DNA of 35,624 nt from Catajapyx aquilonaris (GCA_000934665.2 KZ539044.1:1-35624), one strand, 5' to 3'. Shown: positions 1-35,624, numbered from the stretch's first letter. The notes: generated by a model from the letters alone, not told the origin. Numbers and translations: made by a program.

Positions 1-97
1 GACGCAGGCGAAAGGAAAGTTCCCCAGGCGGGGATCGAACCTGGGGCCTTTCGCTCAGCAAGCCGTGACGTTACCATCACGGCCACCACACCTCCCC
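1..97 (-). mobile_element. tRNA-derived SINE, type B, 5' head only (body runs off the window edge)
   Basis: Nearly identical to 6270-6367; minus strand has A box TGGCCGTGATGG and B box GGTTCGATCCC. Confidence 0.85.
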
Positions 98-2298
98 ACG
101 AGAGGTTCCCTTGTAAGTACTGCAGGTGTAGTGCACTTCAGCCACAATAGCAATGGAGACAACCTTACTACGTGTTACTACACATTGCAGATGCTGCTTT
201 TTCCCTGATCATGGCAGAAGTCCTCTTACAAGTTGGCATCCTGAAGGGGAGGGAGGAAAAGGATGAGAGGGGAGTTGGCATGGGTAGTGCTCCTTCACTT
301 CTTCTGACATACTAAAATTTTGCAGGCACAGAAGTACCAACTTGACCCAGGAGAATTTGGACATTTCAACTGATATGGATGTGAGCTAAATTATAAAACA
401 CATGATACTGCCACCATAATGACAAAAAACAAACAAGAACCATTGTCACATTGCATGCAGTAAATTACAAGCGTATATTACTTCACCGTGTTCGATAAAA
501 ATTATCCTGCCACATCGTAAATTGTAGATCCTGGAAAACATCCTTTACCTTTACACCATTAGTAGATGGTCACTACATGATGTAATAGGAATTTAACTTC
601 CTTAAGTCAAATTTCTACTTCTCGATGTTTTTCATAACTAAAACTGCTGGCAATGATTTATTATTGTATTTAAGCATATTTCAGTCTCCAGAAATTGAAG
701 TTTGTGCCAGATTCAGATAGGTTGTTGTACAGTACCACACTGCCAAGGGTTAAAGGCAGACCATAACTTGTGAAATGAATCAACATTTGAAGATCCAAGT
801 GATATTTTTACTGTGATAGTCACTATAATTAATTTTTCAAAGCAAAAATCATTGCACCTCAGAGACACCAGAGGGCCATCAAAAACTGTTTCTCAAAAAC
901 TGTGATGTAACATTATTGTACCACATTTTTGTTTACTTAACATTAAACAATGTGAAAATAAATGTAAATATCCTTGTACAGTTTTCAACTACAATTTTTT
1001 TCATACATCTTTAACTCAAATCTTCCACAACTTGTAGTTTTATGGTGTCAAGCATATGCAGCACAACCTCATCAGCCCATAAGGTACAGTACATTAAAAT
1101 GGTTCAAAGGTGACTAACAGGGTTTCCATTTGGATAGGAGAACATCGAAGACTAACAATCTTAACATCCTGACAAGACACAGCTATTGCCACTTTCATAC
1201 TAATATATCCCAATCATTCTATCTTCTTCACAAGAAAATGGTCACATGCAGTGCAGCAGAAATGCAAGCAATGCAACCACAAAACCTCAGGGAAAGGAGA
1301 GAAATAATCAGGCTGGCAAGCTAGTCAAATTGTGCTGTACCACGCATTATCATACACATTCTCATTAATAATTCACAGACCTTCAAAGGGCTTTCCTAGT
1401 CCCATTTCCATAGGAGTATTCCATGCAGTAAAAGAAACATATAAAATATATTTTGCATGCAATGCACCTCTAACACAGGCACTGTTCAAGCAATATATTT
1501 CTCAAGAAAATTGGAGCTCACACTTTGCGTAAACCCTGAATGATCAAGAAGTTAGATGGAACATGACAGCCCACAACAACTCAACTAAGCTGGCACACTC
1601 AACCCTGGTTGAGAAGCAGAATTGACTCCAGGACCAACTAGACCCCGCAACGAGGAGTTAACTGTCCTTATGTATATGAAGAGGGGGTCAACTCCTTCTC
1701 AAGCTAATGACTACTGTAACTCCATGTTCCATTATCAGTTATGCATATGGGCCATATTAAACAATATGCAACTCTGAATATTGGGTGTCATCTACCATTG
1801 CAGTAATAATTTACACAATAACTGATTGCAGCACCTTCTCTGGCCTTTCATATGCAAGGTTCCTTCAAATCCAATGAAGGTAGGAAATGAAAGGAAATAC
1901 ACGGGGATGGGGTTATGTTCAAACTCACGTAATTCAAAGTGATATTTTTTTAGTCACCTGAATTTGCAATTAACCTGACTGAATTGAGAAGTTTGTTTGG
2001 GACTATAAAACATGCAACAGAATACTTCATGCATGCTAATTGTAAGAACTTTACAACTCTTTTGTGTGAGTTTTTCTTTTAATTAACTGCAACACTTATT
2101 AACCACTTTTATAGGTGAACTCTCCTTATACCTATTAGAGTAGCAAGAAATAGCATACTCAAAGGGATGCAGAGATTCAGCCAAACTCTAAGCTACAACC
2201 ATGAGCTCACTTATCAATGGATAAATAACCAGTCATTTGATAAAACGGTTTGCACAAGAAAAAAAGTCACCATGCAATTCTGCAAGCCTGGTACTGAC

Positions 2299-2389
2299 CT
2301 GTACATAAAGCTCGGTTATCATGAGAGAAAGAGCAGCTTGTAACATAGCGGTAATGGCCTTCCAATACATGGACACAATGTCCTGTGTT
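2299..2389 (-). CDS. WDSUB1: WDSUB1-like protein, coding exon 6 (NTGHCVHVLEGHYRYVTSCSFSHDNRALCT-G); later exons not found in the window
   Basis: ttttgttgcag acceptor, G|GTCAGT donor, 91 bp, phase 0 to 1; resembles WDSUB1 'HTRYVTTCAF' WD repeat; too short for the ORF track. Confidence 0.85.
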
Positions 2390-2490
2390 CTGCAACAAAA
2401 CAAGGCTCTAGCTGTTATGCGGCAATCATCCTGACTTTTGCTTTAAAACTGGTCATCATAGATGCATGTGATTGCTCCATTACTGCCCAA

Positions 2491-2566
2491 GTCCTTGCCA
2501 GGAATCTAACCTGGGACCATGCATGTAACATACTAGCATGTGCTCTACCACTGAGCTACAAGAATC
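2491..2566 (-). pseudogene. Degenerate tRNA-like sequence (tRNA pseudogene or old SINE head) in a WDSUB1 intron
   Basis: Minus strand has TAGCTCAGTGGTAGAGCA (D arm, A box) and GGTTAGATTCC (mutated B box); anticodon arm irregular. Confidence 0.6.
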
Positions 2567-2720
2567 ACTGCAGTAGGAGCAAATCTACATGGCACATGTG
2601 TCTCCTACAAATATTATGTCAGGTGGTTGATATGGAACTGCAACTCGGCCTTCACTTCGAAACAACTCAAGGCACAATTTTTCATGTTCCATTACAAAAA
2701 GAGAAATAGTGCAATCTAAC

Positions 2721-2935
2721 CTTCCAGATGCGCACAGTTTTGTCCCCAGCTGCAGATGCTAGACGATCACCGGAAGGTGAAAAGCGTACACACATGACTG
2801 AAGCACCGTGTCCTTGTAGTGTGTTAAGGCACTGAAGACTGTGCTGAACCCCAAGGGTCACACACCACAGTTTGATGATGTGGTCGTTTCCGCATGTTGC
2901 AAGCAAGTAGCTTGTACACAGTGTACCTTCACCTT
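2721..2935 (-). CDS. WDSUB1: WDSUB1-like protein, coding exon 5 (EGEGTLCTSYLLATCGNDHIIKLW...GDKTVRIWK)
   Basis: cttacag acceptor, AAG|GTTAGA donor, 215 bp, phase 1 to 0; WD40 repeats resembling WDSUB1 'LASCGQDCQVKIW'. Confidence 0.9.
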
Positions 2936-3089
2936 CTGTAAGATTAATTACAAATAAGTCCTTACTGCATAAATGAAACATAATCCACTTAGTTTTGCAA
3001 TCATACCACTAAAATACAAAAATACAATCCACATGTACGCACAGTCAGACTGAGAACAAATCCATTTCACAGTGATTCCCTATACTAAC

Positions 3090-3292
3090 CACGGTTAGTG
3101 AGGGGCTTGGATGAAAAGTCACAACTTGTCACACCCAAGTCATGCACATTCTCTTCAGCCAAAAGGCACTTCCCATATCCGCAACCAACATCCCACAATT
3201 TCATCAGGCCTTGGCTACATGCTGTAACCATGCAATTGCTATCTGGCGTGAATGCCACAGCAAATATTGCACCCTCATGTCCCATGTATGTC
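3090..3292 (-). CDS. WDSUB1: WDSUB1-like protein, coding exon 4 (TYMGHEGAIFAVAF...VHDLGVTSCDFSSKP)
   Basis: tttgcag acceptor, G|GTTAGT donor, 203 bp, phase 2 to 1; HDLGVTSCDFSS matches the WDSUB1 motif HDLGITCCDFSS. Confidence 0.92.
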
Positions 3293-3366
3293 CTGCAAAT
3301 ACCCAATATTAGTGACATCCTTCTTTGTACTGCTGCTGCAATAATATGGTCTATGTCAATTCAAAC

Positions 3367-3512
3367 CTTTGCAAAGTTTTGGCTGCAACATCCCAGACAC
3401 ACACTACACTGCTGTCACCACCAGTTACCAGTAGACCTGAGCTGGGAGCAAAACGGCAAGCCCTGACAGTTGAGCTTCCCGGTTGAGTGAAGGTTGCTAA
3501 TTTCTCACCCGT
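3367..3512 (-). CDS. WDSUB1: WDSUB1-like protein, coding exon 3 (TGEKLATFTQPGSSTVRACRFAP...VWDVAAKTLQ-R)
   Basis: ctttcag acceptor, AG|GTTTGA donor, 146 bp, phase 0 to 2; resembles 'QPSGSPVRVCQFSP'; flanked by two 74-bp introns. Confidence 0.9.
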
Positions 3513-3586
3513 CTGAAAGCATAATACAACAGCAATGCTTTGGACTACAGTATTGTGGACATAATGCAAAGTGTCCCTCAACTCAC

Positions 3587-3758
3587 TGAAGAATCCCAGA
3601 GAATAGCATTTCCATCAATTGAACCAGTGGCTAGCATGGTCCCATATGGAGAGAAGTGGACGCAGGTGACGCCATACTTGTGCTCTCGGAGGGGAGAAAA
3701 GGGCACTTCTGCAAATCCTACACCAGCTTTCCATGCCCATATTCGCACTGTTTTGTCA
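3587..3758 (-). CDS. WDSUB1: WDSUB1-like protein, coding exon 2 (DKTVRIWAWKAGVGFAEVPFSPLREHKYGVTCVHFSPYGTMLATGSIDGNAILWDSS)
   Basis: ttgttacag acceptor, TCA|GTGAGT donor, 172 bp, phase 2 to 0; resembles '[23 protein letters not shown]'; translated by hand. Confidence 0.92.
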
Positions 3759-3835
3759 CTGTAACAAAAAACCCTATTTACATATGTGTTAACTTCAAAA
3801 AAAAAAAAATCCTATTCTAAATTTGTAATGAATTA

Positions 3836-4124
3836 ATAATAATAATAATTCATACCCCGTTATCAGCCTATCGGCTCTTTAGGGGGGAAGTTTTGTTTTG
3901 CCTGGAGCTCTTTGCTTTCATTTTACTGCGCTTTTTGGGATAGGATAGGGACGGAAGGAAGCGGCTGTGGCCTATTAATTACGGAAGCAACTCCGGAATT
4001 TTCCTGGAAGGACCGTGGGAAACCACAGAAAACCACGGTCAGAGTTGCCGGCCCCGGGATTCGAACCCAGCACCTCCCGATTAGCAGTCGGACGCCTTAT
4101 CCACTATGCCAACCTGCTTCGGTA
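3836..4124 (-). mobile_element. tRNA-derived SINE, type A (Lm1-like head and middle domain, (ATT)n tail), full length
   Basis: 15-bp TSD ATTTGTAATGAATTA at 3821-3835 and 4125-4139; A and B boxes; middle domain GGTTTTCTGTGGTTTCCC...AGGCCACAGCCGCTTCCTTCC. Confidence 0.93.
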
Positions 4125-4143
4125 ATTTGTAATGAATTATGTA

Positions 4144-4880
4144 CAGTTTCAACACTTCTATAAGTCGAACTTCCCTAAGTCGAAGTTCTTATAAGTCAAA
4201 GAAAATTATGAGCTTGGTTGGTCACAATGCAAAATAATAGGAAATAAACTTCCCTAACTCGAATTACTATAACTCGAAGAACTCCATAACTCAAAGCGCA
4301 GGCAGGGCCTTACGATGGGATATTGATGCATTTTCAGTCTCCTTAAGTCGAAGTTCATGTTGGCGAGTATGGAAAATTTTCTCATTTCCCAGCCGAAAGG
4401 TCGAGAGTAGGCCACATGTACAATTCCTGATCTCCGTCTACCAGACGTACCGAAAGAAGTGTTTGACTTGATTGTGACAATTGAATTCTTGAATCTAGGA
4501 GTAGGCAAATGTCCATAATGGAGATTTTTTTACAACAAGACAACGAGGAACATTGTAAGTGTGATAGTGACAGTTATTATGAAGTTTTGAACACCTTTCG
4601 TCGCTGGATATAAAGGTAGGCTGCCTTCAAGGGGTTATCAACTCCCTGGAACCAGTGTACACACTGGCCAAGGAACCAGGTGGAACCAGCCTGGAACCGA
4701 TGGAACCAGACTGGAACCGGGTGGAACCTCCCGGTTCCAGGATCTGGTGGACTTTATTGGCGGGGAGTTGCTAACCCCTTGGCTTCCTTATAGAGTTCTG
4801 TACTTTTAAAAATCCAAACTTCTCTAACTCAAAAGTTTTTTTCTGGTCCCATGGAGATTCGACTTGTAGAAGTTTTGCTG
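4144..4880. mobile_element. Non-autonomous Tc1/mariner (pogo/Tigger-like) MITE
   Basis: TA flanks; imperfect TIRs CAG...ACTTCTATAAGTCGAA and TTCGACTTGTAGAAGT...CTG; internal TAAGTCGAA/TAACTCGAA repeats. Confidence 0.75.
4628..4781. mobile_element. 154-bp MITE (hAT- or P-like) nested in the Tc1/mariner MITE
   Basis: 19-bp TIR CAAGGGGTTA(T/G)CAACTCCC; 8-bp TSD GCTGCCTT and GCTTCCTT; internal GGAACC repeats. Confidence 0.75.
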
Positions 4881-5119
4881 TATTTCACATGATGCGTCCC
4901 GATGACATGAATTCAATGTGAGTGCGACATCTTTGCAGCCAAGTGATGCATGAGCCGGATACGCGATTTAGAATAGTGCTCCAAACCATGCGCCCATGGG
5001 GAATGGCCTAAATGGAGGCACACAACTTGGATTCAGGAATCTCATGTGTGAAACAGTGTTAAAACAGGCCTTAGAGTTATACTTTACATGGGCCATTCAA
5101 GTTGCCTCATGTACCTGCT

Positions 5120-5226
5120 GTCCAAGAAGAATTGTCGCAGCGGCAGCGCACGAACTACAGTCTCTCGTGTCCCTGTGCTCGTAGATTGTAGTTCGTGCGC
5201 TGCCGCTGCGACAATTCTTGTTGGAC
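5120..5226. repeat. Near-perfect inverted repeat (107-nt hairpin, ~44-bp arms)
   Basis: AAGAATTGTCGCAGCGGCAGCGCACGAACTACA is the exact reverse complement of TGTAGTTCGTGCGCTGCCGCTGCGACAATTCTT. Confidence 0.9.
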
Positions 5227-5291
5227 TCATAGTACTACATCTTACAGCATGTCAGTAAAACCTCAGTGTGTTTATTCAAGGAAAGAAGGTA

Positions 5292-5670
5292 CAGTACCGC
5301 TCATAAAGAATGGTGCGACTCTATAGACAAAATGTTTATTCTGTTCCCAACCCCTGGGTCACCAGCATGTTTTTAGGGGTCATGAGGAAGGCTGGGAAAA
5401 GGCAATTAAAATCAACTGAGAAAAAAACAAGGCACAGTAAGAAAACTTACGGGGTGAATTCATCTCTCAGATTTATGTAAGCATTGTGCCAGGTTGAACA
5501 TTTTGGTAATAAAAAATTTCGGAAAAAGTCGGTAGGGGGTCATATGGGTCGCCAGAGATCTAGGACAAGTTGTCCATAGTGTCGCAATGAAATCAGGTTG
5601 GGAATAACGCTGGATAGTCATAATAAACACGTCGTCCATAGGGTCGTACCATTCTTTATGAGCGGGACTG
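5292..5670. mobile_element. Tc1/mariner-type MITE
   Basis: TA flanks; ~49-bp imperfect TIRs CAGT(A/C)CCGCTCATAAAGAATGGT(G/A)CGAC. Confidence 0.85.
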
Positions 5671-6030
5671 TACAAGAGGCACAGACTGTCCAAAATAATG
5701 TGATCAGTATAAGCAAATAGCATGTAAACTAGCTCTGCAGGAAGGCATGCTATTTTAAACAGGCAATGCCTTTTACTTGCCCAATGTTTTTAAATGAATG
5801 CGGTATATAATAATGTACAATGGCCATGGTTCAAAATTAATGGACGAAGTAAGGTATTACACAGAAAATATCTACACACTTAAGTGACTTTCATAGTAGT
5901 AGATGTATTGGCCAACACTGGGAGTTTCATATGCCATATCTATATCCATATCTAATAAGCCTCATGAACTTGATAAAGGCAAGTGGCATTTATGGAATGC
6001 CAATGGCCTTTGCAGGAATTCTATAGTTTT

Positions 6031-6367
6031 TTTGTTTTTCTTACGTTACCCCGTGATAAGGCTTAGCCTTTTTTAGGGGGGTGGGATACCACCATTTTCT
6101 CTCCGTTTAACTTCATACACCGGTGCAAGGAGTCTAGGATGTAGGGTAGGGGTAAGAATTTTGGGGAGGGAACATTGGTGCAAGTGCGATGTCGGTAAAG
6201 GGGTCATGTGCTGTCCCCCAGGAGGTTAGGTTGCCAGACACCTCCTTGGTGCAGGTCAGAGACCCTCCTGACGCAGGTGAAAGGAAAGTTCCCCAGGCGG
6301 GGATCGAACCTGGGGCCTTTCACTCAGCAAGCCGAGACGTTACCATCATGGCCACCACACCTCCCCC
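6031..6367 (-). mobile_element. tRNA-derived SINE, type B (different tRNA head, module X, stem-loop tail, A-rich end), full length
   Basis: 16-bp TSD GGAATTCTATAGTTTT at 6015-6030 and 6368-6383; A and B boxes; A-rich tail. Confidence 0.93.
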
Positions 6368-6879
6368 GGAATTCTATAGTTTTAATGTAGAGAAATATGT
6401 GGATTGTGTGTAGCATGTTCACTTTTCTCTCATGATAAAAAGTAAATATTTTCTAAAGCGGCAAAAACTAAAAATTTGGATGCTGTCAGATTTTTTATCT
6501 CTTACAAAAAAAAAATCCTGCATAATGACAGTTGACCTTGATCTCCCCATTTTCAGTATGGAGGGCTTCCTTCCAACCTAATCAATATTTCCCAGCCACA
6601 AATGAACTCAATGAGACTCTCTCTCTATTCCTGGTTTAAAATTTAATTGTCACTAACTGCGTAATTATGGGGGACCGCTCCCAGAATGACTAACTACTGC
6701 CATTCTAAGGAAGGCTGCGGTATGGTGTTGTTTCCTAGCCTCTGGAAAGTCCATGAAGTTTTTCCATGAAAATTACACATATTCAGACATAAGACACCAC
6801 CAGTCACAGCTGTAGGTGCATATTTGCAACAATTTTAATTTCAAAATATTTTAAATGACTAATGAGGCCATTGAAATGT

Positions 6880-7561
6880 AGTTTTTTTATTTTGTACTTT
6901 TTTTTAGATATACCCCGTGCTAGGGCCATAGGCCCTCTTAGGGGAGTGGATTACCACTATCGGTGCAGGGGACAGGGTAGGGATAGGGAGGGGGGGACAC
7001 TGGTGTATGTGCAATCGCAATGTCATCAAGTTGGGGGTCGTGTGCAGTCCCTCAGGGGGCCCGTTCACCAAGATGACCCCCTAGATCTGCCCTGCCAAGC
7101 AAGAATGCAGTAACTAACATTTTGGCGGTAAATGCTTTTTTGTGGAGCATGGTTGGCGCTTTCATTCTGCTTCATTCGGTCTTATTGCGGCCGTCCTCCA
7201 ATATGGCAGTGCCGAGATATTGCAGGCACAAAAAGTAGTATCCTTAGTGTCGTAAATGGAACATGCGAGAGAAATTCGTCATTTTCCGAAAATTTTCTTT
7301 TTGTTAGTTCCTGCGTTCTTGCTTGGCAGGGCAGAGATGCGGGTCAGAAAACCCCACTGACACCGCACCTCCTCCAGGGCAGGGAAAGGAAGGAAGTGGC
7401 TGTGGCCTATTTTATGGTACGATCCCGGAATTTTTCCTGGGGCAACCTTGGGAAACCACAGAAAACCAAGGTCAGGATCGCCGGCCTCCGGGATTCGAAC
7501 CCAGGATTTCCCGATTAGCAGTCGGACACCATATCCACTCCACCACTACTGCTTCGGTAGA
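6880..7561 (-). mobile_element. tRNA-derived SINE, type C (type A head and middle domain, module X, tail), interrupted by a MITE
   Basis: 12-bp TSD CCATTGAAATGT at 6868-6879 and 7562-7573; collinear with 29863-30282 once 7087-7338 is removed. Confidence 0.9.
7087..7334. mobile_element. 248-bp MITE with 4-bp TSD (Sola-like) inserted in a SINE
   Basis: 32-bp TIRs CTGCCCTGCCAAGCAAGAA(T/C)GCAG(T/G)AACTAAC; AGAT duplicated at 7083-7086 and 7335-7338; superfamily inferred from TSD length. Confidence 0.85.
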
Positions 7562-7847
7562 CCATTGAAATGTTAACAATCAACCCATTAGCAAGAGAAT
7601 TTTATCAGCTACCACCCAAACTGTCAGTCATACAGATTAGCCTCAGATGAGGCCTTGAATGCACTTTCAGCTCTTACACATCAATGACAAAATGTCAGCC
7701 TTTTTTTTGCAGACCTCTCCCCTGAAAACGATAAATTAGCAAAATATAGCCTGTCTTGAAGTAATTAATAATGACAGTGGTAGTCAAAATGGCCCATGCC
7801 ACAAAAGGATAAACATACATCTTGAGACTCAGCCTAGCAGTTTTTAA

Positions 7848-8646
7848 CCCTGGAATCATGACGTGCCTGAAAGTGATGTTAGCCGTGACGTGGGAGTTTT
7901 TAGGACCCCATGCCATATTTTTATTTTTATTAATTTTTATTATATAATACTTTTCAATACTGAAGCAGGTTGGTGTAGTGGTTAAGGAGGCCGACTGCTA
8001 ATCGGGAGGTCCTGGGTTCGATTCCCGGGGCGGGTGATCATGACCATGGTTCTCTGTGGTTTCCCATGGTCCCCCCAGGATAATTCCGGGGTCGCTTCCG
8101 TATAATAGGCCACAGGTGCTTCCTTCCTTCCCTATCGTTGGCCCCATCCACGTGTGAAAGTTTCAGAAAGAATTTGAGTGGTAAAATGGTAGTATCCCAC
8201 CCCCCTAATGGAGAGCTGATTCTCCCAATGGGGTCAAATAAATAAATAAAATGAAATGAAATGAAATAAAACTTTTAAATGTATTGACTACATGCAATCA
8301 TTCTTTGAGCAATGCCTAAAATGATCGCTAATTCAAAATAAACACACATGCACTTATTATTATATAAATTTTTTAAATGGCAACAGTTCATGTTTGTAGT
8401 GGAGAGTTTTCTTATTTATCCTAGTATTTATCTACATTTCGGACCTCACGAGAGCATGGGTCCAAAAACAATGACTTATCTACATTTTGGTAGGCGGGAA
8501 AATATATTATAAAACCCATGATCCATGAAATGAAGTCTATTAGAGGAACACGCGCCAGTTTCAGGTTATTATCCTTTCAAGGTCACTCATTGCGATGCAT
8601 TTTAATTCCTTGGGGTCCTCAAAGACCCCATGTCACAGTGCCAGTG
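7848..8646. mobile_element. piggyBac-like non-autonomous element containing a SINE
   Basis: TTAA on both sides; ends CCCTGG and CCAGTG; subterminal inverted motif GTGAC(G/A)TGGG...AGGACCCCA. Confidence 0.65.
7958..8270 (+). mobile_element. tRNA-derived SINE, type A variant with a type-B-like tail ending in (AAAT/GAAAT)n
   Basis: A box TGGTGTAGTGG, B box GGTTCGATTCC, Lm1-like middle domain; degenerate TSD ACTTTT(C/A)AA. Confidence 0.88.
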
Positions 8647-9008
8647 TTAAACAAATACTTCATGTGGTCTCTCCAATGCTACTAAACATCTGTATTTGTC
8701 AAGTGATGCAGAAATGGAATAATGGATTGGTTGGGGAGTGACCTGTAATGAGGCTTATTAGCACTGCCTGGGATGATTCACGGATACTCATCACGTTGCC
8801 ACTGTACAGGGAGAACACTGATGTTCATACCTCGCAATATAATTTCAACTTTAGCTTTTTAAAAATGTTACGCAACATCTGAGCAATTAGCTACGAACCA
8901 ATCTGGCACACCTTTTCCTTTTACCCACTTTTTCCGCCACATCACTTTACTAGCTCATAATAACCAGGCCAAGTCGACAGCAGTTCCTATAGGCTTTTTT
9001 TCCAATCA

Positions 9009-9295
9009 ATAATAATAATTCATACCCCGTTATCAGCCATCGGCTCTTTAGGGGGGAAGTTTGTTTTGTCTGGAACTCTTTGCTTTTCATTTTACTGCGC
9101 TCTTTGGGATAGGATAGGGACGGAAGGAAGCGGCATTGGCCTATTAATTACGAAGCAACTCCGGAATTTTCCTGGAAGGACCCTGGGAAACCACAGAAAA
9201 CCACGGTCAGAGTTGCCGGCCCTGGGATTCGAACCCAGGACCTCCCGATTAGCAGTCGGACGCCTTATCCACTATGCCAAACTGCTTTGGTACTC
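9009..9295 (-). mobile_element. tRNA-derived SINE, type A, full length
   Basis: Highly similar to 3836-4124; TSD TTTTTTCCAATCA at 8996-9008 and 9296-9308. Confidence 0.93.
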
Positions 9296-9353
9296 TTTTT
9301 TCCAATCATGACACGTGACACCTCTCTAATGAAACCTTTCCATTTAAAATTAC

Positions 9354-9460
9354 CTGGACCCTGATGCCAGAAGCCCTTTCCTTGAGAAGTCACAGCTGTT
9401 CACATCGCTGGTATGCCCAGTCAATGTTTGCAGCTGAACTGGTCCAACTCTGGCACACAT
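9354..9460 (-). CDS. WDSUB1: WDSUB1-like protein, first coding exon (MCARVGPVQLQTLTGHTSDVNSCDFSRKGLLASGS-S)
   Basis: ATG at 9460, AG|GTAATT donor in phase 2 joining 3758 in frame (S-DKTVRIW); resembles WDSUB1 N-terminus 'HTLADHGDDVNCCAFS...LLATCSLDKT'; acceptor ccctacag puts the exon start at 9535. Confidence 0.9.
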
Positions 9461-9757
9461 GCTGTCTCCTCTTCCGGCACCCTCTTCCTTCCCGGATCAA
9501 ACTAGCCGACACATGTCACGTAACGTTCCTCGAGGCTGTAGGGTAACAAAACATCCAGTCAATGCCAAGTATAATAGCCCATGCCAAGGCCTGGCCATAT
9601 AGCTCTGAATGAATCATACTAGTCAATTTAACTTAAAAATTATTGGAAAGCATCTAGGCCTAACTAGCACTAGACCAAATATTTGTGTCTAAGCTGTTAT
9701 TAAACCCAAGCCTACTGCAAGGTGACATTATGATTATAGACCACGCCTATACCTTAC

Positions 9758-9860
9758 CTATTGCCTGGACGTCTAAATAATAACACCAAAACACGACAGA
9801 CTAGACCTGTCACATCCCCGTAAACTCGCAGAAAACCACTTGATAAGTGTACAGTCTTGC
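9758..9860 (-). other. Possible non-coding first exon of WDSUB1 (upstream boundary uncertain)
   Basis: Strong donor TAG|GTAAGG at 9758/9757, upstream of the acceptor at 9536; no transcript evidence. Confidence 0.4.
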
Positions 9861-10409
9861 CAACAGTAGTGATTTTTTATAATCATTTAAACTAATTTAA
9901 AATATATGTGACTTTTAATAACATATGGGGTTACTATATTACATTTATTATCTGATATTATGTTTGTATTAAATGTGTGTGTTGGAGACCATGAAATGGC
10001 GCCAAATTGAATTCACCCTAAGTTGTCACACGCAGTACTCACAGCAACAAGATTCCAGGAAATGCGAGCAAATTGCCCTTATTATAGGCAGGACACGGGG
10101 GCAGGACATAGGTATGAAGTGTAGTAAATCAATATCTACCAAGCTCAAGCCCCATCAGCACAGTCCTCTACAAGCAAAATTCAGTCGTTCAATCAGCGAC
10201 GTATTTAGGTTTTTGCAGCCTGTAGGCATAGCCTTAATATGCCGCCCCCCACTTCTGGCTGATTTTTAGGTCCGAGATTGGGGAAATTCCGAAATTTGAG
10301 GATTTCAAGGCCAAATATCTCGAAAATTGTTAAATAATTTGCAATTTTGGTCATTGATACTCCTACTAGTACTTAGCAAAATCCAGTGAATTTCATCTTG
10401 GGGTTATAC

Positions 10410-10590
10410 CAGTGACGTAGCCAGGATTCCAGTTCGGGGGCGGGGGCGCAATCGGGGGGGGGGGGGGNNNNNNNNNNNNNNNNNNNNNNNNNNNNNNNNN
10501 NNNNNNNNNNNNNNNNNNNNNNNNNNNNNNNNNNNNNNNNNNNNNNNNNNNNNNNNNNNNNNNNNNCCCCCCCCCCCGGCTACGTCACTG
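10410..10590. mobile_element. hAT-like element (inner, young) spanning an assembly gap; true length unknown
   Basis: Perfect 13-bp TIR CAGTGACGTAGCC; perfect 8-bp TSD GGTTATAC at 10402-10409 and 10591-10598. Confidence 0.88.
10468..10566. other. Assembly gap (run of N) between poly-G and poly-C tracts
   Basis: N characters in the sequence. Confidence 0.99.
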
Positions 10591-10605
10591 GGTTATACAC
10601 TTTTA

Positions 10606-10762
10606 TGCCGCTCCAAAGTGAATCGGCCGATGCCCAGACCAGTAAGGGCGAAAGTCTCGTGTAGATCCTGCACTAATCCCCACTGTCCTAGTGGGGAAGG
10701 GTGCACGCGACTTTCGCCCTTACTGCGGTCTCGGGCATCAGGCGATTCATCTAGGGGCGGCA
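10606..10762. repeat. GC-rich imperfect inverted repeat (~60-bp arms)
   Basis: GATGCCC-AGACC--AGTAAGGGCGAAAGTC pairs with GACTTTCGCCCTTACTGCGGTCTCGGGCATC. Confidence 0.85.
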
Positions 10763-11139
10763 CATGGACGCCATGTATTACATATTTTCGCACGCGTCAA
10801 AATTTTCTCCTCAATAAAATTTTCCGTCTCCATGACATTATTTTGCCGCCCCCTAAAATGTGTCGCCCTATATAGGCACGTGCCTACTCGGCCTATTTGG
10901 TAATACGTCACTGCGTCCAAGACAGTAGCCTACTTGCAATTTTTGCTGAATTTTTGTCTGCTTCAGGGACGTACCCCCAAATTGCATCTATTGACAAAAA
11001 GTACTAACTACTTGAGACTGAACTGTTTATAAGTTAGGCTGCCCAAACATGAAATTCTACATGATAATCCCAGTCTACAAAGTGGGCTTTTAAAACAAAA
11101 ACAACCACATCACTCTTCGATATCAGCAATGTGATTAGC

Positions 11140-12130
11140 ACATTTTAAATATTTGAACGAGAATTGCGTTCTATCGCCCCTCATATACCATGCGTGGGAA
11201 AATTCATTTTACATTGCTGTCGTGGTGGGAAAGAGGCACTTGAAGACAAGCCAATACTACCACCGCTCTACCTATATAGAAACCAAAGAGGCCCTTATAT
11301 CTTTTCAAGGGGAAAATATGCAGGTACCTATGCGATCCATATAAAGAATCGCTTTTGTCGTGAACAGCCACAAGTTTAGTGTTGGTGGTTCTTAATAATG
11401 TCTGCTGAAAAAGTGAAAGTTAGTTTTGTCCTGTATATTTAGGTATACTCGTAGTTGCAAAAATGTGGACTTGCATTTTTTCTATGTTGAATAGCTACAG
11501 GAGGCGCCAGGAATCGTAGATGATTTTTTGGCTTGCTTATTATGGCAATTGGTAGATGATGGCTGATTTTAAGGATTGGCAATTGTTCACTAACACTGGA
11601 ATTTATGAAATTAATATGCACACAATCAAGCTTCCTCGTTGTTTTACTACCACTTTAGTAACTGATTTGCAAAACCAGTTTTCAAATATCACTTTTACTG
11701 ACCTATATCCAAGTCTACCAATCGGCATTATCTAACCTTCCTAGATATATAACATAAAAATTAAATGACTCTCCTACCACCTTCTGTGACAATTTCAATT
11801 GGATAAATAGACAAAATGCGAATTTCAAATGCGGATTTTCGCAATATCCAGAATCGATAGCACATTCACTTTTTCATCTAACATTATTACAGGAACAACT
11901 TCTGCTAAAAATTGTGGCTGTTCGCGGCAAAAAATGATCCTCAAACATAATATAATTTTATCAGTGTCTACTTGCATATTGGCATTGGGCAGGACTTTAT
12001 AGCTCACAAGGCATACTGTACAATATTGAGTCACCTGAACTATACCTGTTCCCCCTGACGAACTGTGGTGTTTTGATATAGTCTCTCTGTCGAAGAGCAT
12101 ACGTAAGCTCGTTTTAAAAGTCTTGTTACA
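11140..12130. mobile_element. Old DNA-transposon relic with long degenerate inverted arms (boundaries approximate)
   Basis: TTTTGTCGTGAACAGCCACAA (~11353) is inverted at ~11911-11931; both arms translate to FCREQPQ in opposite-strand ORFs. Confidence 0.4.
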
Positions 12131-14545
12131 CGAAGCCTACTGCATAGTAACTAGTTTGTGATGTTGAGTATTTGGTTAGTAATGCAGCTATATGGCATTG
12201 CCAGCCTAACAGCACCTGGTAACATAGCATTCCTGTACCAAGTATCGACCTTCGTGGGTGTCAAGGCATGAGTGGCCATGATCGACTATAGGTTTTGCGA
12301 AAGTCACTGTTACTAATATGTATAAAATTGGCTCGAAATATTGGTAACTTGGGAGCTCGTTGCTCTGAAGTAGCCAATTGCGGCCGAGTTTATACCGGTT
12401 TCAGCGAATCAGTGTATTCATCGGAACTCTTCCGTAATCGGTCATGTTACCTCATATGGCTGTCATGCTATACAAACACGCAATTCGGTAGTATACTGTC
12501 GTCTACATAAATAAAGCCACCTCAAGCATAAACCTGTTATGTCATGATTATACGTCAGCTAAAATTGTTCTGTGTAGTTGTGACACCTGGTAAGTGCTGC
12601 AAATCTAAAATGTTCAACAATCCGCAATAGTGTTACGAAAATATTTCATTGTTAAAAATAATGTCCATACACACATACTAACATGCCCATAAACTGACAG
12701 AAGACTATCTAAATCTACAAAAAGGTGCTATCATTCTTCCCGAAATGTGCAAAAGTCATATTATTTCAGGAAGAGATTGTTTTCTGACATTTTACGGTTG
12801 TCATCGATAAAACTAATCTATAGTGTGAGGTATATAAATAACTTCCTTTCTGAACATTTTATGAGAATTGATGCAATAATTGCTGCAGTCATTGCGTCAG
12901 TTTCTCATTTATTGACTTAGGCCCAATGGGCCACATCACCAACGTTTCATTTACGGACTCAAATGCAGCTAGCAAAATAATCCTGTGTGAAAAATCTGCT
13001 CTTAAACCATTTAAAAATCTACTAGAAATGAGAATATTTTCTTCCCGGACCATTTTGACAAATTCTGATGAATCTGTATATAAAATATGTATACTTACAT
13101 TCAGCAGAATTTGACTTGGCGTCCAATTGAAACCGTGCGCCACGTCACTCTACACTGAGGTCGTACCGAAGTCTGGATAATGGGACATGAAATAATAATG
13201 ACGAATCTCAGCAATCAGTCGGTGACATCCTTCACCAAATTGTCCCTTTCTTATTGGATGAGAACTAATAGCTTCACAGCTCAAGACAAAGCAAGCATAC
13301 CGGTATATGTGCGCACTTTTGTCATGGGGTCTTTGTTGCCATGTATTTCCAATCGATTTTCCAACCAGCTGATTTATTAATGCACATGTGATCGAGTCGT
13401 TATGTGGCGCTAGTACACGTAAGGGCAGATCTAGACTGATTTGCCAAGACTACGCAGTTTAGACCCATTATTACACCAACACCCTGACCAATACACAGTA
13501 GGAAAGTTTAGCAATAAAAAAAAGTTGTTCCTGTACTTCTGATGCAATTCATATTCAAATTTCATTATTGGCAAACGTGCTATACATTTGTAGTAAACTT
13601 ACGGTTACAGTATAGAAGCCGATGTTACACGATAGTGTTCAAACTACATGTAGTGTCGATGAACAGCTCTCAGAACACTCCACAATCCATTTATCACCAG
13701 CTTACTACGTATTGCATGTTGTAAGCCTGCCTTTTTCTGGTCTATAAACTACGCACGCTCAGTAGCTCTTGAAGCATGTTGTGCTCACTCTGGTATCATA
13801 CATATAGCCTATAATACCAAACAACAAAATATAAAGACACATAAAGAACCTCTTCATATTATAGATAGTCAATATTCTGGTGGCTTCATACTTAAGAAAA
13901 CTGACATGATTTATTTCCCAGAAGGCACCAAAAGACTCCTAAGAACACCTTTTGTGTACTACCTAGCCTACCCATAACCATTGTTCTCAACTTGCTGGGC
14001 ATCCTTTTGAAACTGAATTTGGCGCACAATATAGAGCAAGGACCTTCCTCCTGTGGTATTGATTACCTTTTGGTAAGGGAAGTTAGCACATATATGGTTT
14101 CCCTGTGAACAGTTTCTATGGGGAATTTGCACCGCAGTCCCTTTTGTCACTCTCGACCTTTGAAATCTAGTTAATATGATTTCCATCTGGGAGCAGGGTT
14201 TTAAATCCAGTGCTTTGACCTCTTACATGCGCAGTGGAGTTTCTGGCTCCAGACAACGAATGTGTCATCGCTACCGAATTGATCGACGAGGTAAAGCTGC
14301 GCGACCTATCCAATCTGTAGCTTCCTCCATTGCAGCCTAATCTCCACGTTTTCTGCTGCCTGAAACATGGGTCTGTTTGCTACATGCGTAAGTACAGTAA
14401 TGCAGTACAGTGCATCGCATCAAGTCTTCTACACCTACTACTAGTGGAGGGAAATAGTACCTGTTAATAGTCTGCATGCATATAGCAAAATATAATTGTA
14501 AAGCAGTACATGCGACTTGTTGATGGCATTAGGTATTAGACAATA

Positions 14546-15263
14546 AAAGTTTGTCCCTAAACACTCATCGCCTACAGTAACCATCACATTCACCGTTCAA
14601 ACAAGTAGACGACATATGACAGAAAAGGTAGGATCCATGTAAATGGAGGCGAGATACACGCTGGTCATAGAGACATGGGCTTTGACCGCCCGGTGACTAA
14701 CCACCAACGTGCATGTAGTACTACTTTTCCTATAAGCACGGCAGTAGTGTGCAGAGGGATAGTCTATGAGCCAACTGGTAGGGGCCTATGTACTACTTTC
14801 AAGTGGGGGGTGGCCAAGCAGTGTTGCCAAAATTTGGCAACGGGTCCAACTAATAATTTCTTCATATTTTTCTTTCCTTTGAAATACGATAATGGTTCAG
14901 GCTCCATGTAAATTGCTTCATCGTGGTAATCCTGATCCAACAATTTTTTTTTCTTCCAAATTTACAGACAACTACAGGTTTTACTAAGCATTTTTTAATA
15001 TGTTGGGAGCGGTCGGGCTTCATCCTGATCTACCGTCCAGCCAAGCAGACAGGCCCTCTCAATATGCAGTGGAAGCCACACGTCATGCTGATTCAATCAG
15101 ATACAATTAGGTTTTTTTTTTGCAGTTTTGTAGTATAGACAGTTCATTGTTGCCCAACCATTAATAACGAGGGTTAAATTTCATGAGAACTGTTCTATCC
15201 CATATCATGTTTGAATCTATGGTTACTGTACCTATAGGCGATGAGTGTTTCCGGACAAACTTT
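14546..15263. mobile_element. Non-autonomous DNA-transposon relic with inverted ends
   Basis: AAAGTTTGTCCCTAAACACTCATCGCCTA and TAGGCGATGAGTGTTTCCGGACAAACTTT; TSD not recognisable. Confidence 0.6.
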
Positions 15264-16163
15264 GAAGGGAGATTTAGCATGTTAGAAGAATGATATGCAG
15301 CCAAATATGATGACAGCTATTGCAAAAAAAAAAACCTTCCAACTACTGATGGTGCATAACGTACCGTAACCTTGGCATTTGCGTATGCTGTATTTTAATT
15401 GCTGCCAATCCGATATTTAGCGTGAAATTGGCTATAAAGATGTCATGCAAGGTAAATAATTAAGCTGTCGAGTGCACTGTGGAGTAAAATTTATGAAAGG
15501 CCAAATGGTGCAAGCAAGAGGTATTGAAAAACCAGTTTTATTAGCAGACCTCATCTAATTACAGATAAATTGCATAATAAATTCCTCAAGCTCGCTTAAA
15601 TTGAGATGCCATTTAGAGTCATATTTGGTTTCTTTGTCAAAACTGGTTGGAAGAGAGTGACAAAGAAACGAAATCAAAATAATAATTCCAATCTTCGTCA
15701 TTCTTTGTTTTCTCCAGCACATCGACTATAGATTTCGCACTTCACCACTATTGAAACCCTGCGTGATGCACTTTCTGTGGTACCTCCATCAGCATGACAT
15801 GAATGTACGGTCATGCATGTATAAGTCACATGTGAATGAATTGGCAAGATTGTTCCTGAGAATGTCATTATGCTATCAGGCACGTCCATTAGAAGCACTT
15901 CAGATTTACTCCTGAAGGTCAAGTGATGAACAGGCTACTCTATTATTTTGACATAACCTACTTTACTGCATCATTATTCATAAGTCATAAACTAGGGAAA
16001 CCTAGGGTTATTTCAGCTAAGTGGACATAATATGTAAATTCATCCATATTTTCCTCTTTTGACATATTCAATAATTTGTTGTTTTAAAAATTCTTACGGT
16101 ACCAGTATACGTCTGTCCTTTCACAGAGCTGAGTGAAGACCATTGTGCAGCATCGTATTTACA

Positions 16164-17039
16164 ATGATCCCAGTGAAATGGCCTGGACTAAAGGCTGGCA
16201 TGCTCCCAGCCGTGGGCCCACAACCCGTCATAGTGAAGGACAAGGAGAAAATCCCACGAGATGAATCCTTGTCCCCAAAGAAGAAAGCACCATACCCAGA
16301 AGACCGAGGAAGGTCCACTGTGAAGAAGAAGTTAGCTGACCATAACCGTGAAGGCAGCAGGAGCTTCTCCGATCCTTCCGGACGAAGATGGCCACCCTCT
16401 TCATCATCTCCAACATGTACCTCGCCTTCATCAGAATCCACAGACGAGCCAGACAGAACCCAATTCGAACGCAGCAACACGGTACAAGATCTAGTACGTA
16501 CCTTTGAGGACCTAACTGGTAAGAAGGCTAGCAGCACCAGTAGTAGCAGAAGTAGCAGTAGCAGCGGTCTCAATAAGCGAGGATCGTCCAATAACTGGCG
16601 ACGTCCCTGCAACCAGTATGGTGAAGGCATTCCGCTCTATGAGGCCATGCTGTCCGAGTTAAGACAAGCTGTAAGTCAACCTGAACAGGAAGCCACTGAG
16701 GTCACCCCACCTTCGGTCACCATCCAGCCTCCTGATGAGGCACATATGGATCAACGTGGGATACTTTCCTACCAGCAAAGCCCGTGCTATCCGGTGCTAA
16801 TGAATGAACTGGAAGGCATACTGGAGGAGTGGGACCATGGTACCACCGAAGAAGAAACAGAGCCACCTATTAAGTTGCCCAGGTTAAACAGGGTCATTCT
16901 GACCGGTACTGCTTTGTTGGTTCCACGACCTTTCTTAGGCCCATATACTCAAATGCAACTTGGCAGACGTTTTAGTACGGGAAGTCTGAAACAATCTAGG
17001 CGTACATGGCGTCCGTATGACAAACAGACAGCATGTTGA
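16164..17039 (+). CDS. Uncharacterised 291-aa Ser/Pro/Glu-rich, probably disordered protein in a single coding exon
   Basis: Longest ORF in the window, visibly more GC-rich than its flanks; strong acceptor gtctgtcctttcacag at 16126; in-frame stop before the ATG (ACAATG); downstream AATAAA signals; no transposon domain recognised. Confidence 0.7.
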   Translation: MIPVKWPGLKAGMLPAVGPQPVIVKDKEKIPRDESLSPKKKAPYPEDRGRSTVKKKLADHNREGSRSFSDPSGRRWPPSSSSPTCTSPSSESTDEPDRTQFERSNTVQDLVRTFEDLTGKKASSTSSSRSSSSSGLNKRGSSNNWRRPCNQYGEGIPLYEAMLSELRQAVSQPEQEATEVTPPSVTIQPPDEAHMDQRGILSYQQSPCYPVLMNELEGILEEWDHGTTEEETEPPIKLPRLNRVILTGTALLVPRPFLGPYTQMQLGRRFSTGSLKQSRRTWRPYDKQTAC

Positions 17040-17905
17040 TGTACTGACACTTTAGCGTACAGTACATCAGGTGCCTTAAGCAACAGTCGGAATCTTTTTA
17101 GGCAGACTGTATACCCGACGTCCGGTAGCATGCATTTAATCACCACTATTCTTAGTGTGTCACGGTACTTCAAAGTACTGGAAGGTATACCATATTAGAT
17201 GTTGAGTGAATAGAAGCAGGAATAATGTATTTTTAGGATATGACTCAAAACATTCATACAGGACTGATTCGTTTTGCATTCTGGAGAAAATTTTCGCGGG
17301 AACTATCTAGGTGAGCGGATTTCTCATACACTTTTTTTCTTTTTCTAAAAGGATCGCAGAAAAATCGCAGCTTTGTCCAACCAATAAATTGATTGCGTAA
17401 TCCCTCCGGAACTGCTGCACAGTTCATTTCATTCAATTTCAACAGACATGTGTATGCCAAGGTTGTGAAATCGTATGGTACCATACCTTAGAGTGTGTGG
17501 GGGTATCCTATGCTGTCATATTCCCAGAGTGTTGATAGATAAATTATAAGGTAACAAACTTTTTTGACTATGATTTACTGATTGAAGTTATTTGCATATA
17601 TTAGAGGCTAACACCACAGGTAAATCATATTACTTAATGTAACAATACTGAGAAATAAAACAAACCTGAAGCTATCGTAGTCAACATTTAAACAGTAGCT
17701 TGGTGGTGTAGTTTTACTAGTTTCATTTATTATGGTACGACACTAATAAGAACCTATTTCATATCTTAGCCTGAATTTTTAAGGCATTCGCATTTCTGGC
17801 ATTAGCTTAGTTTTGCTTTGTAAAAGGGTCCTACAATAATAAACATTATGAGTGTTTGATCGTATACTCTGATGCAAAAGGAGAAATATCCATTGCTAAT
17901 GCTAA

Positions 17906-17919
17906 AATAAACCTTTATT
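17906..17919. terminator. Back-to-back polyadenylation signals (AATAAA on +, AATAAA on -) between convergent genes
   Basis: AATAAAccTTTATT; the minus signal lies ~650 nt after the CDO1 stop. Confidence 0.45.
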
Positions 17920-18567
17920 ACATGCAACACAACACCATATAAACACAGTAAAATTGCAACAAGATTTACAATAGTGTACATAATTTCTACAATTATTAAT
18001 CATGACATGTTAAAATATATTATTATAATATATCAGTACAATAAGGCTTTCTTTGATATCCAAGAAGTCAGACACTATATATAACGAACAGTACTCACAA
18101 TCATTCCAAAATGTCACTGAATATTTGGCAATATTTTAACAATCGTTTTATGGGAACATTGGCGACAGTACTATAGCCTACCAAGAGCTAATGAGCCTAC
18201 TGATAGCTGAAGCTCTAGATATTTGCCCTACTGCACATTTCATTTCATCAGGCTCTTGTATGCCAAATATTTTGTCTAATAATAAGGTTGGCTATTCATT
18301 TCAGAAATAAATAGACCAGCACCAATGTTACTGCCAGGATCCTTCACATTATGATGACAAAAATATAAGTTACTTGTCGTTACATTTTACAAACAAGTCA
18401 CACATTTGAAAACATGGGATATGCTACACTGATATTCTTCATGGAGAAAACTGTTCCTTCGACATTGAGCACTCGTTCATTACAAGTATGCACTGAAAGC
18501 TACGTCGGAAGTACTTGCACAAGTTTTGCATATGCAAAATGTTTTGGCAGCGTCGTAGCAGGTTCCT

Positions 18568-18597
18568 TCAGTTGTCTTCAGGGACGACAGGGGCACC
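18568..18597 (-). CDS. CDO1: Cysteine dioxygenase type 1, coding exon 5 (GAPVVPEDN*)
   Basis: Strong acceptor ggttttgtttcag, phase 0; EDN* resembles the CDO1 C-terminus ENN*; gives a 201-aa protein. Confidence 0.8.
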   Translation of the reverse strand, partial: GAPVVPEDN

Positions 18598-19267
18598 CTG
18601 AAACAAAACCAAACAGTTATTTTTCTAGTACCATGCATATAACTGCATCAAAATATCAGTAATACCAAGATACCATATCATTGCAAATCACACCTTTGTA
18701 GGTAATATTGCTGGCCTTTGATTTTGCTTAATTATTTAACTTTGAACAAAAAAATTCCTTGCCAGAGAGGAATCTAGCACATTCTGGAATATGCCTATCT
18801 GAGCCAAACGTAACAGGTATTCTTAACATGAATCATAATATTAGGATAGTGATTTCCGCTCAATCAACAATTCCATCGAGGAAGACAACGACAGTGAGGC
18901 CCAAAAAGAGGGTATACCGGTACTGGTGTGTGAAGGATATGTGAATCCCGTAGTTCAGAAATGGGCAATTCTTTAATTAATAGTTCTTCAGTTATAAATG
19001 TATGGTCAAGGGTAAAACTTAATTTCTGGATTATTTTTGCGGCCCACATTTACATTGTGGTGGATATGTCTTGGTTTTCACTGGTGAGCTTTTTATTCTC
19101 AGGTGCTCCGCATTTATACAGTATATATTGTCTCAAATTTATTAACACGTCCAAATTTTTATTTTGATTACCTGATAAGCTATTATGCCAAATTCAACAT
19201 CTTCAAATTTTATAATAATATTACGTCAAATAACTGCTACTGATCGGCGTAAACTAGCACAACTCAC

Positions 19268-19437
19268 ATTTTTAATCCTTTCTCCATATTTGCTCCAGAA
19301 GGTGACCCCGCATTTGGTTTTATGGCCCGTCCTTTGGTCAAACATGTGGCAAGAATCGAAAGGAGGGCAATAGAGATGAAGGCTGACAGCCCTCTCTGTA
19401 TGGCTAGGATTTTCTACCCGATGAAGTCCCATGGAAT
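19268..19437 (-). CDS. CDO1: Cysteine dioxygenase type 1, coding exon 4 (DSMGLHRVENPSHTERAVSLHLYCPPFDSC...SKYGERIKN)
   Basis: ctttcag acceptor, AAT|GTGAGT donor, 170 bp; has the third Fe-binding His, the Ser-His-Tyr triad and the cross-link Tyr. Confidence 0.96.
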
Positions 19438-19512
19438 CTGAAAGCAGTTTTTTTGTACCATTTTACAGTTATTCATTGGCTGAATTTTATCATGGTTTGA
19501 TGTCGACAATAC

Positions 19513-19633
19513 CATTGATGTAGCACACAGAATTGGTTTTCAAGGCACCACGTCCTATTTCTCCAAGCCCTTTTTCCTCCTGTTCGTCTTCTGGCCAAGC
19601 AAATCGCACCTCGCTCAATGTTCCTTGAAGTAT
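19513..19633 (-). CDS. CDO1: Cysteine dioxygenase type 1, coding exon 3 (ILQGTLSEVRFAWP...NSVCYIN)
   Basis: ttttacag acceptor, G|GTATTG donor, 121 bp, phase 0 to 1; resembles 'MLQGNLKETLFAWP...CAYIN'. Confidence 0.95.
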
Positions 19634-21259
19634 CTGTAAAAAAATAAAATAAAAAGGACAAACGGTAATGTCCATGAGAAAATCAAGTTGAAAGGCAGTT
19701 GGATGGACGAAACAACGCCATTAAAATTCCAGGCAATCAAAGAAAAAGTGTGTCCATTGTGTTTAAAGCTTTTGTTGTCCTCGTGTTAAAGAAACTTTCA
19801 CTTAATCACAAAGACCTTGTTGGCCTTATCTGTTGCTCGAGGCGTTGTTGGTAAATACAGCATGTCAATTTCTAATGGTCAATAGAAGCGTTTTACCATA
19901 CCTGATTACCGGCGACAGTGTTTAAATTGAATTTCATACATTCAGTCGTCCACCATGTTCAGGGCATCCTGATATTCATGTGAAAGCACCTGGGCCACAT
20001 GGTCGTGGACAATTAATAATCACAATCCGGACTTCAATCGGTTTGATTGGAGCTCCCAGTTCCATAAAAAGATGGACGTAACTTATCGTCTAATAATAAC
20101 TAGAGGTCGAGCGATATGCGAGCGCTCTTTGAAACTGAATATTTAAACACTTATCTAATAGCTTCCTGCTCTTCAGTACACAGTACTTTAGAGAGCATTA
20201 ACGGTCCTGCAGCTCCGTACTATACGCTATACTGTATACATAGCACCAGTTCCAGTTGAATTGGCCGCTTTAGTGTGCGACTTTCGGAACTAATTTTTGT
20301 TTTATTAATCAGTTATAATCAAAGGAGTAACAATTAGGTTACAATAAAGAGTGTTAATATTTCTGGCGAATTAGACAGCTCGTAAAAAGCTCCGATCGAC
20401 ATGTTTATTGTTTGTGTGAAGTACAGTAGTATTAGCTAACGATACAGTATATGCCGTCATAATTATGGATAAATTATGCAGATTACTCATGGGAGATATA
20501 TATTTTTTTTTACATTTGCATGGCTAACTGATGCTTAATTTTGAGATGCGGTAATAGTCTTCTTGGTAATAGCATCTTTTAAGTGGCATATTGAAAAATA
20601 AGTACCAGAGATTTTTTTTACATAACCGAATCTATGCACGCCTGCATATATGCTGCATTACCCTGAATGCAAGGTATTTCACAGTATCTAACCTCAGAGC
20701 ACTACATATTAGAAGGGCTCGGCGCATTTTAAAATGTTTCATCTGATTATAAGTGAAATGGAAATTTGGCAACATTTATTTAGGATTACGTGAATGACAC
20801 ATGACTTTCATCTTCAGGCTGACTAATTGCACTGGTCGTCTGAAAACTGCACAATAGCATAAGGAAATATGTTGTAAGGAGTCCTTCAAGATAAAGGGTG
20901 ATGTGAGACATATACGAAAAAGGTTATCATCATTCTAGAAATAACCGGAATTTAGAAGATTGAAAGGCCTGGAAAGGTTATGGGTCGTGATTTATGTATC
21001 TTGGAATGAGGACATTCTCTTTCTCCCAACAAAAAGATAAGTAGCGATATAGACTACTAACTACACACTGTAATCTTCCAGTGCTTAAAAACGGCAAACA
21101 TATTATAATGTCAGAGACCCATTAATGATTTTTGCGTATTTTCTAAACATTCGTACTGTGCAATGTTTATGCTCACATAATAGTCATTTTTAAATAAATA
21201 ATTTTGTTCCACTTTTCAGAACTATTGCTAAATCTCGTGGGAATTTAGCGTTCCTATTA

Positions 21260-21360
21260 CGAGGTGTGATCAAAAAGTTCCCGGACTGTCGATATACCGT
21301 GCAAACCAGTGGAGCTACGAACTTGTGACGTTAGGGGGCGCTAGGTGCACATTTCATCTA
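21260..21360. mobile_element. mariner-like terminal fragment
   Basis: TA followed by CGAGGTGTGATCAAAAAGTTCCCGGACT, a typical mariner TIR; partner end not found. Confidence 0.5.
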
Positions 21361-22187
21361 TTAGTCTGAAAAGTATTGAAACAACATGCCAGATATCTCA
21401 GGCTATATTAAATGCCAAAATGGATATCAACTACTGTATATTCCGCCATCTTCCATGTGTAGTAAGATTAAATTCTGTTACTAAGACCTCTACTACACCC
21501 AACTTTAGTAGTCAAATTGAGTAGGCCAATTAATACTGTACATTAGTGAATATTGTAGAATCTGATTTTTTTTTCCAAGGATGGTAATGTGGTGGACCAC
21601 GTGCTATGCACACGCTGTTATGTACCATTTTTAGGTGGTCTGCAATTCTCAGTACTGTATACGTATGGAGGTGCGTTTTGAGATACCATATTTATACCTG
21701 ACACATTTAAAGGATCTTGGAGTTTATCATTATTAAAAGTCTTCACCCCAAGATATGTTATGCCTAATCTACTAAAGCCACATGGAGAAATTAATTAACT
21801 TCGACTCACTGAGGCCATTCAAGAGTTGGGCAATTCATATCCAACAAAAAAACTAAGGGAATGGAACGATGTAACTTTGAGTCCTTTGAAACTCGATGGA
21901 AGAGGCAAGTGCAGCAAATGTCATCAGAAAATGACCTTTGAACTAAGTGACCTGACAAAATTGCACAGCAAACAAGACATTCTTGTCACGAAAGCAAATC
22001 TGTATGCAACCAACTCCCTCGCACTCCCTATACACTTTTTATTCCTTGAACTCGAATATCAACATTTCCTGACCCCCATCCTTTTTTTCATAGCTCTAAA
22101 TACTTTGTTGCTGTACACCACAATTATCTCATCCTTGTTTCTAATCATGGCACACATTAGTGTCGTCTCTGTTTATTTCCAACTCAC

Positions 22188-22305
22188 CTTCATGAAGCAA
22201 TGTGCATCTGCATGGTCGTGGATACTGGAGCCGTGACCTTCGCCCCAGCACAAGATCATCAAGTTGAACTTTCCATTGCCCTCGTCTACCAGATTCCGCG
22301 TATAC
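22188..22305 (-). CDS. CDO1: Cysteine dioxygenase type 1, coding exon 2 ([39 protein letters not shown])
   Basis: cttttgtag acceptor, AAG|GTGAGT donor, 118 bp, phase 2 to 0; HDH iron ligands, cross-link Cys and substrate-binding Arg; not in the ORF track. Confidence 0.97.
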
Positions 22306-22849
22306 CTACAAAAGAGAATTTAATTGACTTCCGGATGTCAATAAATATGTAGGCTTCATTATTCTGTAATGAGTCACATTTTTTTGTCGAATTTGTCACA
22401 AACAGTCAAAATAAACAATGAAGGATGATATCTGTGGCCACATGCTTCGTTGTTTTGAAATCGATTGGATGCTGCAACCTTTGCCCTTGCCTTATTAACC
22501 TTATCTGGCGCATTGGAAAATTCCTCTGCGTTGCCCATAGCGAGTGTCGGAATATTAGGGATCATGGAAAATATAGGATGACATCATGGAGATAATTCCT
22601 GGCACAGTTCAATGCTAAAGCTGCATATTCTATCAAGTGGGTCTATCAGTAGTTATATTTAAACTATTATATTTAAACTCAAATTTTCTGTACTAATGAC
22701 AACAACCCCACTACCATCATCAGATCAACAGCAACCCCTTTATACTGTACAGGCTACAGTATATGAAGAGGATAACACGTGAAACTAAGACAAAGCAATA
22801 CTTTAAAATATATTTAATCGCATTTTAGACACACATCTAAGCTATTTAT

Positions 22850-22850
<1 letters not shown>

Positions 22851-22930
<80 letters not shown>
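22851..22930. repeat. (TAT)n microsatellite, ~26 units
   Basis: Direct reading. Confidence 0.98.
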
Positions 22931-22931
<1 letters not shown>

Positions 22932-24846
22932 AAGTATTACCAAATAATTTGTCCATTGTTTTACTCAACTGGGAAAAAGACATAAGGAACAGGCACAATA
23001 TGAGTAACTTATAATTATGTGCGTCTGCTATTCATAACTTTCTTTTTATGCAAAATAATAATAATGTTTTGTTGACTGTAATAATATTATTGGTCTATTT
23101 TACATTATGCGTTGATAGTACTAGATCTCGCAAATCAGTCGGCTGTCGGTCAAAACACTGGCATCATAACCCTAAGTGTGGTCATCATGCCACTGCCTTA
23201 ACCTTGAATTGATGTCCGTCTGTAGCATTGAGCTGAGCTGATAATATCGAAGAACTGGATAGGAGAATTATGAGGATACCAAAAGTGGTTCAACATACAT
23301 GTGAATACCAAAGTGCCTGTCAGGAAGGTTGATTTCCTTTTCAGACTCCTCAACCACATGTTTGCATCAGTTGGGTTCATCGTCTTTAGCGTCACGATGA
23401 CCTTTTTGTAGCTTTTACAGATTAAAAAGCTCGATTATGTCCTGGCGAAATTCAAAACTTGGAGCTTAGTCTTAATCAAAAGAAACATGTAGAAAGAAAG
23501 AAAAAAAACAACGACCTTCTCTCCACATATCTGGCCTAATGGGCACAAGCCCCTCATATCGTGTCAAAAAAATGTTTACTTACACTAATCAAGAAGTCAG
23601 AAAGTGAGGTCGATCATTCTGGACTTTATCTAAACTGACTCGAGCGATGTGTGTACTGAACAAGAATCACTTAACCCTGTGCCCCTATATCTTTTTCTCC
23701 GAGATACACAGATAATTGCAATTTTAGTAACCGTAAAGGAATTGTCAGGTGACATGGAAGTTCATAGAATAAGTTCAATGAGCTTTCAATATTAAATTTT
23801 GTGTCATTCAGGTAGAAATTGTGTGGCTTAGTACTGTTCTACAAGCTTACATAAATCAGATGCTAATTGAGATGCTTAGCATAGCTTTTGAGCTGATTCT
23901 ATATGACAAAGTTAATCAAGGTCAATAAGGGGTTGCATAACTTTATCTTCTAGAGCTGGATCGGAATTATTAATCGTAAAAGGGAGCAAGATTCAGGTGT
24001 GAAGTGGGTTACGATGTAGGACTCAAAAACATTTTGATTATCGATTATCTTTATGTGGTACCATTCCCTGAATTCAGAGATAATTTCCAAAATGGGCAAA
24101 ATAGTCGGAAATTAGCAATCTGTATGTCAGCAGTTTAAACTAGTAAACAAGTGCCATTCCCTGTCGGCAATGAGCCTGCATCATATATTCATTTAAAAAA
24201 TATGGCAACCCTGCTGTATGATTGAATAATTTTATGGCCTCCTAAGTTCCGAAGGACTGATCTTTCTCGATAGTATTTTCATTGAAGTTTTTCAAGTTTG
24301 TTGTGTTATTCAAATGACTCTTTACGGTACTCATATATGACAGAAAAAAAATATGTTTTTATTCACTGTACGGTGGTGTGTTGCGAATAGATCGCAGAAA
24401 GTTGTAGGCTATAATGTAAGAAAACCATAGAAAAAGTGGCCATAATGGAAATTACCTTGTACTTACAAGTTCAAGGTAGTCTACTCACACACGTACTGTA
24501 CACAAAAAATAACAATTCCATCAGTAGTTGACTATAGTTTCTTTTATATCCATTACCGGCACTATTGTCTCAGCCCTTAGTGCGCAATGATTTGAAAACA
24601 AATCCCAGCCTCTTTCTTATGAAGCCTACAGTATATATGCCGAAAGTCAGTCAACCATATGACAACAATACCAGCTGGCTAAATCTTCAGTTTGACAATA
24701 ATGTACTGTTAACGAAAATATCGAAATGAATTATGAAGCACATGCAATCAGCTATTCTCAATACCAATAGTTGAAAATTGTGCTACCAATTTATTGACAT
24801 GTCATTGGTCTAATACACACTTTCTTAACTTTCTTAATTGGCTCAC

Positions 24847-25013
24847 CTGTATCGGTCGAACTTGGCAAACTTTCTCCAGTCCTGCGGATTAGATTTATAT
24901 GCCTCCATCAGCCCATGAACATACTCCACATTGACACGATCGCCATCAAAGACTTGATGTAATTGGGCAATCAGATCATCCAATGTAGCCACCACTGGTA
25001 TTTGAGTCTCCAT
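24847..25013 (-). CDS. CDO1: Cysteine dioxygenase type 1, coding exon 1 (METQIPVVATLDDLIAQLHQVFDGDRVNVE...AKFDRY-R)
   Basis: ATG at 25013, AG|GTGAGC donor, 167 bp, phase 2; resembles CDO1 N-terminus 'TLADLIRILHQLFAGDEVNVE'. Confidence 0.95.
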
Positions 25014-28000
25014 ATCTTGGGATTTGTTGATGGCGCCTCTAGCAAGCAGCAACAACAGCCAGCTTAGCAGTGGTTAGGCGCCCTGGCAACCGGAGCCTTT
25101 TTCTTCTCCCGCATGACTTTTTCCCGGTGTTGCCGATTTCCTTTTCTAAACCTCAATCTTTCAATCTATGACTACTATGCGCCGGACTCCCAGTTGCGAT
25201 ACTTCCACGCAACTTGGGAGATCGTGAATTGTGTTGGGCCCATCCGGTGAATGCTATGCAGTATTGCCATTATGTGTAATTCTGGTTTTAGCCTATTGTC
25301 ACTTGGACACCTGTTACCGGAACTAGTCCTTTTATGACCTATTTAATCGTAAGGCAATAACTTTTTTGCGTCATAAAATAATTTGAACACAATAAAAAAA
25401 TCCAGATATCACAATATTGTAAGGCATTTGTACTGATAATATTTTGTGGCGAATGACGCAAAAAAATAAATTTTATGATAATTTTAGCTGGATGATAAAA
25501 TATGCGTACAAAAAATTTGAATGGTAATATATTGAGAGGGTATTTTTGAAACGTTATAAAAACACGACTACAAGTGGCCTGATAAAATAGTTTATCTACC
25601 GGAGGAATTTGAACCAGTAATAAAGAATTTATAATTACATGATCGAATATTAAATTAGCATTGATTGCAGCCCGAATACTGGAACAACCTGACCTACGCC
25701 AAGGTAACGAGTTATTTGCCAGTTTATACTCGCATTAAGCTTATGGAACATTTGGAGGGAAATTTACTTATAACTAGAAACGCATATTTTACAAAATGAC
25801 ATTTCCTCCAAATGACAAAAGTAAACAACAATAGTTTGCCTTTATAAAGAGCTTAGAAATTGTATTCGATTTTCCAACCAGTGCATGTGAATAAAATAGA
25901 GGAAAAGTAAACTATTGTAGTGGAGAATCTATATGTCATGACTATTGTAAGTTGTTGAGCTGTTATCTTAGTCCATTAAATCAACGGCACACAAAAAAAC
26001 AACCTTTAGAATTAATTCATTAAACTTTCATTTCTAGAGAAATCAATGGCTGTAATCGTACATACCGACCGTCCTTTTTTTATCATCATGTAGATATGAA
26101 ATCGTAAGAAATTGCATACATTGATTCTGCAGTTGCTATGCCCTTCACCCTTTCGTAACCCGTTAGTTTTTCGCCACTATATGCATCAGGCTCGTGCTGA
26201 TTGACACGCAAGCATATTTCGTATGAAGCGTCAATTCACGATATATGACGACAGCAATTAATAAATGCCTCTCTTTTTTTGTGATTAGTCTTTGGCCAGC
26301 GTAGGAAATCCTAAGCTAGATAGGCCTATCTGGATCTGAAAAATTCTTGGACCAGTTAACCTCTTGACTTTTATCCTCTTGCGTTGGACAAGTCATTATT
26401 GTCACCTTTGACAATCAAAGCCTGACCTCTTAGTGTAGATCCAGCTTATCGCACCCATCAGCGCCAAGATACCAACATGTTGTTTGCCATGTACTGCGAA
26501 TAAATGGTACATGCTTACAGCCACTCAATCAACTGATCACAAAAATGAATGTATAATGAGAGGAAATAATATTAGACAATTACGTGAATGATGTCGCATA
26601 GAAATCAACTGTGGCATATATTTGAGTCCTCATATATAGGGTAGATAATATCTAAACGACGCAGGTATTTCAACAATGTATGGCGGAGGTGGTATGATAT
26701 ATTGTATAGCTTTTTACATCGCAATTCAGTACCAGGAATTTATGGATAATCAATTTTTGATGAAGTACCGGTACCCGGAATTCATATGGCAGCTTTTTTA
26801 GAATGTATGCTATTTGCATTATATTGTTTGGGATATACCACACCTGTATATTCTACATCTCAATAGTATGTTGTAAGCTCAAAACATTTGTGTTGATAAA
26901 CGTCAAAAATATTGTGTTCGATATGACGCAAACATCTCTAGTCAGCCGATCCCCATTCATCTTTATTCATTAATCATGGACAATCTGGCATCAGTGGCAT
27001 AGGTGTCCTGTGGAGTGACCATCAGTTAGTGGTCAGTCCAACCGGTTTCGGTGGGAAGCCCTTGAGGGTTATCAAGGTGTGCGTGGTCACGTCATCGTCA
27101 TTGCCGCGCCCCCCATCAATACACTATTATCATTGACGCTCTCATTCAGTAAAGAACATACCATTCATATCCGGTGGTCAAACAATTTTTTATACTCGAT
27201 TAACACACGCATATCTCGTAAACACTGTTTCCTATACCTGATCTATAAAGAACTGATAAAGTGGGGTGAGTTCATATGCACCTGTAAATGAATCGGATGT
27301 ATAGACGTGCCTGGAAAGCTCAAAGTCACTTGAAGGACAATCATTTTACGTATAAAATACTTACCACGTGATACGGAAACTGGAAACTGGAACACTTTTG
27401 TATTCATATCATGTGCAGTTCGACTTTTTTCAGGTTAATGCTACTGACACAAAAAAACCTGTCTAGAGACAAAAACCATTATGTAAGAGTTAGTCTAGAG
27501 GAAAAGGTGTGGATGACGTAGTAAGAATTTGTAATCAGGTAGAAGCCAGAAAATAATGGCTGTGATTATAAAGGAAGAGATCAATTATTGTTCACTTCAA
27601 AATGGAAATTCCAGAAGAGGCCTGCATATTCATTTAATTTCTTGGGAATATTGTCCAGTAATTTTTCCAGTTATTGTGCGTGTAGGTTGCATACTACGGG
27701 TAATTTTTTTTAAATGACGGAATAATTATCGGAAAGGTAGTCTAAATTGAAGAAATGGTAATTGCCCATCTGTCAGTTATACATTTCACCAATATTTCAT
27801 TGGTGTAAAAGAATTGTGTTTTGACATATCAGTACATTCAGATTCAGCATTTTCATCAGCAATAACATTACTTTCATAGAAGTATTGTTGCCCGACTTTG
27901 CTACATTGTACATAGTTTTTTGTTGTTGAATATGTCTAATACAAATCAGGAATGCTGATCGAACTGTACATAATCCGTGTGTTACATAATAATTATAGCT

Positions 28001-29708
28001 TACATCCGTATCGTTGATATGTCATGGGTGGAATGAGCCGGTCAAATGAATCAGAAGAGTCGAAGCTTCAGGGTGCCAACATGTGTGTATAGATTTCTGC
28101 CGATACGAATGTGCTAAATCATGAATCACACAGTGTGTCCAATCTCAAGCAATGAAAATAGCAACTCACAAAAATGATGCTCTGCAAACGTTTGGTCCCA
28201 TGTGAACTCTTGAATCATTTCATGTTGTCCCCATTCTTCGGACGCATACGGGTAATCAGTAACCCTGGATGAGACTGAGGACACCAGTTTGCGATTCGTG
28301 ATGGGGATGGACTGTCACATGCATTGGTATATGGGGATTTTTGACTCGTAGTATTGAGCGATATTGATATTAGTTGGGACTCGAGGGTTAATCGTGTTCT
28401 ATGGTTAAATCCTGGGCATCAGGATTGCTTTATAATATACCTGGGTAGACGTGTAATTTGCTCTCCACAGCCTATAGTTCCTGGAGTAGTTTTATTATTA
28501 TTAATCCCATTAGATTAGTCTCCTCGCAGATACAGCCTATCATACTTCCATTGCCTCAGTCATTTCCTTCTTCCATTAATGTGACAGCAGATAAAAATAA
28601 AAAAAATGCTTGGTGGTATCATGAACTACCGTCGTATTTTCAAGTGGAAAAGGGACGGCCGTGCGTATAGGGACGCATATCTGCCAGGATATTCTATATT
28701 CCCTGTGCTTGAAGCCCATTATCTCACTTGTCGGTAGCGAGGTTTCTGATATAAAATGGCATATATGTTTCCTGGGAGTTCACCTTAGGAGTTTGAGTTT
28801 GTCTGAATCATTATGAAACATACTCTAAAACTATTTTCAATCGCAATTCACGTGTGAGTAGTAAAAAAAAATCTACTGATCACATGATCCGCATGAATGA
28901 TCGCATGTTACGATACCTTTTAAAATTCGTTATTATATCTCAAACAGGACTAACACAGTGTCTTAGGGTTGTTCTCACCAATGATCATAAAAAATTATGA
29001 AAGAGATGTAGTCTTGGTACTAATAGATTTTCGGGATAAACTCTACGCCTGTTACACCAGCAAACATGTATACTTTATTAAATTCTGTTATATGGATTTG
29101 TATATCGATTTGCTGGATATTGCAGGCAGCAGTTGTCAGTTCTTGGACGAGGTGCAAGTGCCCCTTACATTTGTCTTTTTTTTCCTTTAGTCTTCTAGTC
29201 CGTGATGTTTCCGCCATCGTCATTGTTTTCTAGTCCTGAAACTTCAAACAAGTGACGTTATTTTCGATAATCCATGTGTTGTTAAGATTTATTATAGTAG
29301 GCGTGCTTGTTACAGTCTATACGCATAGCACACACAAAGTTTCAAAATGATTCAGACAAACGTACAGGGTGAACCCTTACACATCCTGTTCCTGTTTAGG
29401 TGTCAGTTTCAGTTTGCGATTTATTTACACTACGCTCCTTATTTCAAGAAGTTGCGTTGGCAAACATATTGTGCCGGGTGGGCGAGAAGTCACTGTGCCA
29501 GAAAGGTTGTCTTTTGGACAAAGACAATTAATTAATACTCGTCATTACGCAGAAAAGTCATGATGCGAAGGACATGGACGCGCGTCGCTTTGTGTTTGGA
29601 TTACGATGGTGTACAGTACATACAGACCTATTGGACTAAAGTAACATGTTCATCGAGTGAATAGATGCATCAACTTTCACTTAAGATGATTATATAAGTA
29701 ATGGAATA

Positions 29709-30566
29709 CACTGTACTTCCGATTATCCGGGCTAATGACTGAACGGGTGTCGCCGGATATTCGGAAAACACGGATAATCGGAAAATTACCATATACCGTA
29801 GACACCGTAAAAATGAGCTATTCGCGGGTTTTTAATGTGCTCCTGTATAGATAGTATGCTTCTACCGAAGCAGCAGTAGCTGAGGGGATTTGGTATCCGG
29901 CTGCAAATCGGGAGGTCCAGGGATCAAATCCCCAGGCCGGCAACTCTGACCGTGGTTTTCTGTGGTTTCCCACGGTCACCCCCAGGTGAATACCGGAGTT
30001 GTTTCCTAATCGTAGGCCACAGCCGCTTCCTGCCTTCCCTATCCCTGCCCCGTACTGGAGGAGGTGCGGCGTTTGTGGGAGGCCTCTTACCCGCACCTAG
30101 AGGGTCGTCTTTCAACCTAGCCCTCTGGGGGACTGCACACGGCCTCCGCCATGAGACATTGCACTTGCACCACTGTCCCCCCCTCCATTCCAGCACCGGA
30201 GAGTTAGAAAATGGTAGAAAAGACCTCCCCCCTACATAAGCCAGAAGGCTTCAAGGGTGTAATTAAAAAAAAAAAGAGAGAGAGATAGTATGCTTCTTGG
30301 TTGAATAATAAAACTTCCCATAGATTTTTACTTTGTCTTCTAGAAAAAGGCTGTTACGAGTATGTTTCTTCGTTGGCGAGACATATTGACAGTAGGTCTT
30401 TTCGTCCCACTGCTATAGTTACTGCCAACTTATTAATTTGCACTGGTACTGCTTAGTTAGCGATATATCTATAGCAGTGGGGCGAAAATTCGACCCATTT
30501 TTTCGGACTTTAATTTAAACATTTATTTTTTGGCGGTGCACGGATTATCCGCACCAGGATAATCTG
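29709..30566. mobile_element. Degenerate Tc1/mariner-type MITE hosting a SINE
   Basis: TA flanks; CGATTATCCG and CGGATAATCG motifs clustered at both ends. Confidence 0.45.
29863..30282 (+). mobile_element. tRNA-derived SINE, type C, full length
   Basis: 14-bp TSD AGATAGTATGCTTC at 29849-29862 and 30283-30296; poly-A tail; diverged A and B boxes. Confidence 0.93.
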
Positions 30567-30653
30567 TATAGTACCGTGTAATTATACCTTCGCCATACCG
30601 TGAGGAGTATACAGTGACTTTCCGCCCATCCTGTAAAATGAACTATTTAACCG

Positions 30654-31330
30654 TAAGGGAGATCGGGGTCGGTTGTAACAAGACTTTTTAGTCTTGATTT
30701 TTAAAATTCAGTTACATATGCATTTAGGCAAAGGTTTTTGAAATGGTGGAAATAAGTCAACATTCCCCTTTGTAAAATATAATAGCATCTTAAATTTACT
30801 TGCTTACTTACGAATAGCTTGCTAATAGCATCTTAATATTAAAAATTGATAGATTCATAAATATTTTTTCAAGGCTAGGCAGAGTGTTACATCCCCCCCC
30901 CCCATCATCTTCTCGATAATTGTCTTATAGCCTACTTGATCCACCTAGATTACTCTTTATTTCTCGATACACTGAAAATTCAGTAGATAAGTATTACAAT
31001 AAAATGGATTTTTTCATATAAATTTTCAACAAACTGGTTATAAGAGGCTTTATTGCACAAAATAATAACTATTTCTACTCTCAATATCATGTGAGATATG
31101 ATGTAGTAACATCTGTACACAGACTTGACCTTTCTCTCATGATTTTACCGTGTTACAACTGACCCCAAGGAGCTGTTACAACCGTCCCCATTGTGTGTTG
31201 TCTTGTAAATATGTTTACTACTTTTTTAACTGTGCACATGATTTGGTCATCCATACCGTCAGTGTGACCCCACTAAAGGAGCCTTTCTCACGATATCAAT
31301 GGCAATTCAATAACACCTCTACCCTCCAAA
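30654..31330. mobile_element. pogo/Tigger-like non-autonomous element fragment (right end uncertain)
   Basis: Terminus GGGAGATCGGGGTCGGTTGTAACA with inverted internal copies TGTTACAACTGACCCC and TGTTACAACCGTCCCC at ~31151-31189. Confidence 0.5.
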
Positions 31331-31431
31331 CCCTCCACTCAAAAAAGTTGGGAACATACCTTGATTTTGGTTTTTTTTCGTATATATAAAAACAAAAAAA
31401 CAACTAAGTTTTGCCCGGCTTATAGGGCATA

Positions 31432-32165
31432 TATCAAAAACTTTCCCTTCAGTAAAAAAAGAGAAGTAAGACCTCCGCGGCGGAATGAAAGTACTGAAAC
31501 AAGGCAGGCGCACGTAAGACCTTCACCAATTGATTTAAGCTGTACCATAGGTCTTACTCAAGCAATTACCAAGTTACTGCTCATGTAGTCTCCTTTCTGA
31601 AAGCAAATTTAGGGAATTTCTGTCGTACTACTAGTTACTTCTAACTAAGCAGTACCAGTGTAGTGCAATGGTACTGCTAAGTTAGCAGTATTAATTTCCC
31701 ATGAGCCACTCCATATTAGTGTTTTATGAAACTAGGAACTTCAATATTAAGCACATTGAATTTCTATGCGATTAGTGCGAATTATTGCCATGAAACATTC
31801 ATGCACAATCGTCACCTCTTTTAGATGCTGATTTTAACTCTAACGTTTAAATTTTTCACATATAAACGTTAAATTGTGAATTTTAGAGGGTCTTTTTCGA
31901 TTGGACCAAGTCTGTTAGGATGGGTTTAGTTTTTCCCCCATTTTTTTTTCTTTTCATAATAAAATCCTACCTACTGCTCTGAGTAGTTTGCAGCAGTCAT
32001 TTTACGAGCCGTTCCATACCGTACTTGAGAATTGCTTGAGTAAGACCTATGGTACAGCTTAAATCAATTGGTGAAGGTCTTACGTGCGCCTGCCTTGTTT
32101 CCGTACTTTCATTCCTCCGCGGAGGTCTTACTTCTCTTTTTTTACTGAAGGGAAAGTTTTTGATA
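31432..32165. mobile_element. Young TA-flanked element with ~136-bp near-perfect TIRs, unclassified
   Basis: 31432-31567 is the reverse complement of 32030-32165 with about two mismatches; three GTAAGACCT motifs per arm. Confidence 0.88.
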
Positions 32166-32385
32166 TAATTTCAGTTCTTTTTTGACAGTACACGTAACTT
32201 ATGCTCTACACTATACAGTCTGCACTATTAATCCATTGGAGACGATTTTCGTCGCTTAGAAGACCCTAAAATTATTTTCACAGACATAGTCGTAAAAAAA
32301 ACGAGAGTCGAGTGCTACCAGCCAACGGTTAGTCTGATTTAATTATTATGAAATAGCCTATATACGCTAAAATATACGGAATATA

Positions 32386-32860
32386 TACATTGAGAACTGT
32401 ACCAGACGAATTTGCTGAAATCGTGGTACTTTGCAAGAATTCAATCAATACTTATCTGCGGCTTGCCTCCGTCACATCTGAAAACTCCCAACCGTAGTTA
32501 ATTTTCGCGAAATGCGACGATTTCAGCAAATCAGTTCGTCTGGCACGTTACAATAAAATACGCAAGTACATGTCTGCAAAACCTGCGTAACGAACAGACA
32601 GTATGTCTGTGTTTCAGTGTTTGCATGGAAATGCCCGGGACATGTATCTTTTCCAATTCCCGGACCCGCGGAAACCAAAACTAGACAACTGTCACCAATG
32701 TCACTTACAACATTATTCGGGGCAACCCTTCAATTATTATCTACATTGAGAACCGTACCACTAGTACCAGCCGAATTTACTGAAATCGTGGAACTTTCCA
32801 AGAATTAAATATGTGTGTGTATATGTGTGGCTTGCCTCTGTCACATCTGAAAACTCCCAA
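32386..32860 (+). repeat. Diverged direct duplication (~110-bp unit, ~360-bp spacing)
   Basis: TACATTGAGAAC...GGCTTGCCTC(C/T)GTCACATCTGAAAACTCCCAA at ~32386-32491 and ~32742-32860. Confidence 0.8.
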
Positions 32861-33026
32861 ACTTATTTAATGTTCAACAATTGCAGCAAATATTAGTCTG
32901 GCAGATTTCTCAAGGTAGATATTCCGCATACTGTAACATAATTTCATAATTAAATCAGTTTAAGAGTTGGCCGGTATTAACTGGCGATGGCGAGGGTGAG
33001 CCAATATTGCATTTGTGACAGATTTC

Positions 33027-33440
33027 TTTTTTATTTTTTAATTACACCCTTGAAGCCTTCAGGCTTATGTAGGGGGGAGGTTTTTCGACCATTTTCTATC
33101 TCTCCGGTGCCAGGATGGAGGGGGGGACAGTGGTGCAAGTGCAATGTCTCATGGCGGAGGCCGTGTGCAGTCCCCCAGAGGGCTAGGTTGAAAGACGACC
33201 CTCTAGGTGCGGGTAAGAGACCTCCCACAAACGCCGCACCTCCTCCAGTATGGGACATGGATAGGAAAGGTAGGAAGCGGCTGTGGCCTACGATTAGGAA
33301 ACAACTCCGGTATTCACCTGGGGGTGACCGTGGGAAACCACAGAAAACCACGGTCAGAGTTGCCGGCCTGGGGATTTGATCCCTGGACCTCCCGATTTGC
33401 AGCCGGATACCAAATCCCCTCAGCTACTGCTGCTTCGGTT
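33027..33440 (-). mobile_element. tRNA-derived SINE, type C, full length; near-identical inverted copy of 29863-30282
   Basis: 16-bp TSD ATTTGTGACAGATTTC at 33011-33026 and 33441-33456. Confidence 0.93.
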
Positions 33441-33947
33441 ATTTGTGACAGATTTCATTAATCGGTATATGTAGTCTAGTAGTGCATAGTACAGCCATAT
33501 TGAAAGCAGAAATTGATGTTTACGTTGCGCGACGATTCGGCTATAACAGACCTTGGCTATAACATACTTTTTCCGCAGTCGGGGAGACTGAGTGGCGCCG
33601 CGGTAACGTGCGCGCCCACGGATGTTAAGGTGGAAATGAAGCGACTTGCTAATCAAATGAGAGTCTAGAATTGGAATGTTAATAAGAAGGGCTAAAATCA
33701 GGGAAACATACGCAACCGATGCAGCAGTAAATGCTGCTCAATTCTATGCATTCCATTCGAATCTGCGTTTTAAACTCGATTTAATATGGGCCTATTACAG
33801 GCTGCAAGTTGTTGTGCGCAGGCGCAATTTTCACGACTGCCAACGTAAACATGGTATTTGGAGGTGTGCTTAATATTTGTTATTTTTGATGGAAATCGAT
33901 TTTATTCGGTCGTAATTACGAGGTCCCAATTTGTCATGGCATTTTAA

Positions 33948-34614
33948 CCCTTTGATGACGAAGTTTTTGAAGGATTGCATTACCCCAGGGCCTGAGTTTT
34001 TTCCCCCCTTTTCCGGAAATTTTATGACCTCGCCGATTTTCTTCAAATTCGGTGCATTGGTAGCCCACACCAAGGGATGAAAAACGCACCTATAGTTACC
34101 TGATCTAAATGACCTCGTGACCCAATTTTGAGGGGGGCAGAGGTCAAATCATAAAATTTCGACCTCACCGGATTTTCTTCAAATTCGGTGCATTGGTAGC
34201 CCACACCAAGGGATGAAAAACGCACCTATAGTTGCCTGATCAAAATGACCTCGTGACCCAATTCTGAGGAGGGCAGAGGTCAAATTTCGACCTCACCGAT
34301 TTTCTTGAAATTCGGGGGTTACACACTTACATTTTTTGCGTACACGTACTACCTGCCTTAACTGCTAATCGGGAGGTCCTGGGTTCGAATCCCGGAGGCC
34401 GGCGACCCTGACCATGGTTTTCTGTGGTTTACCATGGTCCTTGCAGGATAATTCCGGGGTCGTTACCGTAATATAGGCCACAGCCGCCTCCTTCCTTCCC
34501 TTTCCCTGCTTCATTCCGGTGATGAGAAAAATAGTAAAAAATGGAAGAGTTCCAGACAAAAAAATTGGGAGAAATCCCCCTAGGAAAGCCCGTAGGCTGA
34601 TAATGGAGTATCAA

Positions 34615-34692
<78 letters not shown>

Positions 34693-35138
34693 CGCCTTAG
34701 TGAATCATAAGGGAGACTTTGCAAGTACCAGTCACAAACTTTCTTGAAATTCGGCGCATTGACATATGTCCCCTCCAATATGGGTCACAGGGTCATTTCG
34801 AGCAGGGAACTATAGGTGCGTTTGTCATACCTTGGTGTGGGCTACCAATGGACCGAATTTGAAGAAAATCGGCGAGGTCGGAATTTTATGATTTGACCTC
34901 TGCCCCCCTCAAAATTGGGTCACGAGGTCATTTTTATCAGGTCACTATAGGTGCGTCTTTCATCCCTTGGGGTGGGCTACCAATGCACCGAATTTCAAGA
35001 AAATCGGTGAGGTTGAAATTTTTTGCGTTGAAAAATGACCCAAGTTGGCAGGGCAAATCTCCGGACATCATATGATGTCCGTAGGCCCTCCAGCAATGCA
35101 AGCTCGGACATCATATGATGGCCGTAGGCACCAAAGGG
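33948..35138. mobile_element. piggyBac-like non-autonomous element with ~130-bp tandem units arranged as inverted arms
   Basis: TTAA flanks; TIR CCCTTTG(A/G)TG; units start at 34026, 34161 and 34289, with inverted copies at ~34790-35015. Confidence 0.8.
34361..34688 (+). mobile_element. tRNA-derived SINE, type A, 5'-truncated, with expanded (ATT)n tail
   Basis: B box GGTTCGAATCC, Lm1-like middle domain; 11-bp TSD TACC(T/C)GCCTTA at 34350-34360 and 34689-34699. Confidence 0.9.
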
Positions 35139-35624
35139 TTAATGCCAACTGAGTTATGAATAATGTACCACTGTCTCAGGGCGGCAAATTCATTAATTAT
35201 ATTCTTGCCATAATATTATTGGATCAGATTTTAATGACAAAACATATCGGTTAAGCTACTTGCAAATTAATTGCGTTACATTCAATTACTGTAAATATTT
35301 CAAGAAATTTCTCAATAACATATAGGACTACTGCATATCCAAAATTATTTCATACCCTCCTCCATTCTCGCTTATATTGTTAAGTGGAAAAAAGATGCTT
35401 TTTAAAACCACCCTCATATTCACTTAAAAATGGACAAAAAAAAATCATCGGGTTTACCACTTATAAACCTACATTTCCACTTAAAAGGGAACGAAAAATA
35501 ACCGGTTTTTATCACTTAAAAATGGCCTCCCTTACCAAAATTTAACATAGCCGCGAGCTTGCCGCTAGGTCGCCAGAAGCTGGCGAGCTCGCCTCAGGAT
35601 AGCCGCCACGTCGCGGGACCTCGC

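Follow-up and report, generated by a model that had tools for sequence, protein, structure and literature searches.

Compensatory changes in a ~130-nt body module of tRNA-derived SINEs from Catajapyx aquilonaris

Introduction

Do the copies of a ~130-nt segment, here called module X, which lie in the bodies of SINEs in a 35,624-nt stretch of Catajapyx aquilonaris DNA (KZ539044.1:1-35624, hereafter the window), share an RNA structure kept by selection, and does this structure go beyond simple hairpins? A preliminary description of the window had proposed a selected tertiary RNA fold, with covarying helices H1, H2, and H3 and a crossing pairing between the loop of H1 and a segment enclosed by H3. 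The matter bears on a wider one: why SINE families keep and swap central modules is an open question, and the function of these modules is given as unknown in the available portions of PMC4824008 and PMC4758252.

Results

Module X resides in two families of tRNA-derived SINEs

The window is eukaryotic, animal-like genomic DNA with a G+C content of 40%, a single gap of 99 N, and WD40 exons on the minus strand. For a 300-aa ORF at 16137-17036, the homologue search was empty, and no Atlas lead exceeded 0.85. A blastn search with copy A found four module-bearing SINEs in the window: copies A, B, D, and C. Copy A (29864-30282, plus strand) consists of a tRNA-related head, a V-like body, module X, a tail hairpin, and an A-rich/GA tail, and has a 15-bp target duplication, AGATAGTATGCTTCT (29849-29863, plus strand, with the second copy after the tail). 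Copy B (33027-33440, minus strand) is 96.7% identical to A by blastn and carries a 16-bp target duplication, ATTTGTGACAGATTTC. Copy D (6880-7561, minus strand, with a 12-bp target duplication, CCATTGAAATGT) is by blastn an older copy with the same type of head as A, split by a 252-bp MITE (7087-7338) that has 17-bp terminal inverted repeats and one copy of a 4-bp duplication, AGAT on the plus strand. The MITE is foreign to the module, and its insertion point lies between H1 and H2. In copy C (6031-6367, minus strand, with a 16-bp target duplication, GGAATTCTATAGTTTT, on both sides), a tRNA-related head unlike that of A is followed directly by the module, and a longer spacer leads on to the tail hairpin and A-rich tail; a second head of the C type, at 1-97, is truncated by the start of the window. 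The target duplications around A, B, C, and D mark all four as retroposed insertions.

Four short relatives, at about 3850-4105 and 9010-9273 on the minus strand and about 7975-8240 and 34362-34690 on the plus strand, have the head, V-like body, and tail in common with A and lack module X. SINE tails in the window are A-rich, (ATT)n, or (AAAT)n. The Rfam tRNA model scores 35.6 bits at 4046-4117, the head of a short relative where ARAGORN also predicts a tRNA, and 38.7 bits at 9222-9279, the head of another; the head of D scores 24.3 bits (E 0.029), and that of A just 15.4 bits. By their tRNA-related heads, target duplications, tails, and high copy number, the host elements are tRNA-derived SINEs. 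The heads of the A/B/D family and of C do not align, and the module is common to both families, with a between-family identity of 74-75%. Module X, present behind two unrelated heads and missing from the four short relatives, behaves as a movable unit.

Position and parts of module X

The preliminary description had reported four module copies from three diverged subfamilies, and blastn and nhmmer recover all of them with essentially unchanged coordinates. An nhmmer profile built from the four modules matches these copies and nothing else in the window. Given the 96.7% identity of A and B, the two are counted as a single lineage, which makes three independent lineages in all, in one organism.

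In copy A, nhmmer and helix mapping place module X at 30055-30186 on the plus strand. Its ends pair in a closing helix, H0 (30057-30061/30182-30186, GGAGG/CCTCC), which we add to the helices proposed earlier. Inside it follow outer H1 (30063-30069/30091-30097, GGTGCGG/CCGCACC) with the H1 loop at 30076-30085, H2 (30099-30105/30120-30126), and H3 (30127-30133/30175-30181), which encloses the segment complementary to the H1 loop (the loop target, 30141-30147) and a conserved motif, GACATTGCACTTGCACCA (30155-30172). The earlier description had put the motif, GACATTGC...TGCAC, after the helices; it lies inside H3 instead. Of the T/C variation in GACAT(T/C)GC also reported there, the C of GACATC in copy C is private to that copy.

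Between the modules of B (33117-33248, minus strand) and A, the sole difference is a C>T in the H1 loop; it creates a G.U pair in the loop-target helix and probably arose neutrally in a dead copy. Copy D, on the minus strand, has its module in two parts: the 5' part (7339-7377) holds the 5' arm of H0 and the whole of H1, up to the MITE insertion just 5' of H2, and the 3' part (6987-7086) holds H2, H3, the loop target, and the motif with a 6-nt duplication. The module of copy C (6164-6276, minus strand) comprises inner H1 (6268-6272/6255-6259), H2 (6240-6246/6220-6226), H3 (6212-6219/6167-6174), and the loop target (6201-6205). Compared with D, it misses 17 nt that carry the 5' arms of H0 and outer H1.

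Abundance of the host families

Copy A is present in five DNA runs from two studies of one organism (share of words 0.50-0.71); there was no RNA run among the listed runs containing it. Contigs of four runs, X1-X4, were placed on 6000-7600, the region of copies C and D, at 80% likeness, giving 5336, 4846, 4408, and 230 contig records, respectively. Over the SINE parts, summed word depth exceeded that of the intervening unique DNA (about 25 in X1) by a factor of 10^3-10^4. Summed depth is not a copy number, and the conclusion is thus limited to this: both families are high-copy, and MITE-free copies of the D type exist, many contigs joining across the MITE of copy D. Summed depth is greatest in the C family, which lacks a 5' arm for both H0 and outer H1; the short relatives are abundant by contig depth too. 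The host SINE family appears to be abundant and recently active.

The contigs also correct individual copies towards family consensus. At 6188, G>A accounts for 73,617 of 73,805 depth (X1), so that the C-family motif is GACATTGCAC, matching A. At 6215, C>T makes up 73-80% of depth in all four runs, and the consensus H3 arm of the C family is accordingly GGGGAACA. In copy D, T>C at 7006 accounts for 4,369 of 4,445 depth, and a 6-nt stretch at 7011 is skipped in about a third of the depth. Summed depth over copy C in X1 falls from about 890,000 at 6216-6269 to about 197,000 at 6162-6215, a drop that may stem from subfamilies whose 3' half differs or simply from sequence that is less uniform.

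Compensatory changes in the helices

Pairs were counted on an alignment of the four copies (A3; 43 pairs, 154 cells). In C, the 5' arm of inner H1 falls in the wrong place in both MAFFT alignments, A2 and A3; these cells were treated as gaps, and the arm was read directly. Under the full model 93.5% of the cells are paired, and four pairs are altered on both sides, two in H2 and two in the loop-target helix. Shuffled controls gave 2.0±0.9 double-changed pairs, and none of 500 reached the observed covariation score. Controls in which the structure was slid along the alignment had 45-54% of cells paired and 0-2 double-changed pairs, a comparison that is biased because the tested structure was read from these same sequences.

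H2 is paired in all 28 cells. The three versions named in the preliminary description, AGAGGGT/GCCCTCT, AGGAGGT/ACCTCCT, and AGGGGGT/GCCCCCT, are all present, with compensatory changes in two of the seven pairs and a further pair that goes from U.G to U-A. The contigs contain a minor variant, AGGGGGG/CCCCCCT, in which U.G becomes G-C (depth 329 in X2, 228 in X3, and 169 in X4; joint 7059>7335). The covariation of H2 is solid.

The other stems vary less. In H3, 96.4% of the cells are paired and no pair is changed on both sides; the two forms described earlier, GGGGGAC/GTCCCCC and GGGGGACA/TGTTCCCT, both occur, but D reads GAGGGAC/GTCCCCC, with one A.C mismatch. The C-family consensus GGGGAACA pairs perfectly with TGTTCCCT, with A-U where A and B have G-C. 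Inner H1 has 85.2% of cells paired, in a helix counted with four outer-H1 pairs, and no double change. The GTCAG/CTGAC claimed for two copies is indeed found in C and D, and the in-register sequence of A and B is GTTTG/CTTAC, with two of five pairs unpaired. Contig variants of the D type read GTTAG/CTAAC (depth 451 and 353) and GTTAG/CTGAC (depth 142), compared with GTCAG/CTGAC in C and D. The contigs thus add one compensatory change each to H3 and to inner H1.

Outer H1 is 100% paired without double changes, the one varying cell being a G.U in D. As a general feature of the module, GGTGCGG/CCGCACC stands for A and B, and for D with the G.U (CCGCATC), but not for C, which is without the 5' arm. 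H0, which pairs the module ends in A, B, and D and makes these copies a four-way junction with adjoining arms, is 93.8% paired and has no double change; four of its five pairs are invariant, and one pair has an unpaired cell.

These figures have to be weighed against the possibility that no fold is selected at all: the stems would arise by chance in G/C runs of an inherited body sequence, and the compensatory-looking changes by coincidence or by correction of DNA quasi-palindromes. Copy A can form 57 stems of at least 5 bp, and 8 of the 55 unproposed ones also gain at least one double-changed, compensatory-looking cell. The observed four double-changed pairs are matched in 19 of 500 shuffles, and helices are absent or broken in some families. 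C and D agree in state at both compensatory loop-target pairs as well as at one pair of H2, which leaves few separate events. Folding energies point the same way, being near those of shuffled sequences in three of four copies (MFE z-scores of -2.35, -1.71, -1.28, and +0.11; 500 dinucleotide shuffles each), and the antisense strand folds more stably than the sense strand in all four. Yet when the 57 stems are ranked by compensatory cells in C and D, the loop-target helix comes first, with four, and H2 second, with three. H2 remains fully paired in all four copies and in the minor contig variant, though three of its seven pairs change state, and the U.G pairs in H2 and H3 suit RNA pairing, not palindrome correction in DNA. 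In the H1/H2 stretch of C, where depth is highest, no variant reaches 10% of depth among the variants listed, so the arms are family consensus and not decay. We therefore regard a module with no selected fold as unlikely.

Possible pairing between the H1 loop and the interior of H3

The crossing complements that had been proposed are present, with 7 bp in A, 7 bp including one G.U in B, 6 bp in D, and 5 bp in C. When everything 3' of H1 is compared, the best partner of the H1 loop is the same aligned site inside H3 in each of the four copies. The loop-target duplex has a calculated energy of -16.7 kcal/mol in A, -14.0 kcal/mol in B, -10.2 kcal/mol in D, and -9.3 kcal/mol in C, and the fractions of shuffles of loop or target that were as good are 0.004-0.011, 0.02-0.04, 0.10-0.14, and 0.14-0.20. 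Taken by itself, the complementarity is thus significant in A and B only (p 0.004-0.04) and not in D and C (p 0.10-0.20). Across the alignment, 92.6% of the cells of this helix are paired; two of its seven pairs are changed on both sides, two are changed on one side, and two have an unpaired cell. C and D share states, and the two compensatory pairs therefore amount to two events between two lineages. We consider this covariation, two compensatory pairs at one aligned site, suggestive.

RNAalifold, given the four sequences, predicts the loop-target helix nested around H2, with H1 and H3 not predicted. The loop-target contact is plausible and better than chance, and the pseudoknot topology is possible, not established. 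In full-length partition-function folding, A and B form H0, outer H1, H2, and H3 with probabilities of 0.6-1.0; in C the folding yields just H2, at 0.65, and a nested loop-target stem, at 0.56, and no helix of D exceeds 0.11. For the selected tertiary fold of the preliminary description, then, the compensatory pairs in H2 and in the loop-target helix speak in favor, while the missing arms of C, the nested alternative, and the weak z-scores speak against; to posit a single selected tertiary fold for module X would be premature.

Covarying hairpins elsewhere in the same SINEs

Upstream of module X, the body of copy A contains a V/Vhc-like hairpin, CCGTGG...CCACGG (29950-29975, plus strand). Across seven copies this hairpin reads CCGTGG/CCACGG, CCATGG/CCATGG, or CCTTGG/CCAAGG, with a mismatch in one copy, and in the contigs its paired positions 7448 and 7469 vary at matching shares, 68% and 62%. 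By eye, in an unaligned comparison, CCGTGGTTTTCT...GTTTCCCAC resembles the V domains of Thedo, Empe, Racla, and Talub, though it is shorter. A tail hairpin, CCCC..AAGCC/GGCTT..GGG, lies at 30230-30258 (plus strand) in copy A; all eight SINE tails fold as CCCC..stem..GGGG, with apical stems of five different kinds. We take these to be of the usual 3' stem-loop type recognised by partner LINE reverse transcriptases. Given the covariation of the V-like and tail hairpins in the same SINEs, module X is best taken as one more structured SINE domain: compensatory hairpin evolution is a general property of the master copies of the family, and module X is a larger and more complex instance of it.

The tail raises a different possibility, that module X is a piece of the 3' UTR of the partner LINE. 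Longer copies of the LINE 3' end would carry module and tail, shorter ones the tail alone, and the structure would serve the LINE, for example, in recognition by the reverse transcriptase or in RNA stability. This would agree with the position of the module, which is always upstream of the shared LINE-type tail hairpin, with the short relatives that retain the tail alone, and with a further common stretch (GCACCG... and AAAATGGT...) that joins module to tail in A, C, and D. According to the accessible part of PMC4758252, SINE tails are commonly LINE-derived and modules are swapped by template switching. Against it, the spacer between module and tail ranges from about 20 to about 75 nt and aligns in patches only, and the abundance of the short relatives indicates that the module is not needed for recognition. 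The window offers no LINE for comparison: Pfam, run on 32 submitted ORFs of at least 90 aa, found WD40 alone, in 14 of them, and both nhmmer and blastn place the module solely inside SINEs. A LINE origin of the module thus seems to us improbable, if worth keeping in view.

Comparison with known RNAs and SINE domains

The Rfam 15 families searched included tRNA, 5S, 7SL/SRP, Y, vault, snRNAs, self-cleaving ribozymes, and xrRNAs. At the gathering threshold, the whole window gave three tRNA hits alone, none of them within module X. At E up to 10, the sole overlap in 29850-30300 was with mir-9791, on the opposite strand, whose 15.3 bits stay well below its cut-off of 70; nothing overlapped the module in 6000-7600; ARAGORN predicted no tRNA in it. 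That the module could not be assigned to a known ribozyme class, as stated at the outset, agrees with this check, in which no family of Rfam, whether ribozyme or SRP, matched the module.

Exact motifs of the module (9-14 nt) were not found in the full-text papers searched, the one paper returned being irrelevant; such a search is blind to distant homology. Short exact motifs were likewise absent from the supplement text of PMC5804259 and PMC11481361 and from the available parts of the supplements of PMC9191728 and PMC4758252, and by eye the module was not seen in the 16 consensus sequences of Fig. S1 of PMC5804259 or in the four termite SINEs of Fig. S4 of PMC9191728. A literature search on SINE RNA combined with pseudoknot, kissing loop, or covariation gave no SINE pseudoknot among the matches listed. 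A scan with the 18-nt conserved motif returned 34 metagenome, 13 viral, and 9 prokaryotic genome contig loci; all 56 align to the SINEs over no more than 26 nt and are therefore chance matches. Module X is best read as a SINE body or central module, with no match to a described domain in these exact-motif and by-eye comparisons.

A translated search of the SINE in other genomes gave no match for the sense ORF. The antisense ORF of copy B had one match, a tandem-repeat artefact protein unrelated to the SINE, the repeat being presumably adapter-like.

Could the module have started as a cellular small RNA, or as another retroposed unit, that was captured by a SINE master copy? In A, B, and D it looks self-contained and cloverleaf-like, with paired ends around three hairpins, and a similar motif, CCCTATCCCT.CCC, stands upstream of the module in A and downstream in D and C. 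This motif never occurs on both sides in one copy, however, the invariance of H0 leaves that helix without support from covariation, and no tRNA, 5S, Y, vault, snRNA, or 7SL family matched even at E up to 10; we hold such a capture to be very improbable. A self-cleaving ribozyme or an exonuclease-resistant RNA, as had also been suggested, would find its sole support in the possible pseudoknotted topology and is extremely unlikely, given that no Rfam 15 ribozyme or xrRNA family gave a hit at E up to 10, that the helix order is, as we understand it, unlike the nested double pseudoknot of HDV-like ribozymes, and that there are no evident conserved unpaired junctions resembling a catalytic core.

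Discussion

The reading that we favor, with slightly better than even confidence, is that module X is a ~130-nt structured body domain of an abundant tRNA-derived SINE family, kept paired by selection for propagation. It stands downstream of the head and V-like hairpin and upstream of the LINE-type 3' tail hairpin, and would have moved between SINE families that differ in their tRNA heads through recombination or template switching, a mechanism treated in PMC4758252. Transcribed by Pol III, the module would fold into a set of hairpins. Of these, H2 is the surest; H3 and the apical H1 stem likely form as well, and the G-rich H1 loop probably pairs with the C-rich segment enclosed by H3, whether in a kissing contact or, alternatively, in a nested stem. 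The pairings would persist because only master copies whose RNA folds in this way keep yielding progeny, and a fold selected through progeny output would serve the propagation of the SINE itself. The module may stabilise or compact the RNA and present the 3' tail to the machinery of the partner LINE. The copies, their architecture, the compensatory changes, and the abundance are observed directly; in vivo folding, what selects for it, and a protein partner, if there is one, are inferences.

A bolder version of the structural reading would make module X a new, autonomously folding domain, a cloverleaf-like four-way junction in which arms 1 and 3 kiss via covarying 5-7 bp, acquired by SINEs for docking the transcript on a host or LINE protein or on the ribosome. 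We think it doubtful, and a little less likely than either a LINE-derived piece or the lack of any selected fold. If true, it would give tRNA-derived SINEs a counterpart of the SRP Alu domain and a SINE central domain its first mechanistic role. In the SRP Alu domain of Alu and B1 SINEs, which binds SRP9/14, two adjacent hairpins pair through their loops, and the compact fold reaches the LINE machinery. That domain is built on a three-way junction, whereas module X has a four-way one and sits in a tRNA-derived SINE, and SRP RNA gave no sequence or covariance-model match to it in Rfam 15. For loop pairing of the SRP Alu kind, module X can offer two compensatory pairs and one aligned site in all four copies, set against the non-significant complementarity of C and D on their own and the predicted nested alternative. 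The tRNA cloverleaf likewise has three arms on a closing helix, with the first and third in contact; it is half the size of module X, whose arm lengths are unlike those of tRNA and to which Rfam tRNA and ARAGORN gave no match.

To return to the structured body domain that we favor, among its nearest analogues are the described SINE central domains (CORE, V, Deu, Ceph, Nin-DC, Inv, Pln, Snail, Meta, and MESC), which, like module X, are body segments joined to various heads and tails. Roles discussed for them, in PMC5804259 and in the portion of PMC4824008 available, are RNA stability, transcription, recombination hotspots, and host benefit. These domains are defined by conservation across species, classes, and phyla, whereas module X is known from one organism. 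The LINE-recognised 3' stem-loops of stringent SINE/LINE pairs are also covarying hairpins kept for the element's own retrotransposition, as in the SINE tails of the window; module X differs in lying 50-130 nt upstream of such a hairpin and in being dispensed with by the short relatives.

With compensatory change in module X and in two other places, the V-like and tail hairpins, together with apparent recent activity and abundance, these SINEs make a convenient system for testing RNA structure versus primary sequence as the target of selection. Should the loop-to-interior contact hold, module X would count among the rare examples of SINE body tertiary structure beyond the 7SL-derived elements; if it fails, the module is an ordinary SINE module with a well-supported hairpin.

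A further parallel is the Vhc subdomain of V-SINEs, a predicted stem-loop conserved in otherwise unrelated invertebrate SINEs, as described in the consulted part of Matetovici et al. 2016 (PMC4758252). Both are subdomains of a SINE body, and the Vhc-like hairpin of the window SINEs covaries as well. Vhc, in the same part of that paper, is a single hairpin of 37-40 nt, unlike module X with its ~130 nt, three or four helices, and possible loop-to-interior pairing, and in the window the Vhc-like hairpin and module X are different sequences standing side by side in the same element. Within this hairpin of copy A, the sense strand has a run of four T at 29956-29959, followed by CT, which could act as a Pol III terminator upstream of module X. 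The sections of PMC4758252 at hand report that a T run followed by CT favors Pol III read-through, and also describe internal T runs with C or CT after them.

Module X Is an Optional Unit of the SINEs

Module X, the ~130-nt body segment of tRNA-derived SINEs for which RNA helices H1, H2, and H3 were proposed, was found to be missing from four shorter relatives, located at 3850-4105 (minus strand), 9010-9273 (minus strand), 7975-8240 (plus strand), and 34362-34690 (plus strand). The head, the V-like body, and the tail are common to these relatives and to the module-bearing copy A, while module X is absent from all four of the relatives. Module X is thus an optional unit. Similar versions of a short motif, CCCTATCCCT.CCC, are present near the module in three module-bearing copies: upstream of it in copy A (30036-30052), and downstream of it in copies D (6960-6990) and C (6120-6160). 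In no copy was the motif observed on both sides of the module; it may mark an old insertion or recombination site. Within copy C (6162-6269), the summed word depth of contigs from public runs, which is not a measure of copy number, is ~4.5-fold lower over the 3' half of the module than over its 5' half, which comprises H1, H2, and the 5' arm of H3. This difference may reflect subfamilies with another 3' half, or merely a less uniform sequence.

Copy D is interrupted by a MITE (7087-7338) that has terminal inverted repeats of 17 bp and is flanked by a 4-bp duplication. Contigs cover the MITE to a depth roughly 10-20 times greater than that of unique DNA; in each run, one contig skips 184 nt of its interior.

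Covarying Hairpins in the SINE Body and Tail

A 26-nt V-like hairpin occurs seven times in SINE bodies of the window (29950-29975, 33328-33353, 4013-4038, 9181-9206, 8044-8069, 34412-34437, and 7446-7471), and one of its pairs covaries. This pair is G-C in three intact copies, as well as in the copy at 9181-9206, whose stem is mismatched at another position; it is A-U in two copies and U-A in one. Positions 7448 and 7469, which are paired in the hairpin, have matching contig shares (68% and 62%, respectively). The loop contains a T4 run followed by CT. By eye, the hairpin is similar to the V/Vhc body domain of V-SINEs.

All eight SINE tails in the window (30215-30265, 33040-33090, 6035-6090, 6912-6965, 3845-3900, 9005-9060, 34565-34620, and 8190-8245) can be folded as CCCC, apical stem, GGGG, with five distinct apical stems among them (AAGCC/GGCTT, AAGGC/GCCTT, AGGGCC/GGCCCT, AGCC/GGCT, and GGAGA/TCTCC). 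The tail fold is thus a covarying 3' hairpin of the type recognized by a partner LINE. By eye, it is similar to the tail of the crayfish SINE Procla (PMC5804259, Fig. S1). At their ends the tails carry A runs, (ATT)n, or (AAAT)n.

Other Features of the Window

The top tRNA match of the window (2490-2565, minus strand, 40.9 bits) looks like the head of another, unrelated tRNA-derived repeat, lying within or next to a WD40 gene, two WD40-repeat exons of which were detected on the minus strand at 2682-3008 and 3085-3360 (Pfam E-values of 1.4e-16 and 2.2e-9, respectively). For a 300-aa ORF at 16137-17036 (plus strand), neither a family nor a homologue was found. An assembly gap of 99 N occupies 10468-10566. 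Near the window end, two arrays of a ~135-bp repeat, 1.9 copies each (34026-34285 and 34770-35022), have a long (ATT)n SINE tail between them.
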